Shown one piece after another: positions 1-64,000 of a stretch of DNA of 64,000 nucleotides. Source of the stretch: Cyanobacteria bacterium P01_D01_bin.156 (GTDB taxonomy: Bacteria > Cyanobacteriota > Cyanobacteriia > Phormidesmidales > Phormidesmidaceae). Under the pieces are notes generated by a model. It saw only the letters and a program-made list of their open reading frames with translations, made no database searches and was not told the origin of the DNA. A program made the translations under genes and the position numbers. The stretch covers positions 1-64,000 of the forward strand of contig JBCCQQ010000033.1 in assembly GCA_039024555.1 (NCBI GenBank). The letters are read 5' to 3'. How positions within the stretch are numbered: the stretch's first letter is position 1; each line of letters starts with the position of its first letter.

Positions 1-141
1 AACGCTACGAGCTGAAACAGCGGCTTGGGCGAGTGACATCAACAGCACTCAGAGAGGTGTCGATTGGCAGATGAAAATTGACGATGCACGCTACAAATTA
101 GCGTCTGTCTATCCCAAGATTAAGTCTTGACGATGCACTAG
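1..141 (+). mobile_element. 3' end of an IS630-family insertion sequence (transposase C-terminus, stop at 128-130, probable right end near CTAG 138-141)
   Basis: Frame from position 2 reads TLRAETAAWASDINSTQRGVDWQMKIDDARYKLASVYPKIKS*, matching the IS630 C-terminal pattern (DW...DAR.KL...YP). CTAG 8 nt after the stop fits TA-target insertion. Confidence 0.8.
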
Positions 142-151
142 TTTATTCGTC

Positions 152-178
152 TGGTGCTCAGCTAGAGGCTGAGCACCA
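152..178. terminator. 11-bp hairpin between the IS end and the recJ stop
   Basis: tggtgctcagc-tagag-gctgagcacca; no strong U-tract. Confidence 0.45.
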
Positions 179-193
179 CCTTTCATAGTCCTC

Positions 194-2506
194 TTATTCC
201 ACCTGTATCACCTGCTGTGCCACGCTCACCGGCACATTAGAAAAATATTGTCGCTGAAACTGTTCTTCTTTCAGGCTTGCCAAAAACGAGCGCAAACTGG
301 CCTGTTGCTGTTCCATATCAGCAGCCAAACTAGCCTCATAGGTAAACATCACAGCCTGAGAAGACTCTGTCCCATCCCGAAAACCAAGACTCTCCAACGC
401 GGCTAACCCTATCCGTAAGGAAGCTTCACCCACATTCAGTTTTGCCATTAGCTCTGCCATCATCACCGTTTTACCCGTACGGGCCACATATTTGGCAATC
501 CCCACTAGCTGTTTCCACACCTCCATCGGTGTCTGAACCTCAGGCGGTTCATAAGCTAACACTAAGGGTGTTTTCTGTTGCGTCGCCTGATGAAACCAGG
601 GACGCAGTTCTTGCCAGGTGGTCGGGCATTGAGTCACCACCAAAGCATCAGACGAGAGTTGTTCTTCTGCCGCTTGCACCCGATGGTCAATAATGTGTTG
701 TGTCGGCTGAGCCAAAACATCATCGGTCTGTGCTGAGTGCACATCAATCAGCCGCACCTCATAGCCCCCATACTGGGGCTTCTTCTGTCGCGAGTAGGCA
801 TTAAAATCCAGCTCTACCACCACATCACATCGTCCTACGGGCAAATCATCCTTGTAGTGCCCCCACCACAGTCCAGGAAAACCGGTGGTGCAGGTATCGT
901 CCTTGAGTAAAAAGTGGGTTTTAATAAACCGTAGCTTTCGATTAGAGACCGGGTCCTTAATCTTTTGATGCCAGGTGTTATCAAACCAGGCATTACGAAT
1001 CAGTAGGCGCGGCACCGGATTTCCCATACCGTAGGGCTCTAGCAAATTCAGCTGCTGAAAAAGGTCTTTGCCTAGTTCACATACGCTTACTGCTAGGTCT
1101 ACCTTAATGGTTGGCCCAGATGGTGCCCCCAACTGTCGTAATTGCCGGTTAAGGGCATCGGCAAACACGCCAACATTCTCCACCGGTAACGTCATACCAG
1201 CCGCAAAGGGATGTCCACCAAAGCTGTTGAGTAAGTGGGCCTGATTCGTTACAAGCTGATACAGATCGATCTGATTGACAGAGCGGGCCGAGCCCCGTGC
1301 CACCTCGTCATCAATGGTCAGCAAAATCGTTGGCTTGCCATATTCTTGGGCCACCTGGCCAGCCACAATCCCCAATACCCCTGTGGGCCATTGAGCATCT
1401 GCCAGCACAATCACCTGAACTGTCGCCATATCTAACTCACTAAGGCGCTGAGTGACTTGGAAATGAACATCTTTTTGCAAAGCCTTACGACGGGTGTTGG
1501 CCCATTCGGTCTGTTCGGCTAGCTCTTGGCAATGCTCCGGGTCCTGGCTGGTGAGCAATTCCACACAAAACTGAGCATCGCCATGGATGCGACTGACGGC
1601 ATTAATGCGGGGACCAATCCCAAAGGAAATATCGGTCGGTCGGTCCCCCGTACGTCGACATAGCTGCAGCAGTTTGGCCACACCGGGCCGGGTGGGGCTA
1701 TCTGTTCTCAAATGAGTTTGGAGCTGACGAATACCGATTTGGGCCAGGTAGCGGCAGTCCCCCTTGAGCTCTACTAAATCTGCAATTAAGCCAATGGCCA
1801 CTAGGTCGGTGAGTTCTGCCAGCGGGCGCGGGGGCGTGAGTTGCCCACAAAGAGCTTCGATCAGTTTAAAGGCCACTGCCACGCCCGATAGATGGGCCAG
1901 GGGATGAGCGGCCTCGAAGTAGCGGGGATTGATAATGGCGACTACCGGAGGCCGCTCGTCAGGCAGAGTATGGTGATCGGTAACAATTACGTCTATGCCT
2001 AGATTTTGGGCGTGGTCAATCTCGGTCAGGTTGGTGCTGCCGTTGTCGCAGGTGATGACCAGAGTGGTTTCGTTAGCGGCCAGGGCGTCTAATCCGTGGA
2101 TAGATAACCCATGGGAGTCGGTTAATCGGTTAGGGATAAAGTAGTTGAGCCTGTCGGTTGGGAAAAACTGTCGCAACCCATCCCAAAGCACCGCTGTGGA
2201 GGTAATACCATCGGCGTCAAAGTCACCCCAGATGGTAACGGTTTCTTGCTGCTCTAGGGCCAGAACAATACGGGCCACGGCCTGTTCCATTTCTGCCCCA
2301 AAAGCACTAGCAGGTGTCGGCTCGTAGACATCTGGATCGATAAAGGGAGTGAGTTGCTCAGTGGTACGAATGCCCCGCTGCCACAGTAGCTCAGCTGCCC
2401 GTTTAGGAGGATTGGATAACGCCGCTAACTGCTGGACTGTGTTGACCCAGTCACTGGAAATGGCTATATCGTTAGCAAGCTGCCACTGAGGAATGGGGGT
2501 CGTCAT
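194..2506 (-). CDS. recJ: single-stranded-DNA-specific exonuclease RecJ
   Basis: GDFDADG, TCDNG, TDHH, GPRINA, RGSARS and GGHPFAAG DHH/DHHA1 motifs; long C-terminal extension. Confidence 0.95.
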   Translation of the reverse strand: MTTPIPQWQLANDIAISSDWVNTVQQLAALSNPPKRAAELLWQRGIRTTEQLTPFIDPDVYEPTPASAFGAEMEQAVARIVLALEQQETVTIWGDFDADGITSTAVLWDGLRQFFPTDRLNYFIPNRLTDSHGLSIHGLDALAANETTLVITCDNGSTNLTEIDHAQNLGIDVIVTDHHTLPDERPPVVAIINPRYFEAAHPLAHLSGVAVAFKLIEALCGQLTPPRPLAELTDLVAIGLIADLVELKGDCRYLAQIGIRQLQTHLRTDSPTRPGVAKLLQLCRRTGDRPTDISFGIGPRINAVSRIHGDAQFCVELLTSQDPEHCQELAEQTEWANTRRKALQKDVHFQVTQRLSELDMATVQVIVLADAQWPTGVLGIVAGQVAQEYGKPTILLTIDDEVARGSARSVNQIDLYQLVTNQAHLLNSFGGHPFAAGMTLPVENVGVFADALNRQLRQLGAPSGPTIKVDLAVSVCELGKDLFQQLNLLEPYGMGNPVPRLLIRNAWFDNTWHQKIKDPVSNRKLRFIKTHFLLKDDTCTTGFPGLWWGHYKDDLPVGRCDVVVELDFNAYSRQKKPQYGGYEVRLIDVHSAQTDDVLAQPTQHIIDHRVQAAEEQLSSDALVVTQCPTTWQELRPWFHQATQQKTPLVLAYEPPEVQTPMEVWKQLVGIAKYVARTGKTVMMAELMAKLNVGEASLRIGLAALESLGFRDGTESSQAVMFTYEASLAADMEQQQASLRSFLASLKEEQFQRQYFSNVPVSVAQQVIQVE

Positions 2507-2693
2507 AATTGACTCTCAGAAATTGGGCTGAGCCTTTGAATAGTAAAGGACTGATAGCTTTCTAGGCTGGTGGCCATGGGCTATAAGTTAGCTAAAATAA
2601 GCGGAATTTTCTTGATGGTTGTGATTTAACTCCTAGCAGAGGCAATAACCTGTGGGAAATTATAAGTGCCGTGGTGATAGTTGGGAGTAGCTT

Positions 2694-3902
2694 GTGAAGC
2701 TTGGTGAATGGATCGGTCTGATCAGCATCTTGGCGACGTTCTACATTCTGTGGACCCTTCGCGCGATTTTACTGTTGGTGTTTATGGCGGTTATCGTTGC
2801 GATCGCACTCAACAGTTTTGTCCGGCGTCTCCAGAAAACTGGCGTTCCACGACGGTTTACCATTCCCATTGTCCTCAGCACCACCTTTTTATTCATCACC
2901 CTGTTTTTGCTGGGCGTGGTTCCCCCCTTTATTGCCCAGTTTAATGAACTGCTTAAGGTCCTGATTGACGGCATCGATCGGATTCCCTTGATTTTGGCAA
3001 ATACCTTAGAAAGCCTTAGCCAAAATGTTTCCTTACCAGGTCAGCTTCGGTTTCCAGAATCCGAGGAATTTCTCAACTGGCTACAGTCCGTTGAAGTTCT
3101 CAATTGGAATACTGTTCTAGATTCGACCGTTCTAGATGTTTTCAATAATTTCTTCTCATTTTTTAATTCGTCCCTGCGGGTGCTGCTCCAAGCTCTGCTG
3201 GTGGTGATTTTATCCCTAATGTTTTTAGGGAACCCTACCATCTACCGCAATTCACTGCTGCGGTTGATTCCATCGTTTTATCGTAGGCGCGCGGACTGCA
3301 TTTTAGAAGAATGCGAAGTTGCTCTGTGCAACTGGCTAGGTGGCATTGTTCTTAATTCTGTTTTTATCTTTTTTCTGAGTTTTGTTGGTCTGCTACTGCT
3401 GGGTATCGAATTCCCCTTTGCCAACGCACTATTAGCCGGTGTTCTAAATTTTATTCCCAATGTTGGACCGAGCTTAAGTGTGATTTTTCCGGCCATTGTG
3501 GCCCTCACCAACGACCCGCTCAAAATTATTCCCGTCATTATTTGGTACGCCATTATTCAACAAATTGAGAGCTATTGGCTAACGCCAACGGTGATGGCAC
3601 GGCAAATCTCGCTGCCCCCTGCATTTACGCTGATTGCGCAAATTTGTTTTGCCGCCATTTTTGGCTTCCCTGGGTTGGTACTGGCTCTGCCCCTAGCCGT
3701 TGTCGCCAAAATCTGGGTCCAAGAACTTTTGGTCAAGGATATTCTCGACCAGTGGAAAAATTCTAACCAAAAGCCATGGAAACCTGCGATCGCAGGGCCA
3801 GTGGATCATCCAAGTTCCTTACCGCAAGAGACCAAAACCGCCCCGGTAATTTCCCCCGGACACGATACTCCAGATTCCCTAAGCTATCCTCAGAAGGACT
3901 AA
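2694..3902 (+). CDS. AI-2E family (PerM-like) transporter
   Basis: Polytopic membrane protein with NFIPNVGP, QQIESYWLTP and FGFPGLVLALP motifs. Confidence 0.88.
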   Translation: MKLGEWIGLISILATFYILWTLRAILLLVFMAVIVAIALNSFVRRLQKTGVPRRFTIPIVLSTTFLFITLFLLGVVPPFIAQFNELLKVLIDGIDRIPLILANTLESLSQNVSLPGQLRFPESEEFLNWLQSVEVLNWNTVLDSTVLDVFNNFFSFFNSSLRVLLQALLVVILSLMFLGNPTIYRNSLLRLIPSFYRRRADCILEECEVALCNWLGGIVLNSVFIFFLSFVGLLLLGIEFPFANALLAGVLNFIPNVGPSLSVIFPAIVALTNDPLKIIPVIIWYAIIQQIESYWLTPTVMARQISLPPAFTLIAQICFAAIFGFPGLVLALPLAVVAKIWVQELLVKDILDQWKNSNQKPWKPAIAGPVDHPSSLPQETKTAPVISPGHDTPDSLSYPQKD

Positions 3903-3947
3903 CCAGTAGGTTATCCAAATTAGGTTTTAGGCTCCGAGGCCCACTTT

Positions 3948-4003
3948 TCCCAACACTGGGAGAGACTAGACTCAAAGCCCCCAGCCTTAGGGGATTTGGG
4001 GGC
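3948..4003. repeat. degenerate short palindromic (REP-like) intergenic element
   Basis: tccc-aacact-ggga followed by ctcaaa-gccccca...tgggggc; resembles dispersed CCCCC...GGGGGATTT repeats of filamentous cyanobacteria. Confidence 0.4.
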
Positions 4004-4132
4004 ATATTCAAGGAGATCAGACTCCTGCTCCTCCATCGCATAAAGATTAAGTCAACCTACTTACAGTAGACCGCTGATTCAGCAAATTGCCCCATATGGG
4101 AATCCTGAAATCAGTCATCACCGCTCACACCC

Positions 4133-5668
4133 ATGCCTTTTGCTGCCAGTGTTCGTCATCTGCAAACTCTGATCATGGCGTTTCATCCCATTATTGTGAT
4201 GGAAACAGTGGAGGAAGAACGGGTTCAGCATCTCGTTAATAAGGCCACCCTAGACCTACAGCTACCCGTGTACGAATGGAGTATTGCCCAGGGGTTAGTG
4301 CGTCTAGAGGGCAACCGCTATAACCGTTGGAAAAATGAATATGCCCCCCCCGGCGCCAGCCGAGCTGCCGTGGATCAAGATACCGCTGACCCCATTGATG
4401 CCCTACGCCACATTCAGGCCATCGCCCACCGGGCCGTTTACTGGTTCAAAGATGTTTCCACCCACTTTGAAGATCCGGTTGTCACTCGTTTGTTTCGCGA
4501 GGTGGCTCAGCAGTTCTCCCATAATCAGTCCACCCTGCTAATTTCTGGAGACCAGGTTTCCCTATCCCGAGAGATTGCCCACGAGGCGGTGTACTTTGAT
4601 ATTCCCTTGCCAGACCAAGACGAGCTACACAAGGCCATCATCGATGCAGTCCAGGCGTTGCGAGGACGAATTAAAGTCAAACTTAATCCCGACGAAATGC
4701 GCACCCTGGTACACACCACCCAGGGTATGACCCTGAATCAAACCAAAAAGGTGATTGCTTACGCCGCCCTTGAGGACGGCCACTTAAATGCAGACGACAT
4801 TGGTCGAGTGCTGGAGCGCAAAATGCAAATCATTCGCGAAACCGGCCTGCTGGATTATATTCCAGTGGAAAAGAATACGGCTGAGCTCGGCGGCTTTCAC
4901 GGATTAAAGCATTGGCTCGCCCAGGCCCGTATGGGCTTTAGCGCTCAGGCCCAGGCCCTTAACCTGACGCCTCCTAAAGGGATTTTAATTGTGGGTATTC
5001 AGGGGTGCGGCAAATCTCTAGCCGCAAAAACCATTGCCCGTGAATGGCAAATGCCCTTACTCAAACTCGATGCCGGACGGCTGTATGACAAATACGTGGG
5101 GGGGTCAGAAAAGAATTTTCGTCAGGCAGTTTCTCTGGCCGAAAAAATGGCTCCGGCTGTTTTGTGGATTGATGAAATTGAAAAAACCATGGGGGGGGCT
5201 CAAAGTAGCGATACGGATGGAGGTCTGAGTCGTCGTCTATTCGGTTCATTTCTCACCTGGCTCCAGGAAAAATCCCAGGAGGTGTTTGTGGTAGCCACAG
5301 CCAATGACATTTCTCAAATACCACCGGAGTTACTGCGCAAGGGACGCTTTGATGAGATTTTCTTTGTGGATCTCCCAGATGCCGAGGATCGCGCCACCAT
5401 TCTGACAATTCATCTAAAACGTCACCACCAAACTCCGGACACCTTTGGTATGGCAGAGTTGGTTCATGCCACTGAAGGGTTTAGCGGAGCTGAAATTCAG
5501 CAGGTGATTGTTTCCAGCTTGTATCAGTCAATCTATGGGCAATGTCCTCTAGATACAGCACTACTAGTGAAGACGATTAAAGCGACTGTCCCCCTATCTA
5601 TTTCACGACGGGAAGATATTCAGCGGCTGCGGTGTCTGGCGACCGATCGATTTGTGCAAGTCAAGTAA
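4133..5668 (+). CDS. AAA+ ATPase, Ycf46-like
   Basis: Walker A GIQGCGKS, Walker B WIDEIEK, TAND, PPELLRKGRFDEIFFVDLP. Confidence 0.9.
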   Translation: MPFAASVRHLQTLIMAFHPIIVMETVEEERVQHLVNKATLDLQLPVYEWSIAQGLVRLEGNRYNRWKNEYAPPGASRAAVDQDTADPIDALRHIQAIAHRAVYWFKDVSTHFEDPVVTRLFREVAQQFSHNQSTLLISGDQVSLSREIAHEAVYFDIPLPDQDELHKAIIDAVQALRGRIKVKLNPDEMRTLVHTTQGMTLNQTKKVIAYAALEDGHLNADDIGRVLERKMQIIRETGLLDYIPVEKNTAELGGFHGLKHWLAQARMGFSAQAQALNLTPPKGILIVGIQGCGKSLAAKTIAREWQMPLLKLDAGRLYDKYVGGSEKNFRQAVSLAEKMAPAVLWIDEIEKTMGGAQSSDTDGGLSRRLFGSFLTWLQEKSQEVFVVATANDISQIPPELLRKGRFDEIFFVDLPDAEDRATILTIHLKRHHQTPDTFGMAELVHATEGFSGAEIQQVIVSSLYQSIYGQCPLDTALLVKTIKATVPLSISRREDIQRLRCLATDRFVQVK

Positions 5669-5776
5669 GAATTCGGAATTCAAAACTCTTGCTTCGTAAA
5701 CATTTTATAAACCCAATCTTACGGTTTCTTACAGACGAACGTCATTGTCGGGAATTTCTGGGAAATCTATGTAATC

Positions 5777-5792
5777 TGTAGTATCTGATACA
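5777..5792. promoter_or_regulatory. NtcA-type binding site TGTA-N8-TACA
   Basis: TGTA GTATCTGA TACA, directly after a -10-like TAATCT (5772-5777) and about 48 nt upstream of a small ORF. Confidence 0.65.
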
Positions 5793-5839
5793 GCACACTT
5801 TACAGGTTCAACGAACGTTCGCTTCTGGAGAAATTCACC

Positions 5840-5953
5840 ATGACACCGACTCAAGTACAAGGCCTTTGGGTTTGTTTTAGCTTTTCGATGGCCATGATTA
5901 TGCTGACCCCCGTATTGCTTTGGGTATTACCCAATCGTCAGCAAACGGTCTAA
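5840..5953 (+). CDS. small single-transmembrane protein, 37 aa (MTPTQVQGLWVCFSFSMAMIMLTPVLLWVLPNRQQTV)
   Basis: GGAG at 5827-5830 ahead of ATG 5840; hydrophobic core of about 22 residues; below the ORF-track cutoff. Confidence 0.6.
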   Translation: MTPTQVQGLWVCFSFSMAMIMLTPVLLWVLPNRQQTV

Positions 5954-6053
5954 AGACCCGGTACCATAGCCATAGGTTAGTGGTGTTCACTATTGTTTGG
6001 CAGTGAATGCACGCTAATGCGATCGCAGTTTTAAACCTACCCTGACCCTTGCA

Positions 6054-6488
6054 ATGGCTTTTCGTGCAACCCTTGTCGCATTTATTGTTGTGTGTTTTGG
6101 GCTATTGGCCGCTCCGGCCCATGCCATGACCCCTCTAGGGGTATCCAACCTCGCCTACGATGAATGCCCTGCAGAATATGCAGAAGGTATTGTGGATGCT
6201 GGCAGCCTTGGTAAAGCAACCTGTTATTTAGTCACAGGAACGCTCACCAACAATTCCGGTAAACCCATTCTCAATGCCGACATTTTTGGCCGTATTTACG
6301 ACAAAAACAACAACCCAGTAATGCAAAATCGTGGTCGCCTTGGCGGTGTAGACTATGTGCCTCCCGGTAAAAGCGATTTTGAAATTCGTGTCTCGGTAGC
6401 TGCTAATCAGCCCCCACCGCTTAAGCTAAAGAATTTCAAAGCATCTGGTTTTGTCGGTAAAGTGCGCCGCCAGGGACGGATGGATTAG
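6054..6488 (+). CDS. conserved cyanobacterial secreted/periplasmic protein (FxLYD-like beta-sandwich)
   Basis: Signal peptide ending AHA; NADIFGRIYDKNNNPV motif; two Cys. Confidence 0.65.
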   Translation: MAFRATLVAFIVVCFGLLAAPAHAMTPLGVSNLAYDECPAEYAEGIVDAGSLGKATCYLVTGTLTNNSGKPILNADIFGRIYDKNNNPVMQNRGRLGGVDYVPPGKSDFEIRVSVAANQPPPLKLKNFKASGFVGKVRRQGRMD

Positions 6489-6492
6489 AAAT

Positions 6493-6545
6493 TATTTCAA
6501 AAGAAAAAGCCGCTGGCGTTGCCAGCGGCTTTTTCTTTTGAAATA
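6493..6545. terminator. bidirectional terminator, 25-bp perfect stem
   Basis: tatttcaaaagaaaaagccgctggc-gtt-gccagcggctttttcttttgaaata between convergent genes. Confidence 0.85.
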
Positions 6546-6554
6546 TTCAACGAC

Positions 6555-6845
6555 CTAGAAATTTGAATAGGCCATATAGCCTGCCATTGCATAGGTTGCT
6601 TGCACGAGCGCACTACGAACAAACTGCAGCACAATAAAGGCCAAAATCGCAGAGAAATCAATTCCACCCAAGGGCGGGATAACCGACCGAAACAGATTCA
6701 AGTAGGGGTCAGTGATCTGACTTAGCGCAGACAGTATAGGATTACCCCAATCTAAATTTGGTAGCCAGGTAAGTAGCACTCTAATCAGTAACAGAGCCAA
6801 ATAAATGCTAATGAACTGTGCCAATGCTGCAAAAATGACTGACAT
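6555..6845 (-). CDS. YggT/Ycf19 (YlmG) family membrane protein
   Basis: RVLLTWLP...ITDPYLNLFR...PPLGGIDFS; start placed at MSVIF (6845). Confidence 0.9.
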   Translation of the reverse strand: MSVIFAALAQFISIYLALLLIRVLLTWLPNLDWGNPILSALSQITDPYLNLFRSVIPPLGGIDFSAILAFIVLQFVRSALVQATYAMAGYMAYSNF

Positions 6846-6998
6846 AGGTATCCTACCTTTTAGAAAAATCTGAGAATAACTTGCGGATCTGGTGTTTAGT
6901 TTAACTGATGATTTCCGTAACCCCAAAGGGTGTTGGAACTAGCTTTGCGCCCGTAGCTTACAAACCAGGTAATCGTCAGAGATTGTAGATAGCAGCAA

Positions 6999-7050
6999 TT
7001 GTATGCAGCACAAATGATTCAAAGTATTTAATCATTTGTGCTGCATACAA
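6999..7050. repeat. 21-bp perfect inverted repeat (extends imperfectly 6991-7058)
   Basis: ttgtatgcagcacaaatgatt-caaagtattt-aatcatttgtgctgcatacaa. Confidence 0.8.
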
Positions 7051-7170
7051 CCGCTGCTTTACGATAAAACACAAATATCTGCCGGGACAGGTGTTGAAAC
7101 CCGAAAGGGGGTCATCTTAGCTAATGGCACTTACTATTGCGTGCCCCAAAGGTTTAATGGGTTTTACAGC

Positions 7171-7488
7171 CTATGAATCTTGAGCTGAGGCTTCGTATTC
7201 AGCAGCTCGGCCATTGGTATTACCCAGCTGCTGGCGTACATCCTCAATGGCCGCGTTTAACTCAGAAATTTTATCCTCTAAACCACGACGGGCAATTTCC
7301 ATGCGCTCATCGTTGCTCATGTGGGCTAAATTTTGCTTGAGCTCCTCTGATAGCTGACTAAAGTCACTATCAGAATCGGTGTGACTGACGACACGATTGG
7401 TCGCCAACGCCCCGGCGATACCCCCAACAAGACCTCCGAAAAGAGCCCCAAGAAAAAATCCACTGGTAAAATTGCTCGACTGACTCAT
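7171..7488 (-). CDS. conserved hypothetical protein (Gly-rich N-terminal TM plus coiled coil; YtxH-like)
   Basis: FFLGALFGGLVGG helix and ARRGLEDKISELNAAIEDVR; lies between upp and yggT. Confidence 0.75.
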   Translation of the reverse strand: MSQSSNFTSGFFLGALFGGLVGGIAGALATNRVVSHTDSDSDFSQLSEELKQNLAHMSNDERMEIARRGLEDKISELNAAIEDVRQQLGNTNGRAAEYEASAQDS

Positions 7489-7500
7489 GATGTGTAGTGA

Positions 7501-8157
7501 TTAGTTTGTACCAAATGTGCGATCTCCGGCATCCCCTAGACCTGGAACGATAAAACCGTTTTTATCTAAACCTTCATCAATGATGCCAGCGTAAATAACC
7601 AGCTGTGGATACGCTTCGGCAAGTTTTTGTAAGGCTGGTGGTGCCACAACTACAGAGACAATCCGCACCAAGGACGAATCTACGCCACGCGATACCAGGT
7701 CCGCCATAGTGGCCATAATTGTACCGCCCGTAGCCAGCATTGGCTCGCTGATCAGAACCCGCGTAGTCGGATCAATCTGCTCCGGCAGCTTATTGAGATA
7801 ACATTCAGCCTCCAGGGTTTCTTCATTGCGAGCAAAGCCCACATGGTAGACCGAAGCGGTTGGTAAGGCTGACTGAACGCCTTCCATTAAGGCCAGCCCT
7901 GCTCGTAAAATCGGGACGACCATCAATGGCTTTTGAGGATCGATAAATGTGGCTGGACAAGAAGTTAGGGGGGTTTGAACGGTCGTATCTAAAGTCGGTA
8001 ACCAATCATTACGAATTGCTTCGTAGGTTAACCAGCGCCCAATTTCAGTCATGGCACTACGAAAAACAGCCGAGGGTGTATTAACGTCCCGTAACACACC
8101 AAGCCAATGCTTAATTAAGGGGTGGGGAGGCACATGAATCCGCAGCTGCATTGCCAT
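7501..8157 (-). CDS. upp: uracil phosphoribosyltransferase
   Basis: HPLIKH, VPILRAG, EPMLATGGT, IVPGLGDAGDR; start placed at MAMQL. Confidence 0.95.
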   Translation of the reverse strand: MAMQLRIHVPPHPLIKHWLGVLRDVNTPSAVFRSAMTEIGRWLTYEAIRNDWLPTLDTTVQTPLTSCPATFIDPQKPLMVVPILRAGLALMEGVQSALPTASVYHVGFARNEETLEAECYLNKLPEQIDPTTRVLISEPMLATGGTIMATMADLVSRGVDSSLVRIVSVVVAPPALQKLAEAYPQLVIYAGIIDEGLDKNGFIVPGLGDAGDRTFGTN

Positions 8158-8268
8158 GGGAGCTTTTGATAAAGACTGTAGGGTAGGTGGAAATTTGCCC
8201 AATCATACGTCTTTGGCAGCAAAACGGTCTAGTGATGAGAATAGCGAACTCACGACTGCCCTAATTTT

Positions 8269-8637
8269 TTATCGTCCCCGCAGCAAATGCTTGACGGTTT
8301 CTACCATCTCTGCTGGACGAAAGGGTTTAGCAATATAGGCATCAGCCCCTTGCTTCATGCCCCAGTAACGGTCGAAATCTTCATTTTTAGATGAGCAGAT
8401 GACGACGGGAACATCTTTTGTAGATGTATTGCCTTTAACCCATCGGCATAGTTCGTAGCCATTCATATTTGGCATCACAATGTCGAGAACCACCAGATCA
8501 GGGGGTGTGGATGCAATCATTTCCTTGGCTTTTTCGCCATCTTCAGCTTCTAAAACAGTCATACCCGCTTTGATGAGGAGACCAGAGATCATCTCCCGTA
8601 GGGTTGAACTGTCGTCCACAATCAAAACCGTGGTCAT
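8269..8637 (-). CDS. single-domain response regulator (CheY/PilH-like)
   Basis: LIVDDS, LDIVMPNMNGYE, CSSK, WGMKQGADAYIAKPF. Confidence 0.9.
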   Translation of the reverse strand: MTTVLIVDDSSTLREMISGLLIKAGMTVLEAEDGEKAKEMIASTPPDLVVLDIVMPNMNGYELCRWVKGNTSTKDVPVVICSSKNEDFDRYWGMKQGADAYIAKPFRPAEMVETVKHLLRGR

Positions 8638-8842
8638 AGCGTAGAGAGGTAGGTAGGGATTCCTTAGGTGTTAGTGAGCCCAGATTAATGGGTGAGATTA
8701 AAAGTAACCAGCTAATAATACGAAGTCAGTTAGCCCGAAGCAATAATTTTGACGACGATCGCCTTTGGGCCAACCTTCCTTGGCTATCGATTTTTTCACC
8801 AATTCGTATACAAACAAGGTAAGAATCGCTAGTCAGGACATC

Positions 8843-10084
8843 TTATTGTGCCCCCAAGCCTGCTAATAAATTCAGCAATGGCTTAGGCTGTAGCTTTTCT
8901 TTGAACCAAATAATTTCAGCGGAAACATTCTTTACATCAATGCCGACCTTAGCCAAGTTTAGACGTTCTGAGATTGCCAGAATGAGGTTATGGCAGTCCG
9001 CCTTTTGGACCTGGGCAAATTTCTTACGCAGATACTCTGGTCGCCAATACCCTACTATTTCCAGAAGATAGACTCGACCATCGGGATGAACTAATCGAAA
9101 GTCAGGAATCATTACACTGCCGGGAATTGGAATGAGATCCACCTCTCGCTCCAGCTGCCATTGGGTTTTACCCTTGGCTACTAAACTGTCCCAGCGTTCA
9201 GCAAAGGCGGACTCTACCATGCTGTCATAGGGTTTACCTGGAGGATAATGGCTAACTAGGTCGCACTCGGAATCTAAGGTGTAGTGTTTTTCTGAAAGGT
9301 TTTTGGTGTAACTATCTTTCCACTGTAACGTGGCGCTCAGATGCCAGCGGCTAACATGCAAAATTGCCGGGACCAGTTTGGCGATGTCCAGTCCATAGCG
9401 GGTACTGGCTTTGAATAAGCTGGCAGGGCCATCAATGGTGATGGTAAACCCCTGGTCGGCTTCCCCTTCGATGTAGGCCATCAGTCGAAATAGCTTTAAG
9501 TAGCGAAACATCAGCTTGTACTCCCCTGGATCGTTACGGTGGAGATTCAACACCACATGGCTAGCTCGGTAAAAGATGCCCTGTACTTGGGACAGGTTAT
9601 AGCGATGGATAAGCGCTTCTGGTGTGGGAGCATCAAACTGAGTGAGAATGCGGTTTTCCTTTAAATCGGCATAAAGGCCCTGCTGGATGTGGATAGGTTC
9701 TACGTCTTTATCTAATTCTTGGGTAAGCTGGCCGGCTAGACCTTCAAGGTGTTGCTGGGCTGCATCAGGAGAGGGGGCTGTAGCCGCCGCTAGGGCAAAT
9801 ACACGCTGGCGCAGGTCCTGAGGGTCTAAAGGGCTAACTATGTCAAAGGTACTAAAGCTGCTACGCAGAATATGGGCCAGTCCCCGCTTGATGCGATAGT
9901 CGGTGTCTTCGCCTTCCAACTGCTGGAGCTTTTGGTTGAGATTGCCCTGGGTATCGCCAACGGTGGCTTGGAATAGGGCGATGAGATTTGCTGCGATCGC
10001 AAGCCAGAAATCCTCCACTGGTAGCTGTTTAGCATCAATGGAGTCTCCTCGGGGACGATGAATCAGTAAGTCAGACGGGAGCAT
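8843..10084 (-). CDS. DUF790 family (Bax1-like) PD-(D/E)XK endonuclease
   Basis: MLPSDLL start, YDSMVE, IPDF, LEIVGYWRPEYL. Confidence 0.85.
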   Translation of the reverse strand: MLPSDLLIHRPRGDSIDAKQLPVEDFWLAIAANLIALFQATVGDTQGNLNQKLQQLEGEDTDYRIKRGLAHILRSSFSTFDIVSPLDPQDLRQRVFALAAATAPSPDAAQQHLEGLAGQLTQELDKDVEPIHIQQGLYADLKENRILTQFDAPTPEALIHRYNLSQVQGIFYRASHVVLNLHRNDPGEYKLMFRYLKLFRLMAYIEGEADQGFTITIDGPASLFKASTRYGLDIAKLVPAILHVSRWHLSATLQWKDSYTKNLSEKHYTLDSECDLVSHYPPGKPYDSMVESAFAERWDSLVAKGKTQWQLEREVDLIPIPGSVMIPDFRLVHPDGRVYLLEIVGYWRPEYLRKKFAQVQKADCHNLILAISERLNLAKVGIDVKNVSAEIIWFKEKLQPKPLLNLLAGLGAQ

Positions 10085-10266
10085 CTTCTCAAGATAGACG
10101 CTATATAGTTAATTAAGACCTTCTTTAAATTTGAGTTTTAATGTTTGGCGTTACCGATTAAACGACAAATTCTCAGTTGCAGCGCGTTGCGTTCGAGTCA
10201 TGGATGCAGACAGCAGCCATCAAACTCAAGGCCTTAAATTAACATTTTTCTGATTTTCCACCCATT

Positions 10267-12702
10267 TTGATCCAGTCCGAAACCCTAGACCTCTTAGAAT
10301 GGCCCCGTCTTTGTCAGCAGTGGTCCACCTTCGCCGCCACCAAGCTAGGTGCCCTAGCGGCTCGCCACGGGCGGATTCCTAAGCACCAATCAGAAAGTGA
10401 ACAGCTGCTGGCCCAAACCCGTGAAGCCTATCAGCTAGAAGATGCTAATCCGCTGAATTTTCGAGGCGTGCAGGACATCGGCGATAGCCTGGAACAGGCC
10501 AAACGCCAGAGTATTCTGGCAGGGGACGACCTGCTCAACATTGCCACCACCTTAGCTGGGGCCAGACAACTGCGACGGGCCGTTGACGCCCAGGAAGAAG
10601 AAGACTTTCCAGTCCTGCAGGCACTGGTGGCTGAAATGCGCACCTATCCTGACCTAGAAAAAGAAATCCATCACTGTATTGATGATCGGGGGAAAGTGAC
10701 TGATCGCGCTAACCCAAAGCTAGCCGGTATTCGCAACAATCTCAAAAGCACCCATGACCAGCTCCACGCCAAGCTGCAGCGCATTATGCAGCGTCATACA
10801 GGAGCTCTGCAAGAAGCGCTGATTACGCAGCGGGCAGGAAGGTTTGTAATTCCCGTAAAGGCTCCCCAGAAGGATTCGATTCCCGGCATTGTTCATGATG
10901 TATCTACCAGTGGGGCCACTCTGTACATCGAACCCCAAGGCGTGATTGAGTTTGGTAATCGACTACGGCAGCTAGAACGCCAGGAAACTCGCGAAGAGGA
11001 ACTGGTACGTCAAAAACTCAGTGCTCAGGTCGCAGAAGTCAGCAACGATCTTGAGCAGCTGATGGCCATTGTCACCACGCTGGATTTAGCCACAGCCAGG
11101 GCACGCTACTCCCTTTGGTTAGAAGCCAATCCGCCCCGGTTCAGCAGCCCAGAAGAGCGCACTGTTCTACGCCAATTACGCCATCCTATTTTGGTGTGGC
11201 AGCAGCGCCATGAGGAAGATAGCGACGTGGTGCCCATTGACGTCACCATGCGCCCGGATATTCGCGTGGTGGCGATTACTGGACCCAATACCGGGGGTAA
11301 AACCGTTACGCTAAAAACCTTGGGGCTGGCGGCTCTGATGGCCAAAGTGGGACTGTTTATTCCAGCGCGAGAACCGGTTGAGCTACCTTGGTTCGATCAG
11401 ATTTTGGCGGATATTGGAGACGAACAGTCCATTGAGCAGAGCCTCTCCACATTTTCTGGACATGTTCGCCGCATTGGCCGAATTTTGGATGCCATTGGGG
11501 CCGGGTCGGAGACAGTACAGAACGAGGGCAAAGATAATTCTTTAGTGCTGTTAGATGAGGTGGGAGCAGGGACAGATCCATCTGAAGGGAGTGCCCTTGC
11601 GATCGCACTTCTCCAACATCTGGCAGACCATACCCGCCTGACCGTGGCGACCACCCACTTTGGTGAACTCAAAGCTCTCAAGTACCAGGACGAACGGTTT
11701 GAAAATGCATCAGTAGAATTTGACGATGTTAGTCTGTCCCCTACCTATCGCCTGCTATGGGGGATACCCGGTCGGTCCAATGCCCTGACCATTGCCCGAC
11801 GGCTAGGATTAAATCCAGCGGTACTAGATACGGCCCAGGGCTATGTGGGCATCAGCAAACAGGATGATGTCAATCAAGTCATTGCCGGTCTTGAAGCCCA
11901 GCGTAAACGTCAGGAAGACAAGGCTGCAGAGGCTGCTGATATTGTGGCCCAGGCAGAAGCCTTGAAGGCCGATATTGAGCGCAAAGCTGCAGCTATCAAG
12001 GACTGGGAACTTAACCAAAAGCTAGAACAGGAAAAAGCGATTCAAGCTGCGGTGACAGCAGCCAAAGCCGAAATCGCCACCGTTATCCGTCAGCTCCAGA
12101 AGGGAGCACCCACCGCCCAAGCAGCCCAAAAAGCTACGGAAATTGTGGAAGGCATTGCCCAGCAGCAAGTCTTACCTAAAGGGCAACATCCCGCTAAAAA
12201 AGCCATCACGGACTACAAACCCAAACTAGGGGAAAAGGTGCGACTCATCGGATTAGGGGGACAGACCGCAGAAGTTGTAGAAGAACCAGATACTGACGGC
12301 AAAGTGGCCGTTCGGTTTGGTTTGATGAAAACCATTGTGGACCTGGCTGAAATTGAATCCCTAACGGGTCAGAAAACAAACACGACCAAAGCACCGCCAC
12401 CGGAAAAAAAACCTGAAAAACAGCGCCAGGTCAAAGTTACAAAGAAAGAACCGGCTGCGCCAGCTGTACGCACCTCCAAGAACACCATTGACCTTAGGGG
12501 CATGCGTGTGGCAGAGGCAGAAGCGGATTTGGAAAACTTTATTGCTAAGTCCACCGGACCTATCTGGATTATTCATGGTCATGGCACTGGCAAACTTAAG
12601 CGAGGCGTCCGGGAATTTCTTAAACGCCATCCCCAGGTGCGTAGCTTTGATAATGCGGAGCAGACCGACGGCGGCACGGGCGTCACCGTAGCCCAGGTGT
12701 AG
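10267..12702 (+). CDS. mutS2: endonuclease MutS2
   Basis: TGPNTGGKT, DIGDEQSIEQSLSTFS, LLDEVGAGTDP, C-terminal Smr domain (IDLRG...IIHGHGTG). Confidence 0.95.
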   Translation: MIQSETLDLLEWPRLCQQWSTFAATKLGALAARHGRIPKHQSESEQLLAQTREAYQLEDANPLNFRGVQDIGDSLEQAKRQSILAGDDLLNIATTLAGARQLRRAVDAQEEEDFPVLQALVAEMRTYPDLEKEIHHCIDDRGKVTDRANPKLAGIRNNLKSTHDQLHAKLQRIMQRHTGALQEALITQRAGRFVIPVKAPQKDSIPGIVHDVSTSGATLYIEPQGVIEFGNRLRQLERQETREEELVRQKLSAQVAEVSNDLEQLMAIVTTLDLATARARYSLWLEANPPRFSSPEERTVLRQLRHPILVWQQRHEEDSDVVPIDVTMRPDIRVVAITGPNTGGKTVTLKTLGLAALMAKVGLFIPAREPVELPWFDQILADIGDEQSIEQSLSTFSGHVRRIGRILDAIGAGSETVQNEGKDNSLVLLDEVGAGTDPSEGSALAIALLQHLADHTRLTVATTHFGELKALKYQDERFENASVEFDDVSLSPTYRLLWGIPGRSNALTIARRLGLNPAVLDTAQGYVGISKQDDVNQVIAGLEAQRKRQEDKAAEAADIVAQAEALKADIERKAAAIKDWELNQKLEQEKAIQAAVTAAKAEIATVIRQLQKGAPTAQAAQKATEIVEGIAQQQVLPKGQHPAKKAITDYKPKLGEKVRLIGLGGQTAEVVEEPDTDGKVAVRFGLMKTIVDLAEIESLTGQKTNTTKAPPPEKKPEKQRQVKVTKKEPAAPAVRTSKNTIDLRGMRVAEAEADLENFIAKSTGPIWIIHGHGTGKLKRGVREFLKRHPQVRSFDNAEQTDGGTGVTVAQV

Positions 12703-12796
12703 GGACAGTTTAAGAAATCGTATCCTGGTCCCCAATGGCAAACACCAGACGGTATGCTAACGATTGAATTTAGAGTTACCAAAGAATTACGCATCA

Positions 12797-13711
12797 ATGC
12801 CCCTGCCCACCACCCAACAGGCAGATACAGCCGATCAAAAATCCTTGTGGTTGGCTGCCATTAAACCTCCCATGTACAGCGTGGCTATTATCCCTATATT
12901 GGTGGGAAGTCTACTGGCCTGGTCAGAAACCGGTCAGATGAATAGGCCTATTTTGGTAATTTTTTTGCTGTCGGCAGTGCTGTTATTGGTATGGGAAAAC
13001 CTCAGCAATGATGTATACGATGCGGATACAGGCATCGATAAAAATAAGCACCATTCTTTGGTAAATCTCACCCAAAACCAGTCTTTAATCTTTTGGCTTG
13101 GTAATCTCAGTTTAGGTCTTGGTATTGTCGGCGTGCTATCCATTGCTCTGCTCCAGCAGGACTTTACGGTACTGGGGGTAATATTAATCTGCTGTGCCTT
13201 GGGATATATGTACCAAGGCCCCCCTTTTCGTTTGGGTTATCAAGGTCTGGGTGAACCCCTATGCTTTGTGAGTTTTTCCCTGGGTGTGGGGGCCGCTTAC
13301 TATTCTCAGGCTCAGACATTTTCCCTATCATGCTGGGGGTTGGGAGCCATTGTTGGCATGGCAACCACACTGGTTCTGTTTTGCTCCCACTTTCATCAGG
13401 TAAAGGATGATTTAGCTGCGGGTAAGCGTTCTCCTATCGTACGTTTGGGCACGTTGAGAGGGGCCCACCTGCTGCCCTGGCTCTGTGGCAGTATTTTTAT
13501 GATTCTTCTAGGAGGATTGGGCACAGGGCTATTTCCCATAGGTTTGACACTGGTATTTGCCAGTGCTCCCTTTGCCATTCAACTTTGTCACCATGTAGCG
13601 CAGTATCACGATCAGCCCCAGTTAGTACAAAATGCTAAGTTCGTGGCTATTCGTTTCCAGTTTTGTTGTGGAATCCTCCTATGTTTAGGGATTTTGCTAT
13701 CAATTGGGTGA
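12797..13711 (+). CDS. menA: 2-carboxy-1,4-naphthoquinone phytyltransferase
   Basis: UbiA family; AAIKPPMYSVA, NLSNDVYDADTGID, HFHQVKDDLAAGK; start approximate. Confidence 0.92.
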   Translation: MPLPTTQQADTADQKSLWLAAIKPPMYSVAIIPILVGSLLAWSETGQMNRPILVIFLLSAVLLLVWENLSNDVYDADTGIDKNKHHSLVNLTQNQSLIFWLGNLSLGLGIVGVLSIALLQQDFTVLGVILICCALGYMYQGPPFRLGYQGLGEPLCFVSFSLGVGAAYYSQAQTFSLSCWGLGAIVGMATTLVLFCSHFHQVKDDLAAGKRSPIVRLGTLRGAHLLPWLCGSIFMILLGGLGTGLFPIGLTLVFASAPFAIQLCHHVAQYHDQPQLVQNAKFVAIRFQFCCGILLCLGILLSIG

Positions 13712-13839
13712 GAAAACGTTTGGCATTGCTATAATCCTTAGCCAGCTGTATATTTCCACCCACCAGGGCGACCCTAAGTATTTTTTCACGATAGGCAAGT
13801 ACTCGCCTTTCTCTTCGTCCAGTATTCGAGTCTTACACC

Positions 13840-14820
13840 ATGGCCTATCGGTTTGAGTTTCGTCCCTATCATCGTCGGTTTCGACAGCCGGTACAGACTC
13901 ACCATGGAGAATGGCAGGTTAGACAGGGGCTAATTCTCAAACTTACTGATGAAGCTGGCTGCAACGGCTATGGTGAAGTGGCACCGTTACCTTGGTTTGG
14001 GTCTGAGAGCTTTGAGCAAGCCCTCGACTTTTGTCAGCAGCTACCGTCCCACTTCTCAGATCAGACAGTTCCTTCTCTCTTACCAACGTTACCTGCCTGT
14101 CAGTTTGGTTTGGAGTCTGTCTTTGCCCACCTAGAACGTCAGCTGAAACCAATCGATTTACCCAATGCTCAATGTTGTGTTCTTCTACCTAAGGGACAAC
14201 AAGCCTTAAGCCATTGGCAACCGCTTTGGCAGCAGGGCTACCGCATTTTTAAGTGCAAAATCGGCATGGAGTCCGTTGCTGAAGAGATGAACTGGCTAGA
14301 ACAGCTCCTGGGACAGTTACCCTTTGGCGCGAAGCTGCGATTGGATGCTAACGGCGGCCTCAATGAACTGGCAGCACGACAATGGTTAGACTGGTGCGAT
14401 CGCAATGGCCAGCGTATCGAGTTTTTAGAACAGCCCTTGCCACCTAATGCCTTTGAAACAATCATGCGGCTCAGCTATCGCTATCAAACCCATATCGCCT
14501 TAGATGAGTCCATCGCCAGTTTGGAACAACTCAAGGCCCATTTTCATCGAGGTTGGGATGGAATCTATGTCATCAAAGCATCGATCATGGGCTCTCCCCA
14601 ACGATTGCAACACTTTTATCATCAGTACCCCATCGACCTAGTGATTTCCTCGGTCTTTGAAACCGCCGTGGGTCATCAGGCATTAATTCGTCTTGCCATT
14701 GACCTGGCCACAGTCTATCCCGATATTCCTCACCGAGCCCTTGGTCTGGGAACCCAGCAGTGGTTTAACGACAGTTTGAACCAAGCCGATTGGCAACAGC
14801 TATGGCAACAACTAGAATAG
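13840..14820 (+). CDS. menC: o-succinylbenzoate synthase
   Basis: Enolase superfamily: FKCKIG, RLDANG, EQP, ALDES; men gene context. Confidence 0.92.
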   Translation: MAYRFEFRPYHRRFRQPVQTHHGEWQVRQGLILKLTDEAGCNGYGEVAPLPWFGSESFEQALDFCQQLPSHFSDQTVPSLLPTLPACQFGLESVFAHLERQLKPIDLPNAQCCVLLPKGQQALSHWQPLWQQGYRIFKCKIGMESVAEEMNWLEQLLGQLPFGAKLRLDANGGLNELAARQWLDWCDRNGQRIEFLEQPLPPNAFETIMRLSYRYQTHIALDESIASLEQLKAHFHRGWDGIYVIKASIMGSPQRLQHFYHQYPIDLVISSVFETAVGHQALIRLAIDLATVYPDIPHRALGLGTQQWFNDSLNQADWQQLWQQLE

Positions 14821-14829
14821 CATCGCATC

Positions 14830-16176
14830 GTGGGCTCACCCAAAAACAACAACACCCCTACTCTCTCTCCCCATCAAGTCTGGCTATCTTTAACGGCACC
14901 CTGGTGTCAACAGGTTCAACCTATCCAGCAACAATCTACAGTACTCATTAACGAAGCTGAACCACAGCGTTTTCTCGCCTACCTATGGAGCGGACTGCTA
15001 TCCAATTCTGCCGTTATTCTGGCTAACCCCAGCTGGCAACAGCAGGAATGGCAGCAGGTGGCCACCCAGTTTTGCCCAGATAGGGTATTGGGTAAAGTTC
15101 CTCCAGTCACCTTTTCCGCCACTGCCCAACAACCTGAACCGGGGCAAATTCTGATTGCCACTGGCGGTACATCCGGAAAGATCAAATTTGTTGTCCACAC
15201 CTGGCTGACATTAACGACCGCCGCCCAGGGATTCATAGACCATTTCCACCAATCTCCCATCAATAGCTACTGTGTGTTGCCGCTGTATCACGTCAGCGGA
15301 CTGATGCAGGCCATGCGGGTATGGCTGTCGGGCGGTCGTCTAATAGTTCAGTCATTCAAACATCTAGAAGCCGGTAAACGGCTCATACAACCCGATACCA
15401 GCTGGTTTATATCCCTGGTACCTACCCAGCTTCAGCGTTTGCTAGAGGCCGATGCCAGTGCCTGGCTAGAACGGTTTCACGCCATTCTGTTAGGTGGTGC
15501 TCCGGCTTGGCCCAAGCTGCTTGAGCAGGTACGCCATTTACCCCTGGCCCTGACCTATGGCATGAGCGAAACCGCTGCCCAAATAGCCACACTGTTACCG
15601 CCAGAGTTTCAACAAGGTCACCGCAGCAGTGGATCTTCCTTACCCCATACGCAGATCTCAATTCATCAATTAGACACACCTCAGACCGAACCCGTTGGTA
15701 AGGTAGGCCGGATCGCTATCAAAACGCCATCCCTGGGTCTGGGTTATTGGCCCCATCGCCCCTTAGCTCCTCAGCAGAATTGGTTTTACCCAGATGACCT
15801 AGGCTACTTGGACCAAAACGGTCATCTGCATGTAGTGGGTCGCCATAGCCAAAAAATCATCACCGGAGGAGAGAATGTCTTCCCAACAGAAGTAGAAGCG
15901 GCGCTGTTGGCAACAGAATTAGTAAGCGATGCCTGGGTAAGTGGGGTAGCCGATGAGCAATGGGGGCAGGCCGTGGCTGCGGTTTATGTTTCTAAAAAAC
16001 AGCCCCCTGTAACACCAACGGATTTAAAGACAGCCCTAAAACCATTGCTTAGTTCTTACAAACATCCCAAACATTGGTGCGCTGTTGATGATATTCCTCG
16101 CAATCTCCAAGGCAAGGTTAATCGAGCTGCGATGATGGCGCAGTTAAACGCAACCACTGTTGCAGATCAGGACTGA
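14830..16176 (+). CDS. menE: 2-succinylbenzoate-CoA ligase
   Basis: TGGTSGKIK, LPLYHVSG, YGMSET, DDLG, GGENV adenylation motifs; follows menC. Confidence 0.9.
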   Translation: MGSPKNNNTPTLSPHQVWLSLTAPWCQQVQPIQQQSTVLINEAEPQRFLAYLWSGLLSNSAVILANPSWQQQEWQQVATQFCPDRVLGKVPPVTFSATAQQPEPGQILIATGGTSGKIKFVVHTWLTLTTAAQGFIDHFHQSPINSYCVLPLYHVSGLMQAMRVWLSGGRLIVQSFKHLEAGKRLIQPDTSWFISLVPTQLQRLLEADASAWLERFHAILLGGAPAWPKLLEQVRHLPLALTYGMSETAAQIATLLPPEFQQGHRSSGSSLPHTQISIHQLDTPQTEPVGKVGRIAIKTPSLGLGYWPHRPLAPQQNWFYPDDLGYLDQNGHLHVVGRHSQKIITGGENVFPTEVEAALLATELVSDAWVSGVADEQWGQAVAAVYVSKKQPPVTPTDLKTALKPLLSSYKHPKHWCAVDDIPRNLQGKVNRAAMMAQLNATTVADQD

Positions 16177-16543
16177 TGGGCTGACGCTGACGGCTGGCAC
16201 TATCAATACACACATGGCGTGTCAGAGCAGTGGCTATGCTTTTTTGGTCAGTGCTTAGGGCATAGCGAATTTCAAATGTTGCGTCGTCTAAGGCTGTGGT
16301 CTGGAGAGCGATCGCAACCTCATCACCACAGTGCAAAGGCCGTCGAAAATCGACCGAGCTATGGACTATGGGCACCGCTAGTGAGCCACCGCTAAAAAAT
16401 ATCCGTACATCAACACCTGCCGCCACCAAAGATGCCTCATAGGCTTCATGACAGAGGATTAACACATTGGCAAAGTAAACTACCCCTGCAGCATCCGTTT
16501 CATGAAAACGAATGGTACGCCGATAAACATAGGGAGTAGACAT
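16118..16543 (-). CDS. 1,4-dihydroxy-2-naphthoyl-CoA hydrolase (4HBT-type thioesterase)
   Basis: RFHETDAAGVVYF hotdog motif; convergent with and overlapping menE. Confidence 0.85.
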   Translation of the reverse strand: MSTPYVYRRTIRFHETDAAGVVYFANVLILCHEAYEASLVAAGVDVRIFFSGGSLAVPIVHSSVDFRRPLHCGDEVAIALQTTALDDATFEIRYALSTDQKSIATALTRHVCIDSASRQRQPISPDLQQWLRLTAPSSQLD

Positions 16544-16662
16544 GAGAACTATATAGCGCTAGTCATATGGGCTAGGACCATTATTATCTTCGAAAGCCTT
16601 CAGCCACAAAGCCAATGTGACCTGCAAATTCCCTATCAAAACATCTGCCATAACGTCAGAAC

Positions 16663-18201
16663 TTACTGAGCGTGGGGCTGGGCCGGACGGAAATTCGGCA
16701 TATCCTTAATCAGCGTTTCTGTTTTTAGATCCTTGGGTAACGCCGTTTTAGCCAAAGCGGCCTCAGCCTGAGGCATAACGTTGAGCGCCACTAGAGGATT
16801 CCCATTAGCTCGGTTATTGAGGTTAGCCAAAGCATAACGCAACACATCATCGGGATTCACGGTTACCCAACCCTGTCCCGTCAGCTGATGCAGCTCAAAG
16901 TGGAGGTGAGGGCCTGTGGAGTTCCCTGTAGAACCGACCAAACCAATCACATCTCCCTGTTCAACCCATTCACCTGGCTGCACCAAAATGTGGGACATGT
17001 GAGCATAGCGGCTCTCAAGCGTATTGTCATTGTGGCGAAGAATTACCGTTAGACCGTAGCCACCAAGATAGTCTGCCACCGACACCTGCCCAGACTGGGT
17101 TGCTAAAATTGGTGTTCCCTGGGGAGCCCCTAAGTCAGTTCCATTGTGGAAACGATAATCATGGTGAATCGGGTGCCAACGCCAGCCAAACAAAGACGTA
17201 ATGGGCGAGGGGGACGCTAGGGGAAAAACAAAGGACTCACCCGCCTGTAAATCCACCAGCGGTTTTGCCACGGTGTTGTAGTATTCACGGCTAGCTACAG
17301 TAGCAACACTGCCGGTAAATCGCACACCAGCCCGACTAATATTCACCGGACCAATATTAATACCTCCAGCGCTGGCCACTGGCTGGCTGGCTCCACAGCC
17401 TGCACTCAAGTTTTTGCTATTAACTTTGTACTCACAGCCTGTAGACCGCTCTGAAATAACTACCTCAGGAGTCGTCGGGGTAGCCCCTACTTCATAGTCG
17501 GTAGGGTCTACAAATACTCCACCATATTCAACCGCTAAATCTTCCACAGTGGGAATTGCCCCAGGAACCACATCACTGGGTTTGACAATATCGACAGAAG
17601 GCGACGTTTCTAAAACGATTGGCTCAGGTGTAGAGTCCTCTTCCAAAGATATGTCTTCCAAAAGCTCATCGTCTGCCGTGGCGGCTGTCTCTATGGCAGC
17701 CGTGTCTGTCTCAGCTGCATCCGGTTCAACCTCGCTCAAATCCACTGCATCTCCCGAATTATCAGGCACTCCAGCGCTATTAACTCCTTCCTCAGGGCTG
17801 ACTATTTCTCCCTGAGACGTAATAGCGTCTATCTTGGGCAGATTAACGGGTTTAGTGGAAAATTCAGGCGCGTTTGCCTCTGGTGCAATCACCAAAGGCG
17901 GTGCCACTGGGGTAATTTCCTCTACAACAATAGGACGGTCTCCCGGTTTCCTGACCGCAGGAAAGGTATCAGCAGCCGACATCGGGGGCGGTGTTGTCAC
18001 ATCACCAATCGCACCTGCCTCTATTTGAGCCAGCACGGGTTGACCACCCATGACAGCAACCGAGCCTACTAATCCTATTTTTTTCCACAGTTGCCCATTG
18101 TGGTTTCGGCGCACAACTGTCTTAGCCACAATTTTATTGGAGGAATTGTTTGACCCACTGGGAGCAGCAGATGCCGAAGATGAGGGGCAAAAATCAGCCA
18201 T
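16663..18201 (-). CDS. M23 family metallopeptidase with a long acidic low-complexity N-terminus
   Basis: HNGTD, GYG, YAHM, GSTGNSTGPHLHFE. Confidence 0.9.
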   Translation of the reverse strand: MADFCPSSSASAAPSGSNNSSNKIVAKTVVRRNHNGQLWKKIGLVGSVAVMGGQPVLAQIEAGAIGDVTTPPPMSAADTFPAVRKPGDRPIVVEEITPVAPPLVIAPEANAPEFSTKPVNLPKIDAITSQGEIVSPEEGVNSAGVPDNSGDAVDLSEVEPDAAETDTAAIETAATADDELLEDISLEEDSTPEPIVLETSPSVDIVKPSDVVPGAIPTVEDLAVEYGGVFVDPTDYEVGATPTTPEVVISERSTGCEYKVNSKNLSAGCGASQPVASAGGINIGPVNISRAGVRFTGSVATVASREYYNTVAKPLVDLQAGESFVFPLASPSPITSLFGWRWHPIHHDYRFHNGTDLGAPQGTPILATQSGQVSVADYLGGYGLTVILRHNDNTLESRYAHMSHILVQPGEWVEQGDVIGLVGSTGNSTGPHLHFELHQLTGQGWVTVNPDDVLRYALANLNNRANGNPLVALNVMPQAEAALAKTALPKDLKTETLIKDMPNFRPAQPHAQ

Positions 18202-18340
18202 AGAGAAGATAAATAAAACGTTCGGTTGAGAATAGCTAGGCAGTTAATACTTAGAAAAGTTTGTATATATAAGAAAACGCCCAGAAGGCTAAATCGTTAA
18301 TCTGCAGTTAAGTTTAACCGCAGTGAATCTCTGACCCAGA

Positions 18341-19204
18341 CTAGGAATAGCCGAGGGAAAGTTCACCTGATTTGATGTAGACCAGTTGCTCAACTGGCTG
18401 ATCAGTCAGCACTAAGTTATGTGACGTAGAACTCAAAATTAAGTGTCCTAAGTCCGTAATACCGGCTATTTTCCAGGTCTTACCATCCAGAACTACAGGC
18501 ATATTTAGATGGGTCAGTAGACTTTGATAAACATCTGTAAAAGTTTGGCTATCGATGTGGGTCTTATAAAAAACACCTCGCCAAATACCCAGCAGCACTG
18601 CTGCTGTAACCTGACATAGCGTCGTTGCAGAGGTTTTCGAATCAGAATTTATATGGCTAAAGTTTTTTAGTTTTTGCCAGGTGATGCCGGTTGTCGGTAC
18701 CGGATTGCACACATTAATACCGACACCAATCACAGCTTGAGTGATTATGCCCTTCTCCAACGTACTTTCACTTAGAATTCCCCCCAGCTTTCGACCTGTA
18801 ACAACCAGATCATTAGGCCATTTGATTTGAGCAGGCACTCCCAAATGTCGAAACTGGCTAGCAATTCCCCAGGCACTGGCCAGGGTAAGTATTCCAGCCT
18901 GCTCCGCAGGCCAATCTGGCTCTAGAGAAAGCGATAGATAGACTCCCCCTGGCTGAGATAGCCACTGTTTACCGCGCTGTCCTTTGCCAGCTGTTTGGCT
19001 GTGTGCGATCGCAACTGTCCCAGCCCGAGCATTGGGCATTTGCCATAGAACTTTATTAGTGGATTCCACCTGGTCAAATACATGGAGGTCGAACCGAGGA
19101 CGCAGCGACTTTAAGAACGAGGGTGTCTCTGGCAAAGACGATGTCGCTAATGCCCGATAAATTCCCTCTCGATTAAATTCTTCCAGTGGCAGTAAATCTG
19201 CCAA
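18341..19204 (-). CDS. birA: biotin-[acetyl-CoA-carboxylase] ligase
   Basis: STN, QTAGKGQRG, KWPNDL, KLGGIL, GVGIN. Confidence 0.92.
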   Translation of the reverse strand: MADLLPLEEFNREGIYRALATSSLPETPSFLKSLRPRFDLHVFDQVESTNKVLWQMPNARAGTVAIAHSQTAGKGQRGKQWLSQPGGVYLSLSLEPDWPAEQAGILTLASAWGIASQFRHLGVPAQIKWPNDLVVTGRKLGGILSESTLEKGIITQAVIGVGINVCNPVPTTGITWQKLKNFSHINSDSKTSATTLCQVTAAVLLGIWRGVFYKTHIDSQTFTDVYQSLLTHLNMPVVLDGKTWKIAGITDLGHLILSSTSHNLVLTDQPVEQLVYIKSGELSLGYS

Positions 19205-19279
19205 AATTCTGTCCTCCGTTGCAGGCAGGATTCAATCCTACCAGCTGTTATCCTAAGGCTGAGCTAAGCTAAACCTGTC

Positions 19280-19675
19280 ATGACCGATCTGCCTCCACTA
19301 ACTGAAGCCACCCTTTGGGCCATCTTGAACGAAGAGCTAGAAGATGACGTGGTTAATCGTCTAGTTTGGCACTACCTGGGATATCGATACGATGCAACAA
19401 CTCAGCAGTGGGATGCTGAGCAAGTCATTTCTCCCCTTAAAGAAAAGTATTCGGAACCGCCCAATTTTATTGAAAGTCGCCCTGCCACAGTTCAGCTGAC
19501 ACGCTCCATTCCTAAAGAAAATAAGCAGCTACTTAAAACGTATCTGGGGTTTAAAGGGTACACCGTAGATCAGCTCATTCCCCGTCTCACTCGACGAGCA
19601 ACCATGACCAACTGGCTTCTCAGCCATATGCAGTCGCAAGGACTCTTGCAAGACCAGTCACCGACTGAGAGTTAG
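19280..19675 (+). CDS. DUF1823 family protein
   Basis: VWHYLGYRY, SRPATVQLTRSIP, LGFKGY, TRRAT motifs. Confidence 0.8.
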   Translation: MTDLPPLTEATLWAILNEELEDDVVNRLVWHYLGYRYDATTQQWDAEQVISPLKEKYSEPPNFIESRPATVQLTRSIPKENKQLLKTYLGFKGYTVDQLIPRLTRRATMTNWLLSHMQSQGLLQDQSPTES

Positions 19676-19851
19676 ACGGGCGCATTGGTTCCATCAAACC
19701 CATTTTTATACAGACACTTTATGTAAACTCTGTCATGCCAGAGACTGTCAACTTTTGGATCGCAATAGCTCAAAAAGCAATTTTATTAAAACACCATTTT
19801 ATAGTTCGCGTGTACCATTAGAAACAGAGAATAATAGTACGCACGTCTTCT

Positions 19852-20202
19852 ATGGAACCTAAAAACGTATACACAGAACTCGCTGCTCATCCTGAGGGGT
19901 CTTTTCTTGATATTGTTGCCTTTAATGACAGCAATTTAGGAGCATGCAGTATTACGGGTGTCTCTCCTGTTTGGGAAATGCACCCAGATACAGACGAATG
20001 GTTTTATATCCTCGAAGGAGAGTTTGAAATGACTCTCCTAGAAGGAGAAGAGCCACAGCATTTTAAGGCTGAAGCGGGTTCTACATTTGTCATCCCCAAA
20101 GGCATCTGGCATAAACCCGGTGCGCCCGAGGGATGTAAGTTTATCTACTTCACCCCTGGTCAAACGCTACATTCAGACAAAGACGATCCTCGCAGCTCCT
20201 AA
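19852..20202 (+). CDS. cupin domain protein
   Basis: WEMHPDTDEWFYILEG and IPKGIWH cupin motifs. Confidence 0.88.
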   Translation: MEPKNVYTELAAHPEGSFLDIVAFNDSNLGACSITGVSPVWEMHPDTDEWFYILEGEFEMTLLEGEEPQHFKAEAGSTFVIPKGIWHKPGAPEGCKFIYFTPGQTLHSDKDDPRSS

Positions 20203-20326
20203 ATCACTAAAACATCAATTAAAGCGCAATAGGAGAGCAGAAACACCTGCAACCATGGGCTTTGGGTGTGCCACAATTACAGGTGTCGCGAAAGTTTCGT
20301 GATAGTGGATGTGCTAACTCGGAGAC

Positions 20327-22531
20327 TTATCCTAACAGCAATGTCTTACTACGAGCAGCAATCGCTTCTGCAGTTAAACCGTTGAAGGCAAATAACTGTC
20401 CTGCACTGGCTGTCGTTTCACCACGCTTCCAAGCCAACACATCACGGCGCGAACCACTCCGCAACATAACAGGTTCCAGCATCGCGCTAGCACCACCGGT
20501 GACTCCCAACAATGCATCCCCCGCAAAGAGAGCTTCAAAGTCGGCATCGCCCAGGAATGTATCTTCACCGTTACGGCAGGTTTCCCAAGCAACATCACTA
20601 GAGCGATAAAGATTACGAGGGCTAACAATTCCAACTACTCTAGACCCAATACCTTCTGTTGCTAGGACGGCTGCTGCCTCCATAACAGGGAGTAGCATCA
20701 TATCTCCAACGACGGCAAAGACAACAGTCTTCTCACCAGGTGTTTCTTGTAAAAGAACAGCACCCGTTTTGAGGGCCTCACGGGTTTGCTCTAGAGTGGT
20801 GCGAATAGGCAAAGAAGACTTACTAGCAGTAATGGTGATTCCTCTATTACTTGTGCCCACAGCCCATTCATAGCAGGCCTGAATACTGTTAGCATCTATG
20901 GGAAATAGAGGGAACATATTGCCGTTACGCATCATAGCGGCAAAGTAATTTTCAATCTCGGGACGCTGATGTGTCCAACCATTACGTCCCTGCTCTAAAG
21001 CACCTGCTGTAAACAAACAAATGGTTGAAGGGGTGTTCCGTCGCAGTTCTGCCATGGCTTGGGTCACTGTTTGCCAAATGGGAAGGCCATTGATGGCAAA
21101 AGATTCGTAAGAGCACCATAGACTACGACCGCCAAACAGTGCTTGGGCTGCAGCTAAACCAGCACAGGCATCTTCACTGAGGGGTTCATATACCTGACCA
21201 GTGGGACCTTGAAAGTAGAGATCATCAGTGGTAGGGTGAACAATCTTGAGGGCCTGGTTAATATTGTTGATACCTGAAGCGGCATTGCCGTCAGCATTAG
21301 TAACAACAAAGGTGGGATCTTGCTGACCTATATGCCCTACAAGCACACCCATGGCAGTAGTGGCGACTTGTTTATCACCACCAACCGGAAACTCATTTAG
21401 GGGTAGAGTGCCTAAATCGGCTAGTGAACGTTCCGATTCTGTTACAGCCGTTTTGACGTTGGGTCCGCCGTTGGCACGCTCAAAGTTGTTGCGTACCACT
21501 TCCCAACCAAGGGTTGGCAAAGCTCGTTCCTTGAGAGCTTCTACAATATAGTCTTTCTCAAGGGAATCACCAGGATAGAGGTTATGGGATTTGGCACCAC
21601 GTTTGTGAACTCCAGCGCCTTTGAGCTGTTTGACGATGAGGACAGTTAAGGTGCCAGACAGTGCCTGTTTTGCAGCCTTGTCGGTGGCTTCAAGTAATGC
21701 CTGGGTGAAGGCCAGACGCTGTTTGAGAGTAAATGCAGTACTGTCTACATAGGCACCAGGCTGATTGGCATCATCGTAGTCTTTTGCATCTACTAGAATG
21801 ACATCCTTAAAGCCGTTACCTTTCCAATAGGCAACCATGGCTTCATTTGACTGGGTAGAAACCATGCTGTGGTGTTCCTGGGAGAATCCGTTCCACACTA
21901 AAATAGGCAAAAAGTTTGTGGATTGAGGGTAGGCCATGGTGAAGTGGGCCATGCTACTCATGATGTAGGGTTCTCCCAGGCCACCATCGCCGATGGTGAC
22001 GGGGAATAGGGTGTCTGGATTTAATTTTGCACCCGCCATGGCAAAGTGTTGTCCCTGACCGAGAGGGCCAGCAGGGTTGAGCAGTCCTGGAATCTGCCCG
22101 GAAAGATGACCTAATAGGCCATGGGTTTCGCGGAAGCGATCGCACATCTCACTTACTGTTTTAATGCCCATGGCTTCTAGGGAACGGTCTAGAAAAACAG
22201 TGCTGTAAAAGCCAGGGGCGTGGTGACCCACTTCAGTAATCAGATTTTTATGACCCAGCATTACTAAAGCAGCAATACCGTCAGCAATACTGGCAAAACC
22301 ACCAGGATGACCGGACTGCTTGCTAGCGGTCATCTGTAGCGTGAGATAGCGTAAAGCGTCGGCCGCGAGCATCGTTTGGTAAACCGCTTTAGGATCGCCG
22401 GGGGAAGCGATCGCATTTTCTCCCTCACCAATGGCTGCGGAATCTAGATAGGAGGCTACCTCTGCAGAAGCTTCACCAAAATACTGAATACCGTCACAAA
22501 ATGCTGGAGCGGCGTGCGCAGTTGCCGTCAT
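20327..22531 (-). CDS. phosphoketolase/transketolase-like ThDP-dependent enzyme
   Basis: SGHPGG, GHHAPG, GPLGQG, GDGGLGE...N ThDP motif, EPLSEDAC, SYESF, NGWTHQ. Confidence 0.85.
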   Translation of the reverse strand: MTATAHAAPAFCDGIQYFGEASAEVASYLDSAAIGEGENAIASPGDPKAVYQTMLAADALRYLTLQMTASKQSGHPGGFASIADGIAALVMLGHKNLITEVGHHAPGFYSTVFLDRSLEAMGIKTVSEMCDRFRETHGLLGHLSGQIPGLLNPAGPLGQGQHFAMAGAKLNPDTLFPVTIGDGGLGEPYIMSSMAHFTMAYPQSTNFLPILVWNGFSQEHHSMVSTQSNEAMVAYWKGNGFKDVILVDAKDYDDANQPGAYVDSTAFTLKQRLAFTQALLEATDKAAKQALSGTLTVLIVKQLKGAGVHKRGAKSHNLYPGDSLEKDYIVEALKERALPTLGWEVVRNNFERANGGPNVKTAVTESERSLADLGTLPLNEFPVGGDKQVATTAMGVLVGHIGQQDPTFVVTNADGNAASGINNINQALKIVHPTTDDLYFQGPTGQVYEPLSEDACAGLAAAQALFGGRSLWCSYESFAINGLPIWQTVTQAMAELRRNTPSTICLFTAGALEQGRNGWTHQRPEIENYFAAMMRNGNMFPLFPIDANSIQACYEWAVGTSNRGITITASKSSLPIRTTLEQTREALKTGAVLLQETPGEKTVVFAVVGDMMLLPVMEAAAVLATEGIGSRVVGIVSPRNLYRSSDVAWETCRNGEDTFLGDADFEALFAGDALLGVTGGASAMLEPVMLRSGSRRDVLAWKRGETTASAGQLFAFNGLTAEAIAARSKTLLLG

Positions 22532-22739
22532 GGATTTCAACCCCTCGAACTAAACACTGATAGGCGGCGATTGGGTCAAGACAACATGTGTACTCGCCCC
22601 CGCTGAATTCATCAAATCATAGCCTATTTTCAATGGTAATAGGTTTAATCATAGACAAAAGCATTGTTAATTACAGACAAGCTGCAGCTCATCTCCTGCC
22701 ATATCAGTTCACAAGTATTGCAACAAGCAAAATTACAGC

Positions 22740-23936
22740 TCAATGGCTCGTTGCGTTGCTAAACCTTATTGGCTGCATTTCCTCCAGTAGCGTATCTGGT
22801 TCTGGCTGGCTTTGATTCACCCAGTGGGCAAATCGCTGAGCAATGGGTAGCAACATCGCAAACGGGCTGGTAAATCCAGAAAATAAATGGATCCCCTCGA
22901 CTCCAGGTAGAGGGCCAACCAGCGGTAAACCATCTCGACTAAAGCTGACCAAGCTGTGCCGCCACTGACCAGGAATATCGGCAAGGCAAGGAATTTGAGC
23001 TGTAATCGCTTGTCGCATATCTGTTTCACTTTGGTTGGCATCAATAGTGTCTGGAACAAGATCCGTCCGAAATCGGCTGATCTGTCCGATATATGTAGAC
23101 CCGTCTAAAAATTGGATAACGCCTGAGTCAAGGATAGGAGCGGCTAGTTGATGAGATGAGTCGTCCCAAAGAGCATCCGTAGTAGCACTGCTAGCAGTTG
23201 TTTCAGCTTCAAATCGGTGGGCCACAGCAGGCATGATTAAGGTACGCAGTTTAGTGTCTACCTTGGGTAAAGCCACAATCTCAGCATGGGTGTGGTAAAG
23301 CGGTACGTGTAGATTTGCCTTTTGTAGCAGTCGACGACTGTAACCACCACCAGCAACAGCGACATTCCTGGCGGCATAAGCTTGGGTGGCCGTCAAAATA
23401 CCTGTCACTTTTTGTTTGATAGTGACCAGTCCAGTAACAGCGGCTACCATTTGTTGTCCTCCTAGTCTTCGAAACGCTTGATTAAAGGCAGCTAGGGTTT
23501 TAATTGGGTTGACATGGCCATGTTTGACGGTAAAGGCTCCCCCCACATTGTTGATATTGAGCTGGGGTTCTAAATGGTGGGCATCAGTAGCCGAGATTAA
23601 CTGAGGTGCGATCTCAAAGTCCTCATACTGGTGAATTAAACTGCTCCCATCTATGTTGGGAGTAAATGTCAACAGAAGATCAAGTTCCCTAAATTCTGTA
23701 TCTGCTCCTAATTCTTCCGATAGCTGTCGGTGACGAGTGATACCTAATGCAAAAAGTGTTTTGGTGATTGAGTTAGTGCCCGACCAATAGGCAATTCCCC
23801 CATAACTACAGCGGGTGGCATTATTTTGATTGTCATCATCCACGAGCAGAACTGAAAGGCCTTGCTGCACTAGCTCATAGCTCAAGGCGGCACCCGCTAA
23901 GCCATTGCCAATTACAATCCAGTCAAATGTTTCCAT
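22740..23936 (-). CDS. FAD-dependent oxidoreductase (DAO/glycine oxidase family)
   Basis: VIGNGLAG dinucleotide motif; DGLPLVG. Confidence 0.85.
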   Translation of the reverse strand: METFDWIVIGNGLAGAALSYELVQQGLSVLLVDDDNQNNATRCSYGGIAYWSGTNSITKTLFALGITRHRQLSEELGADTEFRELDLLLTFTPNIDGSSLIHQYEDFEIAPQLISATDAHHLEPQLNINNVGGAFTVKHGHVNPIKTLAAFNQAFRRLGGQQMVAAVTGLVTIKQKVTGILTATQAYAARNVAVAGGGYSRRLLQKANLHVPLYHTHAEIVALPKVDTKLRTLIMPAVAHRFEAETTASSATTDALWDDSSHQLAAPILDSGVIQFLDGSTYIGQISRFRTDLVPDTIDANQSETDMRQAITAQIPCLADIPGQWRHSLVSFSRDGLPLVGPLPGVEGIHLFSGFTSPFAMLLPIAQRFAHWVNQSQPEPDTLLEEMQPIRFSNATSH

Positions 23937-24280
23937 TTATCTTTTGCTCACCATTACCTACGGCGTTGTGTCCATAGCATAGTAACGTTTCTCGCATTGC
24001 CAACCTCTCCACCATAAATTTGCTGTCACTGATTAAATGGATACAACAGCTCCAACCATTGCGAGGATGCCACAGCCAAAGGTCACCTAAAAAGCCTCCG
24101 GCAGTTGGCCAGAGGCTTTTCGTTTGCACTACTGATTTACCCGATGACCCCATCTGTTAGAGATGCAACAAGTTGATACAGTCTTTAGATAGAATCATCT
24201 CAAAAATCATTAACGGTCACAATTACCTTCTGGTCCTCTGATATCACTAGCCACCAAAGTAGGTAATCCTGCAGCATTCT

Positions 24281-24496
24281 CTACGCCGCATAACCGAAGA
24301 GACTATCAAGGTACAGACTATTCACATGGGCATGATTAATACCATTCTGCATTAGAAAGAGAGAGAGGGCCGCTTGCATCATCCGCTCCTGGCTCCACAT
24401 TTCGTGGGTATCTAAATAATCCTGAATCGAGAGATATAGGGTTTCGGGAATTTCCACCATAAGACTAACAGTCGTCGGGCCTGTAACTGAGGGCAT
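24281..24496 (-). CDS. DUF2811 domain protein
   Basis: EIPETLY...YLDTH..WSQER...AALSLFLMQNG...YLDSLF. Confidence 0.8.
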   Translation of the reverse strand: MPSVTGPTTVSLMVEIPETLYLSIQDYLDTHEMWSQERMMQAALSLFLMQNGINHAHVNSLYLDSLFGYAA

Positions 24497-24762
24497 CGGC
24501 TATAAAGCTCCTTCAAGACATAAACGCAAAGCATTAGTGCCTCATAATTCTTCTGGCGCATTACGCAAACAACATTGGTAGCGGCATCCTGAAAGCAGAG
24601 CCAAGGGGAAGAACTAATCGGTCACATGGGTGGGTGTCACTTGGGTAAGTGGAGCTTTATTGTGCAGGACCACCTAAGAATTCGCAATACGCCCTACCCT
24701 TCAGACTTTTGTAATACTTTCAATGTGAATTACGAACTAATCAGGGCTCAGTCCTTTTTTTC

Positions 24763-24780
24763 GTTACGTCCAGTTACATC
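24763..24780. promoter_or_regulatory. HLR1-like (RpaB-type) direct repeat
   Basis: GTTACGTC-CA-GTTACATC, 10-bp period. Confidence 0.4.
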
Positions 24781-24798
24781 GCTGTTTTGATCCCCATC

Positions 24799-24904
24799 TG
24801 TACACAGTTTTCCACAGAAGCTCAAATTATCCCAAGATTTCGTTCATTTCTGGGGAGAACTCTGTTGAGTCTGTGGAAAACATGAGGAAATCTCTTGTGG
24901 AAAA
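24799..24904. promoter_or_regulatory. cluster of DnaA-box-like 9-mers
   Basis: TTTTCCACA at 24808-24816; TGTGGAAAA at 24872-24880 and 24896-24904; degenerate copies at 24827, 24851 and 24883. Confidence 0.65.
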
Positions 24905-25180
24905 CCTAGACTGATGTAAATAAATATTTTGTTGTTATAGCTATAGCTCTGAATAGAGTTTGTGAGTCCGCAGTCTTTACGCTGAGAGTGTTTGATTGAT
25001 TTGAATGACATTTACATATTCATTATCGTTAGTTCTTTAAGCTATGAAATGTTCTGATATATGGATTTTCCTGTCGTTGACGACTTGGAAAATATTTTTG
25101 CTTGTATGCCTCTGACCATCAATATTATGGCTGGCCGTTGAATGATGGTGAGTCCAGCCAATTCGACTAGCGCAATAAGA

Positions 25181-25214
25181 AGCCCCCATGAACGCAATTG
25201 TGCTCATGGGGGCT
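25181..25214. terminator. orphan GC-rich hairpin
   Basis: agcccccatga...tcatgggggct; followed by tcttatt on the minus strand. Confidence 0.55.
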
Positions 25215-25763
25215 CCGGTTTAGATATAAAGGGTTCTGCAATAAAGGGATCAGTCTAATGGGTAGGTGCAGATTTAGAAATAGGTCGTTATTCAATAAAG
25301 CGTTTTGTCTATGAGTCAACTATAGGCTGGGGTGATAGAGATGTCTCTAGTTAGGGCTGCTACCTAGAGTCTGCTCACATGAACATCAATTTTTGAGTGA
25401 TTGTGCGGATAGTCACAGCAAGGTGATGTAAATAGTTAGCTCTTAAATACTAGAGCACGCCATGCTAAGGCCTACTGCAAAGTGTGGATGCATAGATTTT
25501 CGCCTGTTGTACAAAGCGTTTATCGATTAAGTACAGCTTTGATATGTAGCCAATCGGCTGTAAGTTTGGCTATTTGATGTCAAAGATTGATTAGACCGCA
25601 TAGCATACAGCACAAATTGTTTTATCTGTGACTTTCGAATACACACATCAATAAGGGAGTCTTCAGTCAAGTTGCTGAAAATAATGTGGTTACTGCTACC
25701 AACCTATCCAAATCCATTTATACATAGACAACAACTTTAAACTATTTTGGCAATTAACATTGC

Positions 25764-25813
25764 TGCTTTTGCTTAGCTTTATCTGTAATCTCCGAAACTT
25801 CCTAGATGATTTA
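25764..25813 (+). repeat. duplicated upstream element, copy 1
   Basis: tgcttttgcttagcttta-N19-cctagatgattta; same blocks and spacing as 26341-26390. Confidence 0.85.
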
Positions 25814-25876
25814 GCGGAGAGAGATTGATGTAATAAATACAACTACTATTTAATAGTAACTGACAAGATTCTTGTT

Positions 25877-26059
25877 ATGTATACCAATCAACCATCTTCT
25901 CCAAGTAATAGAACATCTTCTCCATCAGAGCACTCATCTCAGGCTCTTTGGCAGCTGCTCACAGTTTTCCAACAGAAAATGACCAAGGGTGGATATCGCC
26001 ACAGTAGGATTCCTACTAATCAGCGACCCATTTATATTCGTGGTGGATATACAGGGTGA
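25877..26059 (+). CDS. putative double-glycine-leader peptide precursor 1 (60 aa)
   Basis: EHSSQALWQLLTVFQQKMTKGG followed by YRHSRIPTNQRPIYIRGGYTG; paralogous to 26448-26597. Confidence 0.6.
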   Translation: MYTNQPSSPSNRTSSPSEHSSQALWQLLTVFQQKMTKGGYRHSRIPTNQRPIYIRGGYTG

Positions 26060-26340
26060 TGGGGCCTTACTATTAGCTAGTCAGGCCTAGAGACTTAAAT
26101 GATGTTTTGAGGTACTGCTGAACCTCAGAATGATTTTATCTACAAGATATTGCTATCTCAAACATATTTTTTTCAGATTGTCGTATGTAAGGCTTAATTG
26201 TTTCGTCATAACTGAGAAACAATTAAGATGGTTATATGGCTTCAACCAAATGTCCTATATTCACGAGTGTATTAATATGAATTTGGCTGGACTATCAATA
26301 TAGTGATAACAGCTTTATGATAGTGGGCTCATGACATGAT

Positions 26341-26390
26341 TGCTTTTGCTTAGCTTTACATATAGGTTCCATATTTCCCTAGATGATTTA
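26341..26390 (+). repeat. duplicated upstream element, copy 2
   Basis: tgcttttgcttagcttta-N19-cctagatgattta. Confidence 0.85.
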
Positions 26391-26447
26391 TTGAAGAGTT
26401 ATTGTTTTACTGAGTATGTTAGATTCTTCCTCGTGAGATTTTTTGAA

Positions 26448-26597
26448 ATGCATAATCATCAATTCACTTCTCAAATAGAGAACTCATCTCAACTTCTTTG
26501 GAAACCCCTTACAGTTTCTCAACAGGAAGCTACAACAGGTGGCTGCTGCTGGCAAAGATATTGGGATGCTATGTTGAACTATTTTCGTCGTGGTTAG
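26448..26597 (+). CDS. putative double-glycine-leader peptide precursor 2 (49 aa)
   Basis: MHNHQFTSQIENSSQLLWKPLTVSQQEATTGG followed by CCWQRYWDAMLNYFRRG; start moved to ATG 26448 by alignment with precursor 1. Confidence 0.65.
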   Translation: MHNHQFTSQIENSSQLLWKPLTVSQQEATTGGCCWQRYWDAMLNYFRRG

Positions 26598-26603
26598 TTA
26601 TTA

Positions 26604-26628
26604 TATATCTACTGAACCCAGTAGATAT
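26604..26628 (+). terminator. hairpin after precursor 2 (coordinates approximate)
   Basis: atatctactg-aacc-cagtagatat. Confidence 0.5.
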
Positions 26629-26835
26629 GGCTTGATTCTTGTCTAAACAATTTCCAGCATTTGAACTACATCCTATTTAGAACCTTAAGAAGGCCACAAA
26701 TGGATTAGCCATATAGCTTTAACGTCCCTGTGGTTGTATGGAACCCTCCATGCAACCCTTAATTTTTTGATGTTCTATTGCTATGCAAGGGCACTTTAGG
26801 TACGAGTGTCGATCTAGGTACTAACCCTGAAACTA

Positions 26836-29538
26836 ATGCTATTTTACAAAGCCCATTCTAAATGGTGGGCATGTCTTAGTTCGCTAGGCATGTTGGCTAC
26901 GGTTACACCTGTTTATGCTCAAGCGACTCAGGTAGCTGGGGATGGTACCGTTGGTACTTTGGTTAATACTGACCTCTCTACTGCCTGTACCACGGGTGTT
27001 TGTTCTGTTACCGGCGGCACTCAAGTTGGCAACAGTCTTTTTCATAGTTTTGATCAGTTTTCTATCGAAGATGGTGATGAGGTTCGGTTTGACAATACTG
27101 GTGTTGAGACCATTTTTAGTCGAGTGACTGGCGGCAGTTCTTCAATAGATGGTTTAATTGGGACTGCTACAACAACTTCCACGGATATTTTTCTACTCAA
27201 TCCTCAAGGGATTCTCTTTGGTCCTAATGCCACACTTAATGTTAACGGTTCTTTTCTAACAAGCACTGCTGATAGCATCATTTTTGATAACGGGTCAAGC
27301 TTTAGTGCCAGTGCCCCAAACCAAATGAGTGGTTTACTAAGCATTAGTACTCCAGTAGGGTTGCAATATGGAAATAACCCCGGAAGTATTAATATACAAG
27401 GCCCTGGACATCAGCTCACCCTATTTCCTTCATTTGAGTTTAACCGAACTAATCGTCCTGATGGACTACGGGTCAATAGTGGCGAAACCCTTGCGCTTTT
27501 GGGTGGCCCCATTACCCTCGACGGTGGTAATGTAACAGCCTTTGGTGGTCACGTAGAGTTAGCTAGCGTAGGGGGCAACAGTGTTATTGGTATTCAACAA
27601 ACATCCTCTGGCTGGGAGTTTGACTATGATCAAGCAACCAATCTACAAGATATCTCCTTCAACAATGCTAGCTCTGTTGACGTTAGCGATGTCGATGGTG
27701 GTTCTGTAAGTGTACAGGCTAGCGACTTATCTCTACTGGATGGTTCTGTAATTGTTGCTAATCTCCAAGGCTCAGGAACTAGCGGTGGCATTGATATTGA
27801 AGCTGAGAGTATTCTGGTGCAAGATCAAGCTGGCTCGGTCAAAAGTGGCTTATACAGTGATGTTGAATTTTTGGGAACAGGTCAGGGAGGAAACCTCAAT
27901 ATCCAAACACAGCAGCTATCTGTTCTAAATGCAGGTGAATTAACTGCCAATAACTATTGGGAGGGAGATGCAGGAAATATCAATGTACAAGCCGATCAGA
28001 TCACAATGACTGGAGATAGCTTTATTGTCTCATTTGGTGATTTCTTTGCATCGGGAGACACTGGCAACGTAACCATTAAAGCAAACATCATTGATTTGAG
28101 AGATGGGGCACAAATTGCGACCACAAATTTCGGTTCTGGCACCACGGGAATTATGCAGGTTACTGCAGAGCAGTTGTTTTTTCAGGGTGTTAGTTCAGAT
28201 GGCTTTACTCAGAGTGGTTTAGAGTCTCTTGGAGCTAATAGTAATGGTGGAACAATTCTTGTTAATGCTGATACGATTCAGCTGTTGGATGGTGGACTGA
28301 TCTCAGCCAGCACTTTTGGAAGTGCTTCTGGAGGAGATGTTACTATTAATGCTAATAGCCTTGAGGCGATTGGAGGCACTTCCAATGGTAGTCCAAGTGG
28401 CGTTCTCAGCTCCGTACTACAGGGCGCTACAGGCAATGGTGGAAATGTTTTGTTAATAGTGGATCAGCTGCAGTTAGCTGATGGCGCTAATGTTGGAGTA
28501 AACACCTTTGGGGATGGTAATGCAGGCAGCCTAGCTATCAATTCCGAGACAATTGATCTGGTCGGAGTAGCTGCAGAGGGACGTACGGCAATTCTGGCCA
28601 ATGCGATTTTAGGAAATGGCAATGGTGGCAATATTGATATTAGTGCACAACAAGTTAATATTCGTGATGGTGCAACAATTACTGTGGGTAACTTCCAAAC
28701 CTTAGGATTATTCCCGCCAGGGCAGGGCTCTCCCGGTAATATCGTAATTGTTGCAGACGGGCTTTCTCTTCAAAATGATGCCACTATTGTGGCAGATACA
28801 TTAGCTGCTGATAACAATCTTGGCAATATTGTATTGAATGTAGATACCCTGACTCTGCAGCAGGAAAGTCGCATTAGCACTAATGCTCAAGGTAGTTCTA
28901 TGGGGGGCAATATTATGATCGATGCGATCGCACTAGTGGCGAAAGATAATAGCGATATTTCTGCCAATGCCCAGCAGGGGGTAGGTGGCCGCATTGTTAT
29001 CAATGCAAGCCAGATTTTTGGGACTGAATTTCGTTCGGAACTGACGCCTGATAACGATATCACTGCCAGTTCTGAACTCGGTCATACTTTTAACGGGACT
29101 GTGGAGCTCAACACTTCCTACGTTGAACCTACCCAAGGCATTACAACCCTGCCTACTGCCACCGTGGATAATGAACAGCAAGTAGCTCGCAAATGTTCTA
29201 TTGATGATGCCAATTCCCTGGTGGTTACCGGTCGTGGTGGCGTGGCCCAAAACCCAACCCAAGCTCTGCAAGTAAACAACAATAATAATATTTGGACTGA
29301 CCGTCGGCTTGCTTCTTCGCCTATATCGTCAGGCAGCTCGCCATCAGAATTAACTGATGATTCAGAAGATGCCCCAGGGCAAGCTTCAACCGACACTCCC
29401 GCAGTACCTCACTTAGTGGAAGCACAAGCACTCGTAACAGCAAATGGACAGATACAGTTAGTTACGTCAACCCCAACAGAAACAGACACCCTAAATCTGC
29501 TGGCCTGTGGAGTGCCTCAATCTAGTGACTCAATCTGA
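26836..29538 (+). CDS. filamentous haemagglutinin N-terminal domain exoprotein (TpsA-like beta-helix)
   Basis: Signal peptide, LFHSFDQF, FLLNPQGILFGPNA TPS motif, G(N/D)(A/G)G(N/D)I repeats, C-terminal TGRGG...VEAQ. Confidence 0.9.
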   Translation: MLFYKAHSKWWACLSSLGMLATVTPVYAQATQVAGDGTVGTLVNTDLSTACTTGVCSVTGGTQVGNSLFHSFDQFSIEDGDEVRFDNTGVETIFSRVTGGSSSIDGLIGTATTTSTDIFLLNPQGILFGPNATLNVNGSFLTSTADSIIFDNGSSFSASAPNQMSGLLSISTPVGLQYGNNPGSINIQGPGHQLTLFPSFEFNRTNRPDGLRVNSGETLALLGGPITLDGGNVTAFGGHVELASVGGNSVIGIQQTSSGWEFDYDQATNLQDISFNNASSVDVSDVDGGSVSVQASDLSLLDGSVIVANLQGSGTSGGIDIEAESILVQDQAGSVKSGLYSDVEFLGTGQGGNLNIQTQQLSVLNAGELTANNYWEGDAGNINVQADQITMTGDSFIVSFGDFFASGDTGNVTIKANIIDLRDGAQIATTNFGSGTTGIMQVTAEQLFFQGVSSDGFTQSGLESLGANSNGGTILVNADTIQLLDGGLISASTFGSASGGDVTINANSLEAIGGTSNGSPSGVLSSVLQGATGNGGNVLLIVDQLQLADGANVGVNTFGDGNAGSLAINSETIDLVGVAAEGRTAILANAILGNGNGGNIDISAQQVNIRDGATITVGNFQTLGLFPPGQGSPGNIVIVADGLSLQNDATIVADTLAADNNLGNIVLNVDTLTLQQESRISTNAQGSSMGGNIMIDAIALVAKDNSDISANAQQGVGGRIVINASQIFGTEFRSELTPDNDITASSELGHTFNGTVELNTSYVEPTQGITTLPTATVDNEQQVARKCSIDDANSLVVTGRGGVAQNPTQALQVNNNNNIWTDRRLASSPISSGSSPSELTDDSEDAPGQASTDTPAVPHLVEAQALVTANGQIQLVTSTPTETDTLNLLACGVPQSSDSI

Positions 29539-29709
29539 AGAAGCGTAATCTCAGATAGCTGAATTTATCCCTTCTGAGATCAAAAGGCTACTTTGAATAC
29601 TCTGGAGCTGTTAGGAAACTACTTCACAGTTTAAGCCTGAAAAGCTTGTTAAGCCATGATTTAAATGCACAAAAGGCCATGATTCTAATGTTTAACAAGC
29701 CCTCTTGCA

Positions 29710-30351
29710 TCAAGGATGAATCTGATTCAGAATCATGCGCAAGCGATCGTAATCATCTTTGAGCAAGGTACCCACTATTCGACCAGCCAATACTAGCCAA
29801 TCCCGATCAAACTTCCTTAGCCGATACACCTCACGAATTGCTGCAGCTACCAAACTCTCACTTGGCACTGCATTGACCTGCAACAACGTCCGCAAAAAAT
29901 CTAACTCCTTCGTAAATCGTATAATTTCCTCCAGCTCACATCGGTACACAGCTTGATGTACCTGGGGTGGCCGTGGTGGCAAGTGCTGATAAAAGCGCTT
30001 CTTATCAGACGTTTCAAATCCTATAATGGCGACCCGAAACTCAGTTTTCAACATCGCAAAAACTTGCGGTTGTTGCTGCCGCAAATCTTCCAACGTCATC
30101 CCCAATGCCCGTGCCCGATGAACTGAATCGATGGGGCTTGTGGTTGCATGATAGACCACCCCATAAATTTGATTGCCCGTTTCCTCATCTAAGGACTTTA
30201 CCCAGCTACCAAAGGGAGGCATCGCTGGGAAACTCAAATCATCTGGCTCCAGACATTGAGCCAAAAACTCCGTCGTTGTTGTTTCAATCACCTCAGCAAT
30301 ATGAGCCGGATGTCGTTCACTGTCGACCAGCTGGGGGAAAGGAAGACGCAT
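29710..30351 (-). CDS. HAS-barrel domain protein
   Basis: AEVIETTTTEFLAQC, PPFGSWV, YQHLPPRPPQVH, LKDDYDRL; start placed at MRLP. Confidence 0.7.
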   Translation of the reverse strand: MRLPFPQLVDSERHPAHIAEVIETTTTEFLAQCLEPDDLSFPAMPPFGSWVKSLDEETGNQIYGVVYHATTSPIDSVHRARALGMTLEDLRQQQPQVFAMLKTEFRVAIIGFETSDKKRFYQHLPPRPPQVHQAVYRCELEEIIRFTKELDFLRTLLQVNAVPSESLVAAAIREVYRLRKFDRDWLVLAGRIVGTLLKDDYDRLRMILNQIHP

Positions 30352-30571
30352 CATTGTGAAAAGTAGTACAGACGCATTTAGTACATTAGCACTATATCCC
30401 AAAGATGGCATCCGATTTAAGTCGTAGCGTTACTGCTCCTTCAGAAGTATTAGTTTGTCCTACAGACGGTGTGATATGGATATCTAGCTCTCTAGTAAAC
30501 ACCCCATCAAGTCAGCCACAACCAATATTTGATATGCGAGCACCCTTTGTGGGTAACCGTGCTATTGATAA

Positions 30572-30766
30572 CTATTTTTTCTTGCCGCGTTTAGGCTTAA
30601 CAGCTTCAATATCCGACAGCTTAAAGGTGACAAGCTTATCCCAGTTGCCCCCTTCAAACAGCACAGCGACTTTGCCATCAGTAATACGCTGTACTAATCC
30701 CTGAAACCCATAGTAGGTGTCGTTAACGTTAGTTACCTTTACTGGAGAACCAGGCAAAATGATCAT
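30572..30766 (-). CDS. ndhS: NAD(P)H dehydrogenase subunit NdhS
   Basis: ILPGSPVKV...[31 protein letters not shown]. Confidence 0.93.
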
Positions 30767-30873
30767 TACTATTATTGTTTCCCTAGAGTTTCAAGAAATA
30801 TTCTAACGGTAGGTTGAAATCCTACGATGCCAAATCCCAATATAAAGCAACTTCATAGGTGAACCAGGGAGTG

Positions 30874-32130
30874 TCAGAACTTGAGGCGATGTTGATAATT
30901 GGCCACCGACTCCACAATACCAATAGCAATAAAATTGGTAAGCAATGACGAGCGTCCATAACTCATCCACGGTAACGGAATTCCGGTAATGGGAGCTAGA
31001 CCAATTGTCATGCCAATATTTACCACCACCTGAAAAACAATCATAGATAGGACACCAATGGCTAACAGCGAGCCAAAATTATCCTTAGCATTCTGAGCGA
31101 TGATGATCAAGCGTAGACAAATAAACCAAAAAGCGAACACCATGGCGAGGGCGCCCATAAAGCCCATCTCTTCACCCAGGGCAGAAAAAATAAAATCAGT
31201 GTGCTGTTCAGGGATAAAGCTCAGTTGAGTTTGGGTTCCGTGAAATAATCCTCTACCCCACAGTTGACCTGACCCAATGGCGATACGCGATTGAATCAAA
31301 TGGTATCCACCCCCCAGGGGATCTTGCTCCGGATTCAAGAATAGGGTTAGTCGATCACGCTGATAGTCTTGCAACACCCCCCAAAGCAGTTCGCCAATTT
31401 TGCCAGCAATGGAGTTAATAACCACGATAATCAGGGTGCTGTACCAGCGTAGCGGTAAGGTCATCCAGGCAATAATGCCCATGAGGATGACCCAGCCGAT
31501 CCAAGCTGGTATGTATAGGTTGAAAATAATAGCTGCCACGATAGGAGAGACTAGCAGCACTAACCACCCTGGGTTCATATTGCTCCAATAGAGCATGCCT
31601 AAAACAATTGCACCAAAGACCAGAGATGTTCCTAGGTCAGGCTGTAGAAAAATCAGAGCCCAAGGCACCCCCGTAATGGCCAGGGCTTTCAGTAGGCCTC
31701 CCAGGGTAGTAGACTCTCGGTCTTTGAGGGTTGCTGCCAGGGTGATGATGATACCAACTTTGGCAAATTCGGAGGGCTGAATATTGAAGCCACCAATGCT
31801 GATCCAGCTCTGAGCCCCATTGCCGACGGTTCCCACTAGCATAACGGCCACTAAAGAAACATTAGTGGCCAAATAAATGATCCAGCGCCATTCCAAGAGT
31901 GATTCGTAGCGGCTGCGCGCTAGCCACATACAGATAATGACACCCAAAACACACATAATCACATGGTTCCAGGCTAGATCAGTTTCACCAGTGTATAGCC
32001 GAGTGCTGGCAATAAGTAAACTGGAGAATAGGGTAATGCTGACGGGAACCAACAACAGCAGCCAATCAATACCGCGCCAGGGATGTAACCAGCGATGGAA
32101 CCATTTTCCTAGAACTGTGGTTTGGGCCAT
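30874..32130 (-). CDS. rodA: rod shape-determining protein RodA
   Basis: SEDS motifs QPSEFAK, QPDLGT, IPEQHTDFIF, GIPLPWMSYG. Confidence 0.93.
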   Translation of the reverse strand: MAQTTVLGKWFHRWLHPWRGIDWLLLLVPVSITLFSSLLIASTRLYTGETDLAWNHVIMCVLGVIICMWLARSRYESLLEWRWIIYLATNVSLVAVMLVGTVGNGAQSWISIGGFNIQPSEFAKVGIIITLAATLKDRESTTLGGLLKALAITGVPWALIFLQPDLGTSLVFGAIVLGMLYWSNMNPGWLVLLVSPIVAAIIFNLYIPAWIGWVILMGIIAWMTLPLRWYSTLIIVVINSIAGKIGELLWGVLQDYQRDRLTLFLNPEQDPLGGGYHLIQSRIAIGSGQLWGRGLFHGTQTQLSFIPEQHTDFIFSALGEEMGFMGALAMVFAFWFICLRLIIIAQNAKDNFGSLLAIGVLSMIVFQVVVNIGMTIGLAPITGIPLPWMSYGRSSLLTNFIAIGIVESVANYQHRLKF

Positions 32131-32283
32131 AACAGCAAAAACTGAGAATAGCTTAGTAATACATTGGTTAGAGCCTGAATTACCGTTTTTGACTTAGGGG
32201 AAAACCGGTGATGTATAGGTTGTTCTTGGTCAATACTTGGCCGATCAACTCATTTCTAGTATAAGCACGTCAGCAATGTAGGT

Positions 32284-33354
32284 TTAGGTTAGGGCTGCGA
32301 CAGAAACCTTTGCTGCCACCTGTTGCGCAATTTTGGTCAGAGCTTGAGCAGATGCTGACTCGGGCTGGGCCAATACAATTGGTTTCCCTTCATCGCCACC
32401 GGCCCGAACAGACATTTCTAACGGAATACAGCCCAATAAAGGAACATTCAACGCTTCAGCAGCTTTGGCACCACCTCCGGAGCCAAAAATGTCATAGTTT
32501 TTTTCAGGCATGTCGGGGGGAACAAAGTAGCTCATGTTTTCTACAATCCCCAGTACACCAACCTTCAACTGTTGAAACATTTTTAATCCACGTCGAGCAT
32601 CGGCAAGGGCAACATCTTGAGGTGTGGTGACAATCACGACGCCAGCCATGGGGACAGCCTGGGCCATGGTCAATTGGGCATCGCCGGTGCCAGGGGGCAT
32701 ATCTACAATCAGATAGTCTAACTCTCCCCACTGCACCTGGTATAAAAACTGACGAATGATGCCATTTAGCATGGGCCCTCGCCATACAACCGGCTGGTCA
32801 GGGTCAATCAGGAAGCCCATGGAAACGAGTTTGACGCCATGGTTAAAGGCCGGTTCCAGTTCCTGTTGGCCATTGCTTCCATCTCTAACAACAACATTGC
32901 CATCTTTGACTCCCATCATAATGGGTGCATTGGGACCGTAAATGTCTGCATCTAGCAGCCCTACCTTGGCACCTGCTTGAGCTAAGGCAACGGCCAGGTT
33001 TACAGCAACGGTACTTTTACCAACGCCGCCTTTACCGCTGGATACGGCCAAAATGTTTTTAACGTTATCAATTCCTTGCTGGTCGGGAAGAGAGGCTTTT
33101 TGCTGGGGAGTTTCTGCAGTGACATCAACTGCTACTGAGGTAATGCCAGGGAGTGCTTTTACAGCTTTTTCGCAATCCTCGACGATAAATTCCTTGAGGG
33201 GGCATGCGGGCGTTGTTAGCACTAGCGTAAAACTCACATGACCATCATTAACGACTACATGGCGGATCATGTTGAGTTCAACCAAGCTCTTCTGCAGCTC
33301 AGGGTCTTGAACGGGGCGAAGGGCGTTCAGAATTGCCTCAGTTGTCGGCGCCAT
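32284..33354 (-). CDS. mrp: Mrp/ApbC (NBP35 family) Fe-S carrier ATPase
   Basis: N-terminal DPEL...TTPACP, GKGGVGKST, DADIYGP, WRGPM, DMPPGTGD, ENMS. Confidence 0.93.
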   Translation of the reverse strand: MAPTTEAILNALRPVQDPELQKSLVELNMIRHVVVNDGHVSFTLVLTTPACPLKEFIVEDCEKAVKALPGITSVAVDVTAETPQQKASLPDQQGIDNVKNILAVSSGKGGVGKSTVAVNLAVALAQAGAKVGLLDADIYGPNAPIMMGVKDGNVVVRDGSNGQQELEPAFNHGVKLVSMGFLIDPDQPVVWRGPMLNGIIRQFLYQVQWGELDYLIVDMPPGTGDAQLTMAQAVPMAGVVIVTTPQDVALADARRGLKMFQQLKVGVLGIVENMSYFVPPDMPEKNYDIFGSGGGAKAAEALNVPLLGCIPLEMSVRAGGDEGKPIVLAQPESASAQALTKIAQQVAAKVSVAALT

Positions 33355-33576
33355 ATGTATTAAAAGACGAGTATGAACGAACGGCTTCTTAAAGACTGGG
33401 TTGCTAATTTTTCCTTAGTGGTTAGTCGACCAACCTGCAAACAGCTGGACCAGTCAATCAAACCAAGCTTTGGAGATTAGCAGTGTTTAAGAGAATATTT
33501 GTCTTCCATTCTAAGCCTTCATGCCCCATGCTGTAGCGACATTACAGACAATATGCTTCTACAAATTTAGGAACTT

Positions 33577-34140
33577 TCAGCTAAAGATATCCCGATATTG
33601 ATTGGGGATAATGCTAGCTGTTGTTGTTTGTTCGGCTGCTTGGGCTAAAGCATCGGCGACACGAGCAGCGTAGGGACGCAGGAATGACCAGGCGACAGGG
33701 GAAAGCCAGCCTTTGAGCTCAATGGAGTAGGAAATCAAGGTGCCGCATAATGCAGACTCTAGGCGGTAAATAGTGCGTTCTTGCAGTCCGGGAATAGGAA
33801 ACATTCGCAAACTAATGTACTCACCGGGAAGGACATTTTCCACAAAAATTTTGATGGGGACAGGAACCCAGCGAGCAAACACTCGATAGATCAATCCCGG
33901 TTTAGCCTGTTGCCCATTGGGCGCATTGGTGGATGTAATCAGTGGATGCCATGAGGATAAGCCCGCAAGGTCGTTAATTGTTTGCCATAAAATTTCAATG
34001 GAGGCTGTGCTACTGACTTGATAATGCTTTTCCAAAGTGCGTTGACTAATCTGACCTGAGTGTGGAGAGGCGGTCGATGGGGATGCCAAAAAAGGGGAGG
34101 TTAGTTTTCTTGTCAGTGACTGAAACCAGGTTCGAAGCAT
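33577..34140 (-). CDS. SRPBCC (polyketide cyclase/START-like) family protein
   Basis: LWQTINDLAGLSSWHP and a C-terminal helix pattern. Confidence 0.7.
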   Translation of the reverse strand: MLRTWFQSLTRKLTSPFLASPSTASPHSGQISQRTLEKHYQVSSTASIEILWQTINDLAGLSSWHPLITSTNAPNGQQAKPGLIYRVFARWVPVPIKIFVENVLPGEYISLRMFPIPGLQERTIYRLESALCGTLISYSIELKGWLSPVAWSFLRPYAARVADALAQAAEQTTTASIIPNQYRDIFS

Positions 34141-34378
34141 GGATGTATAGAGGACCTCAGGTATTCGTCAGGATTAGCAGGAGCTTGGCAATTTTATTCA
34201 TTGAAAGGCATTTTAACGCTGGGGTACTTGTAACTTAGTAACTGGTCCGTGAGTTCAGGCCTGGAACGCCTCTGCCACATAGGCTCAAGCTTTTGTCAAG
34301 GATTGTCACACTGTGTGTCAAGTTGGTTAAAAAAGCTCGAAAATATGATTCATTATCAGTTAGTTAGCTGCTTGCATC

Positions 34379-34412
34379 ATCTAACGTTTATGCACTTGTA
34401 CAAACGTTAGAT
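34379..34412. repeat. 11-bp inverted repeat upstream of hemF
   Basis: atctaacgttt-atgcacttgtac-aaacgttagat. Confidence 0.55.
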
Positions 34413-34506
34413 ATCTGAGTTGAGTTTCTTAGCTTGCTCTAGGTTTATGAAATTAGCGGCACAGATATTCATCACCTTGTTTTTTAGTTCTAGGTTCTAG
34501 ATCGTT

Positions 34507-35544
34507 ATGGTCATTGCTTCTACGCAGAATTCTACGCAGAAGGTATCTGGTCCAGTTGCTCCTCCCAGTGATTCTCGCGAACGTGTCAGTGCGGGATTTA
34601 AGGGGTTACAGGATCGTATTTGTCAGAAGCTAGCTGAAGTGGATGGTGTTGGTCAGTTTATGGAAGACCAGTGGACTCGTCCCGATGGTGGTGGTGGCCG
34701 TTCACGGGTGATGAAGCAGGGTGATGTGTTTGAGCAGGGAGGGGTTAACTTCTCTGAAGTTTGGGGGGACCGTTTACCTCCTTCAATTTTGATGCAGCGT
34801 CCTGAAGCAGAAGGGCATGGGTTCTATGCCACCGGAACGTCCATGGTTTTGCACCCTCGTAATCCCTATATTCCAACGGTTCACTTAAACTATCGCTACT
34901 TTGAGGCAGGGCCAGTTTGGTGGTTTGGTGGTGGTATTGACTTAACTCCCTATTACCCTTTTGAAGAAGATGTAGTTCAGTTTCATAGAACTATTAAGGA
35001 AGCGTGCGATCGCAACCATCCTGAGTACTACAACACGTTCAAATTGTGGTGTGACGAGTATTTTTACTTAAAACATCGTCAAGAGACTCGTGGTGTGGGC
35101 GGTGTATTTTTTGATTATCAGGACGGTACTGGTGAGCTATACCGTGGCCCTAGTCAGGAAGGCCCTGCGGCTAAGCACAGTAAAACCGTGGGTGAGCCTG
35201 GGCAGCGTAATTGGGAAGATTTGTTCAAATTTGCTATTGACTGTGGCGATTCCTTCTTGCCCGCTTACGTTCCCATTGTTGAGAAGCGCCGCCATACTGA
35301 ATATGGTGAGCATCAACGTAACTTCCAACTGTATCGCCGTGGCCGCTATGTAGAGTTCAACTTGGTCTACGACCGAGGAACCATATTTGGTCTACAAACC
35401 AATGGCCGTACTGAGTCTATTCTGATGTCACTGCCTCCTATGGTTCGTTGGGAATACAGCTATGCTCCTGAGCCAGGAACTCCTGAAGCAAGGCTGTATG
35501 ACATCTTTCTTAAGCCTCAGGACTGGGTAAACTGGCAAGGATAA
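34507..35544 (+). CDS. hemF: oxygen-dependent coproporphyrinogen III oxidase
   Basis: [44 protein letters not shown]. Confidence 0.97.
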
Positions 35545-35968
35545 TTTTTGTCGTTTTTGATTTAGAGAATGAGTTCAGCCTATAGAATGTTCAATCTATA
35601 GATATGTCTAATTCTCTAAATTTGCTCACATCGTTGGAACTGAATTCGCCCTTTTAAGATCAACATTATTGTCAGGAAGATACTCTAGGCAGAAATGTGA
35701 TCTTTATTGCGGACACTATAAGCCACTTGAATGTCCTGATGTAACGTATCTGTACCTGCATACTGATGAAGGCCATTGCCGTAATGTGTTATGTACCTTT
35801 ATCTACTGGGGTGTTCTGTCAACTAATATCAGTGATCTGTCGTAAGAGTTTGGCGCATTTGTCCTTTCTGTTGAACTCAAGGGCATCCTGATAAGTAGGC
35901 GTAATATGGATATAAATCCATAGCTATCAGTGTATTTCAATATCAGAAGATATTAAGGGCCAGTCACT

Positions 35969-36331
35969 ATGGAGCAAAGAATCGTCAGTTCTCCTGATAG
36001 TAATCACCAGGTGGTGATTTTCTCACCTCAGGGTCGATTGGATATTACGACTGCTTGGCAGTTTCGTCTCAAGCTACAGGAGTGTATTGAAAAAGTGACT
36101 CCTCATATTATCGTTAACCTAAGTCAAGTTAATTTTATAGATAGTTCGGGGTTAACGTCGCTTGTAGCAGGTATGAGAGATGCCGATAAGATTCAGGGCA
36201 GCTTTAAGCTATGCAATGTTCATCCTGAATCGAAGCTAGTTTTTGAAGTGACTATGATGGATTCCGTCTTCGCGATTTACGAGAGTGAAGAGGAAGCGAT
36301 TAATGCTGCTCCCGAGCCTATGGCTTTTTAA
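35969..36331 (+). CDS. STAS domain anti-sigma factor antagonist
   Basis: GRLD, VNFIDSSGL phosphoacceptor motif. Confidence 0.9.
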   Translation: MEQRIVSSPDSNHQVVIFSPQGRLDITTAWQFRLKLQECIEKVTPHIIVNLSQVNFIDSSGLTSLVAGMRDADKIQGSFKLCNVHPESKLVFEVTMMDSVFAIYESEEEAINAAPEPMAF

Positions 36332-36403
36332 GCGCCTGAAGTCAGCTTCTGAAAATGCTTCTCAGACTCATCGCATTTTCAGATTTTAGGCAATCAAAGA
36401 ATT

Positions 36404-36440
36404 AAAGCAGCTGGCTAATTTTCTGGTCAGTTGCTTTTTT
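36404..36440 (+). terminator. rho-independent terminator after the STAS gene
   Basis: aaagcagctggcta...tggtcagttgctttttt stem (with G-U pairs) and U-tract. Confidence 0.7.
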
Positions 36441-36574
36441 GTGTGCTGCTACATAGTGCCTAATTTCGTTAAGGTGTATACATTGCTGGCTCGATTGCCG
36501 CCTAGGCTTTAGAACTCTTGGCAAAAAGCCATTCGCAGTAGAAAATGATGTCTAACCTTTTATTATCCCCACCA

Positions 36575-37303
36575 GTGAATAACCTCCGTACGGTTTCCGA
36601 TACCAAGCGTGCCTTTCATAGCCACCATTCTCGCCCTATTAATTCTCTTTACCGGCGAGTGGTAGAGGAACTGATGGTAGAAATGCATCTACTTTCGGTC
36701 AATGTTGATTTTGTGTACAACCCTCTATATGCCTTGGGTGTTGTGACTAGCTTTGATCGGTTTATGGTGGGATACGAGCCAGAGCAGGACAAAGCATCAA
36801 TTTTTGGAGCTATTTGCAATTCTGTTGGCGGTGATCCCCAACAGTATCGTCAAGACGCAGATGCTTTTCAGACTGCGGTCTCTAATCTTGCGTTGACTGA
36901 TTTTCAGGCTCAGCTTGATGGTGCTAAAGAGACCGGCGGTGATGGTTTACAGGGTCAGCTCAATATGGTGGCAACTCAGGCTAGCAGTAAGTACACGCGT
37001 TTAATGGCGGTTGGGCTGTATACACTATTTGAAACCGTTGATTCATCTGCTTTAGACGATAAAGAGCAGCGCGAAGAGATGCTTAAAACCGCTGCGGAGA
37101 TGTTGGCCTTACCGGCTGAAAAGGTTGAAAAGGATCTCGAACTTTATCGCAGCAACCTCGAAAAAATGGCTCAGGCTCAGGAAGTGATGAAGGATATCCT
37201 AGCTGCTGAACGTAAAAAGCGTGAGCAGCGTTCTCAGGCTAAGCAAGAAGCTACCACTACTAGCAGCGGGGATGCTCCCTCCGAAACAACGGAAACCGAA
37301 TAG
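36575..37303 (+). CDS. psb29: photosystem II biogenesis protein Psb29 (Thf1)
   Basis: RTVSDTKRAF...RPINSLYRRVVEELMVEMHLL, KDLELYRSNLEKM; GTG start at 36575. Confidence 0.93.
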   Translation: MNNLRTVSDTKRAFHSHHSRPINSLYRRVVEELMVEMHLLSVNVDFVYNPLYALGVVTSFDRFMVGYEPEQDKASIFGAICNSVGGDPQQYRQDADAFQTAVSNLALTDFQAQLDGAKETGGDGLQGQLNMVATQASSKYTRLMAVGLYTLFETVDSSALDDKEQREEMLKTAAEMLALPAEKVEKDLELYRSNLEKMAQAQEVMKDILAAERKKREQRSQAKQEATTTSSGDAPSETTETE

Positions 37304-37345
37304 TAAATTTAAGCTGCCCTGACAAGGGACTGGTTGCTTTCCCAA

Positions 37346-38854
37346 CTATATTGCGGTCACCCAATAGAGATAATACTCTTCGTCCTGCCACGCTCTAGTA
37401 AAGGACTCAATAGGAATAATTTCTAGGCCTGCTGTAGGTGCTTCGAGTTCTTTTGTGAGCACTAGCAAAATCTTTGGGTGTTCTTTGATCAGCTCTTGTA
37501 TTTGTTGAATGACTTCAGGCTGAGTAACTTCACGTCGAATTCCCTTAAAGAATAGCGTGTAGCTACCTATTGCCTGGCGTTCTGGAAAGTAGAAAGGTTG
37601 ACCGAAATAACCACTGAGGGATGCCATTTGAGCATCCCGACTAGCTACAATAAATTCTCCTTGGAAATTGGCCTGACGCATGTAGGCAGCTGCTTTGCGG
37701 CTGGCGGAATAAGGGATATTTAAATCTGTGCTGAACAGAAAAATGCCCCCAAGTAGGTGGGCAATCAGTATGGTCGTAAAAATGCGGTTAAACCACTTTA
37801 GATTGGGGGTTTGCCAGTTGTTTGGGAAGAGCCTTTTAGTAAGTTGTGGTGAAGCTGGATAATGGTTAGCTAGCCACAAAGCGGCAATCAGGATGAGGTA
37901 AAAGTTGCCGTAGTGTCGCATGGCGCTGGGCATAAACTTGGCATAGGTAAAGGCGAGTAAAATCCCATTGCCCGACAGATAAAAGATCAGTGCGTAGGGT
38001 TTGTTCAGTAAACGTCGGCTAACCCAAAAACATGAGATGAGAGCGATCGCACCGCAAACTGACAAATCTAGATAGCGAGCACCGTTGGGGATAATAATGT
38101 AATAGCCACCAAAAATCCGGCCAATGGCCTTGAGTAACTGTCGAATATCAATGCCATTGGTGTAATCGCCCAGGGCCTGACTCGCCACATCGCTAGGTGG
38201 CAAAATAAAATATAGGGCCAGACCAAACCCTGCAATAATCACAGCTGCACTCACGATGACGTCGAGCCAGTTGCGACGCAGTTTAACCTCAAATAACAGT
38301 TCTACGCCCAGGGTTAGGGCTAGGGCGATCGCAATTAACAAGGCGTATACATTGCTATTGGCAAGCAGTACTAGCAAGCCTGCCAAAGGCCAATAGGCCC
38401 GCTGCCGTTGGGGCCACAGCGCACAAATGGCAAACAGCAGCAACATAGCCACTGCATAGTTACGGGCGATCAGCAAATGCTCATAAAACGGCAGATAGCC
38501 AAAGGTCATGAGCCACTTTTGCCAGTGGGTAAAGGGGCTAAACCGCCAAATTAGCACCACGGTCCCCAACGCCAATAGCCAGTGAAACACCTGCATGGCA
38601 ATGGGATGTCCAAAAAGGTGATATAGAGCTGCCACCAACAAATGCCACAATCCTGGATGGGCACGGTCGTAGTGAACGTTTTCCACAAACGCTGCCCAAG
38701 ATGGGCTATCCCGAGCAATTAACCACACATTCATCTCATCGCGCCACATGCTGTGGTTAAGGGCTCCTATCAGGCCCAATACAGCTACCAAAATAATGGC
38801 GGTCCAACGAGATTGGTACAGGGTGTGTAGCCAGCGAGGCATACGAGGCGTCAT
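37346..38854 (-). CDS. polytopic membrane protein, GT-C-like glycosyltransferase
   Basis: HSMWRDE after TM1, HPGLW, ARNYA; about 10 TM segments and a soluble C-terminal domain. Confidence 0.6.
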   Translation of the reverse strand: MTPRMPRWLHTLYQSRWTAIILVAVLGLIGALNHSMWRDEMNVWLIARDSPSWAAFVENVHYDRAHPGLWHLLVAALYHLFGHPIAMQVFHWLLALGTVVLIWRFSPFTHWQKWLMTFGYLPFYEHLLIARNYAVAMLLLFAICALWPQRQRAYWPLAGLLVLLANSNVYALLIAIALALTLGVELLFEVKLRRNWLDVIVSAAVIIAGFGLALYFILPPSDVASQALGDYTNGIDIRQLLKAIGRIFGGYYIIIPNGARYLDLSVCGAIALISCFWVSRRLLNKPYALIFYLSGNGILLAFTYAKFMPSAMRHYGNFYLILIAALWLANHYPASPQLTKRLFPNNWQTPNLKWFNRIFTTILIAHLLGGIFLFSTDLNIPYSASRKAAAYMRQANFQGEFIVASRDAQMASLSGYFGQPFYFPERQAIGSYTLFFKGIRREVTQPEVIQQIQELIKEHPKILLVLTKELEAPTAGLEIIPIESFTRAWQDEEYYLYWVTAI

Positions 38855-38903
38855 GAATCATAAGACTTGGGGGCGCCCCTGATCATACTCCTAAGGGCGT
38901 GCC

Positions 38904-40640
38904 CTATTTTGCTGTGATGACGGTTTTAGCTAAGACACAGCTATTATCCAGTAGCCAGAAGTTTTGTGTTTCTACCACGCTGCACTGCTTGACATTCATT
39001 TCGAGGAGACTCGGTTTACTTGTAGCCATTGTGTCGACAACAGCCTTAGTGAGAGGCCGGTAATTATTGGCCCAATAGCGGTGGTGAGCTAAATAGTCAG
39101 GGGAAAAAGCCGCCCTAGAAACAAGCCAAAAGTTGATGTTATGAGTGTTTGTAAAAGCTTTTAGACTCTCTAGATCGCTTGTGTAATGGGTCCTTAGTAA
39201 ATCCCTAGCTCGCTGTCGAATCTGCTGGTAATACCCTAGGTGAAAGGGGGTGGCATATTCGGGGGCCATTAGTACGGAGCGTTTGGCAAAGCTAGGAATG
39301 TTGTCGACTTCATAATCTAGAGAAGCGACCACTGTATTCTGAGGCTGACGTTGTAAATACTCGTAAATTGGAGCTTCTTTCCCACGTATGTAAAGGGTTT
39401 TGGGGAAGTTCTTGAGTACGAGAGGATAGTAGAAGAAAATCAGAGCCAAAATTAGCGCGATCGCAATCGTGGCAGCCGCTTTCCATTGCCACAGATACTT
39501 TAACCAGCAGGTCCAGACAATGGCAGCGAAAATTGGCAGCACTACCATAATGCAGTGACTGGTGTAGCGTCCTGGCATGTGCAACCTAAAGGCAACAGCA
39601 TAAGCGAGGCCAAACCAAACCAAACTGACCGCGATGAGTTTGGTAAAAACGTGGATTCTCGGGTTAATACTGCTTAGTTCAGGAAATTTTTTCTGACCTG
39701 CCCGGCACATGGGCAGTAAAAATAGAGCACTGACCAACGTGACAGGGGTAAAAAGAGTGCGCTTTAAAATCGCACCGTGCCCTCCAAAAATAACCAGCCA
39801 GTAGCGGTCAATACCATCACGAAAAAACGAATGACGACCGGAGGGCTGAAATTCTGGAATAGTTTGGGCCTGGGCCATGGTCACTACAGGTCCAAAAGAC
39901 TGGTGAGTCAATAGATAAGTGGGTATAACACATAGAGCCGCTAGTATTAGGGCTGAGATCGCAACTTTGGCTCGATCTTGAGAAATGGTTGGACGATGCC
40001 ACTGAGTCTTTAGCGCTAACCAGTCCACTGCATCAGCGGCATATAACGTCGTTGCCACGAGCCCCACAGGTGGGTAAAACAGAACTAGTAGTCCCAGAAA
40101 GACAAAACTTTTTTCCTTTTTTCCCCTGACAAAATAAAACAACAGGGGCACTAGTAAAGGATAAATAAAGGCACGAGGTGAAGCTGAGACTAAACCATCG
40201 TTACACCAAAGATGCTGGCTCAGCATGACCGATGCCATTGTTCCCGCAGCAGGTATCGGAAAAATTTCTAAAGCTAGACGGTAGTAGTAGCCTGCAGTTA
40301 TTAGCCCCAAGACCATAGGTAGTACTTTGGCTAACCAGTCAGGAGATAAGTGCCCGTAGCTACCTAAGCGATACAGCAGTTTGTAGCCCCAAGGAGCAAT
40401 AGACTGTAAATAGTCAGCGATGACATCATTAGGAAAAGCATCTGCATTGCTAAAGCGCTCCATCCAAAAAAGATAGTGGCGGGCATCATCCTGGATGACG
40501 TAGTCGGCAGCAAAGCCTTTCTGCATAGCTAAATAGCCATAAAAAAAAGCAAAAACAAGACTGATAACTAGCCCTATGCGCCTCTGTAAGCTCCAAGATT
40601 GAGCTTTTCCTCGAAAACTCAAAACCTTACTCGCCAACAT
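38904..40640 (-). CDS. polytopic membrane protein, GT-C-like glycosyltransferase
   Basis: IQDDARH acidic motif after TM1, PRAF, PGRY; start uncertain (40640 or 40688). Confidence 0.55.
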   Translation of the reverse strand: MLASKVLSFRGKAQSWSLQRRIGLVISLVFAFFYGYLAMQKGFAADYVIQDDARHYLFWMERFSNADAFPNDVIADYLQSIAPWGYKLLYRLGSYGHLSPDWLAKVLPMVLGLITAGYYYRLALEIFPIPAAGTMASVMLSQHLWCNDGLVSASPRAFIYPLLVPLLFYFVRGKKEKSFVFLGLLVLFYPPVGLVATTLYAADAVDWLALKTQWHRPTISQDRAKVAISALILAALCVIPTYLLTHQSFGPVVTMAQAQTIPEFQPSGRHSFFRDGIDRYWLVIFGGHGAILKRTLFTPVTLVSALFLLPMCRAGQKKFPELSSINPRIHVFTKLIAVSLVWFGLAYAVAFRLHMPGRYTSHCIMVVLPIFAAIVWTCWLKYLWQWKAAATIAIALILALIFFYYPLVLKNFPKTLYIRGKEAPIYEYLQRQPQNTVVASLDYEVDNIPSFAKRSVLMAPEYATPFHLGYYQQIRQRARDLLRTHYTSDLESLKAFTNTHNINFWLVSRAAFSPDYLAHHRYWANNYRPLTKAVVDTMATSKPSLLEMNVKQCSVVETQNFWLLDNSCVLAKTVITAK

Positions 40641-40698
40641 TGAGTAACCGAACGTATTGCATAGACTGGTATATTTCCTCAAATTCACGACGGCAGCT

Positions 40699-40887
40699 AT
40701 GAAAAATCGTGTTCGTCAAAAAAAATGCAAAATTTGTGCCCACACACAGACAGTGCTTTACCGCGTCAAGTATCAACCCAACGCAACAGACTGGAGCTTT
40801 ATATGTTCCACCTGTTGGACAACTGTTAGCAAAGATAATGCCTATTACGTTTACGGTGGGACTTGGAAAGCTAAAAAACGGCGATAA
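40699..40887 (+). CDS. small conserved Cys-rich protein (putative zinc binding)
   Basis: CKIC...LYR...WSFICSTCW...YVYGGTWKAKKR. Confidence 0.7.
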   Translation: MKNRVRQKKCKICAHTQTVLYRVKYQPNATDWSFICSTCWTTVSKDNAYYVYGGTWKAKKRR

Positions 40888-40986
40888 CACCGCCTTATTG
40901 GAGCCACCCAGCGTTATAGAGGACTTACCACCCAGTGGAGAACTTACTAAAACGCACGGCACAGGCTCCAAGCCATATTTCAATAC

Positions 40987-41026
40987 TATTAGCTCCAAAT
41001 CCCCAGAGATATTAGCTCCAAATCCC
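40987..41026. repeat. 17-bp direct repeat, two copies, 23-bp period
   Basis: tattagctccaaatccc at 40987 and 41010. Confidence 0.7.
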
Positions 41027-41091
41027 TAGAAATCCAGCTAATGTTCTAATGCAATTGGAACGGTCCTAGCAATCCAACGGCCACGGAACCG

Positions 41092-42750
41092 TCAGTCAGG
41101 GTCCGTTGGTGCAGACGTATGCACAAGGTAAGTCTGGTTAATCTGCCCTAGCGATCTGTGGGGAAGAGTCAGCTGGGACAGCTCTGATGATTCGATCCAC
41201 AGGTAGTCATCAGTGCCGACATGCTCTAAGTCTTGTAGTTTCTCCCCTAAGTTTGGTGTATAAAACCTTAGCAGGGTACTACGTTTGCTATTGAGCCCCG
41301 GTGAGAAATCGATGGTCTCAGTCTTTAAAACAGGTTGTATCTCGTTGTGAAGCAGCAGAGTTTTCATTTCAGGGTTTACATTACCCAACTCTGCCGTACC
41401 CCAAGCCAGGGTTAACCCTAGCCAATGCCCCATGAGTAACAAAACAAGCCAGGTGCTTACGGCTAATCCATTTGTTTGAAACCACCACAGCGCAGCCGTG
41501 ACCCAGGCCAGACCTAGACCCAAGGCAATGGGAGCATAGGGGCGAATATCGTTAGAACTGGGTAATACCTGAGTGAATATGGCTAACCCTGCAGCCACTA
41601 TTAGGAATATTCCAGCCAACAGAATAACCCCATTTAACGTTTTTAGAAACCTTCGGAACCCGCCCTTGATAGTTTTTTTAACCAAGCTGTCCATAGCATA
41701 TCCGGTTAGTAAGGCCAAAAAGGGATAGGTAGGAATGGCGTAGTGGGGCAGCTTGGTGGAGGCAACACTCAATATCCCGAGATAGCACAGCGGATAGCCT
41801 AGCAATAATGAAATCTGTGGCTGGGTATATTGTCCCTTTGACCGCAACAAACGATTGAGCAATAAAAAAACAGCGGCCAGCGCAAAAAAGATCCAGATAA
41901 AATCGTTGACGAGTAAATTTAGCAAATAAAACAGGGGCGATTTAGCACGGTCGGCGGTCAGGCTTTGATCCACTGGGAAATTGATCAAAGCATTGATCAC
42001 CGCCATGTTGTAACGTTGCCAGCATTGCCATAGCCAGAAAGCTGTAGGGAATAGGCCGACTACACCTCCTAAATACAAACTCCACTGTTTCCAATGGCCA
42101 GACAGTAACAAATAGGGAAGTAGGCAGACAACAGGAACAGCGGCTAAGGCACTACGCATGAGAACAGTTAAGCCTACAGCCACACCTCCCCCAAAATAGA
42201 GCCAACGTTGCTGAGTATGCGGGTCTGAATAGGTTGTTTCCAGCAATAGCCAAACTGTTAGCAGGATCAGGCCAGTAAACATCACATCTGGTGTAGCCAG
42301 ACGACTGTACTGTAGCCACAGAGGAGCCACTGCTAGGGATAGGGAACCCAGTAGGGCGGCAGTGGGCGAAAGTAACCGACGACCGATGGCATACGTTAGC
42401 AAAAGACAGGCAATGCTGGCCAATACGCTGGGTAATCGAACAGCGACTTCGTGGCGCCCTAAAATGTTAATAAATAGAGCTACTACCCAATAAGGACCTG
42501 GGGTTTTATGGTGAGGGCTAGCCCAGGGATGGATCCAATCGCCTGAATCTACAATGACCCTGGCTCGTCGAGCATACAAACCTTCGTCGTGGGCCATTAA
42601 ACTTTGCTGATCCAGGTTAAAGAATCCTACTAACAATAGGGGTAATAACCATGCCAACAGGATTAGCCAGTGCCATCGTTTTGCCTGAATAATTGCCTGA
42701 ACAATATTTTGAATTCTTTGGGAGACCCGGCCAAGCTGCCAGTGGGGCAT
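41092..42750 (-). CDS. ArnT/PMT-like (GT39/GT83) glycosyltransferase
   Basis: AHDEGLY, HKTPG, RLPS, RLATPD, KLPHY. Confidence 0.85.
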   Translation of the reverse strand: MPHWQLGRVSQRIQNIVQAIIQAKRWHWLILLAWLLPLLLVGFFNLDQQSLMAHDEGLYARRARVIVDSGDWIHPWASPHHKTPGPYWVVALFINILGRHEVAVRLPSVLASIACLLLTYAIGRRLLSPTAALLGSLSLAVAPLWLQYSRLATPDVMFTGLILLTVWLLLETTYSDPHTQQRWLYFGGGVAVGLTVLMRSALAAVPVVCLLPYLLLSGHWKQWSLYLGGVVGLFPTAFWLWQCWQRYNMAVINALINFPVDQSLTADRAKSPLFYLLNLLVNDFIWIFFALAAVFLLLNRLLRSKGQYTQPQISLLLGYPLCYLGILSVASTKLPHYAIPTYPFLALLTGYAMDSLVKKTIKGGFRRFLKTLNGVILLAGIFLIVAAGLAIFTQVLPSSNDIRPYAPIALGLGLAWVTAALWWFQTNGLAVSTWLVLLLMGHWLGLTLAWGTAELGNVNPEMKTLLLHNEIQPVLKTETIDFSPGLNSKRSTLLRFYTPNLGEKLQDLEHVGTDDYLWIESSELSQLTLPHRSLGQINQTYLVHTSAPTDPD

Positions 42751-42836
42751 GGGTAGGGGATTATCATGGGGCGTAGCTATTGTGCCATGCTCTTAACCGG
42801 GTTGGAGAATGGCCAGTTGGGGATAAACAATGGGCA

Positions 42837-44402
42837 ATGGGGAATAGATTTTTGCTGACAAAGGCAACTGGCGAAGTTGATCAGCTGGCGAAAACACGGG
42901 TATGCGATGGTTGGTGGCTGTCGCTAGCCGCAGCGGTGTTGTATCTGTGGCGCATAGGGCTGGTACCCCTGCGAGATTGGGATGAGGGCACTATTGCATC
43001 CGTAGCCCGGGCGATGTTTACCAGCGGTGATTGGCTGTATCCCACCCTGTATAGTGAGCCTTATCTCAATAAACCACCTCTGGTGGAGTGGTTAATTGCT
43101 ACGGGCTATGGGTTTGGCATCTCAGAGTGGACGTCGCGCCTGCTACCGGCACTGGTCAGTGCTTCAGCAGTTCCGCTACTCTACTGGCTAGGTAGAGAGG
43201 TATTTGAACGCCGTCGACCAGCACTGCTTTCAGCATTAGTTTTTTTAACCCTGCTGCCTGTGGTACGTCATGGCCGCCTGGTAATGCGGGATGGAGTGGC
43301 CATAACGCTATTTTTGATTTTGCTGCTCTGGGGGCTTAAGGCTAAAAAACAACCAAAATATGCGGTTGGTGTGGGAGTTGCGTTAGGTCTGATCGCCATC
43401 ACCAAAGGTATTTTGGTGCTTTTACTAGGAACCATCGCCCTCTTGTTTTTATGGCTCAACCAAGGCCAGTCTCTATGGCGTAATCCTTATATTTGGTTGG
43501 GACTAGGTTTAGGGAGCTTGCCTGTTGTGGCCTGGTATGGTGCGCAGCTGGCTCGGTACGGGGATGTGTATTGGCAAGGGCACTTTGTATCTCAGTCGTT
43601 TGATCGGGTTACATCAGCGATTGAAGAGCATCAGCAGCCCCCCTGGTATTACCTGCTAGAGCTCATGAAATACAGCTGGCCTTGGCTAATGTTTTGGCCA
43701 CTGGGATTGGGGCTGGCGTGGCGGCAACGACACCGCACATGGGGGCAGCTAGTCCTAGTGGGGACCGGTGTCTATCTAGGGGCAATTTCCATGATGGGGA
43801 CCAAGTTGCCCTGGTACATCATGCCGTTGTACCCATTTGTAGCTCTAGCTATTGGTGGTTATTTGCACCATGTTTGGCAGCATCCACCCCGCTGGGCAGT
43901 GGGTCTGCTGGGTTTGATTGCGATCGCAGCTCCCATCGGTGGTATCTGTCTGGGGATTGCGGATCAGCAACCGACGCTCATTGCCATTGCTCTCGTGTTA
44001 GGACTGAGCTGTGGCTGGACGGTTTGGCATCTGTGGCGGCGGCGGCCTTACTGGTGTCTGACCTTGGCGGCTGGACTCTATGGCACCCTGCTATTACTCA
44101 TGGGGTCCGACTTTTGGCTGTGGGAACTGAATGAAGCCTATGCGGTTAAGCCCGTGGCAGCATTGGTCAACGAGCATGTGCCAGCTGACGCTGATGTAGT
44201 GACCACCTTTGGCTATGGACGGCCTAGCTTGAATTTTTATAGCGATCGCAAAATCACATCTCTTACGAATCAAGTCCTGTTAGACCGCTGGCAAACTAGC
44301 CTGTATGTATTGGCTGAATCCCATCACCTGGAAGCATTACCAGCCCACGAGGAAATTGGTCGAGTTGAGAATATGGTGCTCATTCAACCAGTATCTGAGT
44401 AG
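42837..44402 (+). CDS. ArnT/PMT-like (GT39/GT83) glycosyltransferase
   Basis: RDWDEG, YLNKPPL, TKG, PWYY, TKLPWY; start uncertain. Confidence 0.85.
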   Translation: MGNRFLLTKATGEVDQLAKTRVCDGWWLSLAAAVLYLWRIGLVPLRDWDEGTIASVARAMFTSGDWLYPTLYSEPYLNKPPLVEWLIATGYGFGISEWTSRLLPALVSASAVPLLYWLGREVFERRRPALLSALVFLTLLPVVRHGRLVMRDGVAITLFLILLLWGLKAKKQPKYAVGVGVALGLIAITKGILVLLLGTIALLFLWLNQGQSLWRNPYIWLGLGLGSLPVVAWYGAQLARYGDVYWQGHFVSQSFDRVTSAIEEHQQPPWYYLLELMKYSWPWLMFWPLGLGLAWRQRHRTWGQLVLVGTGVYLGAISMMGTKLPWYIMPLYPFVALAIGGYLHHVWQHPPRWAVGLLGLIAIAAPIGGICLGIADQQPTLIAIALVLGLSCGWTVWHLWRRRPYWCLTLAAGLYGTLLLLMGSDFWLWELNEAYAVKPVAALVNEHVPADADVVTTFGYGRPSLNFYSDRKITSLTNQVLLDRWQTSLYVLAESHHLEALPAHEEIGRVENMVLIQPVSE

Positions 44403-44494
44403 GACAGCTAAACTCTCACCAAAAGCAAATCTTGTGGGTATCATTTACTTCTGGTGCATAAAAAATTGAAAGTAGCATCAAGAGGGGCACTACC

Positions 44495-44758
44495 TTGGCT
44501 GACGATCGCGAAAACCAGAAAGATAATTTCATCATGCCCCGTGCTCCATACCGTGGCGAGTACACGCCTGAGCGCATGGTGTTTAACTCCAATTTACAGG
44601 AATTTGCAAATCGGGTTTCATTGATTTGTAATCTTGAAACTGGTGGAAAAATAACCTCCGAGGATGCTTACAGTCAGATAAAGAAACTGTGGAAAGAACT
44701 CAAGGCATCCAAAAAAAGCCTTTTGGATACGCCAAACATCCCAGATCAGGATGGCTAG
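44495..44758 (+). CDS. conserved cyanobacterial hypothetical protein
   Basis: YRGEYTPE...FNSNLQEFANRVSLICNLETGGKI...AY..IK.LWK.LK. Confidence 0.75.
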   Translation: MADDRENQKDNFIMPRAPYRGEYTPERMVFNSNLQEFANRVSLICNLETGGKITSEDAYSQIKKLWKELKASKKSLLDTPNIPDQDG

Positions 44759-44831
44759 TACGGTAGGCAGTAGGCAGCAGTTCGTCACCATCTAGGGGAC
44801 TTAATTTTTGAACAATTGCTTAAATGATCGC

Positions 44832-45944
44832 CTAACGGAAATGCTCTCTAACCGCTTGAACAATACGCTCGGATGCTTTGCCATCACCAAAGGGATTGAT
44901 GGCCTGAGCCATCGTTTTGTAGGCAGCTGAGTCTCCCAATAGTTTGCTCGCTGCAGTCGTAATCACAGCTGGGTCAGTACCCACTAATTTCGCTGTCCCT
45001 GCTTCTGTGGCCTCAGGTCTTTCTGTCGTTTCCCGTAGGACCAATACGGGTTTTCCTAGCCCTGGGGCTTCTTCCTGCAGGCCGCCAGAGTCAGTGAGTA
45101 ACAAGTAACAGCGCTGCATCGCCCCCACCAGTTGCTGATAATTCAGCGGTTCTACCAAAAACGTTCTGGGATGGCTATCCAAAGCTGCCTTCAAAGGTTC
45201 TCGTACCGTTGGATTGCGATGTAACGGTAGCAGCAGCGCCACATCCTCAAATTTGTCCAAAATCTGTAAAAAACCTTTGGCAATATCCTGCAGCGGTGCC
45301 CCCCAGTTTTCTCTTCGATGCACCGTTGAAAGAATCACCCGATAGTGTTGCCAATCTAGACCGGGTACTTTGCAAGCGGGTGTTTTAGCAGCCACTGTTT
45401 GCAGCGCATCAATGACTGTATTACCGGTCTTAATGACGGTGCCGCACACACCGGAAGCCGCTAGGTTAGCCACTGACTTATCCGTAGGTGGAAAATGCAG
45501 TGTGGTGATTTGTGAGATTAACCGTCGATTGGCTTCTTCTGGGTATGGATTCAAAATGTTGTCTGTGCGCAGTCCTGCTTCCACATGACCCACAGGAATT
45601 TTTTGATAAAACGCAGCCAGGGCAGCGGCAAATGCGGTAGTAGTATCTCCCTGAACAAGGACAATGTCAGACTGTAGTTCAGTAAACAACGTTTGCAGCC
45701 CCTGCAAACTGCGGCAGGTAATATCCGATAGCGTTTGCTTAGGCTGCATGATATTCAGATCATGATCCGCCTGTAGCTCAAATAGCTGCATAACTTGATC
45801 GACCATTTCGCGGTGTTGCCCAGTGAGAACCACCTGGGTTTCAAATTCAGGCGCACGCTTAAAGGCTTGGATAACAGGCGCTAGTTTAATGGCCTCTGGC
45901 CGGGTACCTAGGGTAATGCAAACACGAATATCAGGTGGGGTCAT
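44832..45944 (-). CDS. wecB: UDP-N-acetylglucosamine 2-epimerase (non-hydrolysing)
   Basis: GTRPEAIK, TGQH, VQGDTTT, HVEAGLR, HRREN, DSGGLQEE, NPFGDG. Confidence 0.96.
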   Translation of the reverse strand: MTPPDIRVCITLGTRPEAIKLAPVIQAFKRAPEFETQVVLTGQHREMVDQVMQLFELQADHDLNIMQPKQTLSDITCRSLQGLQTLFTELQSDIVLVQGDTTTAFAAALAAFYQKIPVGHVEAGLRTDNILNPYPEEANRRLISQITTLHFPPTDKSVANLAASGVCGTVIKTGNTVIDALQTVAAKTPACKVPGLDWQHYRVILSTVHRRENWGAPLQDIAKGFLQILDKFEDVALLLPLHRNPTVREPLKAALDSHPRTFLVEPLNYQQLVGAMQRCYLLLTDSGGLQEEAPGLGKPVLVLRETTERPEATEAGTAKLVGTDPAVITTAASKLLGDSAAYKTMAQAINPFGDGKASERIVQAVREHFR

Positions 45945-46174
45945 TAGAAATAAGCGTTTATGTATCGTCTAATGGTTAAGTTGCTGACTGCGATGGAAAC
46001 AGGTTTACGTTTTGGCGCTGCTGATCTTCGAGATGGTCTTATCTGAGCAACACTCAATAGATATTTTTGCGTTCAGATTGGTATATCTCTTGAATCAGCA
46101 ATAGTAAATATCGTTACCTCCTAGTCAAGTCTTTCATAGCAAGGCACACTATTAGTCGGTTTCTTCCCTAACCC

Positions 46175-46636
46175 ATGTCTCAATCCATTACTGTTGGCAC
46201 TAACCATCTACACACTCTAGACCTAACAGCGGCCCAGTCCATACTTGAGGATGTGGATTGGCAACAGGATATTAAATTCAAATTTGCGATTGACTATCCC
46301 CGAGAGGAAAATGATCCTCGGGAGCTGTCGGAAATACCTGAGGTACGACTGTGGTTTATTCGTCTCGATAGCCATTATCCCTGGCTGCCGCTTTACCTGG
46401 ACATTGAGTCTGGCGAGTTAGGCCGCTATGCGGCGATGCTGGTGCCCCATCAGTTTAGTCCCCTGGATGGGATTCGCTATAACCCAGAGGCACTAGAAAT
46501 TTTTGTAATGGGGAAGGTATTTGCGATCGCCCATTGGCTTCAGAAAAATCAAATTGACGGCATCGAAAAGCTAAAGCTAATGGTGAAGTCCTTAGGCTAT
46601 GAACTGGATGATGGTTTATTTGAGCTACTGCGATAA
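46175..46636 (+). CDS. CRR6 family NdhI maturation factor
   Basis: DPRELSEIPEVRLWFIRLD..YPW, RYAAMLVPHQF, NPEALEIF. Confidence 0.88.
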   Translation: MSQSITVGTNHLHTLDLTAAQSILEDVDWQQDIKFKFAIDYPREENDPRELSEIPEVRLWFIRLDSHYPWLPLYLDIESGELGRYAAMLVPHQFSPLDGIRYNPEALEIFVMGKVFAIAHWLQKNQIDGIEKLKLMVKSLGYELDDGLFELLR

Positions 46637-46714
46637 AGGTCGTTTCAGACTTGTTTGACTTGTGTACATACACTAGCGTCTGAATTGATATGACGGTAGT
46701 ACTTACAAAAGCAA

Positions 46715-48658
46715 TCAACCTGGTGTAGACATATCGTGAAGAGCAAGAACGTTCTGTTGGACATAGATTTTGAACTTTTCCACATTGGTAAAAGTTCGAA
46801 ATCCAGCATTTTGAATCATGGTTTCAGTGCTGGAAGTTTCGTTTAACAGGATTGCGACGGGTTGACTGTAACCTGGTTGCAGACCTCTAGGCCAAGCCAA
46901 ATCTAAAATTGCCAGAATGTCATTGGTGTCAGACGTTAGGTTATGGGCCAAATCACCGGAAGGTAGTTGCTGTTCCACAACCCATTGGTTGCAATCGTGC
47001 AAAATTTTTTCTTCGCTGTCGTCTGTCATGCTGCCAGGAACAGAACCTCGTTCTAGCAAGGAGTTGAGTGTATGAGGTTCAGGAACAGCACCAGCATAAA
47101 GACTGTCTAGAAACTCATTTGTTGCCTGGGCTAGTAACTGTTGGCGAGCAGCGAGAAAGTTTTGATAGTTTTCGTATCTCCACAACTCTGGATCGGTGGG
47201 AATCCAATGTGAGGCGATGCTACCAGGGTGCTGTGCTTCATAGTGGGCAAAGTATTCTTGAGGATCTCTATTGGAGACTTGCAGGTTGGTTTCTTTTGTC
47301 AGGAAGGTAAAGTTGGCAATGGCATTTACCTCAGATTTGCTGTAGCCGTGAGCATATAGTTTCGATTTTGGAAAGATGTGGTGCACTTCTAAGCAAGCTA
47401 GTTTACCCAGTAGGTGTTGAGAAAGATTGATATCATCTGCCCAGTCGCGGGCACCGTGGACACGGGTAAGCATGTACAACATGGGATAAAAGCGGTTGCC
47501 TTTAGTAGAACCACCAAAATCGTTAGGAGTGATGCGTAGGTTTCCACGATTTTGACGTAGTAATTCGATTAGCTTAGTCAGGCTACCTGCCGAGCTATCA
47601 ATAGCGGCCAAGTCCTGCCTCAGAACAGACTCTACAGATCCGGAATAGCGACCCCAAAGTAAAGTGTGAACATACCAGTAAAGAATTTGGTCTCGTTCTT
47701 GATGGTTTAAGTGGCCGCCGCGCTGATCTAGATAACGCGCCATAATGGGCATAGCATAAACGCCTCCTAGCACTCGGTTATGGTCTAGACCAAGACGTGA
47801 GGCAATAATATTGAGCACCGTATCAATTGACCGTTCGGTGTCACAGAGCCCTTTCTTGAACCGGTCGGTTGAGACATCTTTGAGAGCAGAGAAAAGGGCA
47901 TCATTGGCAGTGACAGTGGTAATGCAGCGTAGTAGCCAGTCAATCTTAAAGTTGAACCCCGCTTGCTCCCATTTATTTAGTCGGCTCTTAAGTTCTTCAC
48001 GGGCTTCGGGCCAAGGGGCACAGATTCGGGCAAGGGCTAGATCTCCTTTTGATAGTTTTGTACCCCCACTATTGACGTTGTTAAAAATATCCACAACCTC
48101 ATCAATAGTTTTGTCAGGTCCAGTGACTTCCTCAATATGAAAATCCCGCTTTTTGACGTTTTCAATGGTGCTTAGGCGATTGATATAGTCGTTTAGCCGT
48201 GCAGTGTTGCTAATAAAAGGCTGTAGGAATGAGCCTACTCCATCAATCATGAGCTTAGTAACGTTAATCCAGAGGGGATTGCCATCCATGCGAGTGGGCA
48301 TGTAAAAGGCAAAATTTTCATTCTCTAGATGAAAGTAAAGACCATTAAAAGTATTAGTGTTGCCATCAAAGAACTTGGGTGCTTTGCCTCGAATAATGCC
48401 GTAGAGAGACGTAATGCGCTGCTGGCCATCTAGCAAAAGCTTAACTGTACCCGCAGACATGTTTCCAGAGCCTCTGGCGTGGTCAGTAACATGTTCTGTT
48501 TGGGTTTCCCACACAAGCAGGCTACCAACTGGATGACTACGGTAGAGGGAAGTCATAAGTTTACGTACCTGGTCCCGATTCCACACATAACCACGCTGAA
48601 ATTCAGGAAGGGCAATACTGCCCATGTCAATTTGGTCAAGGATAGTAGTGAGGAGCAT
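46715..48658 (-). CDS. GmrSD-type restriction endonuclease (DUF262 + DUF1524/HNH)
   Basis: PEFQRGYVW, LLDGQQR, IFNNVNSGG (DUF262); EVHHIFPK, IANFTFL (DUF1524); start placed at MLLTTILDQID. Confidence 0.85.
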   Translation of the reverse strand: MLLTTILDQIDMGSIALPEFQRGYVWNRDQVRKLMTSLYRSHPVGSLLVWETQTEHVTDHARGSGNMSAGTVKLLLDGQQRITSLYGIIRGKAPKFFDGNTNTFNGLYFHLENENFAFYMPTRMDGNPLWINVTKLMIDGVGSFLQPFISNTARLNDYINRLSTIENVKKRDFHIEEVTGPDKTIDEVVDIFNNVNSGGTKLSKGDLALARICAPWPEAREELKSRLNKWEQAGFNFKIDWLLRCITTVTANDALFSALKDVSTDRFKKGLCDTERSIDTVLNIIASRLGLDHNRVLGGVYAMPIMARYLDQRGGHLNHQERDQILYWYVHTLLWGRYSGSVESVLRQDLAAIDSSAGSLTKLIELLRQNRGNLRITPNDFGGSTKGNRFYPMLYMLTRVHGARDWADDINLSQHLLGKLACLEVHHIFPKSKLYAHGYSKSEVNAIANFTFLTKETNLQVSNRDPQEYFAHYEAQHPGSIASHWIPTDPELWRYENYQNFLAARQQLLAQATNEFLDSLYAGAVPEPHTLNSLLERGSVPGSMTDDSEEKILHDCNQWVVEQQLPSGDLAHNLTSDTNDILAILDLAWPRGLQPGYSQPVAILLNETSSTETMIQNAGFRTFTNVEKFKIYVQQNVLALHDMSTPG

Positions 48659-48960
48659 CGACGATGATAGAAGAACAAAAAGATTGAAGGGAAATCCTTG
48701 TCCCCTGATGCCAAATAAAGTGCCCACAAGGCTCAATATCGCCACAATCTGAATAGTCCGATCTAGAAGCACCTGGGAAAGTGTTTCACTGATTACGCTA
48801 ATAAGTTGCTGAGATATCTACCCTCGAATAGAGGCACGTTTGTGACTTTTCAGATATTCAACCAATTGCTTCTGGGCCAAGAGTGCGATACAAATCTTAC
48901 GAATACATAAAATATTCAGGCACTGAAAATTAATTCACCTGGAAGAGGAGTAGCCCTTTA

Positions 48961-50133
48961 ATGGCAGGGATTTTAGGCACGCTAGCAATTGTTCTGATAT
49001 TGCTGGTCTTTGTGGTTTGGTTTGTAATCGAACGGCAATTTCAAGGGCGTCCCGGCAATCGGTTGGACCTAGAGTCTGGAAAATGGACCATTACCACCCG
49101 TGAACCCCAGCACTATGTCATTGAAGGTGAGCCTTCTCTGGTGAACCTTACCCGCACCTTGGAAATTATGGTGCCGGAAATTTCAGTCGAGGCTCAGCTA
49201 CTTTCAGGCGCTAGCGTAGAAGGAATTACGGTGACCACATCCTTGGTCTCAGACCATGAGGATGCCCCAGCCCGACCTGACAATTACTGGTTTGCTTACA
49301 TTGTTAAAACAGCGAAATCCACTGGCCTGAAAGTAAACGTGGATATTCAAGGGCCTGACCTGTCTCGCCTCAAAGCCGTATGGGTCAAGATTCACTACCT
49401 TACCTACGGTCCGGAAGGTCGAATTCCTAAAATAGGCAATGTGGTGGTGCCTCTGAAATATCCTGACCCCGATGCACCGCAAAATTGGAAATCCACATCT
49501 AGGGCAGAAGTACTGCCGATTCCCACACATCTGTTGGGTCCCCTCGATAGCCCTATCGAGACAGTTAAGCGCTATGTGGAGCCTTACGCCAAGCCGGGAG
49601 ATATTGTCACTATTGGTGAAACCCCCGTAGCCATTATGCAAGGGCGCTGGCGGCATCCGAGCAGTGTAAAACCTGGGTGGGTGGCCAAGCGGATTTGTTA
49701 TTTCTTTATGCCCACGTCCAGTTTGGCGACAGCCTGTGGTATGCAAACTCTGGTTGATTTGGTGGGACCAGTGCGAGTGGTTTATGCCTTTGTGGTGGGT
49801 GCGATCGCAAAGAAATTTTTGGGTAAAGCAGGGATGTTCTACGTGCTTGCAGGAGAACAGGCCAGACTCATTGATGATGTAACCGGCACTTTGCCTCCCT
49901 ACGATCAGTTCATTGTGCTGGGGCCAGAAAATCCTGACCGGATTGTGCAAGAAATTTACGAGGCCACAGGCCTAAAAGCCGCCATCGTCGATGTCAATGA
50001 TTTGAAAGCAGTTAAGATATTGGCAGCTACACCAGGCACTGACGTAGACTTGGTAGCAAGTGCCTTGCTCGATAATCCGGCTGGTAATGCTGATGAGCAG
50101 ACACCAGTGGTACTAATCCATCCAAAATCCTAG
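48961..50133 (+). CDS. F420-0:gamma-glutamyl ligase (CofE)-like protein with an N-terminal membrane anchor
   Basis: IGETPVAIMQGR, IDDVTGTLPPYD, IVDVNDL, NPAGNADEQTP. Confidence 0.75.
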   Translation: MAGILGTLAIVLILLVFVVWFVIERQFQGRPGNRLDLESGKWTITTREPQHYVIEGEPSLVNLTRTLEIMVPEISVEAQLLSGASVEGITVTTSLVSDHEDAPARPDNYWFAYIVKTAKSTGLKVNVDIQGPDLSRLKAVWVKIHYLTYGPEGRIPKIGNVVVPLKYPDPDAPQNWKSTSRAEVLPIPTHLLGPLDSPIETVKRYVEPYAKPGDIVTIGETPVAIMQGRWRHPSSVKPGWVAKRICYFFMPTSSLATACGMQTLVDLVGPVRVVYAFVVGAIAKKFLGKAGMFYVLAGEQARLIDDVTGTLPPYDQFIVLGPENPDRIVQEIYEATGLKAAIVDVNDLKAVKILAATPGTDVDLVASALLDNPAGNADEQTPVVLIHPKS

Positions 50134-50155
50134 GGATTTTACACCTTTTGCCCCT

Positions 50156-51328
50156 ATGACATTCGCTACTTCACCCGACCCCATTGTGGTGCGCCCCGTC
50201 CATTTTCGTGATTCCGAAAAGCTGATGCCGGATGGATGCGCAGAAGTTGTGAATTGTGGTGACTTCACCCATCAGCAATCTTGGCCAGATAGAATTGGCC
50301 GACTCAGTCAGTGGCAGCAGTTATCTCGACTGATTAATCCTCTCCAGTCCAAAGTAAATACATTTGCGGCTGAGTGTAAGCACGCAACCCACGGTGTAAT
50401 TCAGGTTTCTCCTTTCAACTCTACTCGGAGCACCTGGCGCATTGACCGGGTAACGGTGAAAGCGGCTGCACAGCAGGGGCTAACTCTGGATTTAGATATG
50501 GCGAGTTTGCTGCTACGCCATTGCTTCGAGACGATCGTAGAAGCTCACACGTGGATCAGTGAAACAAATATCAACGATACATTTGGGTTAGCGCTGTATC
50601 GCCAGAATGGGTTTCAACCACTGGCTTATGTGACCTACTGGTCTGTCGATGGGGAAACAATTGCTGACTTGGCAGAGCATGAGCCGGATCTGCCTAACCT
50701 GTTACCGGTGAGTAATGCTGATGCCCAGCTGATTTATCATCTGGAAACGGCGTCTATGCCACCTCAGCTGAGACAGGTATTTGATCATCAAATTCAAGAT
50801 TTTCGCACCCGATCCATTGCCGGGTTAAGAACGCAGCTCCGTCGTTGGCTAGGTCAGTCAGAAGCGGTATCTGCCTATGTGTTTGAACCCCAGCGTAAGG
50901 CCGCCATTGGTTACTTTAACTTGCGTCTCTCTAAGACGGCGAATCAGCCCAACCGTGCCAAGCTAACGGTGCATCCCGCTTACACCTGGCTCTATCCAGA
51001 GCTGATGACTCAGATGGCCCAGGTACTACAAGGCGCTGCTAGCTCCACGTTGCAGCTAGCTTCCCTGGACTATCAGCCAGAACGGGAAAGCTACCTCAAA
51101 GAAATTGGAGCGACTGAAGTAAAACATACTGTAATGATGTCTCGCTCTGTCTGGCATAAGGTGCGAGAGTCTAAGGCGGTATCCATTGAAGGATTGCAGG
51201 ATGTACTGCAGGGTCTACAACCATCCGGTAAAGCCATTCCTAGTCGTTTTTGGTGGGATGCCGCTAACCCCGGTCTGCGTTCCCCTGTTCAACAACAGGA
51301 TGATTCCTCCAGCGGTACAGCGAGGTAG
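50156..51328 (+). CDS. GNAT family N-acetyltransferase
   Basis: LYRQNGFQ motif; SPFN..RSTW; LTVHPAYTWLYPEL. Confidence 0.75.
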   Translation: MTFATSPDPIVVRPVHFRDSEKLMPDGCAEVVNCGDFTHQQSWPDRIGRLSQWQQLSRLINPLQSKVNTFAAECKHATHGVIQVSPFNSTRSTWRIDRVTVKAAAQQGLTLDLDMASLLLRHCFETIVEAHTWISETNINDTFGLALYRQNGFQPLAYVTYWSVDGETIADLAEHEPDLPNLLPVSNADAQLIYHLETASMPPQLRQVFDHQIQDFRTRSIAGLRTQLRRWLGQSEAVSAYVFEPQRKAAIGYFNLRLSKTANQPNRAKLTVHPAYTWLYPELMTQMAQVLQGAASSTLQLASLDYQPERESYLKEIGATEVKHTVMMSRSVWHKVRESKAVSIEGLQDVLQGLQPSGKAIPSRFWWDAANPGLRSPVQQQDDSSSGTAR

Positions 51329-51333
51329 GACGG

Positions 51334-51780
51334 TTGGCAATAGTTTCTGCGCTGGGTCTAGATATCGGTAGTAAGCGCATTGGCGTGGCTGGGTGCGATC
51401 GCATGGGGCTAATGGCCACAGGCTTAACCACCATCGAAAATAAGTCTTTTGCTTATGTCATTGAACAACTCACACAAGTGATTCGGCAGCGAGAAATTAC
51501 GTTGCTGGTGGTGGGACTGCCTTACACCCTTAACGGTGAATTAGGCACTCAGGCCCGTCGAGTGAAAAAGTTTACCCGACGTTTAGCGGAGACCCTAGGT
51601 TTGCCGGTCACCTATGTCGATGAACGGTTGACTTCAGTAGAAGCTGAACAACAACTAAAGACTGAACGTCGTCTGACCCCCAAAGATAAGGGGCTCATTG
51701 ACCGCCGAGCGGCTGCTATTATTTTGCAACAGTGGCTAGACAGTTCTCGTACCGCTCGCAATAACGAATGCCCAACTTGA
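51334..51780 (+). CDS. ruvX: Holliday junction resolvase RuvX / pre-16S rRNA nuclease YqgF
   Basis: LGLDIGSKRIGVA, VVGLP, VDERLTS, AAAIILQ. Confidence 0.93.
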   Translation: MAIVSALGLDIGSKRIGVAGCDRMGLMATGLTTIENKSFAYVIEQLTQVIRQREITLLVVGLPYTLNGELGTQARRVKKFTRRLAETLGLPVTYVDERLTSVEAEQQLKTERRLTPKDKGLIDRRAAAIILQQWLDSSRTARNNECPT

Positions 51781-52343
51781 ATCACAACTCTGACCAGTCT
51801 TCCGATTTTTTGCAGGGGCAGCAGCCTATTGTCACCCTTGCAGATGAAGACGGTAATACCTTGGCATGCTACGTCGAAAAATCTATTACTCTGGGCGATT
51901 TGGGACAAGAATACTTGTTACTGCTACCGGTAGATGACCCTATTGAAATCTTTGCTTGGCAAGCAGATGACACCTTGGCAGACATTGAAGATGAGGAGAT
52001 TGATGTCCTATTACCCAGTGCTCGTGCGGTATTAGCTGAATTAGATCTGACTCTGCAACGCAGTGCCTACACCCTGACGGCGGCGGGAGCTCTTCCAGAT
52101 GAGGAGGACGATAGCTGTTTTGCCCTAGAGATAGATGACGATGGAGCCACAGATAATTTTCAAATGTTGGCACAGTTTTATCATGACGAGCAGCGCTATG
52201 TGGCCTGTACCCCTCTAGAACCATTATTGTTTTTTGCCTATCGACAGCTCGATTCCGAGACTGTTACATTACTGTCTCCTGAAGAATTTCAGCAGCTTCA
52301 GCCCCAAATTGAAGATCGGTTATTTGAGGGGTTAGACGATTAG
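51768..52343 (+). CDS. DUF3727/DUF1292 domain acidic protein
   Basis: YLLLLPVD, ARAVLAEL.LTL..SA.TLT; lies between ruvX and mltG. Confidence 0.75.
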   Translation: MPNLNHNSDQSSDFLQGQQPIVTLADEDGNTLACYVEKSITLGDLGQEYLLLLPVDDPIEIFAWQADDTLADIEDEEIDVLLPSARAVLAELDLTLQRSAYTLTAAGALPDEEDDSCFALEIDDDGATDNFQMLAQFYHDEQRYVACTPLEPLLFFAYRQLDSETVTLLSPEEFQQLQPQIEDRLFEGLDD

Positions 52344-52443
52344 TACATAGCAAGTGTATCTACCGGCTATGATCATGCCAGGGATGCAATCTAAAGTTAA
52401 ATGTGCTGTCTAAATATCAGCGCACTATCTGTAGAAGAAGATT

Positions 52444-53502
52444 ATGGGTTGTCTAAAGCGAGCTTTTTACGTTGGCATTTTTCCTGTTGCTTTAGGGATA
52501 GCAGCTTGGCAAGGATGGTCTTGGTGGAGTTGGGCTAAAAGCCCTGTCGCTGTAACAGAGCTAGATCAGCCAATACAGATTCAAATCCCAGAGGGTACGC
52601 CAGCTCAACAAATTGGTCAGGATCTTGAAGCTGCAGGTCTAATTCGTTCGGCGACTGCCTGGAAAGTATGGCATCGCCTCCAAGGCTTTAAAAAGCGTGA
52701 AGGAGGTCTGCAGGCAGGTACCTATGCGCTATCTCCAACCCAATCGCTTTCTGACATTGCCGATCAGATCTGGAATGGCGAGGTCACTCAAACTAGCTTT
52801 ACGATTCCTGAAGGTTGGAATCGGTCCCAGATGGCGGCTGCTTTAGAGTCGCAAGGATTGGTCAACGCCAATGATTTCCTACGTTCTACCGAAGAGATTC
52901 CCTATGCCGAGTTTCCTTGGTTGCCCCAAGGACTGCCCCACCTAGAAGGGTTTCTCTATCCGGATACCTATCAGTTGCCCACAGAGCAGGTGGATGTCGA
53001 TGGCATTGTTGATATTATGCTGCTGCGGTTTGAACAGGTAGCACTGCCGGTGTATCAGCAAACGACAACGGCTTATTCATTACTGGAGTGGGTAAACCTA
53101 GCCAGCATTGTCGAAAAAGAAGCCGTGGTGCCAGAAGAGCGGGATACGATTGCAGGCGTATTCGCTCGGCGTTTACGAGAGGGAATTAGCTTAGGCTCTG
53201 ATCCAACCGTTGAGTATGGTCTGGGTATTACCCAAACGCCGGAAAATCCCTTGACCCTTGCGCAAGTTAGAACTCCAAACCCTTACAACACTTACCGTAA
53301 TTTAGGTCTTCCCCCGACTCCTATTGCCAGTCCTGGCATTGCTAGTTTAGAAGCTTCTCTAAATCCACCGGATACAGAATTTCTATACTTTGTCGCTCGT
53401 TACGACGGCACCCATGTGTTTAGTCGTTCACTGGCAGAACATGAGCGCGCCCAGGGAGAAATTCGCGATCGCGTGGATGCCGTACAGGGAGACGATCTGT
53501 AG
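52444..53502 (+). CDS. mltG: endolytic transglycosylase MltG
   Basis: TIPEG, LEGFLYPDTY, ASIVEKE, PYNTY..GLPPTPIASPG, LYFVA. Confidence 0.95.
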   Translation: MGCLKRAFYVGIFPVALGIAAWQGWSWWSWAKSPVAVTELDQPIQIQIPEGTPAQQIGQDLEAAGLIRSATAWKVWHRLQGFKKREGGLQAGTYALSPTQSLSDIADQIWNGEVTQTSFTIPEGWNRSQMAAALESQGLVNANDFLRSTEEIPYAEFPWLPQGLPHLEGFLYPDTYQLPTEQVDVDGIVDIMLLRFEQVALPVYQQTTTAYSLLEWVNLASIVEKEAVVPEERDTIAGVFARRLREGISLGSDPTVEYGLGITQTPENPLTLAQVRTPNPYNTYRNLGLPPTPIASPGIASLEASLNPPDTEFLYFVARYDGTHVFSRSLAEHERAQGEIRDRVDAVQGDDL

Positions 53503-53548
53503 CCCAACTTCCCTGCTGCCAGGTGGACCATAACTATCCTTTTTACCT

Positions 53549-54091
53549 ATGACCGTTTGGGGCCAACTTCTACAACCTGATCTTGCCCTGGGAGGTTCAA
53601 TCCTAGATTTGACTCCCGATATCATTTCCCGACACCAGCTCAAGGGACTCATTCTTGATGTGGATGAAACCTTAGTGTCCTTCAAACAGAGCCAACCTGG
53701 GTCGGACGTGCAACAGTGGCTAAAACAGATGCAATCCCTGTTAATTCCAGTGGTACTTGTGAGCAATAACATGAGCCACAGTCGCATTAGCCGCATTGCC
53801 GAAGACCTGGGAGTGGAATCCTTTTACATCGCCGCTGGCAAACCTTCTCGGCGGAAGCTGCGTGAAGCCGTCGCTCTGATGCAGCTGCCTCACAATCAAA
53901 TTGCTATGGTTGGTGACCGTCTGTTTACGGATGTGCTGGGTGGCAATCGCCTAGGACTGTTTACGGTGTTAGTGGAGCCTATGGTGGATTCACTTTCTCC
54001 TGTGGCGGTCAATTCTCCTAAGCAGTGTCTGCGTAATGCTGAGATTTGGATATCCCAACGGTTAGGTGTAGTGCTAAGTCGAGAACGGTAG
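53549..54091 (+). CDS. YqeG family HAD IIIA phosphatase
   Basis: LDVDETL, VSNN, KP, VGDRLFTDV. Confidence 0.92.
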   Translation: MTVWGQLLQPDLALGGSILDLTPDIISRHQLKGLILDVDETLVSFKQSQPGSDVQQWLKQMQSLLIPVVLVSNNMSHSRISRIAEDLGVESFYIAAGKPSRRKLREAVALMQLPHNQIAMVGDRLFTDVLGGNRLGLFTVLVEPMVDSLSPVAVNSPKQCLRNAEIWISQRLGVVLSRER

Positions 54092-54202
54092 AAATCTAAA
54101 GAAAATCTTAGGCACCCGCTGCTGCCATGGTTTTGATTGAGAGGATAAGGGCAATAAATAGAATCATTGCAGTATAAAGATTCAGACTTAGTAAACGCAC
54201 AT

Positions 54203-54250
54203 AAAAATAAAGACGGGGTACGGCTGCAGCCGTACCCCGTCTTTATTTTT
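54203..54250. terminator. 48-bp perfect palindrome flanked by A/T tracts
   Basis: aaaaataaagacggggtacggctg|cagccgtaccccgtctttattttt. Confidence 0.75.
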
Positions 54251-54306
54251 GAACAAAACTATGCACCAATTGGTGTGTAACGTTCATCCTTTTACTTCGC
54301 ATACCC

Positions 54307-55488
54307 GTGACTGCATCCTTATCCAGTTCAACTGCTTCAGCGAAAACCATTGTGGTCAAAATCGGCACCTCTAGCCTGACTCGGGACGGTAACCATATGG
54401 CTCTATCGGTGTTAGCTCGTTTGGTGGAAACCTTGATTGTCTTACAACATCAGGGGCATCGGGTGATTTTAGTATCCTCAGGAGCGATCGGGGTGGGGTG
54501 TGCACGTTTAGGCTTGATGGAACGACCTAAAACTATTGAGCAGAAACAGGCTGTCGCCGCTGTCGGCCAAGGCCGCTTAATGCGTATCTACGACGATTTA
54601 TTTACTGTGCTGGATCAGCCCATTGCCCAAGTATTACTTACCCGTAGTGATTTGATGGAGCGGTCGCGTTATGTGAATAGCTATCGCACGTTTCAGCAGC
54701 TGTTAAATCTGAATGTCATTCCCATCGTCAATGAGAATGACACAGTAGCCGTAGATGAACTGAAGTTTGGAGATAATGACACGCTTTCAGCACTGGTGGC
54801 AGGTTTGGTGGATGCAGACTGGCTTTTCTTGCTGACGGATGTCGATCGCCTGTATTCAGCCGATCCTCGGATTAATCCAGATGCAGAACCGATTACTTGG
54901 GTACAGCACCTGGGTGATTTAAATATTGATGTGGGAGATCGTGGCTCAGCGTGGGGGACTGGGGGCATGATCACTAAACTAGAGGCGGCTCGTATTGCCA
55001 CTAGTTCAGGAATTCGAATGGCCATTACGAATGGTCAGTCCCCCGAAAATATACTCAAAATTTTAGCTGGGGAACCCTTGGGTACTCAATTTGCGCCCCA
55101 ACCCAGGCCTAATAATGCGCGCAAACGCTGGATTGCTAATGGTCTTCCGCCCAATGGGTGGTTGTATTTAGATCCTGGTGCAGTACACGCTATTAGCCAG
55201 GATGGTAAATCTCTCTTATCTGCTGGGATTATTGACATTAGGGGAGAATTTCAATCTCAAGATGCAGTAGTCTTGTGCGATCGCAACGGTCAAGAAATTG
55301 CTCGTGGGTTAGTGAACTATAGTTACCATGAACTTAAGCAGATTCGTGGACGACATTCTAATGAAATTTCGATGATCCTGGGTTACGACGGTGCGGATAC
55401 CGTTGTGCATCGAGATAACTTGGTGCTAAATCCTGACATTGCTAGTTTGTCTATGAAACCTCCAAAAGACGATCAACCATCTCGCTAA
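54307..55488 (+). CDS. proB: glutamate 5-kinase
   Basis: [31 protein letters not shown]-terminal PUA domain. Confidence 0.97.
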
Positions 55489-55607
55489 ACCCAACTTAAC
55501 CTCTTAAAAATTCAGGGATTTCTTAAACGGCCCCCCTAGGTCCTAACTTGCCTAGGCTCTATGCCTGCCGTTATTGCTATAACGATTTATTTTTACAGAT
55601 CCTTCCT

Positions 55608-56615
55608 ATGACTAGCTCTAGTAGAACAGTTCCGTCGATTTTAGTAACCGGTGGTGCCGGCTATATTGGCTCCCATGCTGTGTTAGCTCTTGAGCAGGCC
55701 GGTTACCAAGTAGTGATTTTAGATAGTCTTGAATATGGACATCCCGATCTAGTTGAGCACCATCTCAAAGCTAAACTTGTTAAAGGCCATACATCGGATC
55801 GTGCTTTATTAAATCAGCTGTTCGCAGAGCATGACTTTGATGCGGTGATGCATTTTGCTGCTTACATTGCAGTGGGTGAATCAGTTAAGGAACCCGCCAA
55901 ATACTACGAAAACAATGTTTATGGCACCTTAAATTTGCTTCAGGCTATGGACGCCGCTGGTGTTAAACGGTTTGTCTTTTCATCCACATGTGCCATTTAT
56001 GGCCCTCCTAAAACTGTACCTATTCCGGAGGATCATCCTAAAAACCCTATTAGCCCCTATGCAAGTAGCAAGCTGATGGTGGAGATGATGCTAAAGGATT
56101 TTCAGGCTGCCTATGGACTGCAGGCAGTCTGTTTTCGCTACTTTAATGCAGCTGGCGCTGACCCTGAGGGGCGACTAGGAGAGGACCATACCCCTGAAAC
56201 TCATTTGATTCCTCTCGTGTTACAAACTGCTTTAGGTAAACGAAAGCATATTTCCATTTATGGAACCGATTACCCAACCCGTGACGGTACCTGCATTCGT
56301 GATTATATCCATGTAGCTGATTTAGCGGATGCCCATGTGAAAGGTGTGCAGTATCTAATCAACGGTGGAGAAACTGCTTTTATTAACCTGGGTAATGGCA
56401 ATGGATTTACCGTACGAGAGGTAATTGAAACAGCTCGCAAGGTGACTAGACATGCTATTCCGGCAGTGGAGTGTGAGCGACGTCCCGGTGACCCCCCTAG
56501 TTTAATCGGCAGTAGTGACCATGCCCGTGAACGTCTAGGTTGGAGTCCTCAGTACGCCGATCTTGAAACAATTATTAGCCATGCTTGGCAGTGGCACCAA
56601 CAGCGTCATGGTTAG
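55608..56615 (+). CDS. galE: UDP-glucose 4-epimerase
   Basis: TGGAGYIGSH, HFAA, FSST, YASSK, RYFN, RDYIHV; start placed at MTSSS. Confidence 0.95.
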   Translation: MTSSSRTVPSILVTGGAGYIGSHAVLALEQAGYQVVILDSLEYGHPDLVEHHLKAKLVKGHTSDRALLNQLFAEHDFDAVMHFAAYIAVGESVKEPAKYYENNVYGTLNLLQAMDAAGVKRFVFSSTCAIYGPPKTVPIPEDHPKNPISPYASSKLMVEMMLKDFQAAYGLQAVCFRYFNAAGADPEGRLGEDHTPETHLIPLVLQTALGKRKHISIYGTDYPTRDGTCIRDYIHVADLADAHVKGVQYLINGGETAFINLGNGNGFTVREVIETARKVTRHAIPAVECERRPGDPPSLIGSSDHARERLGWSPQYADLETIISHAWQWHQQRHG

Positions 56616-57019
56616 TATGTGTAACCCTATCTATCCGGAATCAATTGATACTTGAAGTACTGGTAGTAACCGCGATAGATGTCATATCTCTCAGGTGAAT
56701 CAAGATAATAAATGTCCTTAAAAATCTAATAGAACATTTCTGACTGCGGGGCAGTCACCTACATGAATTGAAGTATTCAATTCTTAAGGAAAAAAGAAAA
56801 TAACCGGATAGATTAAATTGTCTGTTTACTGAGTGTTCGAGGTTGCCCCATGTTCCTAAAGGCACATGTTTCAAGGTTTTGAACCCGTTGATGTTTTGAG
56901 GTATCCGTACATGGGCGCATGAATTGCCGGGTGGCGTGCACTAAAATGAGCAAACCATCCGTAAATCCTCGGCTTTTAGCCTTGGTTGGGAGTACTCTAA
57001 ATCAGCGGCAGATAGACGC

Positions 57020-58144
57020 ATGGCAGTGGCAAAAACAATCGTAAAGCAGTGGCGAGAGAGGCTTCAGACCGATTTGCCCGATCAGAGCCAAGATACTCAC
57101 ACAGCGATTGCTAAGTGGCTATGTGGTGAAGATACTGAACGATTTGAATCCCTTTCCCATAAGGACTTGAACATTGCGACTCAAGCAATGGATTACCGCT
57201 ATCGCATTTTTTTAAGTACCTACTGGGGGTTGCCTCCAGATCGGGCTTATCAAACCTTGATGCGTAAGTTAGGAGGATTATTTTTAGTCCGTAGCAAAAT
57301 CCGTACATGGATCGCCTTGAGTCGAGATCGTCAGCGACAGGTCAAGGATGTTCTACAAGAAATTATTCAAGAAATGCTCCAGAGTGATCGTCACTTGCGG
57401 GCGCAACTGGGGTTGATCGCTCAATGTACCCAACGCCCACAACTGCGCAACCTGTTGACTATGGCGACCATTGAGGAGTACTGTCTGCGGCCCATTCGCA
57501 ACCAACCACTGATTGTTTATCGGTTTGTTAACTATCTTCGTCGTTCTCAGCGCGGGGGTATGACCCAGGTGCCTGGAGCTCAGTTGATTCAGTTGATTTC
57601 TGAAGAAATTGGTACTGATGAAACCGACAGCACTATTAGCTTATTTGATGTGCAAGCGGTGAGTACCTATGAGGAGAAACAGGATTTTGACGAAACTCAG
57701 CGGGCTCGACAATCGGTGAAGGATAGCTTTACCAGCTATTTACACGAGGCCTTGGGAGAAACTGCAACCCAATGGCTTGAACTCCATCTCCAAGGCTACA
57801 CACAGGACAGTATCGCGAAGCAAATGGAGCTCTCGGTTAAACAGGTTTACCGTTTGCGAGAAAAAATTAGCTACCATGCGATTCGAATTTTTACTCTAAA
57901 GGAGCAACCAGAGCTAGTTTCCCATTGGCTCAAAACCACATTAACCGACCACAACTTGGGTCTCACATCGAGCCAATGGGAAACCTATTGGCAGACGTTG
58001 GAACCTTCCCAGCAGCAGTTACTGTCCGAATTGAGAGGAGGTAAAGATATTGATGAGATCGCACAAAAGCTAGGGTGTAAATCTAAACAAGTCATGAGTG
58101 AATGGGCTAAGCTTTACCTAACTGCCCAAGATCTGCGAACTTAG
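57020..58144 (+). CDS. HetZ-related protein (sigma-region-4-like HTH regulator)
   Basis: MDYRYRI, SRDRQR, EEYC.RP.RNQPL, LQGYTQDSIA...VYRLREKISYHA. Confidence 0.75.
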   Translation: MAVAKTIVKQWRERLQTDLPDQSQDTHTAIAKWLCGEDTERFESLSHKDLNIATQAMDYRYRIFLSTYWGLPPDRAYQTLMRKLGGLFLVRSKIRTWIALSRDRQRQVKDVLQEIIQEMLQSDRHLRAQLGLIAQCTQRPQLRNLLTMATIEEYCLRPIRNQPLIVYRFVNYLRRSQRGGMTQVPGAQLIQLISEEIGTDETDSTISLFDVQAVSTYEEKQDFDETQRARQSVKDSFTSYLHEALGETATQWLELHLQGYTQDSIAKQMELSVKQVYRLREKISYHAIRIFTLKEQPELVSHWLKTTLTDHNLGLTSSQWETYWQTLEPSQQQLLSELRGGKDIDEIAQKLGCKSKQVMSEWAKLYLTAQDLRT

Positions 58145-58265
58145 AAAATCGGGCCTTTGATTGGTTGTCTTTGCGCAACGGGTTTGGTGATATGTGGGCG
58201 GGTTTTTACTCATGGGCTTGTGCCTGTTCACTGACGTTCGTTATTCCATCCTAGGCAGCCAAGCC

Positions 58266-59435
58266 ATGTCAACCTTCTCTGAAGACCATGTTCTGTCCTC
58301 TTTGGCCAATGAACTAAAAACAATTGAATCAAAAGCAGACTTGGAGCAAATGTTTCTTCTAATAGAAAGCATTTTGCCATTTGAGGCCTGCCTTTACTAT
58401 CAAGTCTTGCCACTTTCTATTGAAGGCAGCGTATTGAATTTGGGTGTGGTGAATTCCCAAGATACGAGTGCTGCTGATTACGTTAGGCGTCAAGTTTCAT
58501 ACATTAACTGTTCAATTGTTTCTCAGCCTATTTCTTCTGACTGGCACCGAGAAATTCTATCGAAGTTTTTAAGTTATTCGGCTAAAAATCGTCAAGCATC
58601 TCAGCAGCCTAGTCCTCAGAAGACTTCTAAACCGGTCCCTCCCTTTGCCGATCATCCAACGTTGGTGGTGGGAGCTCCAACAGAAATTGCTGAGCGTTCA
58701 CCTGCTACACCAAAATCTAATCCTCAGCCAGAGCAAGCGGTTGCCCCCACGGATAATGCTGTCACCCAAGCGGCCTCACCTCCGCTGCACATGGATTTCT
58801 CCCATGGAACTGATGATGAGAAACACGTATCGAAACCTCTCGACTCAGAGACCTTTCAGGATGAGTTGCCTAATCTAAAACCTATGGATCCCAAAGGTTT
58901 AACTCAAACCTTATTGAAAAAACTAATTACCCAGGAAGGTATTGGACGTTTATATTTGCAGCGTCAGGGAAAAAATGCTCGCATTTTATGGAGCAAGGAC
59001 GGTATCGTACGCTCGGTGATGAATGATATTTCATCCCAGCAGTTCCAAGGAGTGATTAATGAGTTTAAGCGAATGATGAGCTTGGCTCTAATTCCTGTGC
59101 GCAAATCTAAACAAGTTGAAATTGAACGCATTCACAATCAAAAGCGTATCCTGTTACGGTTGCGGGTGATGCCAGGGGAGCACGGGGAAGAAGCAACGTT
59201 ACAAGTCTTGCGAGGTGCGGCTCTCAAGTTTTATCAGCAGCAACAAATTAATAACCTTGGTCGCGATGCCCTAGGCATTGCTCAAGACTTACAGCAGCGT
59301 ATTGATGATTTACGAACCCAAGCTCAGCGTAATCTCGATGTCAAAGATGCGAGAGAGAAAACGTTGCCCACAATTATGACAATGCTGAGAAAAATGGAAC
59401 AGCAGCTGAACGACATTATGGAATCTTCAGAATAA
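58266..59435 (+). CDS. protein with a PilB/GspE N-terminal-like domain but no ATPase motif
   Basis: LPFEACLYYQVLPL...LGVV; LRLRVMPGEHGEEATLQVL resembles the PilB N2 region; no Walker A; coiled-coil tail. Confidence 0.6.
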   Translation: MSTFSEDHVLSSLANELKTIESKADLEQMFLLIESILPFEACLYYQVLPLSIEGSVLNLGVVNSQDTSAADYVRRQVSYINCSIVSQPISSDWHREILSKFLSYSAKNRQASQQPSPQKTSKPVPPFADHPTLVVGAPTEIAERSPATPKSNPQPEQAVAPTDNAVTQAASPPLHMDFSHGTDDEKHVSKPLDSETFQDELPNLKPMDPKGLTQTLLKKLITQEGIGRLYLQRQGKNARILWSKDGIVRSVMNDISSQQFQGVINEFKRMMSLALIPVRKSKQVEIERIHNQKRILLRLRVMPGEHGEEATLQVLRGAALKFYQQQQINNLGRDALGIAQDLQQRIDDLRTQAQRNLDVKDAREKTLPTIMTMLRKMEQQLNDIMESSE

Positions 59436-59497
59436 TTTCTTCTGATGCAAACGTCTACTGTAGTGAAAGCTACTGAAAATAACAGTCATGCTACAGG

Positions 59498-60004
59498 CTA
59501 TTCAGGAGCAGATGCTCCCTTAGATTTTCGGAACCCTTGAACTAACCGTCGAAAATTAACTGCAAATTCCTCTGTGCCAAGCAAACTGCCAACCGTATCT
59601 TCCTGCCAGGATGCTGAAAGAACACCATAGCTCAGACCTACGGTACCGAGGCCGAAAAAAGCAAGTGAAACAATTAACACGAGCGCATTTGGAAACTCGG
59701 CAATGTGCCGTGTTAACAGGATGTAGGACACGACAAAAGAGGACATCCCTAAAAAAGTGGGTACGCCAGCAAATATGGCCATGCGTCGCATCATACGACG
59801 GCTAACAACCTCTGGGATGCCCAGAGAATCTTGCTGCGAGCTTACAGCCGTCTCTTGCTTATCACTGCCTACAGCACTCGTTTTTAGAGGACTCGTAGAC
59901 GCAGTAGACTTGACAGGTGTATTTGTCGATGCATCAGGATCTTGCGATCGCTTCTTTGACTTTGGTTCAAATGGAAGCGACTCGCGCTTAGAATTAGACG
60001 CCAT
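59498..60004 (-). CDS. PAM68 family photosystem II assembly factor
   Basis: IPEVVSRRMMRR, GLSYGVLSASW, GSLLG; downstream of rpsO. Confidence 0.9.
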   Translation of the reverse strand: MASNSKRESLPFEPKSKKRSQDPDASTNTPVKSTASTSPLKTSAVGSDKQETAVSSQQDSLGIPEVVSRRMMRRMAIFAGVPTFLGMSSFVVSYILLTRHIAEFPNALVLIVSLAFFGLGTVGLSYGVLSASWQEDTVGSLLGTEEFAVNFRRLVQGFRKSKGASAPE

Positions 60005-60051
60005 AACACCTGTGGTACTGACTACACAGACAAAAATATAACGTGGTTACC

Positions 60052-60321
60052 TTATCCGCGGATACCCAATTTCTGAATCAACGCACGATAGCGAGCAGTA
60101 TCTTGCTTAACCAAATAAGCCAGCAAACGCTTACGACGACCGATCATGCGTAGCAGGCCACGGCGAGAAGAGTGATCCTTTTTATTAGCCTGCAAATGCT
60201 TACTCAGACGATTGATCTTTTCAGTCAACATAGCTATCTGTACATCGACAGACCCCGTGTCTGTCTCATGAACCTGGTGGTCAGAAATAATGGATTGCTT
60301 TTGTTCTTGCAGGAGCGCCAT
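60052..60321 (-). CDS. rpsO: 30S ribosomal protein S15
   Basis: [13 protein letters not shown]...[14 protein letters not shown]. Confidence 0.98.
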
Positions 60322-60772
60322 AGAGCTTATAGATTAGAGCCTATCAAAACAGGGCTTGGCCAAATTTACAATTAATTATCAAATTTGGCACAGGGTTTCA
60401 CATTTTACTACAGTAATGCCTGACTAGGTGCCTGAATTCCATGTAATTTTGGTGTCAAAGGTTGTATCCTGACCACTTTTTTCGAGTCTTCGATGGTTCC
60501 TAGGGGGATTACTCCTGAGTGGCGCTCTTTAGTTAGGTATAGTCTTTATGGGCAAACTGCTTAAATAGACCCAATTAAATAAATTTCGGCATTGCTGATC
60601 TCCGAGATGCCTTTCGTATTCAACACCCTGCACCGTGTCAGACCTTACGGATAGTCGAATCTTTTGAATCAATAACGATAATTTTTCTAACTATTTTTTG
60701 ATCTGCGGTCATGCTAGTAGCAATAACCACAGAACTTGCACCCACAAAGTTACTGCGTTTTTTCTATTATTC

Positions 60773-62788
60773 ATGTTTCATCTGCGGCTTATTCCTTTTT
60801 ATGCTTTGGCTGCTGTGCTTGGAGGAGTATGCCTGGTTAGTCCTGGTTGGACCAGCACTTCTGAGACATTGAAGCTTACAATTCCAGCTGAAGAAACATT
60901 TAGGAATCAAAATAGCCGATCGCTGGCCTTAGGTGAAATTGATCCAGCTGACAGTGTAGAGCCTCCTGGGTTAGATATACGTCCAGGAAATATGCCCATT
61001 AGTCCATATCTAGAGCGACTAATGCGGCAGGAATTGAGCAATTTGATGGGACGTTTTGAGGGAGCTTTGCTGCATGGCTATGCCAGTACTCAACCTGCAG
61101 AGCTAATCCTAACGTCATTACCAACTGACAGCAGTCTCAGTGCAAGTTTAAATGGGGCCAGTTTACCTACGCCCCTGAGTCATCCTGCATTAGAACAAGC
61201 GCAGACGACTCTAGATGACTGGTCTGCTCTGCTTAGACGTAAGCAATATGGAGCAGCGCGACAACGTTGGTTAGAAGCCCGTCAGGCATTATGGAATGCA
61301 TTTCCAGTACAGGAGTCTTTAGCCCAGGCGGAAGTGCGCGCTATGTGGTTAGATCGCGGCACCATTGTGAAGACTGGATCTGAAGCAGATTTAGCAGATA
61401 TTTTTGATCGGTTGGCCGCCACCGGCATTAATACAGTATTTTTTGAGACTATTAATGCTGGTTATCCGGTTTATCCCAGTCGAATTGCTCCTCAGCAGAA
61501 TCCCTTAACACGTCATTGGGATCCCTTAAAGTCAGCTATTAAATTGGGTAAAGAGCGAGGCATTGAAGTCCATGCCTGGGTTTGGTTATTTGCTGCGGGG
61601 AATCGTCGCCACAACGCGCTTTTGAATTTATCGCCCAACTACCCTGGGCCATTAATCAATGCCAATCCAGGCTGGTCTGGTTATGATCGCCAAGGCCGAG
61701 TAATTCCTATCGGTCAGGATAAGCCTTTTTTGGATCCTGCTAATCCTGAGGTTCGTAGCTACCTGATGCGCATGCTCCAGGAAGTTGTCAATAACTATGA
61801 TGTGGATGGCATTCACTTTGATTATGTGCGCTATCCCTTTCAAGATCCTGGCGCAAATCGAACCTATGGCTACGGAACGGCAGCACGGTTGCAATTTCGA
61901 GATTTAACAGGGGTGGATCCTGCTGTGCTCTCACCGCGAAATAATCCGGAGCTGCCTCCCTATGAACAACAACAGCAACAGCAGCTATGGCAACAATGGA
62001 CTGAGTTTCGTGTGGAGCAGGTAAGCTCTTTTGTGGCTGAAGCGTCTCAGATGTTGCGGCAACGTCGGCCTGAGATGATTATTTCAGCAGCGGTATTTGC
62101 CAAACCTACCCATGAACGTATTCAGAAAATTCAGCAAGACTGGGAGACCTGGGCACAGCGTGGCGATGTAGATTGGATCGTCCTGATGAGCTACGCCATG
62201 GATACGAATCGGTTTGAAGAGCTTATTCATCCCTGGGTATTGGAAGGTAACTATGGCTCAACCTTAGTCATTCCAGGTATTCGATTGTTGAATTTACCCG
62301 ATATGGCGGCTTTAGATCAGATCCAAACCCTACGAGATCTGCCAGTCAGTGGTTATGCTCTTTTTGCAGTGGATAATTTACAGCAAAGTATTGAACGATT
62401 ACTTAACGATACCCAGGGGGATGAAAATGTGTCCTCATTATTGCCACAACAACAGCCGTTCAATACAGCTTTAGAGCGTTATCAGGCGTTACAGCGTGAG
62501 TGGAGTTGGCTATTGAGTCAGGGACAGGTGCTAATGCAAGAGCCGGATGTCGCTGAATGGGTTGGTACTGTGAATATGTTGGGTGCACAGCTGGCTGATT
62601 TGGCAGAGAACCCATCCCATCGAAAACTAGAAGTTGTGCGATCGCAGCTAGATAATTTGGACCATACCATTGCGTCTGATTTAATCGTTCAGTCGCCTCA
62701 AAATAACTACCGTTTACAGACTTGGCAAAATCGATTAACTACAATTGAGTATTTGCTAGCCTACGGAGAAAAGCGATTTATTCCCTAA
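60773..62788 (+). CDS. glycoside hydrolase family 10-like (GHL10/DUF187) protein
   Basis: EVRAMWLD, GIEVHAW, LDPANPEVR, DGIHFDYVRYP, QDWETW; start uncertain. Confidence 0.85.
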   Translation: MFHLRLIPFYALAAVLGGVCLVSPGWTSTSETLKLTIPAEETFRNQNSRSLALGEIDPADSVEPPGLDIRPGNMPISPYLERLMRQELSNLMGRFEGALLHGYASTQPAELILTSLPTDSSLSASLNGASLPTPLSHPALEQAQTTLDDWSALLRRKQYGAARQRWLEARQALWNAFPVQESLAQAEVRAMWLDRGTIVKTGSEADLADIFDRLAATGINTVFFETINAGYPVYPSRIAPQQNPLTRHWDPLKSAIKLGKERGIEVHAWVWLFAAGNRRHNALLNLSPNYPGPLINANPGWSGYDRQGRVIPIGQDKPFLDPANPEVRSYLMRMLQEVVNNYDVDGIHFDYVRYPFQDPGANRTYGYGTAARLQFRDLTGVDPAVLSPRNNPELPPYEQQQQQQLWQQWTEFRVEQVSSFVAEASQMLRQRRPEMIISAAVFAKPTHERIQKIQQDWETWAQRGDVDWIVLMSYAMDTNRFEELIHPWVLEGNYGSTLVIPGIRLLNLPDMAALDQIQTLRDLPVSGYALFAVDNLQQSIERLLNDTQGDENVSSLLPQQQPFNTALERYQALQREWSWLLSQGQVLMQEPDVAEWVGTVNMLGAQLADLAENPSHRKLEVVRSQLDNLDHTIASDLIVQSPQNNYRLQTWQNRLTTIEYLLAYGEKRFIP

Positions 62789-62915
62789 GCTGGGCTACTC
62801 CATGCAGATCAAAGTTAGCAACTTAGTCAGTATCAACCTCATTTGATGTTAATGCTGACTAAGTTGGGCATGCTGGATAAGTAATATTTATCCTGATTTG
62901 AAAAGATGTGATGCC

Positions 62916-63749
62916 ATGGCCGAGCCTGTTCCGGAATTAATTATTGAAGCCGGTCGTACGGAAGCTCAATACTGGCGAGATCTTTGGCGGTATCGCGAGC
63001 TGTTTTATTTTTTAGCCTGGCGTGATGTTCTAGTGCGCTATAAGCAAACAGTTATCGGTGTAGCGTGGGCATTGCTCAGGCCGTTTTTGACCATGATTGT
63101 CTTTACTGTGGTCTTTGGTCGCTTAGCAAATCTTCCATCAGAGGGAGATGCTCCATATCCAATTCTGGTATTTGCGGCAATGCTACCCTGGCAATTTTTT
63201 GCGAGTGCTCTATCTGAGTGCAGCAACAGCTTAATTGTGAATGCCAACCTATTGTCAAAAGTCTATTTCCCTAGACTGGTTGTTCCCACTAGTGCAGTTA
63301 TTGTTAGCTTTGTAGATTTCTTGATTTCAGGCATCATTTTGCTGGGGATGATGGCTTGGTTTAATGCGGTTCCCACCTGGCGAATTTTAACGTTGCCTTT
63401 GTTTATTGCGATCGCCTTTGCCGCTTCCATGGGAGTTGGGTTATGGCTAGCCGCACTAAACGTACAGTATCGTGACTTTCGCTACATTGTGCCGTTTATT
63501 GTCCAGTTTGGCCTTTACATTTCACCAGTTGGGTTCAGCAGCACAATCGTTCCAGAAACATGGCGATTACTCTACTCTCTAAACCCTATGGTTGGAGTCA
63601 TCGATGGGTTTCGGTGGGCTGTTCTAGGCAACGATACAGTACTGTATTGGCCAGGATTTCTATTGTCTGTTGTCTTAGTTAGTATTTTGCTGATAAGCGG
63701 CATCTTTTATTTTCGTCGCATAGAACGCACATTTGCGGATATGATTTAG
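62916..63749 (+). CDS. wzm: polysaccharide ABC transporter permease (Wzm)
   Basis: RDVLVRYKQT..G..W, KVYFPR, YRDF, NPM. Confidence 0.92.
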   Translation: MAEPVPELIIEAGRTEAQYWRDLWRYRELFYFLAWRDVLVRYKQTVIGVAWALLRPFLTMIVFTVVFGRLANLPSEGDAPYPILVFAAMLPWQFFASALSECSNSLIVNANLLSKVYFPRLVVPTSAVIVSFVDFLISGIILLGMMAWFNAVPTWRILTLPLFIAIAFAASMGVGLWLAALNVQYRDFRYIVPFIVQFGLYISPVGFSSTIVPETWRLLYSLNPMVGVIDGFRWAVLGNDTVLYWPGFLLSVVLVSILLISGIFYFRRIERTFADMI

Positions 63750-63752
63750 CCA

Positions 63753-64000
63753 ATGTCTGACACTATTATTCGCGTTGAAAATCTAGGCAAAAAGTATCTA
63801 ATCCGTCACAAAAAACAGGAAAAATACCTTGCTTTAAGGGATGTATTGTCTAGAGAAGCATATCGGCTTAAGAATAGATTTCTCAGGCAAGGCAAGGGAT
63901 TTTCCCCAACAAGAGAGGAGTTTTGGGCTCTTAAAAACATCTCATTTGAGATCAAGCGAGGAGATAGAGTAGGTATTATTGGCCGTAATGGCGCAGGAAA
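63753..64000 (+). CDS. wzt: polysaccharide ABC transporter ATP-binding protein (Wzt), truncated by the window edge
   Basis: [15 protein letters not shown]...[28 protein letters not shown]. Confidence 0.9.

Follow-up and report, generated by a model that had tools for sequence, protein, structure and literature searches.

A dispersed family of double-glycine leader peptides in a marine, Leptothoe-like cyanobacterium, with a candidate C39 exporter and a TpsA-type gene next door

INTRODUCTION

Double-glycine (GG) leader peptides are widespread in cyanobacteria, and in the portion of the literature available to us a tested function was found for the EbfG set alone. EbfG1-4 are presented in the accessible text of two reports as biofilm proteins, not antibiotics (PMC4997328, PMC9981879). 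The precursors collected by Wang, Fewer and Sivonen in 2011 range from 28 to 164 aa and include NHLP and Nif11 types, and distant stand-alone precursors are acknowledged there (PMC3140520, available parts); no mention of a haemagglutinin- or hemagglutinin-type neighbor was found in the accessible main text of that paper. Genes of the CTB family are mentioned only as phosphate regulated in the available part of PMC9846622. Glu-8 and Leu-7 are named, in the available text of PMC6363468, as recognition residues of the canonical leader motif.

The window studied here, meaning the whole 64,000-nucleotide stretch analyzed (positions 1 to 64,000 of contig JBCCQQ010000033.1 of Cyanobacteria bacterium P01_D01_bin.156), contains two small tandem ORFs with GG leaders. 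The original prediction treated them as an isolated orphan pair. Instead, they proved to be two of the 24 copies of a family for which there are a candidate exporter, common upstream elements, and a link to a gene of the two-partner secretion (TPS) type.

RESULTS

Two precursor genes and their flanking elements

Both ORFs were recovered on the plus strand with the leaders and cores originally quoted for them. ORF1 (25877-26059; ORF call and leader alignment) encodes a 60-aa precursor, with the leader recognition part at 25946-25993 and a predicted 21-aa core at 25994-26056. ORF2 (26448-26597; ORF call and an ortholog in the relative G013) encodes a 49-aa precursor, with the recognition part at 26496-26543 and a predicted 17-aa core at 26544-26594. 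The calculated monoisotopic masses of the unmodified cores are 2504.31 Da for ORF1 and 2267.00 Da for ORF2, and a disulfide would lower them by 2.02. Neither was matched in Pfam or NCBIfam. Comparison of the two precursors gave a local score of 71 that none of 5,000 shuffles reached (shuffle maximum, 49), and this likeness was located in the leader; the score of the cores alone was reached by 545 of 5,000 shuffles and is not significant. The shared leader was therefore upheld, and the cores, which had been called unrelated, were not significantly alike, yet both carry Y-(I/F)-R-(G/R)-G near the end. The suspicion that the listed upstream start of ORF2 was wrong was also borne out, as the TTG of that long frame, at 26340, falls inside the upstream element of this gene. 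With the ATG at 26448 as the start, the element lies 62 nt away, compared with 52 to 68 nt among the other copies, and the resulting 49 aa resembles the 48 aa of the ortholog. Both ORFs are real precursor genes.

Each ORF is preceded on the plus strand by a conserved upstream element, a putative regulator-binding or promoter site, found with an nhmmer profile: at 25758-25815 for ORF1 (core at 25777-25808, 68 nt ahead of the ATG) and at 26333-26390 for ORF2 (core at 26354-26385, 62 nt ahead of the ATG). The element of ORF2 was evident from the DNA duplication as well, which extends beyond the ORFs to include the element; a hairpin then follows each copy. These terminator-like hairpins lie 3' of ORF1 (26103-26132) and ORF2 (26604-26629), and a third hairpin (26732-26757) lies between ORF2 and the TPS gene, which suggests that the peptide genes and the TPS gene are on separate transcripts. 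All three came from a hairpin search of the plus strand, compared with 0.8 +/- 0.9 in shuffles. The profile was built from six copies (group A, below); its next-best match elsewhere in the genome had an E value of only 2.7, and it gave nine matches in 6 of 10 relatives' loci outside its training set. The element was not found at the eight distant loci examined. Its spacing is fixed, it contains short direct repeats that lie about 10 to 12 nt apart, and no sigma-70-like site was found there on the plus strand. Noncoding RNA was discarded as an explanation, Rfam having given no match at an E value of ≤0.1 over 24400-26900, and three metagenome matches from an exact-pattern scan, none ahead of a family peptide, were read as chance.

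Two further observations concern the surroundings. A dispersed intergenic repeat, which contains an inverted repeat near 25181-25214, occupies 25170-25330 of the window; it has several copies in this genome and is found in most genomes of the genus. A GGDEF gene is present at the syntenic position of G013 and absent from the window.

A 24-member family at 16 loci

A leader hidden Markov model (HMM) was seeded with six regex matches, among them both window ORFs, and settled at 22 ORFs with E values of ≤1.8e-6 (best reversed decoy, 5.6). Two borderline ORFs (E values of 0.24 and 0.85) were added on the basis of a full LW-x12-GG leader and the common core motif; a candidate on contig C35 and a match to the CTB model on C31 failed the family HMM and were excluded. 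The genome under study (G000) thereby holds 24 family genes at 16 loci, the window pair included, and the leader is conserved in relatives, so that the search originally proposed did uncover more copies with variable cores. Precursors are 44 to 65 aa long, with an LW-x12-GG leader and cores of 17 to 38 aa that are mostly cationic and aromatic. Net charge is at least +1 in 22 of the 24 cores; relative to background, the cores of this genome and its relatives contain 3.0x W, 2.8x Y, 1.7x R, and 0.11x E. The leader ends in GG in 23 members, both window ORFs among them, and in AG in one. Trp-15 and an L, I, or V at position -12 occur in 24/24 leaders, V, I, L, or M at position -4 in 21/24, Glu-6 in 20/24, and Gln-8 in 18/24; the canonical Glu-8 and Leu-7 each occur in 0/24. 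The window pair carries Thr-4, which is frequent among the group-A copies of relatives, and ORF1 is off the family consensus at three leader positions: Leu-13 (for Pro), Phe-9, and Lys-6 (for Glu).

Two groups were distinguished. Group A comprises six copies, including the window pair, that have one common upstream element and RG-containing cores; R-(R/G)-G or RG, a motif picked post hoc, is present in all six and also in each of the four copies that G013 has at the corresponding locus. Group B comprises 18 copies, most with another upstream region in common, and 16 of the 18 cores contain [WFY]-C-x-x-T (examples at L004:6428-7768, L011:5672-7094, and L015:5918-6668). Written out more fully, the motif of these 16 cores is [WFY]-C-x-x-T-[KRG]-[KR]; it contains one conserved Cys and could serve in dimerization, metal binding, or receptor contact. 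Three upstream cassettes, all of the group-B type, have no peptide ORF behind them (C14:41693-41574, C50:2122-2234, and C7:66765-66686), from which we infer birth-and-death turnover. The empty C7 cassette sits ahead of a long ORF resembling a PAS-type sensor gene.

Membership in described precursor families was rejected. Four of the 24 members matched the leader part of the CTB model NF038167 weakly (best E value, 0.0026), none reached its 32-bit cutoff (best, 16.3 bits), and the window pair gave no match. The best match to this model in the genome, yet also below the cutoff, is a separate small GG-leader ORF on C31 (L123, C31:29900-29959), whose leader is of the canonical E-L type and whose core repeats a motif in tandem. 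No Nif11 or NHLP leader was detected among the 24 members with Pfam and NCBIfam models, which removed those two assignments, and the single Nif11 match of the genome lies elsewhere, on C16. Pfam bacteriocin families likewise gave no match among family members.

Copies in relatives and selection

The family gave 36 matches in a representative library, two of them false (P0032 and P0035, repeat proteins that matched by chance and were dropped), and 15 in a larger protein collection, where the named ones are all "hypothetical protein." A metagenome scan with the group-B alignment returned 65 pattern matches, of which tblastn confirmed none. Four family peptides are encoded in the L. kymatousa record (L051); for that draft, about 72% complete, no bacteriocin cluster is reported in the available text of PMC8225149. 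Two peptides of relatives, at L043:7349-7522 (G021) and L045:9084-9272 (G020), differ from all others in having Tyr-rich cores (7/14 and 10/16 Tyr) and two Cys.

The syntenic site of G013 carries four copies, compared with two in the window. The G013 ortholog of ORF2 keeps the CCW start and the RRG end of the core, and the likeness between the two cores was reached by 2 of 5,000 shuffles. Over 19 codons, ORF2 and this ortholog gave a pS of 0.70 and a pN of 0.07; the corresponding values for the TPS gene over 884 codons were 0.69 and 0.16. By this measure ORF2 is under purifying selection. Across 276 paralog pairs, leaders gave a pS of 0.68 and a pN of 0.29, and the leader of ORF1 had a pN below its pS in 6/6 comparisons with relatives' copies. 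Judged from its leader, ORF1 is the weaker member of the pair.

A candidate exporter

The original prediction held that the precursors are processed in trans by a C39 peptidase-ABC transporter. This is supported, and none of the refuting conditions that could be examined in sequence spoke against it. Five C39-domain proteins were found in the genome, three of which keep the catalytic Cys and His: one on C46, an NHLP-type protein on C77, and a 714-aa peptidase-ABC transporter on C49 (C49:25528-27672) with an HlyD partner. No GG precursor lies within 10 kb of the C49 transporter. In G016, G018, G020, and one G021 locus, family peptides are flanked on one side by a divergently transcribed C39 transporter and on the other by the ortholog of the window's TPS gene; HlyD follows the transporter in the three complete loci, and the G018 transporter is cut by the contig end. 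The C49 protein is the best match to all three complete transporters (74 to 78% identity) and forms with them a 100/100 clade in a 15-row tree. The synteny in relatives thus matches an orphan transporter, without a GG precursor within 10 kb, to orphan substrates, and the genome-wide look for a C39 transporter with HlyD that had been proposed ended in a candidate whose orthologs flank such peptides. Six distant loci picked by weak peptide match (6/7 such matches, from four other genera and G017; a G019 match inside a 325-aa frame was left out) have a C39 transporter 24 to 1,678 bp away in 6/6 cases. Among two loci picked by transporter match, one has such a peptide and the other ends at a contig edge.

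When the C39 domain of the C49 protein was modeled together with the ORF2 precursor, the complex scored 0.84, compared with 0.02 for the best of three controls; the mark used for such scores was reached by 116/157 solved complexes and 2/215 mismatched pairs, counts that are approximate with the alignments used. At least 91% of contacts were the same between runs, and the partner pLDDT was at least 63. The modeled interface joins the regions of catalytic Cys14 and His90 to peptide residues 16 to 34, with the lowest-error contacts made by Trp-15 and Leu-12. As similar complexes are already solved, the model speaks for likeness, not binding. The C49 protein is most likely the exporter and the clear candidate, with the C46 protein as one alternative. 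Some findings stand against export. In the assembly of G013, which has nine family peptides, the sole C39-like protein seen is 996 aa long and no transporter of the short type was found; this may reflect incompleteness, since the genome is 75% complete and also lacks a genus-core SPASM gene. In addition, none of the 24 leaders has Glu-8 or Leu-7, and ORF1 has three nonconsensus leader changes. Taking synteny, tree, and model together, we consider it very probable that the peptides are cleaved after GG and exported.

Several features near C39 transporters were recorded separately. A second C39 transporter on C49 (L007:5957-8230) is convergent with the first and keeps the Cys, with Arg replacing the catalytic His; most genomes of the genus have close homologs of it, 46 to 48% identical to the 714-aa protein. 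On the upstream side of the 714-aa transporter, the TPS gene (L007:13957-16544) seems split into frames of 688 and 111 aa. Distant LW..GG precursors lie directly upstream of C39 transporters at L146:8523-8870 (minus strand, G228), L147:151-453 (plus, G270), and L150:6373-6573 (minus, G017); their cores begin with a hydrophobic LLLPAVQAAREA stretch, and each locus has a second GG peptide downstream of HlyD. Such a start may be akin to the N-terminal, pilin-like helix of planctomycete DUF1559 proteins.

Search for modifying enzymes

No YcaO gene was found in the genome (the search control was positive in 5/14 genomes), and no LanM or LanC gene, by a search that is weak as its controls were positive nowhere. 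The single SPASM radical-SAM gene, on C55, lies 1.3 kb from two group-B peptides. It is present in 20/22 genomes of the genus at 86 to 92% identity and also in other families; as a genus-core gene that does not track the peptides, it was rejected as the family maturase. This gene belongs to no named family (L010:3211-5450); the gene after it encodes a low-complexity protein of 362 aa that has a cold-shock domain at its C terminus. No enzyme recurred near the peptide and transporter loci of this genome, where the neighbors are mostly housekeeping (Pfam, 123/162 ORFs). A dedicated maturase adjacent to the peptides or codistributed with them was not found, in a search that covered known enzyme families. 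As no maturase tracks the peptides, the cores would be unmodified apart from possible disulfides, and unmodified peptides are likelier than ribosomally synthesized, modified ones (RiPPs), the reading originally put forward.

The TPS gene next door

The gene at 26836-29538 (plus strand) encodes a 900-aa TpsA-type protein, assigned by PF05860, TIGR01901, fold, and synteny, and is a conserved partner of the peptides. Its model (pLDDT, 79.7) has a signal-peptide-like N terminus, a TPS domain, a long beta-helix, and a low-confidence tail; the best fold matches were EtpA, HxuA, and HMW1 (E values of 1.2e-8 to 3e-6). The nearest named records are from Leptothoe and Leptolyngbyaceae, for which reason the genome is termed Leptothoe-like. 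TpsB-type pores are present in the genome, together with 22 TPS-like genes.

In a set of 49 TPS loci from species-representative genomes, all six with at least 50% identity have one to four family peptides directly upstream (these six repeat known loci and are not extra), compared with 0/43 of the more distant loci within 8 kb. Peptides and the TPS ortholog are found in the same 6 of 22 genomes of the genus; several of the genomes that lack both are incomplete. The six fall in at least three parts of the genus tree, and their monophyly was rejected (AU P value of 3.5e-7; two-gene tree, IQ-TREE, with 2,000 replicates, flagged by the program as few). The peptide-plus-TPS block occurs in three different neighborhoods, two of them without a transporter. 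In G000, 3 of 16 peptide loci adjoin three different TPS paralogs, compared with 10 of 1,277 gaps that are TPS flanked (P value of 1.8e-4; 4.4e-3 without the window). The remaining 13 loci have no TPS neighbor, and the seven distant transporter-linked peptide loci have no TPS gene in the stretch covered. A functional tie is suggested, and no more than suggested, since linkage can explain joint loss and since these 13 loci and the distant loci lack a TPS gene.

DISCUSSION

Each gene can be read as a self-contained cassette of upstream element, precursor ORF, and terminator, with transcription presumably starting from the element. The leader would then be recognized by the C39 domain of an ABC transporter that carries a peptidase, and Trp-15 would give it an additional anchor; the transporter is most likely the C49 protein with HlyD, the C46 protein being the alternative. 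A cut after Gly-Gly would let the 21-aa or 17-aa core exit by the type I secretion route, probably unmodified, with disulfides possible. The two window cores would belong to a repertoire with fast turnover, made up of 24 peptides that are short, cationic, and aromatic. Once released, they may inhibit neighboring bacteria in a mat or biofilm, as microcins or class II bacteriocins do. Core composition and birth-and-death evolution point to this competitive role; export and this role together we predict tentatively, at not quite an even chance. It leaves the TPS link unexplained, and EbfG1-4, the cyanobacterial GG proteins with a tested function, are biofilm proteins; as to an immunity-sized ORF beside the pair, no other ORF of at least 60 aa lies between 24496 and 26836.

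The peptides travel with an adhesin-like surface gene, a hint that they may serve competition or the building of mats. As a third option next to the antimicrobial and signaling roles first proposed, the same export could instead deliver cores that act at the surface or matrix with the TpsA beta-helix, in adhesion, filament bundling, or self-recognition. This EbfG1-4-like function fits that precedent (PMC4997328, PMC9981879, as far as available), the 6/6 close versus 0/43 more distant TPS loci with peptides, the shared and nonmonophyletic distribution in 6 of 22 genomes, the block in three neighborhoods (two without a transporter), the 3/16 loci beside TPS paralogs (P value of 1.8e-4), and a fold like that of the adhesins EtpA and HMW1. 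We nevertheless regard it as rather unlikely: 13/16 loci in G000 and the seven distant transporter-linked loci have no TPS gene, linked genes can move and vanish jointly even when they are not tied by function, hairpins stand between the peptide genes and the TPS gene, and the cores, at 2 to 4 kDa and highly charged, differ from mature EbfG of 6 to 7 kDa. Cores of 14 to 38 aa would also suit ComC-like pheromones read by a sensor kinase, with the upstream element (fixed spacing, short direct repeats, no plus-strand sigma-70-like site) as a response-regulator site, and the nearest ESM Atlas clusters to ORF2 are ComC precursors, a lead only, with a score of 0.88 (<0.9) that is probably leader driven. 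Signaling of this kind is improbable, no cognate membrane sensor kinase having been seen beside the window pair or between relatives' peptides and the transporter; moreover, 24 divergent cores per genome are unusual for a pheromone system.

Decay of the pair, or at least of ORF1, into leftover cassettes with a broken exporter link would account for the three off-consensus leader positions of ORF1, for two copies here against four at the syntenic G013 locus, for the empty cassettes in the genome, and for the missing short-type transporter of G013. It is very unlikely given the pS of 0.70 and pN of 0.07 of ORF2 and its conserved core (2/5,000 shuffles), an ORF1 leader with a pN below its pS against all six relatives' copies, and the intact upstream elements, frames, terminators, and C49 transporter. 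Equally at issue is whether the cores are true RiPPs, modified in trans by an unrecognized enzyme and then exported. The [WFY]-C-x-x-T motif of 16/24 cores, mostly followed by K or R, could be a cross-linking motif, and two peptides that bear it are only 1.3 kb away from the sole SPASM radical-SAM gene of the genome. The window pair lacks the motif, however, the SPASM gene occurs in 20/22 genomes of the genus and in other families without tracking the peptides, and YcaO, LanM, and LanC were not found, nor did the scanned loci of this genome share a recurring enzyme, which together make modification very unlikely.

A broader proposal, to which we give a low probability, is a two-route extracellular module in which TpsA leaves by two-partner secretion and the variable peptides by the C39/type I route, with one dedicated element, for joint extracellular action. 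In this proposal the peptides would be displayed, captured, or read by TpsA, which would provide the filament with a variable code for identity or adhesion; in this strain, the peptide side would have grown into a dispersed library of 24 genes. Such a module was not found in the literature searched. If the TpsA link is functional, it would give a role to one group of unexplained haemagglutinin-domain proteins in filamentous cyanobacteria. Apart from that link, one genome offers 24 synthesizable 17- to 38-mers together with a candidate transporter, and the noncanonical leader, with Trp-15 and no Leu-7, probes the recognition rules of C39 domains. With no Pfam or NCBIfam model, dispersed copies would probably be missed by cluster-based mining.

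Judged from sequence, the family is one of unannotated, probably secreted cyanobacterial double-glycine peptides whose leader and TpsA association differ from those of described systems. No description of the LW-x12-GG leader, the C-x-x-T group, or the TPS link was found in the literature, in a search that covered main texts and few subscription papers. The clusters of Wang, Fewer, and Sivonen resemble it in having a C39 transporter, HlyD, and variable GG precursors (PMC3140520, available parts); unlike them, the family shows neither a Nif11 nor an NHLP leader, and LanM was not found. The CTB family bacteriocins (NF038167) are likewise cyanobacterial tandem GG precursors, with a model 72 positions long, compared with the 44- to 65-aa precursors here. 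With microcins and class II bacteriocins the family shares a GG leader, a hydrophobic position -12, and a mostly hydrophobic position -4 (PMC6363468, in part), and, as predicted, export of small unmodified cargo by transporters that tolerate diverse cargo (PMC6363468, PMC10231218, available parts); it differs in lacking Glu-8 and Leu-7 and in its invariant Trp-15 and a Glu-6, and no candidate immunity ORF of 60 aa or more was found beside the window pair. The EbfG1-4/PteB system of Synechococcus elongatus PCC 7942, as described in the available text of its reports, also combines tandem small GG-leader genes with a C39 peptidase-ABC transporter and HlyD, and has no maturase and cores without homologs (PMC4997328, PMC9981879). 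Its precursors are 9 to 10 kDa with cores of 6 to 7 kDa and lie in one operon with pteB (same reports, in part), whereas the family described here has 2- to 4-kDa cationic cores at 16 loci, mostly in separate cassettes and often beside a TPS gene.
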